NCBI RefSeq assembly: GCF_963676685.1
Contig: NC_092348.1
Span: 7,688,001-7,752,000 of the forward strand
From: Mytilus edulis
Lineage: Eukaryota
Reading direction: 5' to 3'
Length of the DNA stretch: 64,000 nt
Positions 1 through 64,000 of the stretch are shown here, one piece after another (positions within the stretch are counted from its first letter, which is position 1; each line of letters opens with the position of its first letter). The notes beneath the pieces were generated by a model, which ran no database searches, was not told the origin of the DNA, and saw only the letters and a program-made list of their open reading frames with translations. The translations under genes and the position numbers were made by a program.

Positions 1-386
1 TTATTGCAGTAAAAACATTTCTGTGTCATAAACATATGTCTTGGACTTGGGTATTTCAAAACACCATTATTTTTTTATTTGGGATTTCTATACTTTACTC
101 ATGCCAAGTATTCCTTTATTTGAAACAAATATAAATTCTCAAATTTTTTTGAAAAAGTGCAAATTTAACAAAGACTAATAGGGGAAAATCAATGGTGGTA
201 TTACACCTACAAATGATGTTCATGGATGCATGATGGTAGACACTGTTTCAGTAAAGCTTTTTGACTGAATGAGTGTATCACTTATTAGATTCTTAATTAT
301 TTGTTGTTTTAACTTAATCATTTCATAATACATTTGTACATGTATAAAGGTTGGTTTGTTCATTAGATTTTAACATTTCGTTGTAG

Positions 387-3300
387 TTGTCACATCTTGC
401 ATGTCCAAGAGTTCATGTAAATGAAGTTATTACAATTCAACCAGGACCATTTGAGATGAATTGTCACAACAGTGTGGAAACAGTTGTCATAACACCTCCA
501 TGTGCCTACACAGGACCAGGCAATATCAAAATGAGACTGTTCTCAAATCATTGGAGAGAAGGACAGGTTAGTATTCACTGTAACAGTATGGAAACATAAC
601 ACCAACATATGCTAACTCAGGGCCAGACAAAAACCCCAACTAGATCCTTCTTAAATCACTGGAGAGCAGGCATGTCAAAATAAATTGTAAAAGTTTGGAA
701 GCATAAAACCAACAATGCAACATATGCCTCCACAGGGCCAAGGAAAATCCAAATGAGACCCTTTTCAAATCATTTGAAAGAATGACATGTCAGGAAACAT
801 AACACCAACATCTGCCACTGTTTCCATTAATTTTATTTAATTTGTTGTTTCTTTTTTATTACATCAATCATCCCAATTTTTTTTTTAACATCCATATTAT
901 GATCTTGAGTTTAAGGGTATAAGATTTTCAGAAAAAAATTAAACATTTATTTTTCATTACAAATTTTATTAATTACCTTCAGTAGTTGTTACTTTATCAT
1001 ATGGTACAAAAATCATTCCAAAAAAATCATTCCGTGTTGGCCCCAGGTGACTTTTAAAATGTAGATATCATTGAAAAAGCTCCAAATTATCTCCCTTTGG
1101 TGCAAAAATGCCATTTTTTGGCATTAAAATTGAAATATCTTTTTTAACTCATCAGTGACCTTTATTTTTATGCCCCACCTACGATAGTAGAGGGGCATTA
1201 TGTTTTCTGGTCTGTGCGTCCGTTCGTCCGTCCGTCCATTCCTTCGTTCGTTCGTCCGTCTGTCCCGCTTCAGGTTAAAGTTTTTGGTCGCGGTAGTTTT
1301 TAATGAAGTTGAAGTCCAATCGACTTCAAACTTGGTACAAATGTTCCCTATGATATGATCTTTCTAATTTTAATGCCAAATTAGAGCTTTTACCCCAATT
1401 TCACGGTCCACTGAACATAGAAAATGATAGTGCGAGTGGGGCATTCGTGTACTGAGGACACATTCTTGTTTACTGTTGTTTTTGAATAAGCTGTACATTA
1501 ACTAAATAACTGTAAAATTTAAGCGATTTCTGTAATTTAGTTCTTTTTTTATTTCGATATTACCGCTATTTCTCCTATTAGTTCAACAGAAAAAAAGGAC
1601 ATTAACAAAAATGTATGCTTTTTTAGAAGGCAGATTGTGAGCGTAAATGAACGGTGACCCCATTTTTTTATTTCATTTTTCAATAAGGTATAAGATAAAG
1701 TTCATTTATAGAAAAATATAGCGAAATCCTATATTAAATAAAAAAAATGATTTAGACCCGCGAGCCCCCTTAAGCAAAATTTAACCGTTGTTGTTGCTTT
1801 ATTTAGCTATAGAGTGTCAATGTTTAAACATACTTTTTTTTAACAGAAAGTTCCACATACAAAGATGAAGAAGAAACCAAACCCCAAATCTTCAGGATTA
1901 GTTCTACATTGTCATGGTGGAGGATTTGTAGCACAGTCTTCAAGGTCACATGAGGTATAGAACTTGGGCAAAATAAAAACATCCTAAATAAGAAATTAAC
2001 CAGTCCAGGATAAATTTTAGCATCTTTGTTTTATGCAGTTTATGAGGCCGTCCTAAGAAAAGTTATCAGTTCATAATAAATTACACCACTTCTTTAATAA
2101 GCATCTCTGTTTTGTGCAGTTTATGATGCAATCATGACCCTGAATAATGCTTGATACTGACCCTGAAGTCAGTCAACAGAAATCTAACAGGATAGTTATT
2201 ACATGTCACTTTAAGTACCCATTACAACTGCTATTGATAACATAAACAGTACCAATTTAATGCAACAGATGAGCAGGTCAACAAATAATGTCTTCAGTGA
2301 TGCTAGAGGCCAAAATATTTAGATATCTAACATCTAATACAAATGTTGAACTGAAGACAGACTAAACAGGCTGGTCTATGGCAGTCTTTTTTAAGAATTC
2401 ATAAATAATAAATCAATTACTGAAACAGTTAAATCATTCACTATTTATATTTTATGTAGGTAAATATGAAGGACTTACAATAACTGTTCTGCAATATGTG
2501 ATTCGTTGATTGTTTTGTAGGTATATTTGAGGCAATGGGCCAAGGATTTGGATGTACCTATATTATCTATTGTTTTGTAGGTATGTTTGAGACAATGGGC
2601 CAAGGATTTGGATGTACCTATATTATCTATTGTTTTGTAGGTATATTTGAGGCAATGGGCCAAGGATTTGGATGTACCTATATTATCTATTGTTTTGTAG
2701 GTATATTTGAGACAATGGGCCAAGGATTTGGATGTACCTATATTATCTATTGTTTTGTAGGTATATTTGAGACAATGGGCCAAGGATTTGGATGTACCTA
2801 TATTATCTATTGTTTTGTAGGTATATTTGAGACAATGGGCCAAGGATTTGGATGTACCTATATTATCTATTGTTTTGTAGGTATATTTGAGACAATGGGC
2901 CAAGGATTTGGATGTACCTATATTATCTATTGTTTTGTAGGTATATTTGAGGCAATGGGCCAAGGATTTGGATGTACCTATATTATCTATTGTTTTGTAG
3001 GTATATTTGAGACAATGGGCCAAGGATTTGGATGTACCTATATTATCTATTGTTTTGTAGGTATATTTGAGGCAATGGGCCAAGGATTTGGATGTACCTA
3101 TATTATCTATTGTGTTGTAGGTATATTTGAGACAATGGGCCAAGGATTTGGATGTACCTATATTATCTATTGTTTTGTAGGTATATTTGAGGCAATGGGC
3201 CAAGGATTTGGATGTACCTATATTATCTATTGTTTTTTAGGTATATTTGAGACAATGGGCCAAGGATTTGGATGTACCTATATTATCTATTGTTTTGTAG

Positions 3301-6300
3301 GTATATTTGAGACAATGGGCCAAAGATTTGGATGTACCTATATTATCTATTGTTTTGTAGGTATATTTGAGGCAATGGGCCAAGGATTTGGATGTACCTA
3401 TATTATCTATTGTTTTGTAGGTATATTTGAGACAATGGGCCAAAGATTTGGATGTACCTATATTATCTATTGTTTTGTAGGTATATTTGAGACAATGGGC
3501 CAAAGATTTGGATGTACCTATATTATCTATTGTTTTGTAGGTATATTTGAGACAATGGGCCAAGGATTTGGATGTACCTATATTATCTATTGACTATTCA
3601 TTGGCTCCTGAGTACCCTTTCCCTAGAGCTTTAGAAGAATGTTTCTATGCATATGCTTGGGCACTGGAGAATTCAGAGCTTCTAGGTACATATATTACAT
3701 TTTCTAATTATATATATATCAGCTTTATTTCAGAACTGACACATAATATTCTAAATATTTCATCTGGAAAAATATCTTTAAAAAAATATTATCTGCCATT
3801 AGAATAAGATTTTTGAATGATATTGAGTTCTCAAGTATTAAACTGCTGACGTCAAGTTTTCAAAAAAAAAGTCTCAGTATTCTTTCATTTATTGGTCAAC
3901 TCCTTCTATTTTTAGTATTATTGATGTTTAATGGTTGGTTACATTTAAAGACGTGATTCATCTTACATGCAAGTACCTTTATAACATTTTAGGCTGGACA
4001 GGTGAGAGGATATGTTTTGCTGGAGATAGTGCTGGTGGTAACCTGATGATGGCCACAGCAATCAGAGCCGCATCCTTCCAGATCAGGGTACCAGATGGAA
4101 TCATGGCAGCTTATACACCATTCATGGTCAGATATACACCTTCACCATCAAGGATGATGGGATTAATGGATCCCTTACTTCCTATGGGGATACTTACTAG
4201 GTGTTTAGCAGGTAAATAATAACACACAGGATGACGAGAATGAAGGTTTACAATGCACTAGCTTCAGACTTATATTTCATTAAACAATTATAAATGTAAG
4301 GTCTTTTATAAGCAATTATATTGAGAATAACACAGCTCTTAATAGACTGTAGAACCATTAATTTTCATGGGGTTAAAGTTTAGTGGTTTTGTCTGTATTT
4401 AAGATTTCATGGGGATTTAATTTTGTAGTTTCCAGTTAATGCAAGTGATATTATATGTAGGTTAAATTTTCCTGGGGTTTTTAATTTCGTCGATATATTC
4501 TTTTCACAAAATAAATGAAATTAAATTCTCAACGAAAATTTCTGCTTTTTACAATATATAGATTTATGACAAGAGTTATGTTTAACAGTCACTGCTAACT
4601 TTCCTGTATAAAGTTAATTAGTTAAATAAAGGCAACAGAAGTATACCCCTGTTCAATAGTCATAACTTGATTAAGTGAATACAAACTAAAACGAGGGAAA
4701 CACATCAACTATAAAAGGAAAACAACAGAACAACAGAAACACTAACAAAAGCCAAAGTACATAGAAACAGACTATTTGATAAAAACAGTAAACAAAGATG
4801 TGAAAAAAAAGATACATGTATAAGACAAGTTTTTCTCAATATTGATATTTGCTACAGTCAAGTAACAGGAGTCAGTTTCACAAAAAAAATTACGACTAAG
4901 ATTGATCGTAAGTATACTGATTTGTTCAAGACTTATGACTTATCTAAGTTGTAAGATTTTTAGTGAAACCTATTCCAGAACAATACTTAAAATAACAACA
5001 GATGAATGGAGAAATGAGTTTGAATTAAAGATGGTGTTTTGTTGTTTGCATGTTGTGGCATATCATTATGTTTTTATGAAAACAAAACAAGCTTTTTCCG
5101 GAAATATTTGAATCTCAATTTAGATGCCTACTTCCTGTTTTCTTACATTTTGAATTATGAGTTGGTGTATGCTTAGCATGGCATCAGTTGCATTTCTTGT
5201 TTTTATTTGAGATATTAAGTCAAAGAACTAAATTCATTAAGCAACCTACATGATTGCAATAGGAGATAAATTGACAAGCCATGGCATGATACTTTTGTTA
5301 CCATTGTAACCTGTGGCAGTAATCTTAAAAAATAATGAATACTTTGTGACTAAATTGTCATTGATTTCATTTGTTTACAGCATATGCTGGGGTGTCCACA
5401 TGTTTTTCACCAAAAGATGACAAATGGGTTATAGTAGAATACAAGAAGAGTGACCACTCGTTTGAAGATTGTGAAAAATCTACAAAGGGGGATAACTCTC
5501 CAACAGATACTTCAGCATCAAGCTCATTACGTAACTCTGCAATGGATACTTTGACATCTAGTTCTGAAATGGAAAGCAACAGTGGAACGGAATCATGTTT
5601 TGAAGAAGTTGAAATTGACAATGGACAGGTACCGATACCTCCAATAAATGACGAAACTACTGAAAAAGAGGATGTAAAAAGTGAAGAAAGTTTTGAAGTT
5701 TTGACTGTTTCAAAAGAAGCTATAGGAACTCCTGATTCAACGGACTCACAGTTTTCAGTAGAAGATTTTGATTCAGAAGGTGCTGATCATAGTACTTCCC
5801 AGAATGTAAATGTCAATGATTCTGAACAAAATGGTGCTGTAATGGAACTGTCAGAACTAAAAATTGGAACGAACTCTGTAGAAAATGGTTCTGTTAATGA
5901 GCTATCACAGGATAATGTTGTAATGAGTCCTATGGAAGATGGTGCTTTTAATGAACAAACTCTCTCAAAGGATATGATTGGTCAGTCAGATAGTGTTTCT
6001 GGTCAGAGTAACAAACATAAAAAGTTAGCTAGAGTCAGCAAAGGGATTTCAAAACAAGCATCTGTTGATTTACCAAAGGAAGTGTGTCAATCTGTTCCTC
6101 CCCGTCAGAGCATGACATCTCGGTCAAAAACATTTGATTGTGGTGTCCAAGGTGATTCAGATTCCAGTTTTGTTACAAATTGTACTGGAACATTGAACTT
6201 TGTGCCCCTGAGAGCTGCCAAACATCACATTCAACATAGTCCTTTGACAGCATTTCGTCATCTACCTATTGTGAAGAATCCATACATGTCTCCATTGTTA

Positions 6301-7013
6301 GCGTCAGAGGAGTTGTTGAAAGATTTGCCTCCTGTTTATCTTGTCGTAAGTTTATTTCATAGTACAAATTTTTGAAACACTATGATGTTTTGCAAGTAGG
6401 ATACATAGGAAATAAAATTAAAGGAGAAGTATTTTCTTTCCATTGACTCACATCCAATGTAAACAGCCTGGTTCAGGAGTAAGCTGCCATCTAATTCACA
6501 AGTTGTGTTCAATGATTGATCAATAAACTAAAAAATCATGTTCACATATGTTTATACAATTATCATGCATGTCATAGACATACACGTGCAACACACTTCT
6601 GATTAATGGCTGAAACATCAAAAATTGAAAATTTGGTTAAATAAAACTTGAAACAGAATTTTGAGACAGATTAACATATTTTACAAATGATGTCCAACTG
6701 TTTCAATTTTTTTTGTATTTTCTTAATCATGTTAATATTGAATTGTGTATTTGAAATTTCCACACTTACTTGTATACCTAATGATGTCATATTATTAATT
6801 GCACTATTATTCTAATTTTAGGCCTGCCATTTGGATCCTCTTTTGGATGATTCTGTTTCATTTGCTAAAAAGCTGAGAGATCTCAATAAGAAAGTTGACC
6901 TTCACCTTATTGATGATTTACCTCATGGATTTCTAAACTTTTCAATGGTCAGTAAGGAGGCCAGATTAGCATCTGATATATGTGTCAGTAAAATAATGAG
7001 TGTTCTTGGATAA
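387..7013 (+). CDS. LIPE: Hormone-sensitive lipase, 3' portion (6 exons; 5' exons lie upstream of the window)
   Basis: Exons 387-566, 1847-1954, 3541-3685, 3993-4211, 5381-6345, 6822-7013 all have AG/GT boundaries and join in frame (1809 nt including stop). Motifs present: [14 protein letters not shown] (oxyanion), [33 protein letters not shown] (catalytic Ser), LDPLLDDS (Asp) and LPHGFLNF (His). All are characteristic of HSL. Confidence 0.96.
575..815 (+). repeat. Degenerate tandem copies of the 3' end of LIPE exon 387-566, inside the following intron
   Basis: Two ~100-110 bp decayed copies plus a fragment. For example, ATGCCTCCACAGGGCCAAGGAAAATCCAAATGAGACCCTTTTCAAATCATTTGAAAGAATGACATGT matches exon GTGCCTACACAGGACCAGGCAATATCAAAATGAGACTGTTCTCAAATCATTGGAGAGAAGGACAGGT. 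Confidence 0.75.
915..1769. mobile_element. Non-autonomous DNA transposon flanked by TTAA (Kolobok/piggyBac-type target site), host of a nested insertion
   Basis: TTAA at 911-914 and 1770-1773. Ends read GGGTATAAGA... and ...GACCCGCGAGCCCCC, an imperfect TIR with the left end apparently partly deleted. No ORF. Confidence 0.5.
1165..1471 (+). mobile_element. HINE/DINE-1-like non-autonomous (Helentron-associated) element
   Basis: Subterminal inverted repeat ATGCCCCAC (1170) / GTGGGGCAT (~1436), a (CCGT/TCGT)n microsatellite at ~1217-1262, and T-rich flanks. This is the architecture of bivalve HINE-type elements. Confidence 0.7.
2509..3592 (+). repeat. 60-bp tandem array made from the LIPE intron acceptor plus first 52 nt of the exon (17 full units plus the functional copy)
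   Basis: Unit GTATATTTGAGRCAATGGGCCAARGATTTGGATGTACCTATATTATCTATTGTTTTGTAG repeats with exact 60-nt period from 2521 to 3540. The copy starting at 3541 continues into ...SIDYSLAPE. Confidence 0.98.
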
Positions 7014-8349
7014 TCAATGAAGTATGACTGTTCTTTGATGCGAAGGGTTCACAGGAAACCAGTGACATACTCACATAGGACTGTTCCTGAGTGAAAAACC
7101 ATGGCATTGTTGTTAAATATTGTCTTTCACTAATTTATTGTTTAAAAATTGTGATATAAATTGTTGATATTTATGTTATAGTTATTGCCTTATAAAATGG
7201 CACTGTTACATGTAGTCTGTTTAGTGAAGTTAAAATTTAAATTAAATGCACACTTTGTAATTGTTGTGATACATGTACACAGCATTTTATTTTTTTAAGA
7301 AATTTTAAAGTTCTAGAATAAATCACAATAAATTAGATAAAAGAGTTATAAAATTCAAGTTCACTATTTTATTATAACATTTTGGCTCTTAATTTTTTTT
7401 TTTATTTCAAGCTGGTGTTATTTGTCACATCGAGGCAAATTTAGTAGTACATGTACAAAGAGGTTGTATCTGAGATACACTCTCTTGTTACAAAAATGTA
7501 TTAAAATAATCAATGATCTATAAATATTATGTTTTTTTACAGATCTTTTATTTTAAAAGAATATATGCTAAATGTCATGTTAAGTGTAATTGATTACAGA
7601 TCTGAAATTTACTTTAATGATGATATTACATCTATAATACCAGGGTCTTAACTTGGTTTAGATATTTTGAGTTTTCCAGTGTTTTGGCCAAGAAAGCACA
7701 TTAATCAATGGAGAACAAAATTGACCTCTTAACTTCTATTTTATTGTTATCTTTCATATTGTTTTAGGATTCTGAACACAATGAAGCTTTGAACAAATTA
7801 TATACTTTACAAATAAATATGAAATACTACACCAAAAGTTCTGAGTGCAATAACAAAACAGAGCAATGCATGTTATGTATGTTTTGATAATAATATAATG
7901 TCTTCATTGTTAAATTAGTCAAATTGGTGTTCATTTAAAATACTGTTTGAATTGTGTGATTATGAAATATATAATTTAATTTATAAAATGTTTTTTTAAT
8001 GTAAAAATATTTAGGAACACTTCCATGTTGGTAGCCTGCTTACCTTCAAAGACTGTGCTCTACATTGTTAATACAATGCATTAAGTTTGAAGATGGCCAG
8101 TCATACATTAAATATATATATCATTATATAGATATTTACTCAGGTGGAGAGTATAATTTTGTAAACAAATTCATTGAAAATCAAATATATTTTTCCTTCA
8201 ATAAAAAAAATTATGGCCCCTTTTGATATGCCGTAGCAAATATAAGACAAACATAAACTTGAGTTTATATTTCAATGTTGGTCAAAACACATACAAGTTC
8301 TAATAACTTTATGAAATGGAATTCTACTGTCTTATCAATATGTAGGGTT

Positions 8350-8950
8350 TCAGTGTTTAAAAAGCTTGACTTTTGTATTTTTCCCTGCTTTCAGTGTTTT
8401 TAAGAAGCTTGTATTTTGTATTTTCCTGGCTTTCAATATTAAAGAAGCTTGTATTTTGTATTTCTAAGCTTTCAATATTAGTATTAAAGAAGCATGTATT
8501 TTGTATATTCATATATAATGTATTCATAGCTGTCATTGTTTACACAGCTCTTCTTTGGATGCCACTGTTTAAGATGCTTGTATTTTGTATTTTCTCCAGA
8601 TTTCAGTGTAAGCTATGGTTGTAAATTGTATTTTGTATTATCCTAGCTTTACCGGTTAAAAAAGCCTGTATTAATATATTTTTCTATTTTTCAGTATTAA
8701 ATGAGCATGCATTTGTATTTTCCTAGCTTTCAGTGTTAAATGTGTGTATACATGTGTACTTGTGGTTTTGTATTTTTTTAGCTTTCAATGTTGAGGAAGC
8801 TTGTGTTTTGTATTTTTTTTAGCTTTCAATGTTGAGGAAGCTTGTGTTTTGTATTTTTTTAGCTTTCAATGTTGAGGAAGCTTGTGTTTTGTATTTTTTT
8901 AGCTTTCAATGTTGAGGAAGCTTGTGTTTTGTATTTTCCTAATTTTCAGT
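8350..8950. repeat. ~40-bp minisatellite (degenerate 8350-8760, near-perfect 8760-8945) downstream of the LIPE stop
   Basis: Unit GCTTGTGTTTTGTATTTTTTTAGCTTTCAATGTTGAGGAA occurs about 4-5 times near-perfectly, with older diverged units to the left. Confidence 0.9.
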
Positions 8951-11900
8951 GCTGTTTATTATACCTACCTCAACTGAAACAGAGTAAAAAGTGTTCACAC
9001 TATCAATATTAAATATCTCTTTCCTTTGTATTTAAAATTAGCAATACAAGGATAATGTTTAGTATTGATAATTATGTTGTTTCCCTTTTAAGCTCATCTG
9101 GTCCTAGTATGAGCCAATGTCCTTACTAGTTGTCTATTGTCTTTTTGCATCATCCTTCATCTGCTAACTAAAAAAATGTTCTCGGAAACCACAGGACCAA
9201 TTCAAACCAAACTTGGCCACAATCATTATTTGAGTATGTAAGTAAATAAAAGGTGTGTCTGATTATGATTCCTGTTAGCTAACATGGCTAAAGATAGAAC
9301 AAAAGGTTAAAATGCAACAATTTTTATTATCAAATTAATCTTATAAATAGAGATTATTATTCAAAAGTAGAAATGTTTGGAATGACAATGTCAAGATTTA
9401 CTTACTGTTTATTTTAATAAGTTTTTTTAAAGGAGCGATTGCTGTTAAATGACAAATTTTAATTAGATTTTTCGAAGGTCTTTCAGCAGCCAATAGCTAT
9501 TGTGAATTAATTTATGAAGTTTTCAACCAATGCTTTTCAAATTTTCTATTGATAACAAAAAGAAGGTCAAATTTGACATTTTCTATTTCCACTTTTACTG
9601 TTCAGCACATACGATCTTGGATAGATTTAACAACAAGGACAGAACTTAGCAAATCAAGTAGCAAGCCAAAAATTGTCATACATAAGAATAGATCAATGTC
9701 CTATTAAGGTCAACCATGGTTACATTTATTCTAAATTGGTATTTGGGATGTGCACACTGTCATGGTGCTAATTTATTTCAATGAGCATATCTTAAGTTTC
9801 TTCCACTGATGATGATGTTTGTAATCATTTAATATAGTTTGTGTTGTTAACAAGATATATTAAAGAGGAAGTTCAAAAAGATTCAGATCTAAATAATGAC
9901 AGAGTATAAACATTGAAACAAACTGCCTTTCCTTTTCCTATCAATTGCTAATTTACTTCACCTGATAATATCTATCTACCCTTTATATTATCTGCAAAAG
10001 GCATATTGTACTTAAAGTTTACTATTTTTACATATAGGTTTAAACACTGCCTCATTGACCATTATAGTTTTTGATAAAATTAAACATGTTCCCATTTCAT
10101 CAGTTATGATAATACTGTAAATTCAGTTTTTTGCTGTCATTATAATTATTCCTGTTCAACAACAGACAAAAGTGTTAGATTCAAGTATTATGATTTTACG
10201 AAAGGCTTTATTCAAATTATGCTGTTCAAATACCTGTTGTGTTGCCATTTTTGCAAAACCAAAAAACAAAAATTACTGAATTTACAGTTTTATTATTAAA
10301 AATACCCAACATTTCCATTTTGTATGATTTTTGGCAGTTAGCCTAAGAAGCTTAATGTTTATATTGTATTGGTTATTGCTTGTAGGTTAATTTCTTGAAG
10401 TAACAGAAACCTTTGTTTTTATCTCGCTGTGAGTTATTCCAAGGTTAATATATACAATGCATGTGTTATGAATTCATGGAGAAATGTTTGCTCATTGTTT
10501 TGCCAATCATTGCCATACACAATTGTCTACCATTTTATCAGTGCTGTCTATTGTCTTCCTTAGTACAATATTAATTTTAATTTGTTCAGTTTTACCATAA
10601 TTTTAATTTTGTAACTTGATTCAAACCTCCCCCTATATAGCTCAATCATTGCCAGACTTACAAATCTGTAACCATATCAGTGCTTTCCAATTGTCTTCCC
10701 CAAAACAACTTGAATAGTAATTCATTCATATTACAAATTTCTTTAAAAACAATTTTATATTGTAGCTTCCTGTGATTTTTAACCAAACCCCCTTTTTTCT
10801 TTGTAATGGGTGTAGATATTGAGCTGGTTTTGATTATAAGGTTATAGATATATAATGTATAATGGTTAGTCGAAAATCAAGTTTGCATATGAATTGACAT
10901 CATTATGACCCTTTGAAAATTGTACCTGTCTGAACCTTTTGGTTGTATATTAATGCTGTTGATTACATACTTTTGACTACAGAGTTCTTCCAGTCATTCC
11001 ACAGGATTGAGCTTTGTTGATGTGGATAGCATACTTTTCAGTATGAAGTTTATTTCTCCACAATACAGGCCAATAGTTTGATCTGTTGTGAAAAAATGTT
11101 GATCATAATTTTTCATTGTTTTTTTACTTAACATGATATTTGTATCATGTTGGATATATATGCATCATTGCCGCCATATTTTTGGGGTGTTCATGACAAA
11201 AATGTAACATGCCTCAATGGTTATTTAAAAATTCCACTCGAGTCGGATAAAACCTAGTCATGCATTACATTTTTTATAATATCCTAAAATAAATGAAACG
11301 ATTTTTGATGCAATTAAAAGCAAAAGCAATATGACACGAAAATAGAAACACTACAATATACCAGAATATTTTCATACCATATTATTCATTGGATGTTTTT
11401 AAAGGTTTTTACATTTTTATGGATAATGATATTTATTTAATGTATAAATAAGATATATATGAATGAGGTCAGAAAAGCAGTGAATATTTTCTGGTCTTTA
11501 ATTTCTCCCATGTGCAATTACTAGTTAAATGTATACCATATTTTGATTAATTACAATATGTTGATTATAAGTATTGTTTAATTTGTTATATCATTTTTAT
11601 GTTGACTTTTCACTTGTGTTCTGAACAAAACTGGATTGCAGTAGCAAATTCAGAAATCATTATTTCTGAGGAATTCATTTTTAAAAATAATGCAAATAAT
11701 AATAAAAAAATTATATAAAATGTTGTTTTGTAGTTTGTCCCTATCAAAATATGTTCCCTTCAATTGTTGTTCTGCTCTGCAGTAATTATCATGTTGACCA
11801 AAGCAATTTCCAGGAATTTAGATTTAATGACAGTCATTTGATTCATGGGATGTTGTATTAAATTTCAGAGGAATCATTTGGAACAGTTTACAAAAATTTC

Positions 11901-14170
11901 TGGCAGATGTTTTTTTTTTGTTTGCTTGATACTTTTCTCCAATACTACTTAGAGAATCACTTCATATGGTGAGCAGCTTGACAATTATGTGTTTTATAGT
12001 GTCTGTAATACACCTACTTCATGTTTTGGTACGGTTAGCACAACAAGTGATTCATTCTAATATTGCAAAGTAATACCTAGATGGTTTCTTGTTTTGAAAA
12101 AGAGGAGAAATCAAATAAGTTTCATGGTATACAATAAAAATATAGTGTATCACAAAGGTTGCATTGAACTGGATCTAAACGCAAAGATCATACAAATCAG
12201 TAATAGATTGAGATATAATTGATCTACTAAACCAAATTTTTGCTTTTAAAACTGTATTTGACTAGGTATAACAAGAAAATGGAAAGTTTCTAATCTGAAA
12301 GGAAAATCAAAAGCTCAAACATATTAAACGAAAGGATAACAACTGTCATATTCCTCACTTAGTGCCGGTACATATATTATCTTATTTAAATTGAACTGGG
12401 TTTTATAGCTAACTTGTAGGACAGTTGAATGAAATCGATTATATTGACATCAATGTGTGAACAAACCAAACAGACAATAAATAAAAATGTCGAAATAGGG
12501 ATACAGCTGTGAACATTGTGTTATAATGTAACCACTATAAAACAAACAAATATGGCAACATAGAAAAAACCAAAAGGCGTATAGACAAAGCAATGTATAC
12601 ATGTAAGTACCGAGCAACAGTAAAAGTAATAATTTACAAAAACAAACTCAAGAACACTATAGCACGATATTAATATGAGAATCAACGTCGCTACCTAGAA
12701 TCTCCATTTCAAGACCATCGTGTATTGTTTGTGAAGATGATACAAAATATCAATCAGCAAGGTCTTCATATCTTCAGATGAAAAAAAAACCTCGAAAAGT
12801 TGTTTGACATAAATGTGGTTTATCTACTTTCTATTCAGACACTGATGATGTTTTACGCAGTCTGAGTAGCTCTTGAATACCGAATGGTTTGGTTAAAAAG
12901 TAAAATTACAAAAATACCAAACATCGAGCATTTTGTTGAGGGAATTTCAAAACAGAAAGTCCCACAAATCTGTAATAGATTGAGATATCATTGATATACC
13001 AAACCAAATGTTTCTTTTAAAACTGCATTTCACAAGGTATAACAAGAAAATGGAAAGTCTCTAATCAAGTGGCAAAATTAAAAAGTTCAAACACAACAAA
13101 TGAATGGACAACAACTTTCACATTCCTAACTTGGTACAACCATTTTCGTATGTAGAAAATGGTGAATTCAATCTGGTAATTTATATTGCATATGCAGGTT
13201 AATTTGGTATATTGCTCGGTGGGAGAAATTGATAATTTAAAAATCAAAATCGTCTCGTTTGTCATAGATTCTACTACTGAGATGACCACTTATGTCAAAT
13301 TCGAGATATAAGTCTAAATATCAGGCAGATGTTTCTTTAAAAACTAGTTCGTTCTTGAGGATTTATTAATGGAATCCAATCAGAAAAGACTCATTTGAAA
13401 ATAAGAAGAGGTCGGCACTTTACTGTGACTTGACTATAGGTGTTGCCTTAACCATCACCTATTGTTCAATCAGAATGTAAAATTGACAATATAATTGGGA
13501 CATTTAAATTGTCCGGTTGGTATTCTTAGAATTGAATCTACCTTAATGCTACTTGTACAGTTTACACTCACTTAACCTAAAATTGCAGCATCCTTTTTTC
13601 CTGAAGTTCTTCCATATAGGGTTCCTCTATTTTAAGATTGAACTTGAAGAAAATATTAATGGTTTTCATCGTTTTAAATTTCCAATATACTGATTGTTCT
13701 AACTTTAGATTTAAATCAGTACAAGACTTTCATAACTGCATGTAAAATATGTATGAAAATCAAAACTGTTTTTACATAATAAATGAATGTATAAATTTTT
13801 AACCCTTAAACATAGTATTTAACAATTCTCAATGAAAGAATAAATATCTATTCAGGTAATTTAGTTTCACTTTCCAGATGGATATGTTCTGCATTGCTTG
13901 AATCAATATGCATAAAATATTGAATTTATGAATTTTATATTTCGTTTAAATTCACTACCTAGATGCTATCTAATTTTGCCTCCTAAACATGACTGGATTT
14001 CCTAACATTTATGAAGGAGGACATAATTTATCAATAATATTTCGTGTAACTTTCATATGATTATGTACATGTAAAATCAAAATTATTTTGGAGTTCTTGT
14101 ATATATTGCAGTGTTTTTCTTTCAAATCTATTAGAATAGGTGTGCATTAAAATACTGCGTGCACTCGTAA

Positions 14171-14526
14171 ATAGTTATCAAAGGTACCAGGATTATAATT
14201 AAGTACGGCAGACGTGCGTTTCGTCTACATAAGACTCACCAGTGACGCTCATATCAAAATATTTATAAAGCCAAACAATTACAAAGTTGAAGAGCATTGA
14301 GGATCCAAAAATCCAAAAAGTTGTGCCAAATACGGCTAAGGAAATCTATGCCTGGAATAAGAAAATCCTTAGTTTTTCGAAAAATTAAAACTTTTGTTAA
14401 CAGGAAATTTATAAAAATGACCACATTATTGATATTCATGTCAACACCGAAGTGTTGACTACTGGGCTGGTGATACCCTCGGGGACGAAACGTCCACCAG
14501 CAGTGGCATCGACCCAGTGGTGTAAA
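14171..14526 (-). mobile_element. Hammerhead-ribozyme repeat (non-LTR retrozyme), family A monomer, core mutated
   Basis: Minus strand 14205-14248 reads GCGTCA CTGGTGA GTCT TATGT AGAC GAAA C GCAC GTC TGCCGT (CUGAUGA changed to CUGGUGA). The whole ~355 bp is homologous to 30177-30546. Confidence 0.88.
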
Positions 14527-15779
14527 ACATTTTATAGGATGGATTTGGATTGAGTTTTCCAAAAGGGAAACACAATTCAAAACTGGAATACATGTAAGGG
14601 AAATGATACAATCCCAAATGTTTCTTTGGCTTAAAATGTGGTTTTGAAAATTATCATCATAAAATTATGAATCTGACATGAAAATGATTGATTAGGATAT
14701 ATATCATGGAAATGAAGAAAAAAAATGTTAATAAAGTGGAGATAGTCAAATCTAGTGATAAATTTAATAATAAACATAAAATACTCCAAATATTCATAAT
14801 GCGATGATACACTCTTGAATGTGATATTGAAATTATCATTTTAAACTTCTGTATTGCAAACTTTCATAAAACTACATCGGTGATCGTCACATCACCAATT
14901 AACGATGGCTACTCTTCAAACACTTCATTTCTTATTTTTTCCTATCTCTTTGTCTGTCAAATGCTTAACGAACTCCTTTTCTAATTATTAATATCTATTT
15001 TATCAGCAATCAAAGTTTAGCTTCAAAGTTACTGCCAAACTATGCTATAGTTTTAGTGGCAATGTGAACATTACAGGTTAGTTCGCCACTTACATAATTG
15101 TTATGCATTGTCCAAATATAAAATGGTGTCAGATTTAGTATCTAACTTTCTGTATTAACAGTTGACTGTAATCTTCACATTATTACACGCTGCTCATATG
15201 CACCTGTGATCTTATCATGACTATTGTGCATTGTATAACCGCTATATAAGGTAATATTTGTATCATACTTCTAAATTATCATTGATCTGTTGTTGACCTT
15301 CCTACAAGAATTTGTAGGCACTAACATTGTGATTGAGTATGATTCTACTGTTATCAGACAGTTACTTAGTATTTATTTCACTATAATATCTAAGGGGGAA
15401 TATGAACAACTGAAGTTACATATGATTTATCTTTATGTAGGTCATGGTGCATATACTGTACCTTCGTTGTGAGTGAATAAGTGGATTTCATTTTAAATAT
15501 CATACATATTGTTTGAGTAAGGGACAGATAATGCTTTGAATACTGCTACTCTAATACAAACAGCACAATTATCATATGAAACTTGCACCATTAAATTAAT
15601 TGATTTATGATAGACATTCGCTTGGTTGAGTTGATGTTGTGTTTTGACAACCCAGTCGGTTTTCCATAAGGTAACCACCACTCTTTTCTATAATATTGCG
15701 CCTTTTTTTGTATAAGACAGACGTTATGAAAAGAGACTGTGATGCTAGCTGAGATCATTTCAGTTTTCCCATTGTAAAC

Positions 15780-16090
15780 TTTCCATCTCACAACATGCAG
15801 CAACATCTTTGCTGTACGTTGAAAGAGTTTAAATCTCTAAATTGGTACGATATACCAGTGCTAGTGTTTACTGTGATGATTTCAAATAATCTCCTATTGA
15901 GACATTTCCTTGATAGAAGATTGCTGCTCACAGGAAAGCTATGGAACCAAGTGTTAAATTCAAATAGTAACCTCTTAAATGTCATGAGCGTCATTGTAAA
16001 TGATATGGAATAACTGTGTCACTGATAACGAGGCATATGTTATATTTGTCGTAACAACTATTCCGCCTTTTTTTTCTCGTTTGTAACATC
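15780..16090 (+). mobile_element. Decayed fragment of the Penelope-like element 3' coding end
   Basis: GACATTTCCTTGATAGAAGATTGCTGCTCACAGGAAAGCTATGGAACCAAG and TATGGAATAACTGTGTCAC align with 36160-36340. Confidence 0.7.
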
Positions 16091-16577
16091 GCCGAAAGCA
16101 AATAATATCCGTATTTTTACCCACAGCAATATCAAATGAATTTATTTCTACAAGAAAGCTGAAGTATTTACATTCGGTGTATGTACACAGTTAGTAAAGA
16201 TAAACATGACGACGAAAACACCGGAAAAAAGTATTAACAAAAATACCAAACTGCAAGGTAATTAAACAAAGGGGATTTCCGCTAAACCTGACCAAATCAA
16301 ATGCGCGACAATATCAACAAACGGAACGAATGGAAAACAACAATGTCGAAATGATTCTACATTATGTAATTCCATTACGTAACATATTGTTTAAAAGTAA
16401 CTAGAAAGAGAATTTCATATTGTTAAATTCTTTATTTATTGACATAACCTTGATGATATATGTAATCAGAATAGGATACTGTTGACTTCCTATCAACTGT
16501 ATAATGTCAACAAAAGTCTTATATACAAAGGTATTGAAAAGTAAAGATGTACTAGTCATTTGACAACTTTCAGAAAC

Positions 16578-19207
16578 ATGGAGATGTATGTGGTCTTAGC
16601 TGTTCTTGGTATATATTTCGGTGGAGTACTTTCAAAAGGTAAATTGTATTATCTAAACACTTATCAAAGTATTTAAAAAGATTAAATACGTCAATAGCTT
16701 CTTTTAACTTCAAGTTTCGCTTTACGTTTATATGATTTATATGATAGAATGTCTTTTTATGTTAGTTTTGGATGAACACTAAGATTTGACAAAATCTAGC
16801 AAACGTGCATTTAAAAAAAAAATTCAAATGTCTACAGTTTAAATAAATAAATATTTTTTTTATGGAACCACAAAGTTCTTACATTAAGCTGCATTTTTAG
16901 TAAGAATGGATTTTCAATTTCCCTTGAATAAAATAAATTTCAAGGAAATAATCCTGCCGCTTTTCAAAAATAAGGTACCACATCCAAATCCAAACGAAAG
17001 GGATTTTAAAACATTATGTGCACATTATTCGTCTTTGGTTTTTGTTGAATGTGTACTCTCTAAAAAAAAAGTTCTTTAACACACATTTTCCAGATATCAA
17101 TGTAAGGATAGAACCCGAGATTGTTTACCTAGACACAGACGACTTGATGATAACATGCGAGTACAATTCACAGTCTGTCAAAACTCCTAGATGGATAACC
17201 ATCACCAGGAACGGTTGGTATGGAAAACATGACATGGTTACCATGACTGATGGGAATCCACCTAGTATTGGTTACTTCTTCAGTGGTAGTGAATTTACTA
17301 ACAGAATGGAAGTAACCGGTAGTATTAAAGAGAAATTTGTAAAAGTATCGATGAAAACCGTGGAATGTTTGGATGAGGCCCATTACGAGTGTACAGCTGG
17401 TGGATTTAATGAGCAGCAGGGGCTGGAAAGGTTTACAGATTCATATTCCTTAGTTGTGAATTGTAAGTGTATTGATATACTTATAATACCATGTTTTATG
17501 TTATTTATTTGTTTAAACTATTATTCTTACAAGTTTGCCTGGTAAGGAGTATCTTTAATCGACCTTAATATGCTTTTTGGTGTGGTTAGTAATAATACTG
17601 CCCGTGCACACACTACATTTCTTCATTCTCTAATCAAAGGAGTAATTTCAAAGTCCTTTAGAAAAAAACTGGATACAATTTCAACTACTTTAATAATTAT
17701 AAAGCGTTGCACAGGTATACATGGTAAACGAATGCTCTGCATGATACATATTCGCGAAAAACAATTTGTACGAGTTATGTTATGACCGATGTCGATATTC
17801 AAGCTTTTCATATATTGGGAATGAATTGACCTTTTAAAAGTTTTGATCTTTTATAGCACATGCACAGAGACCGATTGTGAAAATGAATAACTTGATTGTT
17901 CCTCCAAAGATGGCAATTGGTGTGGTAGATGGTGATGAAGTGAAAGTGGAATGTGATGCTCTGGTTGGCAAACCGCCAAAACCTATGTTCTGGTACCGGT
18001 ATGACAACAATAATGGTTCCTATGTTATTGAAAGAAATATGATAACCAAAAGTTAGTATTATCGATTAAACACAAGATAAATTTTATATGCTCAGAACCA
18101 TACCTTCTTCTTTGAAGTTAGTCAGCAATATTTAAAAATGTTCCCTTTCCCTTTACACAGCCATATTTCGTATTGGATGATGTTGCCTGAAAACCTGTTC
18201 CAATGCCTTCTTTCCTCTGAAGCTCAATAGGTTAGGTGGTGACAAAGTTTTTGAAATAGCTTCGTCAGATTATCAGATTTAGATGAAATGTATTTCCAAT
18301 GGGTTTCTAGTTGACATAATTAAATACTAACTCATTAGCGTCAAGTTGTACAATCTTGGACGCAAATATTGCAGAAGTTGGTTCAATAAAAGGATTGGTG
18401 ATTGTGTCGCCGTGTTGTATGAAAATACTGATATAATGTTCATCATTTGAAATTATTGCATTTTTAGTCAGAGGTTCTCTAAACCTACAGATCAACAATC
18501 AAAGGAAAATTTTCATTTATAATGAAAAATCATTGAAAAATAAGTAAATTATGAATTTTAAATCTTTGATAAATATAGATACAAGAGCGGCAAAAGATAC
18601 CAGAGGGACTGTCCAACTCATAAATCGAAAATAACCTAAAAACCCATTGCTAAAACATAGAAAGACAAATAGACACATAATAGTACAAAAGACACAACAT
18701 AGAAAACTCAAGACTAAGCAACACGAACCCCACCAAAACTGGGGGTGATTGCAGGTGCTCCGGAAGGGTAAGCATATCTTGCTGCACATGGGGCACCCGG
18801 CGTGTTGCGCATGTTATTAAAAACCCGGTAAATAGTCTAATTCGGTTGTTCACATTCGTTGTGAAGAGGGGAAGGATTGTAGTTACGACATAAGGCAGAT
18901 ATTCAACATAATTTGATCTTTTGAAACTCCATATCAATAGTGATCAACGTTCTGTTTTCTCGACAAAGCGAAACTTCTTTATTCTTATTGTTTTTTTTGT
19001 GTGCAATATAATGTTTCAATTAAACAAAAGAATGTTCTATTTACAGTTGAACGCAGATTGTTGGAGCGAGACCTTTGCAGATGGTATACAAAGTTTTCTA
19101 TAAGATTTGTCGCCTCCTTAAGTACACCGGAAGTAAGACTTAGATGTGCCGTAGGTAATGAAGAGGAGGACGTCATTATTAAAGTCACACCGGCCATGGG
19201 TCAATAG
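16578..19207 (+). CDS. Secreted two-immunoglobulin-domain protein, paralog 1 (261 aa)
   Basis: Exons 16578-16638 (signal peptide MEMYVVLAVLGIYFGGVLSK), 17094-17462 (V-type Ig: ITCEY...RWITI...DEAHYECT), 17857-18051 and 19047-19207 (second Ig: VECDALVGKPP.PMFWY...LRCAVGNE). All introns are phase 1 GT-AG; 786 nt in frame. No TM segment. Confidence 0.9.
18575..18910 (-). mobile_element. 3' terminal fragment of the Penelope-like element
   Basis: The reverse complement matches 36315-36630 (CTTACCCTTCCGGAGCACCTG...ATCACCCC...GGTGGGGTTCGTGTTG). Further fragments occur at ~23365-23460, 31400-31560, 40864-41032 and 41970-42155. Confidence 0.85.
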
Positions 19208-19837
19208 AACATTTTAAACATTGTTACATGCATGATCACACACGTTTTCAAGTGAAAATATTTGTGTATCAAGATTGGATTTTCTTTGCTGTTTTGAATT
19301 CAGTATTTTGCAATATCTTTATTTAAAATTCAACAACTGATGCATATGTACTACTCAGTTGTGCACATTAGTACTCGCATGCATTTTTTTGTAGAACACA
19401 AATTAAAATTGATTTTTAAAAACCAAATGATATGCCAGATCTGTTTATATTCAATATTTTTCAAACTTGTAAATATGCATTAGAAAATGTTTCAAATATT
19501 GCCTGTTATTATTATATGTCTGTACAATTATATGCAATACATATAGACACAAAGTAATAAGATTTAAGTGAGAAGGTAAATCCAGAAAAGCTCTTCTGAC
19601 GTATAGAACTTATAACGTCAATGGTCATATACCTCTGCTGGTGGACTATTAGTCCCTGAGGTTATCCTCATTTAGTAGTCGTTCTTCGGAATAGGCATGA
19701 TTTATAACATTCCAAATAAAATTGTCCGTTTAAAATTTTGAAATTAATTAGAAACTAAGGTTTCAACTCCCGAGAGCAAAGTTGAGCTTAGATGGATTTG
19801 GCTATTTTTATGTACTTTTTTTTTATCGTATTGTCTT

Positions 19838-20848
19838 AAAAAAATTGCAATCAACACGTATAATAATTCTATGCGTCCGACACGCTTTTCTGGATTAACC
19901 TTCATCAGGAATGCTCAGAGCCAAACATTTGAAATTCGAAGATGTATAAGTACCGAAACCGTTGAAGCGCTATAAGTCCAAAATACCTAAAATAAATAGC
20001 TAAATTCATCTAAAGCCAACTTTGCCTGAGGGAGTTGAAATCTTAGTTTCTTAATAATTTCAAAATTTATAAACGAACAATTTTAGTAAAGTTTGTTAAA
20101 TCATGTCAGTACCGAAGTACTGACTACTGAGCAGATGATACCACCGGGGACTGATAGTCCACCAGCAGAGGTATCGACCCAGTGATGTAAAAAATTGAAA
20201 TCAACATGTATAATAATTCTATGCGTCCGAAACGCTTTTCTGGATTAACCTTCATCAGGAACGCTCAAAACCAAACATTTTAAATCCGAAGATGTATAAA
20301 TATCGAAACCGTTGTAGAGCTTTAAGTCGAAAATACCTTAAATTAAAGAGCCAAATTCATATAAAGCCAACTTTGCCTGAAGGAGTTGAAACCATAGTTT
20401 CTTAATAATTACAAAATCTATAAACGGACAATTTTAGTAAAGTTTGTTAAATCATGTCAGTACCGAAGTACTGAATACTGAGCTGATGATACCCTCGGGG
20501 ACTGATAGTACACCAGAAGAGGTATCGACCCAGTGATGTTAAAAAAAGGAAATCAACACGTATAATAATTCTATGCGTCCGAAGCGCTTTTCTGGATTTA
20601 CCTTCATCAGGAACGCTCAAAGCCAAACATTTGAAATCCGAAGATGTATAAGAACCGAAACACTTGAAGAGCTATAAGTCAAAAATACCTAAAATAAATA
20701 GCCAAATTCATCTAAAGCCAATTTTGCCTGAGGGAGTTGAAACCATAGTTTTTAATAATTTCAAAATTTATAATCGGACAATTTTTGTAAAGTTTGTTAT
20801 ATCATGTCAGTACCGAAGTACTGACTACGTAGCTGATGATACCCTCGG
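19838..20848 (-). mobile_element. Tandem array (~2.9 x ~351 bp) of hammerhead-ribozyme repeat family B (retrozyme multimer)
   Basis: TCAACAYGTA recurs at 19851, 20201 and 20553. Each unit carries, on the minus strand, GCRTTC CTGATGA AGG TWAAT CCA GAAA AGCGYKTC GGACGC. Confidence 0.9.
20575..20616 (-). ncRNA. Type I hammerhead ribozyme motif, family B (atypical stem II)
   Basis: GCGUUC-CUGAUGA-AGGUAAAUCCA-GAAA-AGCGCUUC^GGACGC. Stem I is GCGUUC/GGACGC, stem III is the palindrome AAGCGCUU, and the predicted cleavage follows UUC. Confidence 0.75.
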
Positions 20849-21039
20849 TACTTCAACTGTTTCGATTTTTATATATCCCTGGCTTTCATTTTTTCGTCAT
20901 TTTTCAGTTTCAAATAGGACGTCACTTGGCGTAGAGGTTTAAACGTATTCGGATGTGTCTACTTTTGTGTTTCAAATGTCTGGTTATGTAAATGTATTTC
21001 AGTTGTTTCCTGTAATTAGTTAATACTTCAGCTTTATCA

Positions 21040-21822
21040 TGTACATCTTTTGAATATTCATTTTATTAAATTTACTGTTTGCAAAAGTATAAATTACTCT
21101 AAATTATAGGGATTTTCTGGTAACTTAACAGAAAACCCTTGCCGTTTTTGGCACAACCTTTTTGATCTTTTGGTCCTCGATGCTGTTCAACTTTGTACTC
21201 GTTTCGGCTTTCAAACTTTTGTATCTGTGCGTCACACATAGGTCTTGTGTGGACAAAATACACTTCTGGCGTATTAAAATTTTGAACTTGTTGCCTTTTG
21301 TTGGCTGTTGTGCGTGTGATTCTATGTCAATTGTGTTCTCCAATTTATTTATATTGTAGTCCTGTGTTGTCATTTTGATGTTATATTTCACATGGCCATA
21401 AAAGTGCGAGGTTTGTCATGCCACAAAACCAGGTTCAACCCACCATTTTTTCCTTTAAAAATGCCCTGTACCAAGTCAGGAATATGGTCATTGTTATATT
21501 ATAGTTCGTTTCTGTGTGTATTACATTATAACGTTGTGTCGTTTGTTTTCTCTTATTTTTGAGTGTAAATTCACATTGCGATAAGACGTGTCACGGTACT
21601 TGTCTATCCCAAATTCATGTATTTGGTTTTGATGTTATATATATATGTTATATTTGTTATTCTCGTGGGATTTTGTCTATATGTGTTACATTTTAGTGTT
21701 ATGTCGTTGTTCTCCTCTTATATTTAATGCGTTTCCCTCGGTTTTAGTTTGTTATCCCGATTTTGTTTTTTGTCCATGGATTTATGAGTTTTGAACAGCG
21801 GTATACTACTGTTGCCTTTATT
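21040..21822 (+). mobile_element. Dispersed repeat: family-A-like degenerate hammerhead head joined to a ~550-bp tail ending TACTACTGTTGCCTTTATTT
   Basis: 21125-21290 aligns to retrozyme A. 21350-21822 is highly similar to 51115-51595. Tail fragments also occur at ~4625-4790, 22545-22760, 25578-25727, 26950-27140, 37140-37275 and 40383-40600. Confidence 0.75.
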
Positions 21823-23009
21823 TTTCAAATGTTTGGCATTTAGCGTTCCTGATGAATAGCGGTAATTCAAGAAAAGCGCGTCAAAAGTATTTATAACGTG
21901 TTGTTTTCATTGCTTTTAACCAAGAATACGTTAAATAAAAGCAAAAAACTAAAAAAAAAAAAGAGTTTCTGATGAGTACTGAATCTTAACTATAACTTAC
22001 CTCGTCGTAGAGTGACATTTTTTCATCAATCCCCATCGTTAACGACTTTAATGTCCCAACCTTACAAATTGTGTATGTCATTTGAAAGCTTATTTATTAT
22101 CCATACTTTCAGATTTGTTCGGTCGTAAAATATTCGTACAGTGAGACTTTTTGTGTTTCTTGGTACATATGACGTGGCCCTGTACTTTTAATGATCCCGC
22201 CATTATGTTATTGTTCTATTATAATATTGAAAATACTTTGAACGACAAAAAAAAAATTCTTCCTGTGTGACGTGTTCATTTTCTGACATCAAATACGCAA
22301 CTACACTTAGAGTTGATGTAAATGCAGACACAGGACTTCAACTATTTCAATTCTTTATGGGTAGATTTTAAAAACATATATTAGTACACAATGAATGTGG
22401 TTGTAAAATTTGATAGATACTTTTTGTGCTTCTTTGTTAAATATTTGTTTGTTTTGATATTGTGACACAGTGAAGACTGCTGTACCCATATTTTTTACCA
22501 TTTTGCCTGTTATGTTTGTTTTGTTCACGCATCGTTGTAAATATAATGGAAATTGATTCGACTGTCATACAAATGAGAGGTTTAGCGCTATAAAACCAGG
22601 TTCAATCCACCATTTTCTACATTTGAAAATGCATGTACCAAGTCAGGAAAATGACAGTTGTTGTCCATTCGTTTGATGTGTTTTATCTTTTGATTTTGCC
22701 ATTTATTCGGGACTTTTCGTTTTGCATTTTCCTCGGACTTTGTGATTTTACTTTTTCCATTCAATTTTAGTCAAAGGACTTTCAGAAGTATTGATCAAAA
22801 TGCCTTTTCCAGGCTCTTGTTTGTTTATCGTTTTATGAAATGGTATGTATTTTATAAAACGAAATACAATAATTCCTTATCAAAAATAAATTGCATAGTA
22901 TTTACAGAAATGGCAAATTTTGCCCTATTTGGCACAACTTTTTGAAATTTAGGATAATCAATGCTCTTCAACTTTGAACTTGTTTGGCTTTTTAACTATT
23001 TTTATCTGA

Positions 23010-23053
23010 GCTTCACTGATGAGTCTTATATAGACGAAACGCGCGTCTGGCGT
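23010..23053 (+). ncRNA. Type I hammerhead ribozyme motif, family A, intact core
   Basis: GCUUCA-CUGAUGA-GUCU-UAUAU-AGAC-GAAA-C-GCGC-G-UC^UGGCGU. Canonical core, palindromic stem III loop, GUC cleavage triplet. It lies within a partial retrozyme (~22920-23060). Confidence 0.85.
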
Positions 23054-23717
23054 ATTAAATCATCGCTAAACTTGACTGCATTTCAGTGTATACGGTTTCA
23101 ACACGGAGCCTTGGCTCACACCGAACAACATGCTATAAAGGGCCCCAAATATACTAAACGGTAAACCAGCGGTCTAATCTATATAAAAACGAGAAACGAG
23201 AAACACGTATAAATTACAGAAACAAACGACACCTACTGTACATCAGATTCCTGACTTAGGACAGTTGCAAAACTATTTTTATCAGAGCGTCACTGGTGAG
23301 TCTTATGTAGAATAAAAGCGCGTCTGTTGAATTAAATTATAAGCATGGTACCTTTGTACTTAATTAAACCCCACCAAAAACTAGGGGTGATCTCATGTGC
23401 TCCGGAAGGGTAAACAAATTCTGCTCCACATGTGGCACCCGTCGTGTTGCTCATGTTATAACATTCGCTAAAAATCATAAAATTAGTCGTAAAGCAAAGG
23501 CTTTGATGAGAGAGTCAATGTTCATGTACATAGATTAAAACACATTTTTTTTTGTTTATGGCTCAAGGAACGTGAGTTCAATATATTGTATCGGAAACAT
23601 CCTCTTATTGAAGCTGTCACAGTTGCCGAAAAAACAAACCCATCTAAAAATACTGTAAAATATGGACCATTTTGCTGTCCTATGTTTTAATCACGCACCA
23701 ATTGTTGTCAACATCAG

Positions 23718-23984
23718 GATTGATTGATTGTTGGTGTTTTAATGCAACTTTTAAGCGGCACTCTTGTGCTTTTTTGTAGCGGTCAGTTCTAATGGATGGA
23801 GGAAACCGGAGTGCTCGGAGAAAAACACCGACCTTTGATAAGAAAACTGAAATCCCTCGTCAATTAAGATAAGATTGGAGTCTAGTGCACCCACACGAGC
23901 GGGGTTCAAACTCCCAACTTCAGTGTTGACTGGCTAGTGATTACAGTAGTAGAACTACTAAGACCACTTGGCCACCGAGGCCCC
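23718..23984 (-). mobile_element. tRNA-derived SINE
   Basis: The minus strand begins GGGGCCTCGGTGGCCAAGTGG (A box) and has a B-box-like GAGTTTGAACCCC. It carries a central GGTGTTTTTCTCCGAGCACTCCGGTTTCCTCC motif typical of V/Meta-domain SINEs and an (AATC)n tail. Confidence 0.8.
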
Positions 23985-25966
23985 TTCAACATCAGGAAAA
24001 ACATGTTTTACTTTGATTTAAGTGAGCTAGCTATAAACCATGTTTGACCAATCTGTTTCTTTGAAAAATGCCTGTACGAAGTAAGGAATAAAACAGTTGT
24101 TTTCAACTAGTTCAATTGTTTGATAAAATTTGATTTTGTCAGTTTTAATGGAATTCCCCATTTTTGATATACCTTGGAAGTTGGTAATTTTGTTACACAC
24201 TTTTTTATAAAAGTGCAATGAGGATTATGTTAGTTATGTATAGGTAAAATATCATATCGGATAATACAGTTGTGTATACATTCCATACTAAATATAAACA
24301 TGCCTTTAATTGTGAAAGACAATTTAAATCTATAACAAATCAATTTCGAAGGACTGTTCGTTACGTTAATTTCTCTCATTGTGAAAATAGGACTCAAAAC
24401 ATAGCTTATGGTCCTTCATTTTTTGTTTGATTTTCTTACTCAGGGTTTGTTTCTTTTTTTTCTCATTTTGCAGGACTATAAAGTAGAAATTTCGAATTCC
24501 AGTCGAAATTTGTACCTTTAAAAAAGTTCCATAAGTATCATAATCTCACAATGTCCTTCATATTAAACTCATCTGAAGGTTTGCTTGAAATAAACTAATC
24601 ATTTAACATTTTATACATCAGACTCGCCTTTCGTCCACAAAAGACTCATCAGTGACGATTGAATCAAAAACGTTAAAAAGGTAAAATAAAATGCCGATCA
24701 GCATTGACGACCTTAAATTTAGAAAGAAATTTTGCCATTCGACTTAGATTATCATTTCCTTGGGTTCCAATAGCTGTTCGTTTTAATTTTTTATCTCTCC
24801 ACAAAAGACAGTTATTTATTTAAAACTTTCACTTTCATCACTCATTTACCACTACTTTTTTTTTTATCACAGCTTAGATTGTGGTTTACCGTCTACGTTG
24901 TCTGGTCTGCTAAGACAATGACAATCAAAACCAAGGAGTACCGACAATGGCCTATTTCTGAATATGACTGTTTTACCGAGTTTGAATTTACATTGCTAAT
25001 AGATTTGTCTCGGTGTCTATATATATATTCAACATTTACGTTTTTCGTTATGATGTGTCTTTTGTTAGTCTGATTCGATAATGTGTTATGTTTCATCTTT
25101 TGTGGTTTGGATTCTAATTTTATTTTCTATATGTATGTAAATGTTAAGATAATTAATCAGCTAGTTCATAAACATGATGTTAAGTTGAAAGCAACTATAT
25201 GAACATGATTTATTTGCTTATTTGATTTAGAAGGCAACACCAACACGGTTAGAATATACAATTATTTACACCGTTACTGACATTATTTGATTTAAACATT
25301 CTTGTAATGATAACACCCGGTTCAAGTCACCATTTTTTCTAAAGGTGGATCATCATAAAGTATTTATTTCTTCAGATAGAACTTTTTCAACTTCGCCAAA
25401 ATGAAATTTTTTCTATGTTTTTGTTTTTGTTTATAAATACAATGTAAAGCATTGGTCGCGTTGCTGTTTTTCGAGCTACAAGTCGTGCAAAATTGCTCAA
25501 ATTTGTATAAATTGTTTATGAAAATACACATTTTTGTGAATAAAAAAATTTGAGATACAATTTGAAATAAAACATGAGAAATAAAGGCAACAGTAGTATA
25601 CCGCTGTTCAAAACTCTTAAATCGATGGACAAAAAACAAAATCGGGGTAACAAACTAAAACTGAGGGAAACGCATTAAATATAAGACGAGAACAACGACA
25701 CAACATTAAAATGTAACACACACATAGGTTTTTTAACATGCTTTAAAAAAATAAAAATACAAGATGGTATCAGCGAACTTGCTTTCTTGCTACAAATAAG
25801 AAAATGCAATTTCACTTTCATTACAGTTCAAAATATTTACTTTAAGAAATATATTAAATTGCCAAGTTGAAACATTGATTCTAAAAACATGAATATTTGG
25901 TTTTGTTTTAACGTTTTAGATAATGCCATGAATCACCTATTTTCTTTAAAACCAGTAAGTAGGCTT

Positions 25967-26945
25967 ATAGTTATCAAAGGTACCAGACATATAATTTAAT
26001 ACGCCAGACCACCGTTTCGTCTTCATAAGACTAATTTTTGACGCTCAGATAAAAATAGTTAAAAAGCCAAACAAGTACAAAGTTGAGGAGCATTGAGGAC
26101 CGAAAATTCCAAAAAGTTGTGCCAAATACGGCTAAGGTAACACAAAAAAATGAAGATCTGTTATCAAAGGTACCAGGCATATAATGTAAAACGGCAGACG
26201 AGCGTTTCCTCTTCATTAGACACATCAGTGACGCTCAGATCAAAATAGTTATAAAGCCAAACAAGTACAAAGTTGATGAGCATGAAGGACTCAAAATTCG
26301 AAAAAGTTGTGCCAAATACGACTAAGGTAACATATAAAATGAAAATCTGTCTTAAAAAATGTACAACGATTGTGAACTGCTTTTGAACAATCCAAGATGG
26401 CGGTATACAGTGAATAAACTCATCATAGATACCAGGATGAAACTTTTCTATGTGCGCCAGACGCGCGTTTCGTGTACAAAAGACTCAGCAGTGACGCTTT
26501 AATCAAAACGAGTTAAAAGGTCAAATATAGTACGAAGTTGAAGAGCATTGGGGATAAAACAATATCCAAACAGGTTCCAAAGACAGCTTAGGTTAACTAT
26601 TTCTGAGGTAGAAAAGCCTTAGCATTTCAAAAATTCTAAGTTTTGTAAAAGGTGGTAACGCATTCCTGTTGTAGAAAAACCTTAGTATTTAAAAAAAAAT
26701 GATTTATAATTATGACCGTATCAATGATAATTCATGTCAACATAGAAGTGCCGACTACTAGGCTGGTGATACACTCGGGGAATAAAAAAACTCCATCAGC
26801 AGTGACTCTATGCTTGTAAATTTACTCAACATAGATACCATGATACACATTTTGTATTTTCGCCGGACCCGCGTTTCGTCTACAAAAGACTCACTTGTGA
26901 CGCTCGAGTAAAAAAAGTTATAAAGGCCAAAATATAGTTCGAATC
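25967..26945 (-). mobile_element. Cluster of partial, degenerate family-A retrozyme units
   Basis: Four hammerhead remnants on the minus strand (~26000-26046, 26190-26236, 26452-26498, 26860-26906), with flanking AAGTTGARGAGCAT...AAAAAGTTGTGCCAAATACG blocks. Confidence 0.8.
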
Positions 26946-27375
26946 TACCTTAAAATACCCTGTATCAAGTGAGGAATATTACAGTTGTTATCAAATGTCC
27001 TATTCAATGTATGTTGGCAATTATCTTTGTTGCAGTTCAATGTTTCTGTTATTCCGCTGGTTTCCTCTTTTTGGTTTGTGACCCTGATTTGTGTTCGCTT
27101 AATCGATTTATGACTATCGGACAGCGTTATACTACTGTTGCAATTATTCAACAAACTGTAAAGCACTAGAAATTATAGCAGGAATAAAGATATCTAGAAA
27201 AAAATATTGATAGATTAATTCAACGTTGGACCACGGACAGTCAGTGACATGAAGTCTACAACCTTCCATATTTATCTGTAAGTATGATATTGTATACTTC
27301 CTATCTACTATAATTTAACTAGGACAGAAGAACATGTATTCAGATATCTATTTAAAAATCCAAAATTTATGAAAT

Positions 27376-30300
27376 ATGATAACGTATGTCAGATTAGCTT
27401 TCATAGCTCTTTATTTGGCTGAAGCAGGGACAAAAGGTAAGTCATAGTACTAGTCTTTTTCAGGTGTTTACTATTATTTTATCTTAGAAACTATACCATG
27501 AACGTTATATTTAAGTTCCGCCTACGATAATAATAAAACATTATGTTTTCATGCCTTTGCGTACGTCCGTTAGTCAGTCTTGTATCAGGTCAAAGTGTTA
27601 GGTTAAGACAGTTGACAATAAAGTTGTGTCAACATCAGTTTGTTTATTATAATGCGAATCTATGCTAAGTTACTGTTGACCCGATTCACGGTTCTCTGAA
27701 CCTAGAAATGAGATGCTATCAAATGGGCTGCCATAGGCTTTGGGTATTTATCAATTGTCCTATTCACAGTTTTGTTTCAGTGATTGTTCTCTTTTTAATT
27801 TGTTATTTCCTACATCTAAAAATTATTTTATTTTAAAATGTGACTTGTTTTCACTAGAAATTTAGCTCGAGACAATATAATATAGACTCTTACAATAATA
27901 AAATAAAAACAATGTTTACAATTCTTACTTATCAGATATCAACATTAAAATCGTACCAGAGCATGTTTACCTTGATTCAAGAGATGTTAATATATCATGT
28001 GAGTTCAACTCAAATTTGGTGAAAACTCCACAGTGGATAACTATAAGAAGAAATGGTCTTTTCCTATTACACGACGTAGTTATTGCTACTGGTAATAAAA
28101 CAGAATTGGGCGAGTTTTTCCGTGATAGTAAATACAGATCAAGGATGGAGATTAGTGGAAGTGTAGCTGACCAACGTGTTAATGTTATGATGAGAACAAT
28201 GGAGTGTGAGGATGAAGCACACTATGAGTGCGTTGTTGGTGGTCACAATGGCCAGTCACTGCAAATGTTTTCAGATTCGTATGCTTTAGTTGTTAATTGT
28301 GAGTATGTACAAAATTTATATCAATATTTCATTAAATTTGAAAGGAACCACTTTTTTAAAACATTTTCAGTGTTTCATTTACTTTTAGAATAAATGTACT
28401 GACAAACAAATGAAGGTTTCTCAAATAAATTGAAAAGTCGAGAAACGGGTAATTTTGACTATTTTTTTATTTTTATAAGCCGGTGCTATATAACGGAAAT
28501 GATAGACTTCCTTAACTTTTTCGTCTCCAGCATATGTCATGAAAACCTTTTTAGAAATAAGTATAGAGCACCATATCTGAGAATCCAGTTATTGATTTCG
28601 GAGTAGACTAAAATTCTTCCTACCACTATATTTCATGTTAACAGACATTAGTATGTCCTTGTTTTGTTGTTGGAAACCCTAAAAATCAATTAAATAGAAT
28701 GAAAAATAAAACTGCAAGTGCACTAGGTCATCATGGGGTAATGAAGAAAAGTGCAAAAGGACAATTGAATGACCGGACGAAAGAACGCAGAGACATAATG
28801 TGCAATATGCACTACCGATCGCGCGCGCGAATAGAAATTTAACGGAGATTCACAAGAAAATCAGTAACGATAAAAAGTGCTAGTGTAACAAAAAAATTGT
28901 TCCGGTGTGACATTTGTTCCGCCGGAACAAATTTCATAGGAAATATGTTCCACGGGAACTTATGTCATAGAAAATATGTTCCAGCACTATAAAATTTGTT
29001 CCGTAACTAATTTTTAACCAAGTGTGAAATAAGTTCCGGAACAAAAATCACAGCACCATGCATGAGTTTTGTTCCAATATTAAAATAAAAAAAAGAAGAT
29101 GTAAAATAAGTTCCTGTGATATTTGTTTTGAACGAATGTATTTTATAGAAATCAATGAAAATGTTCTGCTCGAACCTACTTCACAGAAAATAAGTGCTTG
29201 CATGGGGTACATTTGCAATTGAAGGCATGACTGTAGGATGAAGATAAGGAATAAAAGAGAAGATAATATATCAATATCATAATTTGTATCTATATTTTAT
29301 CGTTTATGTGGTATTCAACCTTCTTGTTTCCTGTTGATCTGTCATGGGTGTTCTAATCATACATGTTCTTAGCTTTGGTCACTGCACAGTTTTAAAAGAG
29401 TGTGTCTTTTTTTCCTTTATGTCTTTTAATATATTTGATCAGTCATTTTAAATGTTCATCTTTAAATATAAGACTTTTTATTCAGAATGACTTTTATTAT
29501 TATTTCTTATTCTACTCTTTCCAGATTCATAAGTGTCATTTTTAGTATTATTAATTGAGTATATTATTAAACTTTTGCTTTACTCCACATAATCCAAATT
29601 GAATGTTTACACTTTTTATTTATTACATAATCAATGTAATACATGTTTTTTTATAATAACTTTAAACTCACTGATGACAAGTGCTCAGTATATAAGATAA
29701 CTTGTTTAACCAGTGGAACATATTTCACAGACAAGGAACTTATTTTACCAGGTAAGGAACAAATCTCACAAATCCAGAACTTATTTCACCAGGTAAGGAA
29801 CAAATCTCACAAACATGGAACTTATTTCACTAGATAAGGAACAAATTTCACCAACCCAGAACTTATTTCACTAGGTAAAGTGTGGAACTTATTTCATAGA
29901 GATGGAACAAATTATATAGAAATTGTCTATGAAAAAAGTTCTCCCAGAACATATTTCCTGTGAAATTAGTTCCACTGGAACTTTTTTCACAGGAACAAAT
30001 TTTTGGCTCACACTAGCAGAGTGATTTGACTACAGGTTGACAACGTTTTTTTTGTAACTCAAACTGTTCAATTTTCGTATAATGATTATAAAAAGAAATA
30101 GTTAAACAAGGCTTGTTTCATTTAGAACCAATTATGTATGTTTATTCTTGCTTCATTCAATGTTAAACACATGTTCATAATTCTGGTACCTTTGGTAACT
30201 ATTTACACTACTGGGTCGATGCCACTGCTGGTGGACGTTTCGTCCCCGAGGGTATCACCAGCCCAGTAGTCAACACGTCGGTATATCAATAATGTGGTCA

Positions 30301-31859
30301 TTTTTGTAAATTTCCTGTTTACAAAACTTTGAATTTTTCGAAAAACTCAGGATTTTCTTATACTAGGCATAGATTACCTTAGCCGTATTTGACACAACTT
30401 TTTGGAATTTTGGATCCTTAATGCTCTTCAACTTTGTACTTGTTTGGCTGTTTAAATATTTTGATATGAGCGTCACTGATGAGTCTTATGTAGACGAAAC
30501 GCACGTCTGGCGTACTAAATTATAATCCTGGTACCTTTGATAACTATTATTTTTTTTATTTTTTTTTATTTTACAGCTCACCCTGAAAGACCAACAATAA
30601 CAGTAAATGGATCATCTGTTCTTAATAAGACATTCATAGGGGTAAAGGCAGGTGAAGAAGTTCATATAGAATGTGATGCGTATGTTGGGAAACCGCCTAT
30701 AACTATGCACTGGTACAAATATGATGCAAACAATGGTTCCTATATCACCGAAAGAAACATGACAGGCAAACGTAAGTTTTATCGAAATTTGTCCCAAAAG
30801 ATATTGAAAAATATGTGCAAAGAATGATTCAGGATGAATTGTATTTTTAAATAGGGAAATACCAGTGGTAAAATAACTCTACAAAACTGGAATGGGTTCT
30901 GTTTACAGAGTCTATCTTTATATATTATGTGATATGATCCAATTAATTTAAATTTTTTTAATATTCTTCAATAATGATAAATACAGAAAATTCTAGATTT
31001 GCAATATTTACAAATCTTGAAAGATCTGATATGCTACTGATGACAGCCTTTGAGTTGTTCTAAATATTAGGGATTGTCTACCCCAGGAATAGATTGCCTT
31101 AGATGTACTTCGCAAACATTTTGGAGAATTGGGTCCTCACTCTTAAGTGATATTTGCTTCTTACTTTATTTCATATTACAATTTTTGTTGATTTGGGTGT
31201 CACGTATGAGACTTTTGTACACGAACCGCGCGTCTGTCATGCAATATTGTAACTTGCTTTTATAAACCTTTGAAGCTTTTCCATCATTCAATTTATTATG
31301 ATAATTTAATCAATAGTTTTAGTGTATAACAAACACGTACACGAAAGTTACATACTTACTTTATGAATAATATATATTTTAGATAGATGAATAGTTGGAT
31401 AAATGAGGGATGAGAGATACCAGAGGGACATTTAAACTCATAAATCGAAAATAGACTGACAACGCCATGGCTAAAAATGAAAAAAAAGACAAACAGACAA
31501 ACAATAGTACACATGACACAACATAGAAAAACTAAAGAATAAGCAACACGAACCCCACCAAATGTTGAACATCCAGAGGCAAATATTGTATGTATATCAT
31601 GTATTTAACAATCATATTGATTTGTTTTTACAGGGGAGATAGTATTTTGCCAATATCTTCTGTCGAGTTTGAGATTGAATAAAATCTTATATTAACAATT
31701 TATTCTGCAGCTTCACGAAGATTACCGATTGGAAACCTATGCAACTATTACACAACATTTCCACTTGGATTTATTGCATCAATAAGTACGCCGGAAGTCA
31801 GACTTAGGTGTGCAGTAGGAAATGAACAGGAAGACGTGATTATAAATGTTTCGAACTGA
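27376..31859 (+). CDS. Secreted two-immunoglobulin-domain protein, paralog 2 (255 aa)
   Basis: Exons 27376-27436 (MITYVRLAFIALYLAEAGTK), 27936-28298, 30577-30771, 31711-31859; 768 nt in frame. Exon sizes and phases match paralog 1 (61/363/195/149 vs 61/369/195/161). Shared motifs: VKTP.WITI.RNG, EC.DEAHYEC, ECDA.VGKPP, STPEVRLRCAVGNE. Confidence 0.9.
28884..30012. mobile_element. Non-autonomous TIR DNA transposon with TGT...ACA ends and subterminal GTTCC/GGAAC repeats (Ginger-like)
   Basis: Ends TGTAACAAAAAAATTGTTCC / GGAACAAATTTTTGGCTCACA, flanked by CTAG at 28880-28883 and 30013-30016. Many GTTCC motifs on the left and GGAAC motifs on the right. Confidence 0.8.
30177..30546 (+). mobile_element. 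Family A retrozyme monomer (345-bp period) with terminal direct repeat
   Basis: CTGGTACCTTTGRTAACTA at 30183 and 30528 brackets one unit that contains the hammerhead at 30470-30513. Confidence 0.9.
30470..30513 (+). ncRNA. Type I hammerhead ribozyme motif, family A, intact core
   Basis: GCGUCA-CUGAUGA-GUCU-UAUGU-AGAC-GAAA-C-GCAC-G-UC^UGGCGU. Stem I GCGUCA/UGGCGU is fully paired including G-U. Predicted cleavage after 30507. Confidence 0.88.
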
Positions 31860-32439
31860 ATTGGTCCTTTTAAAAATTAAACCACAAACAATTTATCCTT
31901 GATCAAACTGTTCAAGTATATAGCTTAAGTGCCAGAACACATAAATAGAACTATTGTCACTTGAATTGTCATTTATATGGCAAAAGTTATAAATAAGCTG
32001 CTAACAATACTTTGATTTTTTTAAATACTAAGGCTCTTCTGCGTCAGAAATAGATTATTCGATGTTTTTTTGGCAAAACTTTCAGGAACTTTTGGTCCTC
32101 TATGCTTTTCAACTTCGTACAATTTTATGCCTTGGTATCTTTCAATCTTGGTATCTATAATGATATATAAAAAAGAAGATATGGTATGAGTTTATTTTCA
32201 ACAATTGTATACTAAAATAAAAACCCATTAAAGACACTTATTTTCACTGAATGCCGCAAATCTCATTGTAGCTTTAAAAATCAAAATGTGATTAAAAAAA
32301 AACTTATTCAAGTTTATAAAATTAGACAAGACTTCAAAATCTTGGTATTAACAAACCATATTTTACTTTGCCTTATTCTCGACTGCAAGTAAGACCAAAG
32401 TAAAGGAAAAAATCTCGGATAAAAAAGAATTCTACATTG

Positions 32440-32730
32440 GGTAGAGGTACAGGGGACGGTTGAGATATCACAAAACATGTTTAACCCCACCTATCCCAAG
32501 TCAGGGGTCCCTGGTCTTTGTTAGTCTTGTGGTTTTTAAATTATTTTTTAATTCATTTATATGTTTTGGAGTTTTGTGTGACGTCCGTTTTCACTGAACT
32601 AGTACATAATTTTATTTAGGAGCCAGCTGAGGACAACCTCCGGGTGCGGGATTTTCTCGCTACGTTGAAAACCCATTGGTGGCCTTCGGCTGTTGTCTGC
32701 CCTTTGTAGGGTTGTTGCCTCTTTGATATA
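32440..32730 (+). mobile_element. SINE-like dispersed repeat (second copy ~62970-63235)
   Basis: GCCAGCTGARGGAC..CCTCCRGGTGCGGGATTTTCTCGCTRCGTT.AA.ACCCATTGGTRGCCTTCGGCTGTTGTCTGC is shared between 32620-32720 and 63097-63200. Family assignment is not established. Confidence 0.7.
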
Positions 32731-32988
32731 TTCAGAAACATGTATTGTATTTGTCGATTTGTTTTTCTGTCAATTTCGTACAAAATATCTGAGCAATGAC
32801 CTTTTACTGCTTGGATACAAAGCAAACTTTAATAAATTAGCCCCAATGATCAATCAGAGACATCAGGGCAAACTGATAGGTTGTAGTGTATAAAAGAAAA
32901 GTAAAATCACAAAAAATACTGAACTCCGAGGAAAATTCAAAAAGGAAAGTCCCTAATCAGATGGCAAAATCAAAAGCTCAAACACATA

Positions 32989-34198
32989 TGTAGGACTCTA
33001 AAGTGCGATGGGGACGCTAAAGTACGATGGTCACGCTAAAGTGCGATGGTCTACGCTAAAGTACGATGCCTACACACGCTAAAGTGCGATTGTCCGCGAA
33101 AGTATAGACGTAATAAACGTACAATGAATTATGACGAGAACAGTCGTTTACTAACGAAAACTGAACATGCCGAAAGATAAATGTTTAAAATACAAAAAAA
33201 TGTATTTGATTAATAACTTTAAACGAAATTTCCATGACTAACTTAATTTAAACCTAACCGTGCTTTGTTGGCTGAAGTAAATGTTTTTTTCCGGGTTCTG
33301 GAAGGACTTATGTCCTGCAGTCGACCATTTTACTATACAGATGAGATACAAAAGTATCCTTGATCTTGTTTCTATGTTAGAAGCTATAACGGATAATTGA
33401 AATTATTGTTTATGTTGCAGTTTTTTTTTCTACTTTGCGGTCCCCGTTCAAATATTTAATAGACTTATTGCCTGATTCAGTAGGAAGTAGGCATGATCAT
33501 AATACAAGACAAGAAATAATATTACAGAAGTCAACACACGGACCCGTTTATAATCTAAAATGTGAATCTCTGTCATTATTTAAAACACAAATTAGTACCC
33601 AAAATAGTAAGGTCCCAGTGTATTATTATATAGGACATCGTTTTGGTCAAAATCTTCATGCTCGCTTAAGAATGGATTTAAGTTCATTGAATTCTCACCT
33701 TTTCGTTCGTTTTTAGTAAATTCATGCGTAAATCATAAATTGTCCGCTAAAACATTATTTTGTACAGTGTAGGAAAATATAACATGTAGTGATGCCTTTG
33801 TGTTGAAGGCTGTATCTTGACTTATAATGGTTTACTTTTATAAATTTGTAATGCAGTTGGATGAAAAGTTGTCTCATTGGCACTCATACAACATCTAGCT
33901 ATATGTATTGGTACTCATTACGAAGAAGAAGAAAGCTTGGCGAATATTGCATATATGCAAGCAAGCTGACTAAAAAGTCTTACTCTAAAAGTATTAGGAA
34001 ATTAGCTATAATCCCTCGAACCTTACTATATTGGTTCATTGCACTTTAGCGTGATATACAACCGTACCCATCGCACTTTAGCGTCACACCGTGATACACC
34101 ATCGTACTTTAGCGTAGACCATCGTACTTTAGCGTAGACCATCGCACTTTAGCGTGACCATCGCACTTTAGAGTACCATCGCACTTTAGAGTCCTACA
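32989..34198. mobile_element. Non-autonomous TIR DNA transposon, TGT...ACA ends, 4-bp TSD CATA (Ginger-like)
   Basis: Perfect 23-bp TIR TGTAGGACTCTAAAGTGCGATGG / CCATCGCACTTTAGAGTCCTACA. About 19-20-bp subterminal repeats ACGCTAAAGTRCGATGG at both ends. CATA at 32985-32988 and 34199-34202. Confidence 0.9.
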
Positions 34199-34699
34199 CA
34201 TATAAGTGACAATTGTGATAATATCGATGAAAATAATAATAATAAAAACTATAAATCTATCACTTCAACAAAAATAGTACCTCTCTTGACGTGTTGATAA
34301 GTTGCAAATAGTTGCAAAAGTTGCAGGAATACTCCTCTGGCGCTTGTACAGTGAAGTATAATTGTAACAAGATATTTAGAATAAAAAAATATATTTGTTG
34401 TTAAAAAAAAACCCGATAAGTTGCAAATGCTATATATCTTAGAGACATACTATAGAACGACCATTCTCTAAGTTGTCATATTTTACCAACTTGTACGTGT
34501 TTTAAAAATTATGCAAATTCAAAACCAAAAGGAATTGACAAAAGGATATAACACTACTTTAAAATCTACTCGTTAAATCAATATACAAATAATAAGGTAT
34601 GGTTTAATTAGACAACTACCCGTAAAAGAATAAAAAGGATGTGAATTAAAGTTACCGTATATATGGCTCGACAATTATATACGGCAATTATATACGAAA

Positions 34700-36630
34700 A
34701 TTATATACGAAATGTTTTATCGAAAGGTCCGAAATATCGTGAGCCTAAATCCATCAATTGGAAATACACCTCTAAAATTTTGATGGATTCAGTTGAGGAA
34801 TATGCCAGGCAATGGGCTAATCGCGAGAAGGAAGACGTAGACACTCTTTCCGAATGGATTAAGGCAGTGAGGTCGTTGATACAAATCAGAATTAAGAAAC
34901 TGAATTGGTCTTTCGATGCCCATGCTACGTCAATCTTTAAAGACCCAAATGTTGCAAAACACCTATCCTACCTCCATGACAAATATGTTGTTGTCCCCGC
35001 AGATAAAGCCCCAAACAACATCGTTTTTGTGTGTAAAACTCATTACATTAACTGCTTGATAAACGAATTAGGTATTGACAATTCACTTGGAAACTCAACA
35101 TATACCCTCACGACACTTACCAAAGAGGAAATCCTGGATAATCATAGGTCTGTTCTGTGTTCCTTTGGAATTCCAACCAAAGATGAAGAACTGGATCTGC
35201 CATCACTATATTGGATACCTAAACTACATAAGTGTCCTTACAAACAACGGTATATTGCTGGGTCTTCCAAGTGCTCCACGAAACCTCTTTCGAAATTATT
35301 AACATCTATTTTATCAGCAATCAAAGACGGGCTTCAAAGTTATTGTGAAACTGCCTATTCTAGAGGGGCGTGAATCAGATGTGGATACTTAAAAATTCCA
35401 AAGATCTTTTAGAGTACATACAATCTAACTCTCTTTCATCTTGTAACAGTATTAAAACATTTGACTTTTCTACTCTTTACACTAGTATTCCACATTGCAA
35501 ACTAAAAGACAAATTGAAAGAGTTGGTATTGCTTTGTTTCGTAAAAAAGAATGGCCAACGTAGATACAAGTATCTTGTCTTAGGGAGGGATAAATCCTAC
35601 TTTGTAAAGGATCACTCTGATTCGAACAAAAAATTCTCTGAAACTGATATTATCAAGATGCTTGATTTCTTGATTGACAACATATTTGTTACGTTCGGAG
35701 GACGTGTTATTCAACAGACTGTCGGCATTCCAATGGGAACAAACTGTGCCCCTCTACTTGCCGACTTGTTTCTTTATTATTATGAGGCTGACTTCATGCA
35801 GGAACTTCTTAGGAAGAAAGATAAGAAGTTAGCAATATCCTTTAACTCAACTTTTCGCTACATAGATGATGTTCTTTCACTAAATAATTCCAAATTTGGT
35901 GACTATGTGGAACGCATCTATCCAATCGAGCTAGAGATAAAGGATACTACAGATACAGTTAAGTCGGCCTCATATCTTGACTTACATCTAGAAATAGACA
36001 ATAAGGGTCGGTTGAAAACAAAACTTTACGACGAAAGAGATGATTTCAGCTTTCCAATTGTGAACTTTCCATTTCTAAGTAGCAACATTCCAGCAGCACC
36101 TGCATACGGGGTATATATCTCCCAATTGATACGATATTCCCGTGCTTGAATTTCCTATCATGATTTTCTTGATATAGGGTTGCTGCTCACAAGGAAGCTA
36201 TTAAACCAAGAGTTCCAAATGGTGAAGTTGAAATCATTCCTTCGTAAATTTTACGGACGCCATCACGAGTTGGTTGACCGTTATGGAATAACCGTTTCAC
36301 AAATGATATCGGGTATGTTCCTTACGTCGTAACTACAATCCCCTTCCCTTTCATGAATGTGACCTACCGAATTAGACTATTCACCGGATTTGTTATCACA
36401 TAAGCAACATGACTGGTGCCACATGTGGAGCAGGATCTGCTTACCCTTCCGGAGCACCTGAGATCACCCCTAGTTTTTTGGTGGGGTTCGTGTTGTTTAT
36501 TCTTTAGTTTTTTATGTTGTGTCGTGTGTGCTGTTGTTTGTTTGTCCTTTTCATTTTAAGCCATGGCGTTGTCAGTTTGTTTTAGATTCATGAGTTTGAC
36601 TGTCCCTTTGTTATCTTTCGTCCCTCTTTT
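34700..36630 (+). mobile_element. Penelope-like retroelement, 5'-truncated, with reverse transcriptase pseudogene (frameshift ~35368, in-frame TGA 36147-36149)
   Basis: PLE RT motifs present: PADKA, LYWIPKLHK, TFDFSTLYTSIPH, GIPMGTNCAPLLADLFL, FRYIDD, SYLDL, KLYDERDDF. The frame continues past the TGA to a TAA at 36330-36332. The 3' non-coding end to ~36630 is dispersed elsewhere in the window. Confidence 0.93.
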
Positions 36631-39351
36631 ATAGCAAAACTCACATCTTAAAGTAAGCCATGAACGCCGCCGGGATAAAAAATATTAAATATTTCAAAAA
36701 CTAAAGCCCTAACTTGCGATTCACATGAACAAAAAAGAAGTTATGACAATTATGGTAGACAAAAATCAAAGAAAACCACTAGGTTACAGGTTTCTGGCAA
36801 AAATGACAAGGCATGCATTAAGGTTGTTGTGCATCTCTATATAAGGTTGAAAGTGATAAAATGTATGTTTTGAATAGTCAAATTGACTTTTAAAATAAAT
36901 AAATGGGATCCAGTATGCACATTTATAAATGCTCCCAAAAAGGTGGGTAACATACAGGACCACAAAGCAGGATATAATACGTTTTCTCGGGGTCATAACG
37001 ACTAAAGAAAGCTCAAAATACAACAATACAAACATGAAAAACGGATGATATTATAAAGTACTACATGTCAAAGTCTATTAAAATTTATATCAAGTGTTCT
37101 CCATGTTCTCCAACAAGTGAATATCGATTACAAAAGATAAAAGGTAAAATCACAAAAATTCTGAACTCCGAGGAAAATTCTTAAAGGAAAATCCCTAATC
37201 AAATGGCAAAAACAAAAGCCCAAACACATCAAACGAATGGATAACAACTGTCATATTCCTGACTTGGTAAGGCATTTTCACGATAAATGATAAATACCAA
37301 AGTATTTAAACTCCTTAGTCAAAGACAAACTGACACCGCCATTGCATAATGACGAAAAACGACTAAAAGACGCACAACATAGTTTAGTGAATACAATACA
37401 AACAAGCATTCTCTCTGTTACGAAATGAAAATAAATCATTAGAATGTAATACATAAGGGGTGCGAGATCCTTTGTCTTATGCAAGCTCCATGTTTAATTT
37501 CAATCTTTTAGCCTTACGAATGGCTTGTTGGAAATCGTATATAACATTAGAAACAAAAAGAATTGAAAAGAGTATCCATGGTAAAAATGAAAAAAAATAA
37601 AAAACAAACAACAATAAATGAATAATGAAATACGACCTCGGCGTGGAGTGTCTTTCAGGCCTCTATTTGCATGAGATGTTATGTCACAGTTTGGATTGGA
37701 AGAAAGTTGCATGTTCTGTGATGAAGCCATTCAATGCAGTAGTTCAGATTGACATAAAATAGAAGACACCATGGTAGTCAAAACCTAATAGATTCAACGT
37801 CAAGGTACTGGACAAACAGTGGTTTTAATCTAGATTGTTTTATCCCTTAACATTTGTATTCCCAATCAGTAAACTAATAGCCGGAAGTGCATTCAAAAAT
37901 ATAAAACAAAAAACAATACAGGGGAAACAACCATTACAGTATTACGTATAACAGATACACAAAAAACAAAAAAAAAACAATTCTAGAACATGTTTATAAC
38001 AAAATGCTATCAAATGGAATAAGCATCACTGAAAGCAATCTCAAAATGCTAAGCCATTTTGGCAGTGCACAAATCATGTCTTCTTTTGACTCTTCATGGC
38101 GTTAAAACACTAAATCCCTGGGATGTGTAGTAAATGATTTTTGTCTCTGATGGATGATTTTTTAACATTAATTGTATTTTGTAAAAACTGTTTCCGCACT
38201 CCTTACAACAAAATTATTATATTTGAATTTGTCTGTGCACGTTATTTTACTTAACGCCATTTTGTCCCATGTTAAAGTTGTCTTTTTTACATTGTTCTAT
38301 ATCTTTTTTATTACAAGTCTAGGATAACAACTTACAATGTATTGGTTTGATTATATGTATCAGCATATTATGTGTATTTTAGTAAAGACACCACCTAATT
38401 AACAATTGAGGTGACCACCGCAGACTGCCATCGGTAATATAACCCGATATATAACATAAATGCACATATGAACAGATAGGGAACTTTTTCAATTAGATTT
38501 TTTTAAACACTGTTTGATTTCATATTTTAGGTTAAAGATATATGTAAATCATCGTTTTTACCTGTATATAAATGAGTTCATTCTTCCTTCACTTCCAATG
38601 TTGACATTCTTTTTCTTTTATAACTGAATACTCCTAATTCATGCGTAACCCATATGTAGCTTAGGGATTGAATTGAAGATCCCATAAAAATGGATTCAAT
38701 GAATTCGATTTTTTTACTTGCAAGTGAATAATTCATTAGCGTTGTTTCTTAGCTCTTTTTTTGGAAAGATTGAACCAAAACTGGCATCTTAAGTGAATTA
38801 TCATTTCCCTGTTATACTTTTGTTAATGATTGAACAAAATAAATCATATTTTGATTCTTTTCTTAATATCGTTGCTAATGTCATTTTAAGGTAAAAAAAA
38901 AAAACCAGAAGCAATGGTCGAAAAGTTGTATTGTTTAAACCTTTATCGATAAATGTTCATAGCAAAATGGGAAGATTTAAAAGTCAAAGTCATAAAATAC
39001 ATTGCGTAAAATTAACCGAACCAGGAATCACAGAGAAATACAACTTCTTATTACAAATGTTAATTCCTGTAGATGGAATCATCCTTGAAATACATAATTT
39101 CTATATTGTGGTGAGATTTAATGAAACACGGTCATTTTTGAAATAATTGAGAAATAGCCATTATTCAAATTATTATTAGAAGACTAAAGGAAGTATATAG
39201 GGTATATATATAGAAAGAATGTTAGATGAAGAATTTGGTAGTACTAATACTTGTACTTAATATTTATTGATAAGATAGGTCACGCTCGTTAGTTAATACA
39301 ATATTTACGAACTATTAAAATTCAGAAGTAAACAATAATTCACCAGGAAAA

Positions 39352-42300
39352 ATGTACAAATTGTGTATTTTCTTTTGTGGTAAGCTTAATTATGAAAATA
39401 TGTTGATGCTACTCACTACCTTTTTTTGTTGTTCCATCAAAACTTTTATGATTTTTTTTATTCTTTTCAAGCACAATGTTGTTGTTTTTTGTATGGTGTT
39501 TGCTTATTTTGATATAACTCGAGCTGTTTAATGAATGTTTTTTTAATATTGTTTAAAGGAAAAACTTGAAATTATAAAAGATGTTTCAACATTTTTAGAA
39601 GATTTTTGGTTGTGTAGCGTTTACAATTTATTACTATGTTATGCATGAAAATAGGAAATTTAATTGATTTAATAACACAAAGGCTTGTCAGTAAAACTAT
39701 CAAACCGTTTCTTCGAAGAACTTGATCATTCACATAACCCTTGTTTGAGGAATTAGGGAGCTACCATTTGATTTTTTGGGGGGCTAGGATGAAATTTGAA
39801 AAAAATAGGCAGGACAGGAGTTTTGAGTAAAAAAAAAAGGCAGGATGAGACACTTTGCAAAAAAAAAAAAGGCAGGATGACAATTTAGGTAAAAAAAGTC
39901 AGGATAAACTAATAAAAAAAAAGGCAGGACCGAATAGAGTGAAAAATAAAAAGGCAGGACAGAGATTACAACTAAAAAAAAATGCAGGACAAAATTTTTC
40001 ATCCTAGACCCCCCCCCCCCCCCCTAAAAATCAATTGGTAGCTCCCTTAGTCCTTTGCACTTTTTTCTACAACAATCATACAGATAAATAAGTTTATTTT
40101 TTTACGACTTTTTCACGTGACTTTGTAGTGTTGTTTGGAAAGACATCGGCTTTCTTCAATAGTGGTATGCCATGTGACGTCATCTTAAGCTTTAACTGTG
40201 ACAGGTTCAGTGTGGATACCGACGAGAGAATATGTGACACAAACGGATTCTTGTATCACAACTTGTGAGTAATCTGTATGACTTTAATTTGCATTTTATT
40301 AACAGCTATTTATAAAAGCCTCATAAACCCCAAATAGGTTAGATACATATAGTATGGTGGCAAAAAAAACCCATTATGTTATGAATAAAGGCAACCGTGG
40401 CATACCGGTGTTAAAAGTCTTAAATCGACAGAGATAAAACAAATGTGGGTCACAAACTAAAACCGATGGAAAGTCATCAACTATAAGAGGAAAAGGGAAT
40501 AAAGAGAACACTGAAGTGCAACAAAAACAAACACCAACCTATATAGAAACAAACTATTTGATACCAACTGTCTTATTCCTGACTTGGAACAGGACATACT
40601 AATTAATATTTTACTATCTAGCATATTTAGGTTGTGAAACACAAACCACACAATAGCAAAAGAATAACAATTCTATTATAAATGAACACATTGGGGAAAT
40701 ATTTTAAGACTACTGCCTTAAATTCTCATGACTTTTTTACATAAAAGAGCCAATATTGTTTTACATGTTCTATGATAGAAGTGAAAACAGTTTGGACATC
40801 ACCATAGAAACAGGGGTACCAGAGAGGAGTTTAACGACATTACAATATTGAAATTCAAACACCTTCACCCCTAGTTTTTTGGTGGGGTTCGTGTTGTTTA
40901 TTCTTTAGTTTTCTATGTTGTGTCGTGTGTGCTCTTGTTTGTTTGTCCTTTTCATTTTTAGCCATGGCGTTGTCAGTTTGTTTTAGATTTATGAGTTTGA
41001 CTGTCCCTTTGGTATCTTTCGTACCTCTTTTTCACAATGCACACCTTCTAAGATACATCAACCTGTTCATCATAGGTTATATCAAATATCACAAAGATAA
41101 ACTAAGTAATAGTAATATTTCTTATATTGTTTGAAAATCAACCCTTGATATTCATATTATATAACATCATGAGTAGATCCAAAGTTAGCTTTGTGAAAGT
41201 AAGTTTTTTAGAAGAATTGTCATCAAATCATAAATTTGATCACGCTATTTAAAATATTACTCTAATCCCAATGTGGATTGATCGATCGAATGTCCAGTGC
41301 CAACATATTTTCTGCATTGTCAGGATGACATAATAGATAGGTTTTGCAAAGATTATGCCACTTAAAAATGAGGGTGTATTAAAAAAGGACCGGATTTTTG
41401 TCTGCAACTTGTCATCTTTGGATCTATAAAAAGCAATGTTGCATGCAAAGGCTCCATGAATGAACTATTTCATAAGTCAGAAGCGCCTTTCTTGATTAAC
41501 GTTCACCAGGAACACTAAAAAAACCAAACATAAACGCACAGAGACCGCGGCTGCGTATCAATACGTCCTACGCTAGCAAATGGACAATGTTAAGCATGGG
41601 ATTTACTGATGGATGGGAGAAGTCAGGGGCCAGCCAAACTGTGTGTTCTTCCTAAAGTGTTCTGTATCATTTTAAGGTTAATACATTTTGATTAAGATTT
41701 TTATTTCGTCCTAGAAATACATACTGTTAAGTTTGAAGAATTTAATATATAAAAAACATCTGATATTAAGTAATTATCGTCAGTTCGGGTAAATGTTTTG
41801 TTTCTTTCTAATCGTTTGATTTTGACCTTGATTCTTATCTCTCAGTGTTGTATATAATTTTGAAAACATAAACATTTTTTCTCCACGGACGTAACCTTTA
41901 TTCTATTTATTGACCGAACAATAAAATACCTAAACGATATAGGACTTTATTAAACGCCTTCGTATATAAGAGAGGCGAAAGATACCAAAGAGACATCCAA
42001 ACTCGTCAAAAATAAACTTACAACACCATGCCTAAATAAGACAAACACAAAGCACAAAACACAACATAGAAATTAAAAACGGATCAACACGAACCTCATA
42101 AAAAAAACTAGGGGTGATCTTATGTCTTCCGGAACGGTAAGTAAATCCTGCTCCGTGTGTTATTTTTAAAGTTGTTTTAGAATTTGAATACGGTTATGTG
42201 TAATCAATTGATATATTTAGTCAAACTTATTTTTTTTAACTAGCTGCGCATTTGATCAAGCCGTTTGTAAAGACAGCACATTAGTGATAGACTCTTCATT

Positions 42301-44157
42301 CTCATGTTTACTGTCGCCAGCAACAGCAACGGTTAAACCACCGACAACCGCAACGGTTAAACCAACGACAACCGGAACGATTAAACCACTGATAACAGCA
42401 ACGGTTAAACCACTGACAACAGCAACGGTTAAGCCACCGACAACCGCAACGGTTAATCCCATGACAACAGCAACGATTAAACTACTGACAACAGCAACGA
42501 TTAAACCACCTACAACCGCAACGGTTAAACCAACGACAACAGCAACGGTTAAACCACCAACAACAGCAACGATTGAACTAACGACAACCGCAACCAAAAC
42601 GACGACGATGACAAGCGGCACAAAAATGTCTACAACAGCACAAATCTTAATGACAGGAACAACGGATAAACCAACCTTAACGACACAAAAGCCGCAATCA
42701 ACGACTCCACAGCCTAATTCAACGACATCAAATCCCCAACCAACGACTAAACAACCATCGACAGCCCGACCTACACGTAATCTGTTAGAACAAATGTTTT
42801 GTGACAATAAGAATACAATTGTATGTAAATATGATCCAAACAAAGTTTGTGGTACTGATGGCGTTACGTATGATAACAAGTAAGTACCGTTCATGTTGTT
42901 TTATATCATTCTATTGGAAGTTAAATACCTTTCATTGATAGTTAATACGAGAGACACATTTTACTCTTTCACATGGATCAGCAGGAAACATTCTTTTTAA
43001 ATGTCACTCTCGTGTTGAACTATCAAAAATCAATGATTTAAAAGACAACAAATTTAATTTCAACACATGCTTCCGGTTTCGTATTACATCAATTTATTTC
43101 ACTTGACTGGGCGGAGTTTGAATGTTTCGCTCATAATAAACCATTCCATCTATAGATAGGTGTTTTAGGATAAACTCATCAATGAAGTGTCCAGTCATTC
43201 TTTTGCAAATTCCTTTGATGGCACTGATAGGTGATTATAAATCAGTAATAATTATAACAGCAATCATCCTAATCACACACATCTTCAAATAGACTGTCCT
43301 TATGCAAATTAAAACGTAAGCTCCGCCCAAGCAGTTGAAATGACATTAGAAATAGACTGTCAACATAAATTAACCCATCTTGCTTTATTTGTTAGTTTTT
43401 GAATGGCTGTAACGTTATATAAATGCATTAATTATAGTTAATTAAAAATTTGAATACAAAAAGGACAGATAACTCAGTATAACATATTTGATAAATATAT
43501 ATGAGAATGTGACAGAGCAGATTGTTACCCAGGGGAAAAAACATTGTCAACATTGGCTTTGACTCGGTTGGCAATATTTTGTTTGGGTAAAATTTGCTCT
43601 ATCTGTAATTTAGAGAGTATAAGAACTTAAAACGTTTGTAAAAATATAACCATTTTCGTAATAATGAAATGGGAGACATTTAATTATAACTTAATTTGGT
43701 GTATTTACTGTCTTCTGATTGGTTAAAAGTATTACTTTTATTTTCAATGTTGTCAATTGTTATGGCGACACGCCCACTCTGACGTTGTGTATTCATACGT
43801 CATCATGTGTGTATATTGTTAATGTAAATATAAATAATATAAAAAGTTCTTTGAGTTTTATTTTTGATGGAAATTTATTTATAATGAAAGTCAATAATTT
43901 ATTTTGAATTTAATGAACCATAAAATCAATTTTTGACTCTTCACATTTTACATAATCCGCTTGGTGTAAATCTTTCTAGATTCGGTGTAAACAATCTATT
44001 GTTATTTGTGTCTACAGCTAGTAATTCTTAGAAATTATGTTCCAATTACACAATTAATATTACTTTTATATGCTACTTTTTCAGTTGTGAGTTTGCCAAA
44101 GTACAGTGTGATGACATCTACTTGCAAATAAAGAACGCTGGAGATTGCAGTTCATAG
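39352..44157 (+). CDS. Secreted Kazal / Thr-Pro-rich linker / Kazal protein, paralog 1 (290 aa)
   Basis: Exons 39352-39379 (MYKLCIFFC), 40129-40264, 42244-42879, 44085-44157; 873 nt in frame. Two 6-Cys Kazal-type domains (ICDTNGFLYHNFCAFDQAVC; VCGTDGVTYDNNCEFAKVQC...GDC). AATAAA at ~44179. Confidence 0.9.
39756..40046. mobile_element. PIF/Harbinger (Tourist-type) MITE in Kazal gene 1 intron 1
   Basis: TIR GGGAGCTACCATTTGATTTT / AAAATCAATTGGTAGCTCCC, TTA TSD at 39753-39755 and 40047-40049, and internal AAAGGCAGGAY repeats. Confidence 0.88.
42301..42590 (+). repeat. Coding 24-bp repeat (TATVKPxT octapeptide, ~12 copies)
   Basis: ACAGCAACGGTTAAACCACCGACA-type units inside the Kazal gene 1 linker exon. 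Confidence 0.9.
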
Positions 44158-45271
44158 ACTATTTTACGGGTTCACTCAAATAAATATACTGCTTTCAAAC
44201 TATGGTTATAATTTTGATATGAGAACTTTAAAAACGGTTTTAAAATTATAACTTACATAACCAAAAGGACATCTAGAGGTCATCCTATGATCTTTAAAAA
44301 CAGACAAATGATCTTAATTCGCCCTATTTGGTTGATTAACAGGCAAAGCCTTATTGTACACTATTTTCACTTTTGGAAGGTGTAAATAGCGACAACGTGT
44401 GTATAGTCAGGCAGTGCCATAATTTGTGAGCCATGAATACTTGGCTTTAAAAGGAATGTTTTAATGAAAAGTAGATTTTTTAGTGTTTTTCTTGCTCAGA
44501 AACTATTCAAGTTGATATGGAATCTTTGCCTTGCAATGGACAATAATTATTTTATATGTATGATATGGAATCTTCGCATGCACAGAAATATATAGTTCTT
44601 TTTTAAATAGTGTCTTACTGAATGGACGTCTTTATATCTTTAAAGACCAAACTGTAAACCTATAAATGTCATTTGTTGTTATCTTGTATATAGTTTGGTT
44701 TGTATCTCATTGTCTCTTATCCAATATCTCATCTTATTCATAATACAAAATCCCGTTGATTTAGGAACTAATAATGGTATCGAACACGTGGACGTATGTT
44801 TTAATAGACGAAGTTCGCACGCTGAGAAATGGGACTGCCCATTATAATCATTTTTTAGGTCAATTTCAGAATAAAATGAAACTTCAATCCTTATTTTTAC
44901 TTGTGTGCAGCTGCTCGGATACATAAAACACATAACTTCTTTTGATATTGAGTTTTTGTTCTATTTATAACTATTCCAAGTGAACTTCTTTTTAAAAGTA
45001 TTTGTTGGCTTTAGCAATCATTTGGAAGAGTAATAAATGAGGATCAGATTAAGCGTCTATCTGTTGTACTACACGACCTCAATATAATTGTCATGATATG
45101 ACGGAATAGTTCTATATGGATAAAAACATTCCTCGTAAATACACTACAACAATAACAAGATTGACTCAGGTCGAAGTCGTCATGATAAGAACATAGATAA
45201 GTCACGGATATAGCACATAAGGAACAGTAATAGGTGTGCAAAGGAGAAACAAAAAAGGAAACGTCACTAAA

Positions 45272-48200
45272 ATGAATGTTTTAATAAATCTGTGTGCTGG
45301 TAAGTATTGTATATTAAATCACTTTTCCAATTCCAGTGAATTGGTATTGCTTATTCCGTAAAAAGTAGTTCCACAATTTGCAAGTTCAAAGTTTATTTTT
45401 AACTGAGCAGTTTTTAAAAAATCGAGAAAGAGATGAGTACGCTAGTGAGAAAAAAAAAACACAACGACGAAATTACCAAAAAGACATCCAAGGGGCAACG
45501 TGTCAATTAGGTCTTAGGCGATCCCAGTGTCACGGAGCTGGTATAAGGCACTGGCTTTAAAGACTCATGTTCAGATATACATATTTAAGTTATGAAAACT
45601 TAAACTTTCTTAATGGTTTTTGTAGTAAATTAAAAGTGTTATTAGGTAAACTTGGTTTTCAGCATGTCTGGGAAAATCAAAATACTATGTCAAAGAAAAA
45701 ATTACTTTTTTCATTTCAAAAGAAATTAGAAGAGGAATTCATAAAATACTGGAAACATGCTCTTTTTGTGACTCTAATAATGGTAATAGTCATGGTAATA
45801 AACTAAGAACATATCGCAAAGTTAAAAACAATTTTGAATTAGAAAAATATCTTCTACTGGACCTTAACAAAAGTGTTATTTCTAAAATGGTAAAAATCAG
45901 AATTAGTGATAGTAAATTACTAATAGAAGTTGGTAGATATACAAGAACACCTTTAGAACAGAGAATTTGTCCAATTTGTAAGGATGGAATTGAAGATGAG
46001 TTCCATTTCCTCATTCAATGTAAAGCGTTAGAACTTAATAGAAATGTACTCTTTTGTAATTTAAGTTATATAGTTCCATCTTTTGTTAATACTAGAACAC
46101 ACCCGTGATATCACGGGTCCGTGACTGAATTAAAGAATATAACTATGCGCAAGCCTTATTTTAGTATTAGTATTGTCATCTGATAAAGTCATGCCGATTA
46201 TAAGATACACAGTTTTTCTCTGCTTTCAAGTCTTTCTGTTTGAACCCGTCGAACTGAAACAATAATATTAATTATTTGGAAAACAAAAGGTCCTGGAATG
46301 GAGTATTTTTTAATCGTCAGCATTGTCCTATATAAGTTATAAATAAAGTTGAATTCTTTGCTTCGCTGTTTTACGTCATGCCCACTAACAAATTGAAAAC
46401 TGTACCTATACGCCTTATTTTTAGTCCAGATTTTTAGTATTCGTATTGTTATCTTAGAAAGTCTTACTGATTAAAATACTACAATAGGTAACAATTTGAC
46501 AACTTAGTAGTGTCAACCCTGTGGGTATGACCCGTGTATATAGCATATTAATCCTGAATACAACGTTTGGTGGTGCGCCTGTCAGATGCGGAACGTACAG
46601 ATAAGGTAATAGGTAACAGGTGAATATACTATTGGTATCGGTAGCGGACTCGACCCGGAACTTCTTAATTATTGGCAATATTAATTACGTGGAAAACAAA
46701 AGGGCCTGGAGTGGTGTAATTTTTAATCTACACCTTTGTACTATATTAGTTATATATAAAGTTGAATTCTGTGATTCGTCGTTTTTACGTGATGACGGCT
46801 GACACATTGGACCTCGTAATTTTAGTATTATAGATGTGTGAACAAGATAAGTTTAGTGTCAGGTTGAAAAGTAATGATACGGACATTAGTACTGTAAGTG
46901 TAGCTGGAATAAGCGATATGTATGATTTGAACATTCATTTAAAGCAAACATAATGTTGTTAAGAGCTTTTATAGTATTAAAGCTGATTGTAATAGCTTGA
47001 ATTAATAATATTGTATGAATAACATCTCCACGCAATGTAAATATATAATACGTATCTCTTATCATGATCATTGAGAAAATATGTTTGGTTGTTTGTTTGT
47101 TTGTTTGTTTGTTTTTTGTAAATGTCGGCTGGTATCATTTCTGTATAGGAATTGTCACCAGTAAAATTATTTGATTTGATTTGGTTTATTTATTATAAAC
47201 ACTCAGGTCATAAATATACACTTCAATTAATTTACATTCTTGGATATAGACACATCCATTCACTCTATTGGTCGCGGTGAATTTAACCCCTTCTCAATTC
47301 AATTACTGTACTCGGAAAACACTTCACCATTTTCTATCAACCGTGTCTATATTACTAAATGAATGGAATTGAAATTGGTTGTCGCGTTTTCTTTTTTCAC
47401 ATAAAATCCACGAATATTGTTTTATACCACAAAGCGTAGTTTATTATATGTATATTTCAAGATTTTTTTGTTTGTTAAAATCGGGAAAAATGCCAGTTCG
47501 GATCGACCGCCCTTCACGACGTTCGGCTCTGAAATTTACGTGCCGTCATCAAACATTTTCGTCATTGCACGTCTGCTCAGCAAAATTAAATTTTATTTCG
47601 TATCAGATACGGTAAATATTGACCTTACACTGAAACACTTTGTGATACACATACGCTCTCTGCAATTTAACAACAGATGTTTAAGAGCTTTTCCTTCCGC
47701 GGAACTGCATCAATTCAACAGGAAAAGGGTGGTGACCTGTGGGGGGGGGGGGGGGGGATTACTTCAACTTCAGTTTTCGGCTGGAATGTGACCCACCCCA
47801 TTCATATATTTAACGCATAAAATGTTAAGCCCACTCATATATTGGGTTGTTCTGAGTACGGAAATACCAGAAATCAGGTGCAGATCCAGGATTTAATGTT
47901 AGGGGGTTTGGGGTGCAAAAATGTATATTTCGAGGGTATTTTCTAGTATATATAAAAACAAATTTGATGTATTTAAATAATCATTTATACCCCTTTTCAA
48001 TATAATAAGTAATACATGTTCTGTGGACAAATTCTACCAATATTGGTCAAGCCTACATATACGAAATTTGTTTTATGTATTACAGTTGTAAGCGTGATCT
48101 ACGGAGTATCAGCCACAGTAAGTTTTGAAGAGCTATGCCGGGAGATAATACTACTAGACTGTAGTCAGCTGACAGTCGACACAGATGAAACAGTGTGTGA

Positions 48201-50384
48201 CTCTAATGGAAACTCGTATATGAATTTGTGAGTAGTTAATCTCTTTACTTTACCAGTGAGCGGCCTTACGGTATATTTGTGTACATTAAGTGTTTGATTA
48301 CATTTGACAGAAAAGAACGGCAGTGTGCATGGTTTTTGTAGCATTTGTAATATTACTCAACAGATATCTATGGTAATGGAATTATTATTTATTAGACTAA
48401 CACCGTTAGCAATTGGCTTGAAAGACTTACTAAGAAAGACATAGCTGATGTCGTTCAATCATTTTGTCTGGTTTTTGTTTGTAAACATCTTTGCATGTTT
48501 CTTTTCTGTACAGGTTGTTCTGGACATTTCACAAGGTTGTGTTTTCTTGTGAAAACAATTTGAAGTAAGGTAACCGATATATTTCAGTATGATTTCCTAT
48601 TTATTTCTGAGAACTTGCTTTCACCTGGTTACTATGATCAATCTTTGATATAATATTGTTCAAAGCTGTTTTGTTTGTGGTTGGTTTTTTTAACCCCTTT
48701 TATAAACTTATTATAGAGTTAAACGATTTCCATTTATTGACTTATTTATGTTATTTTTTAAAAACACTCTCGTTTGTACATTGATTGAGATTAAAACAAA
48801 GGTCTGAGATATATTATTTAGTTTTTTTTGGGGTGGTTTTTTTTTGGGGGGGGGGAAGGGGGGAAGGGGTGTATTTGGTAGTATGGGATTTCATAGTCTC
48901 TGTGTTTAATCCATTCACAGCTGATTATACTCGATGCGATAAAGAGCTGGTATGTTATTTATATTGATGTCTATTGTTGGAAACCATAGACTGACCTCTA
49001 AATGTATTTATGGTGCTTTGGTTTTCTCTGTGTTGTCTAATTGATATGTACTTTATGTGCAATTATTTAATTGGCCGTGCGAGGTTTGTATAGCCAGTCA
49101 AGATCGTTAAAACTTCCTTCATCATAATTGATTACTAGTATATAAAAAAGAAGATGTGGTATGATTGCCAATGAGACAACTATCCACAAAAGACCAAAAT
49201 GACACAGACATTAACAACTATAGGTCACCGTACGGCCTTCAACAATGTAGTTTGCTTTACAGCCGATTTCAATGAGTTTATAGCTAAAGGTAATATCTTT
49301 GGCTAGCTTGCTTGCTAGCTAAACTGTGAAGTCATTGTTAGGTTATGTAAACTACCCTCCTTTAATATTAGCCTATTCCGACAGATAACCACTCTATCTT
49401 TCTGTATGACTAGGCTACTTCGAAAGGAGGGTAGTATACCTTACCTCATAATGACTTCACGGTTCAGCTAGCAAGCAAGCTAACCAAAGATATTACCTTT
49501 AGCTACACACTCATTGAAATCGGCTGTAACAATTTTATTCAACAAGTTCATGAATAAACTTTTTAAACGAAATATCAATATATAGAGAACATTATAAAAT
49601 GCTGGCATTACAGATTACACCTGACGCTTTGAGCGCTGAATATCCATTTTCAACATTTTCTTCCGGTGAATACGCCGTCTTATTTACAATTCAAATGATA
49701 TGAAAGCAGCTGAAACTATGCTAAAGATCTAAAATGAATATCATTATTCTTTATTATAGCTGCGCTTTTGATCAGGCCAGATGTAAAGACAAACGTATAC
49801 AAATAGATGCTGAGTTTGGATGTTTGACGACAACGAACAAAATGGCATCTACAACCAAAATGGCAACTCCAATGAAAACTACACTTATGCCTGCAACCAC
49901 GCCTACCCCTACTACAACAACGACCAAACCTACGACCACGCCCAAGCCAACACGTGACCAGCTCGGACAATTGTTCTGTGATAACAAAGGCATAGTAACA
50001 TGTAGCTATGATCCAGTTAAAGTTTGCGCCTCTAATGGAGTTACACACACAAATAAGTAAGTATGATATTACGTGTCATTTGAAAATGTTATGGGTGTAG
50101 GGTGGTTTACTATCCCCCCTCACTAACACTTAAATTATTGAGATTCAAATGCAGTAGTAATACATCTAAGTTAGTATTAACAATTGGAAACAATTACATT
50201 GGTATGTTATTAGTGGAACGAAAAGTTTCCAGTCACCACTAAACACTTAGCTGAGAAAAAATAGACTTTAATCATTAATTAATCTGAATCAAGCAATCTT
50301 TTCTTTCTTTCTTTCAGCTGTGAGTTTCAAAAGGCACAATGTGACAACATCTGGCTAACAATAGTAAAGACGGGTCAATGTTGA
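45272..50384 (+). CDS. Secreted Kazal / Thr-Pro-rich linker / Kazal protein, paralog 2 (177 aa)
   Basis: Exons 45272-45299 (MNVLINLCA), 48086-48227, 49760-50056, 50318-50384; 534 nt in frame. Intron phases match paralog 1. Motifs VCDSNGNSYMNFCAFDQARC and VCASNGVTHTNNCEFQKAQC...TGQC*. Confidence 0.9.
45560..47185 (+). mobile_element. 3' end of a non-LTR retrotransposon (RTEX-like C-terminal zinc knuckle), split by a Helitron
   Basis: KLRTYRKVK...KIRISDSKLLIEVGRY...RICPICKDGIEDEFHFLIQC. The reading frame resumes after 46834 (N-M-C-E-Q-D-K-F...). An (ATTTG)n tail lies at ~47169-47185. Confidence 0.8.
46092..46834 (-). mobile_element. Non-autonomous Helitron
   Basis: The minus strand starts TC (TCTATAATAC) and ends CTAG, with the hairpin CCCGTGATATCACGGG just inside the 3' end. 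It is inserted between A and T without a TSD. Internal duplication ~46265-46380 / 46675-46795. Confidence 0.9.
49260..49526. mobile_element. Fold-back MITE with TA TSD (Tc1/mariner-type)
   Basis: CAGCCGATTTCAATGAGT... / ...ACTCATTGAAATCGGCTG, with arms pairing over more than 110 bp. TA on both sides. Confidence 0.88.
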
Positions 50385-51114
50385 ATAAAAGCTTGAATAA
50401 AGAATTTGACGGAAGAAATAATCCCATACAGTATCGTTCAATAAAATTGATCTGATCACTTCTAGTTAACCAAAGCTTTACAATAATAGAAGACGTGCAA
50501 GCTATATTGAAGAAATTAAAGAAATAAATGTTAAATAGAGATTGGTTCCAGTTTCTGCGTCTCATGAGTATAAAGACTTGTCCTAAAAGGGTGTTTAAAA
50601 TTGTTTGCTGTGCAGGATCATGTATAAATACGCAGCCACGTCCGGTTTTGTCAGAATGGAGGAGTGAAATCCTTTGCGCTTGAAAAACATTGCAACTTTT
50701 GTTTCAGGGTTCTTAGGTGGTCCGTTGCAATAAATTAGGTTTTTCCTCTTTCCGGCATACTATTTTTTCCAGTGCATCTTTGTGATTTCCCGTCCTTCAT
50801 CATGGGCGACCGAATTTGCAAAGGTTATTTATTAGATGGATTGGTAATTTTTTCATGGTTGTCGTGTTAGTTACTTATTCCTTGTTCGTTGCCTATTCGT
50901 TATTTATCCGTTATTGTTACTTAATACTTATTCCTTATCCGATACCTATTCGTTATATATATGCATTCCTTATTCCTTATTTGTTATTTATTTCGTATTC
51001 CATATTTCTTTTTGCGCTCGACTGATACCATGTTACTTATTTGTTCCTTATTCAATTTTTAACTTTTGTTATCTATTATTCATGTGTTTCTTTGCCTAAT
51101 ACGTTCTCCTATTT

Positions 51115-51595
51115 ATTTGTATTGTAGTCCTGTATTATTATGTTGTCATTTTAATGTTATATTTAACAATGCCATTAAAGTGCGAGGTTTGACATGCCAC
51201 AAAACCAGGTTCAACCTACCATTTTGTTTCTTTAAAAATGTCCTGTACCAAGTCAGGAAAATGGCAATTGTTATATCATAGTTCGTTTCTGTGTGTGTTA
51301 CATTTTTACGTTGTGTTTCCGTTGTGTTGTTTGTTTTCTCCTATATTTGAGTGTGAATTCACATTACTATAAGACGTGTCACGGTACTTTTCTATCCCAA
51401 ATTCATGTATTTGGTTTTGATATTATATTGGTTATTCTCATCGGATTTTGTCTAATGCTTAGTCCGTTGCTGTGTGTGTTACATTTTACTGTTGTTTCGT
51501 TGTTCTCATATATTTAATGCGTCTCCCTCAGTTTTAGTTTTTTGTCCATAGATTTACGAGTTTTGAACAGCGGTATACTACTGTTGCCTTTATTT
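51115..51595 (+). mobile_element. Dispersed repeat, copy of the 21350-21822 tail
   Basis: Collinear high similarity, e.g. GCCACAAAACCAGGTTCAACC, GTACCAAGTCAGGAA and GAACAGCGGTATACTACTGTTGCCTTTATTT. Confidence 0.85.
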
Positions 51596-52312
51596 ATACG
51601 TATCACCTCTTTTCTTTTCTATTTTATCTCTTGTTATAATGTTTGGTTGGTAGAGGTTAAGTTACACTAACAAGCGCGTCTCTATACATTAATGATTTAC
51701 GCGCCTCGACTGATACCCTGTTACCTATACGCTACTTATATTTGTTCCTTGTTCAGTTTTGATACCTTGCACCTTTTAACTGATTTCTTTTCTTTTCTTT
51801 TCTTGCATCTTGTGTTCATTCTTGGTTTTTGAGTTTAAATTATCCTAATTGCGAGTATGCACCCGTCTGTTTGCTCGGCTGGTACTCTATTAAGATCTAT
51901 TAACTACATCTTACGTGACAAGGTGAGATTAAAATTTTGAGCACCAATTTCGATTTATTGTTTTTTGGTTCATAATTTATAAAAGAGGTGGGAAATATTT
52001 CAGCACATCCAAACCTCACAAGACGAGAGAAACTGACAATGAGTAAAATCCAAAATAATCAAGCAGGTTCACAAAACATTACATAAAAACCAAAAGATTG
52101 AGTAACGTACACCCACCTAAAACCGGGGTAACAAGGTGTTTTATGTACACAGTTGTCACGGTATACAAATATTCGAAACTGTTTGCTTAGCGACCAGTTT
52201 TCGTGTACAAGAAGACGTAACACAAACTATGTTATGTTTACATAAGTTACACTGCACCAGACGGAAAAGATGCTTAGTCGTCTTAAACAAGGACAATTGT
52301 TATATATTTAGA

Positions 52313-53855
52313 TACAAGAATGCACACGCTGAAATATCTCGCCTTCTATACTTATCATTGTCATTGATATTATGTTGATAGTCCTAAGTATAAAGCTTAG
52401 TTTTATTACAACTGTCTCATAAACTTAACATTAACCAAGATAACTAAACAAAGACCAATGAACCTTGAAAATGAGGTCAAGGTCAGATGAACCATGCCAG
52501 GCAGACATGTACATATAGTTGACCCATTACTTATAGTTTAAGAAAAATAGACCAAAACACAAAAACTTACTGACACTGTGCAATGAACCGTGAAAATGAG
52601 GTCACCGTCAAATAAAACCTGCGCGACTGACATAAAGATCATAAAATATTTCCATACACCAAATATAGTTGACCTATGGCATACAGTATTAGATAAAAAG
52701 ACCAAAACTCAAAAACTTAACTTTGACCACTGAACCATGAAAATGAGGTCAAGGTCACATGACATCTGCCCGCTAGACATGTACACCTTACCATCTTTCC
52801 ATACAACAAATATAGTAGACCTATTGCATATAGTATGAGAAAAACAGACCAAAACACAAAAATTTAACTATAACCACTGAACCATGAAAATGAGGTCAAG
52901 GTCAGATGACACCTGCCAGTTGGGACAACATCCCTAATGCGCCTCGAAATGAGGAACTCAAAAGTCACGTGTAAAGAAAAAATCTCTGTGTAGTGATATT
53001 GGACATGTTTCTATTTTTAACAAATGACTGAACTTAATTATTTGTGGTGATTAGGAAAGTAGAGGAACATAGAATAAATGTGTAAAAACTATGGAGCTAT
53101 TGAATGTGTTCAAAGTATTAAATTTTCAAAGAACTTATTGTGTTAAAAAGGGGATATTTTACCACAAGGAGCCGCATCACAAAAGGATGTTCGGGGTTTG
53201 CTAATTTACGGAAAAAGTAATCTCACTTCGTACCCCGAAAATTTAACCACATATGTGAAAATGTCACAGCTTCGAAACGAGCTATCATACATATCCAAGT
53301 TCACGATATGGACTGAGCTACAGGAAAAAACGTTATCATTACCGCCTATGTAAAAACAATTAAAGATATTGAGCCAGTTGGACATGTACACCTTACAGTC
53401 CTTCCATACACCGAATATACTAGCCCTATTGCTTATAGTATCTGAGATATGGACTTGACCACCAAAACTTAACCTTGATCACTGATCCATGAAATGAGGT
53501 TGAGGTCAAGTGAAAACTGTCTGACAGACATGAGGACCTTGCAAGGTACGCACATACCAAATATAGTTATCCTATTACTTATAATAAGAGAGAATTCAAC
53601 ATTACAAAAAATTTGAACTTTTTTCAAGTGGTCACTGAACCATGAAAATGAGGTCAAGGACATTGGACATGTGACTGACGGAAACTTCGTAACATGAAGC
53701 ATCTATATACAAAGTGTGAAGCATCCAGGTCTTCCACCTTCTGAAATATAAAGCTTTTAAAAAGTGAGCTAACACCGTCGCCGCCGCCGCCGCCGCCGCC
53801 GGATCACTATCCCTATGTCGAGCTTTCTGCAACAAAAGTTGCAGGCTCGACAATA
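52313..53855 (-). mobile_element. HINE/DINE-like element with ~150-bp central tandem repeats and (GCC)n microsatellite
   Basis: Repeated core TGAACCRTGAAAATGAGGTCAAGGTCA (~52460, 52585, 52732, 52878, 53485, 53636). (GCC)n at 53779-53800. Terminal inverted pair GTCGAGC...GCTCGAC with inner TGCAAC/GTTGCA at 53817-53851. The left boundary is approximate. Confidence 0.75.
52924..53372. mobile_element. ~450-bp insertion with 9-bp target-site duplication, nested in the HINE central repeats
   Basis: GCCAGTTGG at 52915-52923 and 53373-53381. Removing the insert restores the central repeat unit. TIRs are weak or absent. Confidence 0.75.
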
Positions 53856-54072
53856 ATTACATTAGATGTATGTTTCCTTATAATACTTTATTTTGATTGA
53901 CTAACTGCACATCACGTGTTATTCCGTAAGCAGTTGCATTGCTCAATACAACTTTTCATTCATGATAACACGTGGTCCAACAATAAAGTGCACAGTTGAA
54001 TTAAATAAAAAAATATATAAAATTCGTGTTTTCATGATCATAGCTAAAAAATGTAATTATAAGTTTATAACT

Positions 54073-54180
54073 TTATAGGGTTGTAAAAGCGTTGACCGTG
54101 CGCACATTTTTAGAATGAAGCGCTTCCGCGCGCTTCATACAAAATGTACTTCGGTCAACGCTTTTACACCCCAATAAATT
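54073..54180. repeat. ~105-bp imperfect palindrome (probable MITE)
   Basis: TGTAAAAGCGTTGACCG...ATGAAGCGC / GCGCTTCAT...CGGTCAACGCTTTTACA. Confidence 0.75.
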
Positions 54181-54564
54181 TACAAAAAGAAGCATTCAAT
54201 TCTTAAATATATGTTTTACATATGTGTCGTTCAGTTTTATGTTTTACGGAATTGTATAAGTGATGTTCGGAAACGCCTTTTTGTTTCATTCTCTTTCATT
54301 AAATGTCGTTAACGTAAGACGTGTTTTTGTTCATGCGCTTGTCACAACCCCAAAACTAAAGTATAAAGACGATGCCCATATCGTTACACAATCCACTTGG
54401 GCTCTCGTAGAACATGGTCCTTAGCTGGAATTTAACAAAATTCATTGATGTCAGAACTTGGAATATCTACATGTTATGTTCATTCCAGTGAACAATTCCT
54501 CATTTATACACAATTTTATTAGTTAAATCAAGAATAATTTAATGTTTATAAATAATATCAGACT

Positions 54565-57500
54565 CTACAAATAATAACATTTGCGTACAACAATTTTATC
54601 TCCTTGTTTAGTCCTTTCGTAAGAAGGTTTGGGTGTTCTATACTTCTTGTGTCTCTTTGATTTAGACACTGATGTTTTGTCATTAGGGTCTATATTTGAT
54701 GGTTTGTCATGAGGGTCTATATTTGATGATTTAGCAATAATTGTACTTCCAAAACTGAGTTCGTCATCAAAAGACGGATATAACTGGTCGTTGGATATAG
54801 TTGTTGTATTGGCCGGAGATAAGTAAACTCCTGTGTCTTTTAAAGTGTAGTTAAGCTTTCTTCTGGTACCCTTCAAGGGGAGATAACTACTGACATACGA
54901 TAGAGTATCTTCGTTGTCATCTAGATTATAACTTTTAGCTACAGATCCAACAATGTCATTTTTCGACTTAAGTGATGCTTGCAGATTATCATAACACTCT
55001 GTCGAACGGTAATAGTTCTGTAAACTACATACACTTGTTCTGGATTGCTGTTTCCGGTAAGCCACCATACGTCCTCTATCCGAGTTCGATCTTTGTAAGG
55101 TAGCATGGTCTCGAAACTTTGGTACCTCATTTACATTAGAGACCTCATTAGTTCCTGGAATAAGTCTAGTCATACTAGTCTTTATTCTTGTTTTACCATA
55201 TCTAATAGACAGTTCATCATCGGTGCTAGTTACCTCGGACAAATCGACATCGAGGCCACTGTCAAGTTTAAATTCGGATAAATCAACGTCAAACTCGCCA
55301 TCCAATTTGAAATCTTTTTCTGACATACTTTTGAGTGTTTGTTTCGCTGTTTGCAAGTTCTCTTCCAACTTCGATAATTTAGATGCTTTCTGAAAATTGG
55401 TAATGAATAAAAGAAGAATACAAAACAGTTAGAAGTAGATTCATTTTGGTTATTAAGAACATCATAAATAGACAGATATTAATAAATAATTGAAGGCAAT
55501 CAATATTTACTCGATTAATACGACAAAATTTGTCCAGTGCAGTATTTAAAGATTAGCAAGTTCTGTATAATTCAATAAATCCAACTTTCTAGCGAAGTTC
55601 CATGCATAGTATGTAAAACACAGTAGATTATTTTTAGTTTTTGTTTGTATCGTTTGTCTCAATGACGTTTACCCTCTATCTCCTTTCGTGCGTATTTAAA
55701 GTAGTATCTTTTCTCCTTTCATGCGTATTAAAAGTAGCATTTTCCCTGCTTTCAGGTGTATTTAAAGTAGCATTTTCCCTCCTTTAATGCATATAAAATG
55801 TAGTATTTTCCCTCCTTTCATGCGTATTTATAGCAGTATCAAGGATTTGTATAGTAGACTATAATATATTATAACTATAACTATACAAATCCTTGGTAGT
55901 ATTTTTAAACTCTATTAGCGATTACCTCAGTTAAAGACTTTTTAAGAGCTCTGTTTTCTGCTATAAGTTCGTACATCTCCTCTTCCGAGTTTAGCCCTCC
56001 ATACTCGTATACTGATGTTGAAAGACGGACGTTTTTTTCTATTGGGGTTCTCCACCAATACAGAACCTAAAATGTTCAGAATGAAATTAATTCAATTTTA
56101 ATGAAAGCAGTGTTGTGTACTTCACATTTTTTATATGCAGCCGAAAAAAACTGTCTTCGATTCTCGCCTTACCTCACAATACCTACCTATTGTTTAAAAT
56201 GTGAATTTGTTAAAGTCTTGACCAGGTATGAAATATTTGACACTGAACCTAAAGCAAAAAACAATCAATTAAAATATTTGTTTTTCTAAATTTAAAATGA
56301 AATTACTATAAGACTTGTTATAACTAGACATTTAATTCATTGTAAATAAGATTGGAGTCTTACCTTGGGTAAAAATACGGTTATTTGAATAACCACACAA
56401 CATATGGTTATCGATAATATATGGAGAACATAAACTGCATCCGGGTCGTGGCGTAATAATGACGACAACACAACAACTAATGATGTAGTACACATGCAGA
56501 AAATAACACTGATGATGATACTTGGCGAGTCTTTCATTGGAGGCAACAAGACGTTTCTCGTTTTCCAGGCTATATAAAGTCCATAGGAAAATATAAGTGA
56601 CTTCCAGATAAAGATAAGGCTGAGCCATACGTCAACTCTTCCACACGTGCATTCCTGTATATAACCCAGATCTTGAAGACTATGCGTGTTGTTTGTATTC
56701 GATTTCTGAAAGAGATTTAAGTAAAATGAAATTTGATGCACCAAAATTTAAGTCACAATGAAATACAAACAAACGATGTTAAAGAAAAAACATGATTAAA
56801 ACCATTTTCAAAAAGTATTTTTATAATTTATTAATTAACATACTTTTTTATAAGTTGCCTTTTATATATTCAAGTTTCAACAAATGTCAATGGATAGAAA
56901 AGTGCTTTTCTTAAGGTAGTGTCTCTGATAGAATTTACATATTTTTTTTCCTTTGTTGATAATTATATAAAAAAACTATTTAGAATTTCACATACCTTTA
57001 ACAAGACAGCCACACGTTTTGATTGGACGAGATCAATGATTTGCCAAAGGAACAGTAAGAAAGCATCCAGACACATCACAATACCACATATCATAAATAG
57101 CTTCTTGTCTTTGATTACCTATAAAATGGGAAAACGGTTAGTATGCATGGTTTTATATCATTTATTTATTTATTTATACAAGTATTCAATATGCAATTTT
57201 GTTTCTGTTTTACTAGGTTAAATCGTAAAAAGAAGTACGTTTATAGTATCTTCATACTGTGATGATTGAATGTACATGTAATAATAATCACGGTACCATT
57301 GACAAGAAATTTAAAGTGCAAGTCGTTTTATTAAACACAATTTCACATATCAGAGAAATAAAGATAAATTTGAAAAAATAATTACCACTTTCTTGATGCC
57401 AGCATTCCGGAATATTTTGTACACTCTCCAACTCTTAGAGAAAATTGGTCCAAACACCAAGGATACCCCAAACACTATCATCCATAGTCTCATCTGGAAA

Positions 57501-58685
57501 ATAAATATTCATGTTTACAGAAAACATATAAATAATGTATGTTCCGTTAGTTATTTGAAAATTTTAACTGCTTTTATACATTTTTTATAGCCCGCATTTT
57601 TTTCAATGTTGCTCCTCTACAAACAGTACCGGTAATGTTTGTTTATGACACATTAGCGGTAATTAATATTGTCGATAACAAAAATGAAACGTGTCCCTTA
57701 TATTAGTGCCCTGCTCCATTTTAACGACAGCAAATCTGATTGTAGAATTAGATTGGGGTACATTTCGAAAGGAACGAACACAAAAATCTGTTCAATTCCG
57801 TTAGAAATGATTGTAATAGCTGTTACGAAGATACATATTAAAAGAGAGACAAAAGAACCAAAAGGAACAAATTACATCCCATCGAATTTGATAATTCCGA
57901 CTACTAGTATTTGAAGACGAGATGATTTATAGAAAATCTCGAAGCTTTAAGACAAAAAATAAAACATTTCTGTATACCTGACATGTTACTGTAGCCTCCT
58001 GATAGCGCTCCACAAAGAAATAGTCCATTCCATACATTAAACAGACAATGTTTAACAGTATTCCACCAACACTGATCAGAATATTGAGATTCGGACTCGA
58101 CATTTTCATAAATCTGCAAAAAGACAAAATAAAAACTGAATACCTGCATATTTCATACAGAATTTTTGTTCAGCTACGTATGATAAAAAAAGCTACATTT
58201 TAATCTTAAAGACTTTTGTTTGATTTATCTGAATAGGAATTATTTCTTTTTTTAATTTTTATTTCTCAACTAAATTTCGTAAGATAAAATTCAAATTTGA
58301 TATAATGTCAATGATCTTTTACAATGTCATAATACAGTGTCAGTTTTCTTTTACAATGTCCGGCAAAACATATTGTCAATTTTCTTTTACAATGTCAAAA
58401 CACAGTGTGAATTTTCTTTTACAATGTCAAACTATGTTAAAAAAATATTTTTCAATGGAATATCAATATCAAAAGTGGTTGTTTTAGCCAAATTTGTACT
58501 TCGCTTATTTATGAGATGCAAAAGTTTAGATTCCTACCTTTTATGTCTGTGGAACAAATTAAAAGTGAGAAAACTGACTGATACTACGACTCCGATGGTG
58601 GTGGCGAAACAAGAGGCCACAAAGGTCCCCACTGATATAGTTCTGGTCTCCATTGTCAGCATTCCAACACTGCTGTTGTTCTTTA
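54565..58685 (-). CDS. Class C GPCR, GABA-B-receptor/GPR156-like 7TM plus coiled-coil tail (candidate start exon 60174-60141)
   Basis: Exons 58685-58538, 58113-57978, 57493-57386, 57118-56996, 56705-56364, 56066-55926, 55389-54565 are in frame with GT-AG boundaries. GABA-B-family motifs: FMKMSSPNLN, FSKSWRVYKIF, VIKDKKL, WQIID, GLYIAWKTRNV...DS, VFLPK. A heptad-like tail follows (LIAENRALKKSLTEKASKLSKLEENL). Confidence 0.92.
55665..55839. repeat. ~39-bp degenerate minisatellite in GPCR intron
   Basis: TTTTCCCTCCTTTCATGCGTATTTAAAGTAGYA-type unit, about 5 copies. Confidence 0.8.
55840..55895. mobile_element. 56-bp hairpin micro-MITE, CAAGG...CCTTG ends (P-element-like)
   Basis: TIR CAAGGATTTGTATAGT / ACTATACAAATCCTTG. 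The 7-bp flanks GCAGTAT / GTAGTAT differ at one position. Confidence 0.65.
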
Positions 58686-59271
58686 CTGAAAAGTTCATAT
58701 TATAATGTTATTATTGATCATGCATGTTTTACCATATATTGTCACACAAGAAACTGCTCTCAACTGTGTGATAAACGTATCAATTTTAACTCGAGCAAAC
58801 TTGTAATAAATAAAGATTCGCTTCTATTTGTTTTTCAATTCGCTTTCCGTTCTTATCATTTAAATGTTTTAAATTAGTAAATATAAAAGAAAGAAGAATA
58901 TGTAAAGAAAATATTTTTGTTTTAAATCGTTTAAATATTTTTGGAGATATTATCCTAGCTTATCGATATTTTAAACTGACAGAAGAAAGCGTCATGGGAA
59001 ACAAACAAGAATTAACTGGAAAATTATACTGTCTTTGTGTAAAACTATCGTATACCTTACAAACATTTATCTTGTTTCTCGAAAGTTAATGAAATGAATT
59101 TAAAATCAAGATTTTTTTCATTGATTTTAAACGAAAATTTGAAAGATAAATATCTGCAGACAGGTACGTGAACCCGACAACTCGACTTGTTATAAACAAT
59201 GTTCTAATTTAAATTACAATTTGTCATGTTATACATTTGTTTCAATATAAAATTACGAGCACTGTTTTCAC

Positions 59272-59336
59272 CAATCTAATTAAAACCCGATCTCTCATCG
59301 CTCCTGTTTCTGAGAGATCGGTTTTTAATTAGATTG
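59272..59336. mobile_element. 65-bp hairpin micro-MITE with 9-bp TSD
   Basis: CAATCTAATTAAAACCCGATCTCTCA / TGAGAGATCGGTTTTTAATTAGATTG, flanked by TGTTTTCAC at 59263-59271 and 59337-59345. Confidence 0.8.
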
Positions 59337-60369
59337 TGTTTTCACTGTTTCTTTCACAGTATAGGCATTCTTTAACAGATAAATATGGCTTTATTTTTGC
59401 AAATGGAATAAAACCACACTTCAAAATAATTTAAGATTTTACCTTTTTAAAGAATGATTGGAAAATCAATTGAAATATGCTATTGCCTTATAAACTTAAA
59501 TGCATTTTCTTCCTTCAATACACGAAAAACTCTTTCTAACCTTTCCAGTGTTAAAATATTGCCAAATAAAAGCAGTCACACTTCTAAGATCAACGAACAT
59601 AATACACAATTGGTTTTGGAAAAATAATCAAATAGCTTACCAATTATTTACTGTATATTTCAAAAATAGAAATATCAAAAATAAGAAAGTTTTGAAATAA
59701 ATATTGATATATATATATTTCACATGTGTATACTATTTCTGCTTTGCTACCGCATTTGGGAGAGAATTTCAATAATAATTATCATATTTCTCGTTGATGG
59801 GTTTTTATACTATAGATTTAAATGATGTGTGACTTATTGATCCATTTTTAAATAATAATTATTGTTAAACTGATAAGAATGTATTGTTTACACCGTAAAC
59901 AATTGGAGGCACTAACAGGAAGCACTTATCATGTTAATCAAAAATTGCAATTATTATAATTAGGCACAAACAGGATACATGTAACTATAATTCTATACAA
60001 TCGCCTTCAGACATTGATAGAAATACTTATCTGCAAGTAACATATATATTTTTTTTATGATAAGTGAAATTAAATTCATTTTAATAAATTTGTCTTTAAA
60101 AAAAAGAAGAAGTAACAAAAATATAATGTACAGACCTGACCGCCAATAATAATACACTCCTGCGTTACAGCCATTCTAAAATTAATGAAATATCGCTCGA
60201 AATCATCCTTTAACAACAAAAACACTGTCTAAAATACAATACATGATTGGTGAATTCTATTATTTATTTATTACTTAAAACCTCTGATATAAATACCCGA
60301 ATAATATAAATAAAATCAATTCATAAATTAATTACAGAAACAACATGTCAAACGGATTAAATTTTTTTC

Positions 60370-61521
60370 AAATCTGTCAGAATCTGTCAGAACTGTTCTA
60401 GGACAGTGTGTAGAACTGTCACCCTGACACCTTTTAGACAGTTCTAACTAGAACAGTTCTTACCTAGAACTGATTTGGTCAGTTCTACCTAGAACTGATT
60501 TGGTCAGTTCTACCTAGAACTGATTTGGTCAGTTCTACCTAGAACTGATCCAGACAGTTCAACCCTAGAACAGTTTAAGATATTTCTACGACTAGAACAG
60601 TTCTACGTTAGAACAGATTTGGTCAGTTCTACGGTAAAATTGATTAGTCAGTTCTATCCATAGAACAGTTTTAAGAACTCTTTGTCTTAAATATAAATAA
60701 GCCAAAAGAATATAATACGTATTAAAAAAAATCATTTAGAACTGTTACAATCCTGACACGTTTGGTCAGTTCTACGGCTAAAACAGTTACAATCCTGACA
60801 CGTTTGGTCAGTTCTACGGCTAGAACAGTTACAATCCTGACACGTTTGGTCAGTTTTGCGACTAGAACAGTTACAATTCTGACACGTTTGGTCAGTTCTA
60901 CGGCTAGAACAGTTACAATCCTGACACGTTTGGTCAGTTCTACGGCTAGAACAGTTACAATCCTGACACGTTTGGTCAGTTCTACGGCTAGAACAGTTAC
61001 AATCCTGACACGTTTGGTCAGTTCTACGGCTAGAACAGTTACAATCCTGACACGTTTGGTCAGTTCTACAGCTAGAACAGTTACAATCCTGACACGTTTG
61101 GTCAGTTCTACGGCTAGAACAGTTACAATCCTGACACGTTTGGTCAGTTCTACGGCTAGAACAGTTACAATCCTGACACGTTTGGTCAGTTCTACGGCTA
61201 GAACAGTTTTAGACAGTTCTGCTGACAGTTCACTACGGTTAGAACTGATTTGGTCAATTCTGCTGACAGTTCTACGACAAGAACTGATTTGGACAGTTCT
61301 ATGTAGAACAGTTTTAGACAGTTCTACCCTAGAATTGATCCTGACAGTTCTACTTATTAATAGAACAGTTATGGGGGTAAAACTGTTCTAGGTAGAACTG
61401 TTCTAGGACAGTTTAAAAGAGTTCTATGACAGTTTATAACAGTTCTATGACAGTTTAAAAGAGTTCTATGACAGTTTATAACAGTTCTATGACATATTAT
61501 TCTGACAGTTCTAATGAGAGG
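60370..61521. repeat. Composite tandem-repeat block built on AGAACWG/CAGTTCT motifs (26-, 42- and 32-bp units)
   Basis: 26-bp ACCTAGAACTGATTTGGTCAGTTCT x3 (~60460-60545). 42-bp TAGAACAGTTACAATCCTGACACGTTTGGTCAGTTCTACGGC x~11 (60737-61208). ~39-bp GACAGTTTAAAAGAGTTCTATGACAGTTTATAACAGTTCTAT-type repeats at 61408-61492. Confidence 0.9.
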
Positions 61522-62718
61522 TTAGAAGTGATCTCCAATGTAATTGCAATCCCATCGTGTTGGTGTCCACATTATAGGCTGATAGAAGAATCAGTTTGAC
61601 CTGCATGTATTTCATAATGTATTGAACATCTCGTGTATATGTTGATTGTTGGTTGCTTTACGTCCAGTGACAACAAATGCATAGCGGTCATGGTTAAAGT
61701 CTGTTACGGTACAAAGGCTTATTATTTTATAAAATCAAAATGAAAAGTAGTATTAAAAAAAGCTGACAAAAGACAATGAAATGAACAGAAAGATATTATC
61801 GTTTTGAAATGAACCAATTAACCTACTTAAATTTCATTTGGTTGCACATGAGAAAAGGTGAGCTTTGATCATAAACCCATGTAAAAGTTATTGTTCTTTT
61901 GCAATATCAAATTTCACTAAAGCTTTCAAATCGCGCAAGTTAGGTATATTTTGAAGTTATATCAGTAGAAATCGTGGTATTTGTCACTGGACGTTTAGCA
62001 AATAAAATTTAAAAATACCCAATTTAAACAAAAATAATAAAGTCTAATAAAGTGGTTGGCCGTATATAGGGACATCCACATGTAATAACTTTCTAATTCG
62101 GCTGTAAATTAATCTTTCTTGACAGAACCAGTTTAAATTAATCGACTTGTTTCTTTTTTCTATTACTAAAACTTTTCTTTCAGTATAACAGACATGACTA
62201 GATAAAAACTGTAGACTTCAAACTTGTCAATCTAAGTTCAAAATTAGTGTGTATTGAAAATTATCATCCGTAGCTATCTTTTGTCTTTCTGTCGTCACTT
62301 CGTAACATAACTTAACACCACACTATTATGTTTACGAACGATTACCCAAGGTCTAAATCTGATTTGTCCGTTTTAACATTGATACTTGAGGGTCTATATA
62401 TCAATACGCTCAGATTCTATTATATCATCAAATAAAAGATGACAGTTCGAAGATCTTCTTCACACCAAAGCAGTTTTGATTTATCTAATCCTAATATACA
62501 AATACACAACATGTATGCATTATTCGATATACATATAAGATTATAATCTATTTTGCCATGGAGCCCCTCGTTTTGCTATGCATGAAATAAGTTAATAAAA
62601 CAATATGATAGGAGAAATTATGTCATGATTTTACTTAAGGAAATGTTAATAAGCAATGTCGATAAATATTAGTAAATAATTTATAGTTGTCAAATATGGA
62701 GGCTATTAAGATAACACC

Positions 62719-64000
62719 ATGATGTTTTGGCAGGGATGGTTAATGATCCTGTATATTTCACAAACATCAGGTAAGAAAATAAAAGTTGATGTTAGAAAAC
62801 AAAAATAAAATTAAAAAATAGTTCCAAATGACATGCATTAGAAATAAAGACTAAAAACCAACATACGTGAAGCTAACAATACTGTCCTCATTTGGCTACA
62901 TACCAGTTTCTTAAATTATACGATAGGAGAAAATTATACTATAGTAAAGCTGATGTTGATATACACGTTGATTTGGGCCTTTGTCCTTTTTTTAGTCTTG
63001 TATGTATTTTTCTAATTTTAGTTCATTTATATGTTTTGAAGTTTATTTATTTCATTTTCATATAGTATAACCTATAGTACACTATTTTATGTAGGGGCCA
63101 GCTGAAGGACGCCTCCAGGTGCGGGATTTTCTCGCTGCGTTCAAGACCCATTGGTAGCCTTCGGCTGTTGTCTGCTCTTTGGTGGGGTTGTTGTCTCTTT
63201 GACACATTCCCCATTTTAGTCCATTCTCAATTTCATTTTAATGTCCATAAATCAAAGAGATATATTTGTTAGAGGATAAACTTGAATATGTACACCTTGG
63301 TCTTCATACAACAGTGAAATATATATTTTCAATGAAACACAAAATCAGATAAATTTATAAACCAACATTTTCTAAAAATAAAAGACATCTTTCGAGGCTG
63401 TTTGTTTCAAAATTGTTAAACCAAAATTTTCAGTTTTTCTTGTAACTGTTGCTGTTAAAATAAGTGAAAGAATATCCCTCTTTCTATTAATGCGACACCG
63501 TCGTAGCAAACTAGAACAACACGAACAGTGTTTTAAACAATTAAGATAACGTGCGTTGATGCAACAAGAAACACAAATTAACCCATCACATTTTTTTCAG
63601 ATACCATTCAAGTCATTATGCCTTTTTATGATTTTTAGATGGTCGTTTTTGCATGAGCTTGTATTTATTGGTTGTTTCTGTCTGGTTGCTGTCGTGTCAA
63701 ATGTTTTTGATGTACAGATTATATTTTATAAAATCTTTATGTACGCCTGTACTAATTTCCAGGGTATGTAAACCTTGAAACAACAGATAACCCCTTATGG
63801 ATAAAGAAATCTAGATCGTTCAAACTATCCTGTAATGGCGATAAAGAAATAAATTGGTACAAAAGTTCAGAACTCTTAGAAAGCAATGACAATGTAATTA
63901 TCTCGAAGCAACGTTTGGTAACCGGAAATACAGAAAAGCATGTGACGGATATTGCGATCGACAAAACCACTCCGACGGACAGTGGAATTTACAACTGCTC
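62719..64000 (+). CDS. Ig-domain secreted or membrane protein, first two coding exons (continues beyond window)
   Basis: Exon 62719-62770 (MMFWQGWLMILYISQTS, signal-like, donor G|GTAAGA) joins in phase to exon 63763-64000+: GYVNLETTDNPLWIKKSRSFKLSCNGDKEINWYK...DKTTPTDSGIYNC (Ig C-W-DxGxYxC). Absent from the ORF track because it runs off the end. Confidence 0.88.

Follow-up and report, generated by a model that had tools for sequence, protein, structure and literature searches.

A mirage-type minisatellite with 18 copies of an acceptor junction in the Mytilus hormone-sensitive lipase gene

The strongest tandem array in the window (the whole 64-kb stretch of Mytilus edulis DNA analysed here) belongs to a kind of sequence that has already been described, the mirage repeat, in which a minisatellite is built from an intron-exon boundary of its own host gene. 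The host gene is the Mytilus hormone-sensitive lipase gene (HSL/LIPE), and we consider it probable that the array acts as additional intron sequence, with the last of its acceptors being used and a normal lipase mRNA being produced. We infer the acceptor use and the lack of function, and regard an inert array whose last acceptor is used directly as the most likely state.

Minisatellites are abundant in the window, which holds approximately twelve tandem arrays, and the one at 2509-3592 was detected by Tandem Repeats Finder with a period of 60, 18.1 copies, 97% matches, 0 indels, and a score of 2084. Its unit consists of the last 8 nt of the intron and the first 52 nt of HSL exon C with an ATTG microhomology at the join, and AG|GT is found at all 18 of the 18 junctions. 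The 17 decoy units stretch the HSL intron from 566 to 1586 nt. In the frame of exon C, the units starting at 2521+60k each encode 19 residues followed by a stop; unit 2 carries a Y>C replacement and unit 12 ends with ...SIVF-stop. Copy 18 alone runs on into ...SIDYSLAPE and reaches the real donor, at 3685; it continues as ...ATTGACTATTC, the decoys as ...ATTGTTTTGTAGGTA. Variation within the unit is confined to five positions (5, 12, 24, 54, and 57), and some variants are held in common, with G at position 12 in six units and A at position 24 in three. Direct reading together with Tandem Repeats Finder reproduced the anatomy claimed in the sequence-only reading (18 junctions, a 52 + 8 nt unit, and the ATTG join), and the translations of all units bear out its statement that each of the 17 upstream units closes with a stop in frame and that lipase results from the acceptor at 3540 alone. 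The additional AG|GTAAAT that it had noted upstream of the array exists as well; as an older, decayed unit this site was rejected, since its alignment score of 26 lies within the range of the shuffles (mean 18, maximum 29).

Table 1. Features of the HSL gene and of the acceptor array in the window (positions are those of the window).
Feature	Position	Strand	Remarks
HSL exon A	387-566	+	residues ~257-316 of the 854-aa Mytilus edulis protein; 60/60 identical to P0204
HSL exon A donor	566 (end)	+	CAG|GTTAGT; boundaries read from sequence
HSL exon B	1847-1954	+	108 nt, phase 0; 36/36 identical to P0204; HCHGGGF oxyanion-hole motif and exon end ...SRSHE, read from sequence
HSL exon B native donor	1954/1955	+	GAG|GTATAG; read from sequence
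Original intron	1955-2520	+	566 nt; first acceptor TTGTTTTGTAG at 2520; read from sequence
Extra AG|GTAAAT	2459-2460	+	61 nt upstream of the first unit; treated as chance
Candidate branch points of the original intron	CTTAC ~2473-2477, GTGAT ~2498-2502, TTGAT 2506-2510	+	yUnAy consensus
ATTG microhomology	intron copy 2509-2512, exon copy 3589-3592	+	read from sequence
17 decoy units x 60 nt	2521-3540	+	each exon bases 1-52 + TTTTGTAG; GT start, AG end, in-frame TAG close
HSL exon C, authentic	3541-3685	+	145 nt; donor TAG|GTACAT; 48/48 identical to P0204
HSL exon D	3993-4211	+	catalytic GDSAG motif; read from sequence
HSL exon E	5381-6345	+	regulatory module, 321 codons; translation 321/321 identical to Mytilus edulis XP_071176811.1
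HSL last exon	6822-7013	+	...DDLPHGF... and stop codon; RefSeq protein mapping

The rest of the gene is intact, as had been claimed. When the RefSeq protein of Mytilus edulis (residues 1-854) was mapped, all nine of the nine HSL exons were present and in order (G000:C5:7682378-7695010), and a genome search found the GDSAG exon to be single-copy. The exons were searched singly, and full-length comparisons were made through database proteins and not through a joined exon model. For the translation of the last copy (3541 onwards), the human hormone-sensitive lipase structure 8zvq is a match at E 9e-18 and the Pfam family Abhydrolase_3 at E 2e-11, and the exon-by-exon Pfam and PDB matches give the HSL architecture, HSL_N followed by Abhydrolase_3, with the HGGG and GDSAG motifs. 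PF06350 and PF07859 are also recorded for P0081, the representative of a near-identical Mytilus cluster.

The productive junction is represented in protein models and in assembled transcripts. All HSL models of five Mytilus species join ...SRSHE to the product of the last acceptor, these being protein models whose allele of origin is not fixed and which are blind to direct versus stepwise splicing. Three Logan entries span the same junction, P0198 (854 aa) and P0206 (864 aa) by alignment and P0207 by direct reading, and P0206 lies on a 3.5-kb contig and can only be mRNA. An ORF of ~375 aa, as expected if the protein were cut off at ...SIVL, was found in none of the 11 members of the HSL protein cluster, and the three fragments of the cluster that were read directly end at points other than ...SIVL. 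Exon C is kept in every Mytilus HSL model and assembled transcript, and because all models keep it, the regenerated-type donor at the authentic junction must stay silent.

We propose that the array originated in a 60-bp duplication by slippage or unequal exchange between two ATTG tetranucleotides, one of them 12 nt before the acceptor and the other at exon bases 49-52, which would have duplicated the 3' splice site along with the start of the exon. Minisatellite turnover of the ordinary kind may then have grown the array to 18 copies; the unit variants are shared, and therefore repeated rounds of exchange are indicated. The 17 upstream copies would serve as extra intron, and the spliceosome would join exon B to the last acceptor, with normal lipase mRNA as the outcome. 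The last acceptor alone precedes the full 145-nt exon and a real donor, which fits exon definition. On this view the AG|GT junctions and the in-frame TAG are no adaptation; they follow from a conserved valine codon, GTA, at the exon start and from the TAG at the end of the intron.

The closest counterparts are the mirages of amphioxus, described at Adh3, troponin C, globin (BflGb6/BflGb9), and PGBD5 (Canestro et al. 2002, cited in PMC3087553; PMC3902484). They span intron-exon boundaries, duplicate the splice sites, cause no aberrant mRNA, and differ between haplotypes in their number of copies; a connection with the evolution of introns has been proposed (PMC3087553, PMC3902484). The LIPE array is alike in that a unit of tens of bp, repeated in tandem, runs across an exon-intron boundary of the gene that hosts it, splice signals included, with the authentic exon as the terminal copy and the array in the adjoining intron. 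In BflGb6 the unit is made of the intron's 3' end plus the 5' portion of the following exon, exactly the form seen in LIPE, and what is transcribed into mRNA in the amphioxus mirages is the authentic copy. The differences are that the host is a mollusc and not a cephalochordate, that LIPE has 18 copies at 97% identity compared with 3-6 in globin, and that every one of its junctions is AG|GT and is accompanied by a stop in frame. For the amphioxus mirages, normal splicing and length polymorphism were demonstrated, whereas the LIPE array is known from assembly sequence. The literature searched yielded no description of mirage-type arrays from molluscs. Human F7 offers another boundary minisatellite, a natural model for how splice sites are chosen, where the first element of the 37-bp VNTR of intron 7 spans the exon-intron boundary and the identical pseudo-sites are silent, the choice of site having been found by experiment to follow 5'-to-3' scanning (PMC1557585). 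The F7 VNTR, however, copies the donor and has the authentic site first, while LIPE copies the acceptor and has the productive site last.

A second array of this form is present in the same genome. At OXCT1, 23 copies of a 58-nt unit (G000:C1:22752306-22753641) are composed of 21 nt of intron and 37 nt of exon with a TTAT-type microhomology at the join; the acceptor is CACAG|CAAACC and the catalytic SENG exon after the array is intact. Judging from its junctions, the OXCT1 array cannot regenerate a donor. Re-splicing at AG|GT is therefore not needed for an array of this sort to stand in a gene with an open flanking exon. No acceptor array was present in the four MIF loci located in the genome, and no 8.7-kb array in the 80-kb region of a p85-type PI3K regulatory gene.

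Outside Mytilus, the intron position and the GT (Val) start of the exon are common to the HSL genes of many other animals and, on sequence comparison, are old. The array at the exon C boundary was absent from all 29 related HSL loci of other animals and from all 80 loci of a metagenome scan for exon C, none of which is from Mytilus. The duplication-specific 23-mer junction likewise had 0 matches in the metagenome scan, which contains no Mytilus DNA. An ORF that stays open off-frame through three units of the array had no match in the protein database, a blank that is not proof of absence. The array also invites comparison with the model of intron gain by Rogers (Drosophila cases, PMC2891723), in which a duplicated segment contains AG|GT and units starting with GT and ending with AG could be spliced out; as in that model, the length added in LIPE is a multiple of three. 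The LIPE duplication differs in that it takes in an existing 3' splice site and creates no new intron position: the position is old and the array merely extends the intron already there.

The alternative that survives best, although we judge it unlikely, is that the sequenced allele is hypomorphic or null, with splicing diverted to the decoys or stop-bearing 60-nt units included, little lipase made, and the array persisting as a heterozygous, length-variable polymorphism in a mussel genome that is highly polymorphic. The signals of the array would permit this. At -5 to -20 the decoys have 12 pyrimidines of 16, as good a tract as the 11 of 16 of the first acceptor, every decoy unit has its in-frame TAG, and the native donor is weak, with 5 of 9 matches to CAG|GTAAGT as against 6 of 9 for the TAG|GTATAT at every unit start (by match count). 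Because the unit-start donors are as good as the native one, poison-exon products from them are conceivable on sequence. In addition, the assembly holds no second copy of the gene, and published mirages are length-polymorphic between haplotypes (PMC3087553). Against this reading, the published mirages still splice to the authentic acceptor, the variants shared among units suggest that the array is not brand new, and the gene is otherwise perfectly conserved.

The sequence-only reading had explained the array in another way, as a recursive-splicing ratchet. According to this explanation, a decoy acceptor is used, the donor regenerated at the junction is used again to reach the last acceptor, the array is tolerated for this reason, and the balance between productive and NMD-targeted mRNA depends on copy number. 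We consider it improbable, more so than a hypomorphic allele, although several features agree with it. Acceptor and donor are juxtaposed at every AG|GT, and recursive splicing at such juxtaposed sites is established (PMC8605326). As had been read before, a join to any decoy would recreate GAG|GTATAT (GTATGT for unit 2) in place of the native GAG|GTATAG, a donor that is identical to the native one at -3 to +5 and nearer to consensus at +6, so that every decoy join would rebuild a donor no further from consensus than the native one. The candidate branch points of the original intron are placed either upstream of the duplicated 8-12 nt or at its border, and acceptors 2-18 lack the original branch-point region; on this reading of the sequence, they must use a cryptic branch point within sequence derived from the exon, for which AUUAU (15 nt upstream of the AG) and UCUAU (11 nt upstream) are the best candidates. 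The first acceptor is possibly favoured because the native branch-point region is kept there, and it could win under classical branch-point scanning. A hairpin, ACCUAUA/UGUAGGU, is predicted over each AG|GU (z-score -2.1, from RNA folding of the last units and exon C); we rejected RNA structure as a discriminator of acceptors, since the predicted hairpin is alike in the decoys and the real site.

Other evidence speaks against a need for re-splicing. The CAG|CA array at OXCT1 in the same genome cannot work in this way, and the amphioxus arrays, not all of which are AG/GT, copy splice sites without aberrant mRNA (PMC3087553, PMC3902484). It is reported that the exon junction complex, or EJC, inhibits 5' recursive sites that are regenerated on spliced segments (PMC8184009). 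The regenerated donor (6/9) is no stronger than the competing donors downstream, namely those of later units (6/9) and of exon C (6/9), and the internal unit donors, being equally strong, would leave stop-bearing units in the mRNA. An identical regenerated donor at the authentic junction would skip exon C, yet exon C is retained in all models. The known ratchet points of Drosophila Ubx, kuz, and Bx share with LIPE the AG|GT acceptor set against a donor and the regenerated 5' splice site, but each of them is a lone, conserved site within a very long intron, has a strong GTAAGT-like donor, and depends on a cryptic RS-exon downstream (PMC8605326). The LIPE array has 18 recent identical copies and a weak GTATAT donor in an intron of 1.6 kb (566 nt without the array), and it is not conserved among the 29 HSL loci. 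The anatomy and the origin given in the sequence-only reading therefore stand, while recursive re-splicing as the reason for tolerance and copy number as a tuner of mRNA are unsupported, and OXCT1, amphioxus, the EJC, the silent authentic donor, and the 1.6-kb intron count against a need for them.

A variant of the re-splicing idea, which we hold to be slightly more doubtful again, is a tandem proofreading ratchet, in which the units act as zero-length exons in a short intron and a mis-splice to a decoy recreates the donor. If this were true, AG|GT acceptor arrays would be self-correcting and might reach a larger size or last longer than those at other boundaries, and the share of transcripts that NMD removes would depend on array copy number. 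That the assembler inflated a repeat of one or a few true units is very improbable, for although the draft assembly of one amphioxus mirage was reported as aberrant (PMC3087553), the present array is only 1.08 kb long and free of Ns, its five variant positions form a structured pattern and not identical stutter copies, and a similar array stands at OXCT1 in the same assembly.

Taken as a mirage minisatellite, the single locus is ordinary, a junction-derived minisatellite in an otherwise normal lipase gene. It also amounts to a natural experiment, in which 18 acceptors share at least 52 nt of identical sequence on either side, a usable donor directly adjoins each of them, and the last alone is productive. 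The array may therefore serve as a system for asking how the spliceosome picks one among identical sites, and whether re-splicing rescues its errors.

A single tandem array, detected by Tandem Repeats Finder (TRF) at 2509-3592 (period 60; 18.1 copies matching at 97%, free of indels), occupies the intron between exons B and C of the gene for hormone-sensitive lipase (HSL; LIPE). Cutting it at the AG|GT junctions gives 17 units, at 2521, 2581 and so on to 3481, all of which start with GT and end with AG, and each of which reads as 19 residues and then TAG in the frame of the flanking exons. The eighteenth copy, from 3541, is identical over 52 nt and then stays in the open lipase frame as far as the donor at 3685/3686. 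The unit consists of exon bases 1-52 and the final 8 intron bases, and ATTG occurs at 2509-2512, 12 nt 5' of the original acceptor, and again at 3589-3592 (exon bases 49-52), a pair characteristic of a 60-bp duplication mediated by microhomology. TRF and direct reading thus confirm the unit and ATTG join described in the sequence-only reading, and cutting the array reproduces its 18 AG|GT junctions and 17 in-frame stops; its statement that only the acceptor at 3540 yields lipase also holds, with the eighteenth copy alone running into an open exon and a donor. Its other factual points were likewise borne out. Only five unit positions vary, namely 5, 54 and 57 (singletons), 12 (G in six units) and 24 (A in three). 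The two recurrent variants, at positions 12 (AGA/AGG, Arg) and 24 (AAG/AAA, Lys), both fall on synonymous third-codon sites in the lipase frame and might have come from exchange with variant alleles of the authentic exon. When 3421-3700 was folded, each AG|GU junction (UGUAGGU) was predicted to pair with an ACCUAUA lying ~15 nt further 5' within its own unit, identically in the decoys and the real acceptor and with a z-score of only -2.1.

The junction motif was compared with HSL genes of other animals, at 29 loci recovered from metagenome contigs. Most have an intron at the same phase-0 position, about half have AG|GT (first codon valine) and others have AG|AT (isoleucine); none of the 29 carries an array at this exon boundary. 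The GT is therefore a coding feature of long standing, duplicated together with the acceptor, and the in-frame stop arises because the terminal TAG of the intron is read in a 60-nt (20-codon) unit.

The host gene was identified from its exons, which were searched singly rather than as a joined model. The exon 3' of the array gave a hit to human hormone-sensitive lipase (PDB 8zvq, E 9e-18) and one to Pfam Abhydrolase_3. Used as a query, the regulatory exon (exon E) retrieved Mytilus HSL proteins, with identities of 321/321 to XP_071176811.1 (Mytilus edulis), 315/321 to M. galloprovincialis and 294/321 to M. trossulus. On these figures the window comes from M. edulis or from something very close to it. 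The 854-aa M. edulis protein maps to nine exons, in order, at G000:C5:7682378-7695010, and the GDSAG exon was found at one place in the 1.37-Gb assembly. There is a single copy of the gene, intact apart from the array; the sequence-only reading had likewise called the rest of the gene intact. In an older M. edulis annotation HSL is split into two models, P0201/P0067 (CAG2197861.1, CAG2197862.1); the break falls inside the GDSAG exon, away from the array, and is therefore unrelated to it.

Exons of the HSL gene located in the window
Exon	Position
A	387-566
B	1847-1954
C	3541-3685
D	3993-4211
E	5381-6345
F	6822-7013

HSL models from five Mytilus species all read or align through the last-acceptor junction after ...SRSHE, as do three Logan protein entries, P0207 (read) and P0198 and P0206 (aligned). 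P0198 is Logan-listed with 854 aa and P0206 has 864 aa on a 3.5-kb contig that can only derive from spliced RNA. None of the 11 members of the protein cluster has the ~375 aa expected of an ORF ending in ...SIVL, the terminus of the stop-truncated decoy product, and three fragments of the cluster, read directly, terminate elsewhere. These sequences establish use of the productive junction in mussels, whether or not on alleles that bear the array and whether in one step or several.

The best-supported reading, by analogy, is that the 17 decoys would behave as additional intron, lengthening it from 566 to 1586 nt, and that the last acceptor would be picked directly because it alone lies in front of a complete 145-nt exon with a donor (exon definition). 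In the human F7 intron 7 37-bp VNTR, identical pseudo-donors are silent (PMC1557585), although the sites copied there are donors whereas those copied in LIPE are acceptors. A hypomorphic allele is a serious rival to direct use of the last acceptor. Acceptors 2-18 are without the native branch-point region and must, by their sequence, depend on a cryptic branch point within the exon-derived part of the unit (AUUAU, 15 nt 5' of the acceptor, and UCUAU, 11 nt 5' of it, are candidates), whereas the first acceptor retains its native context; the decoy pyrimidine tracts equal the original in quality (12/16 vs 11/16); and the native donor is the weakest of the gene, matching CAG|GTAAGT at 5/9 positions vs 6/9 for each unit start. 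Together, the branch-point loss, decoy tracts and weak donor give this rival its weight.

The sequence-only reading proposed instead that the array is tolerated because units are removed by recursive re-splicing. Its logic holds up to a point, as any decoy junction would indeed recreate GAG|GTATAT. However, the same regenerated donor and 52 identical downstream bases are present at the authentic junction, where they must stay silent or exon C would be skipped, and unit-internal donors are of equal strength, their use leaving a stop-bearing unit in the mRNA. In addition, 5' recursive sites regenerated on segments already spliced are reportedly inhibited by the EJC (PMC8184009). Ratchet points as defined in Drosophila lie singly in long introns, are conserved and have stronger donors than the sites competing with them (PMC8605326), whereas the LIPE array has neither the conservation, the long intron nor the superior donor.

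A same-genome control came from OXCT1 (succinyl-CoA:3-ketoacid CoA transferase), located via Pfam CoA_trans. TRF over 70 kb found an intron array at G000:C1:22752306-22753641 (L102/L094 region) with a 58-nt unit, a period not divisible by 3, in 23.1 copies at 95% identity. The unit comprises 21 nt of intron and the opening 37 nt of the exon that encodes the catalytic SENG, with a TTAT-type microhomology join, and the authentic copy runs on into the open SENG exon (as read over the exon after the array only). The junction is CACAG|CAAACC, and since the exon does not start with GT, decoy splicing is unable to regenerate a donor. An acceptor array matching that of LIPE in size and age thus lies in a conserved gene of metabolism in the same animal, and recursive re-splicing is impossible there; whatever permits its persistence should be enough for the LIPE array too. 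The anatomy and origin proposed for the array stand, while re-splicing as the reason for its tolerance is not supported, though it may make a minor contribution. Elsewhere in OXCT1, a 99-nt unit in 1.9 copies (G000:C1:22729193-22729380; L097 1583-1770) overlaps the last bases of a different exon together with the donor (...GGGAG|GTAAGT), making it a two-copy donor-side junction duplication.

Tandem repeats whose unit spans an exon-intron boundary of the host gene had been named "mirages" in Adh3 before the account of Ebner et al. 2010 (PMC3087553). In the amphioxus genes Adh3, troponin C, globin and PGBD5 they are reported to duplicate splice sites and to differ in copy number among haplotypes, yet to yield no aberrant mRNA (PMC3087553, PMC3902484). 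Our literature search found no report of them in bivalves; the LIPE array is a member of this known class in a phylum for which we found none published. Minisatellites in general are dense in the Mytilus regions examined, with ~12 arrays in the 64-kb window and ~14 in the 70-kb OXCT1 region. Well-preserved examples lie at 60737-61208 (42 nt x 11.2 copies, 96%) and 42321-42594 (24 nt x 11.4 copies) of the window. Near a p85-type PI3K regulatory gene (G000:C1 29895001-29975000, reverse strand, reverse-complement positions 14153-14598), an 82-nt unit in 5.3 copies at 81% identity holds TTTTTTGTCTGACAG|GTGTTT and is a candidate for an acceptor array of greater age, now decayed. As a single locus the LIPE array is of modest interest, and it is useful as a natural test case of splice-site choice.
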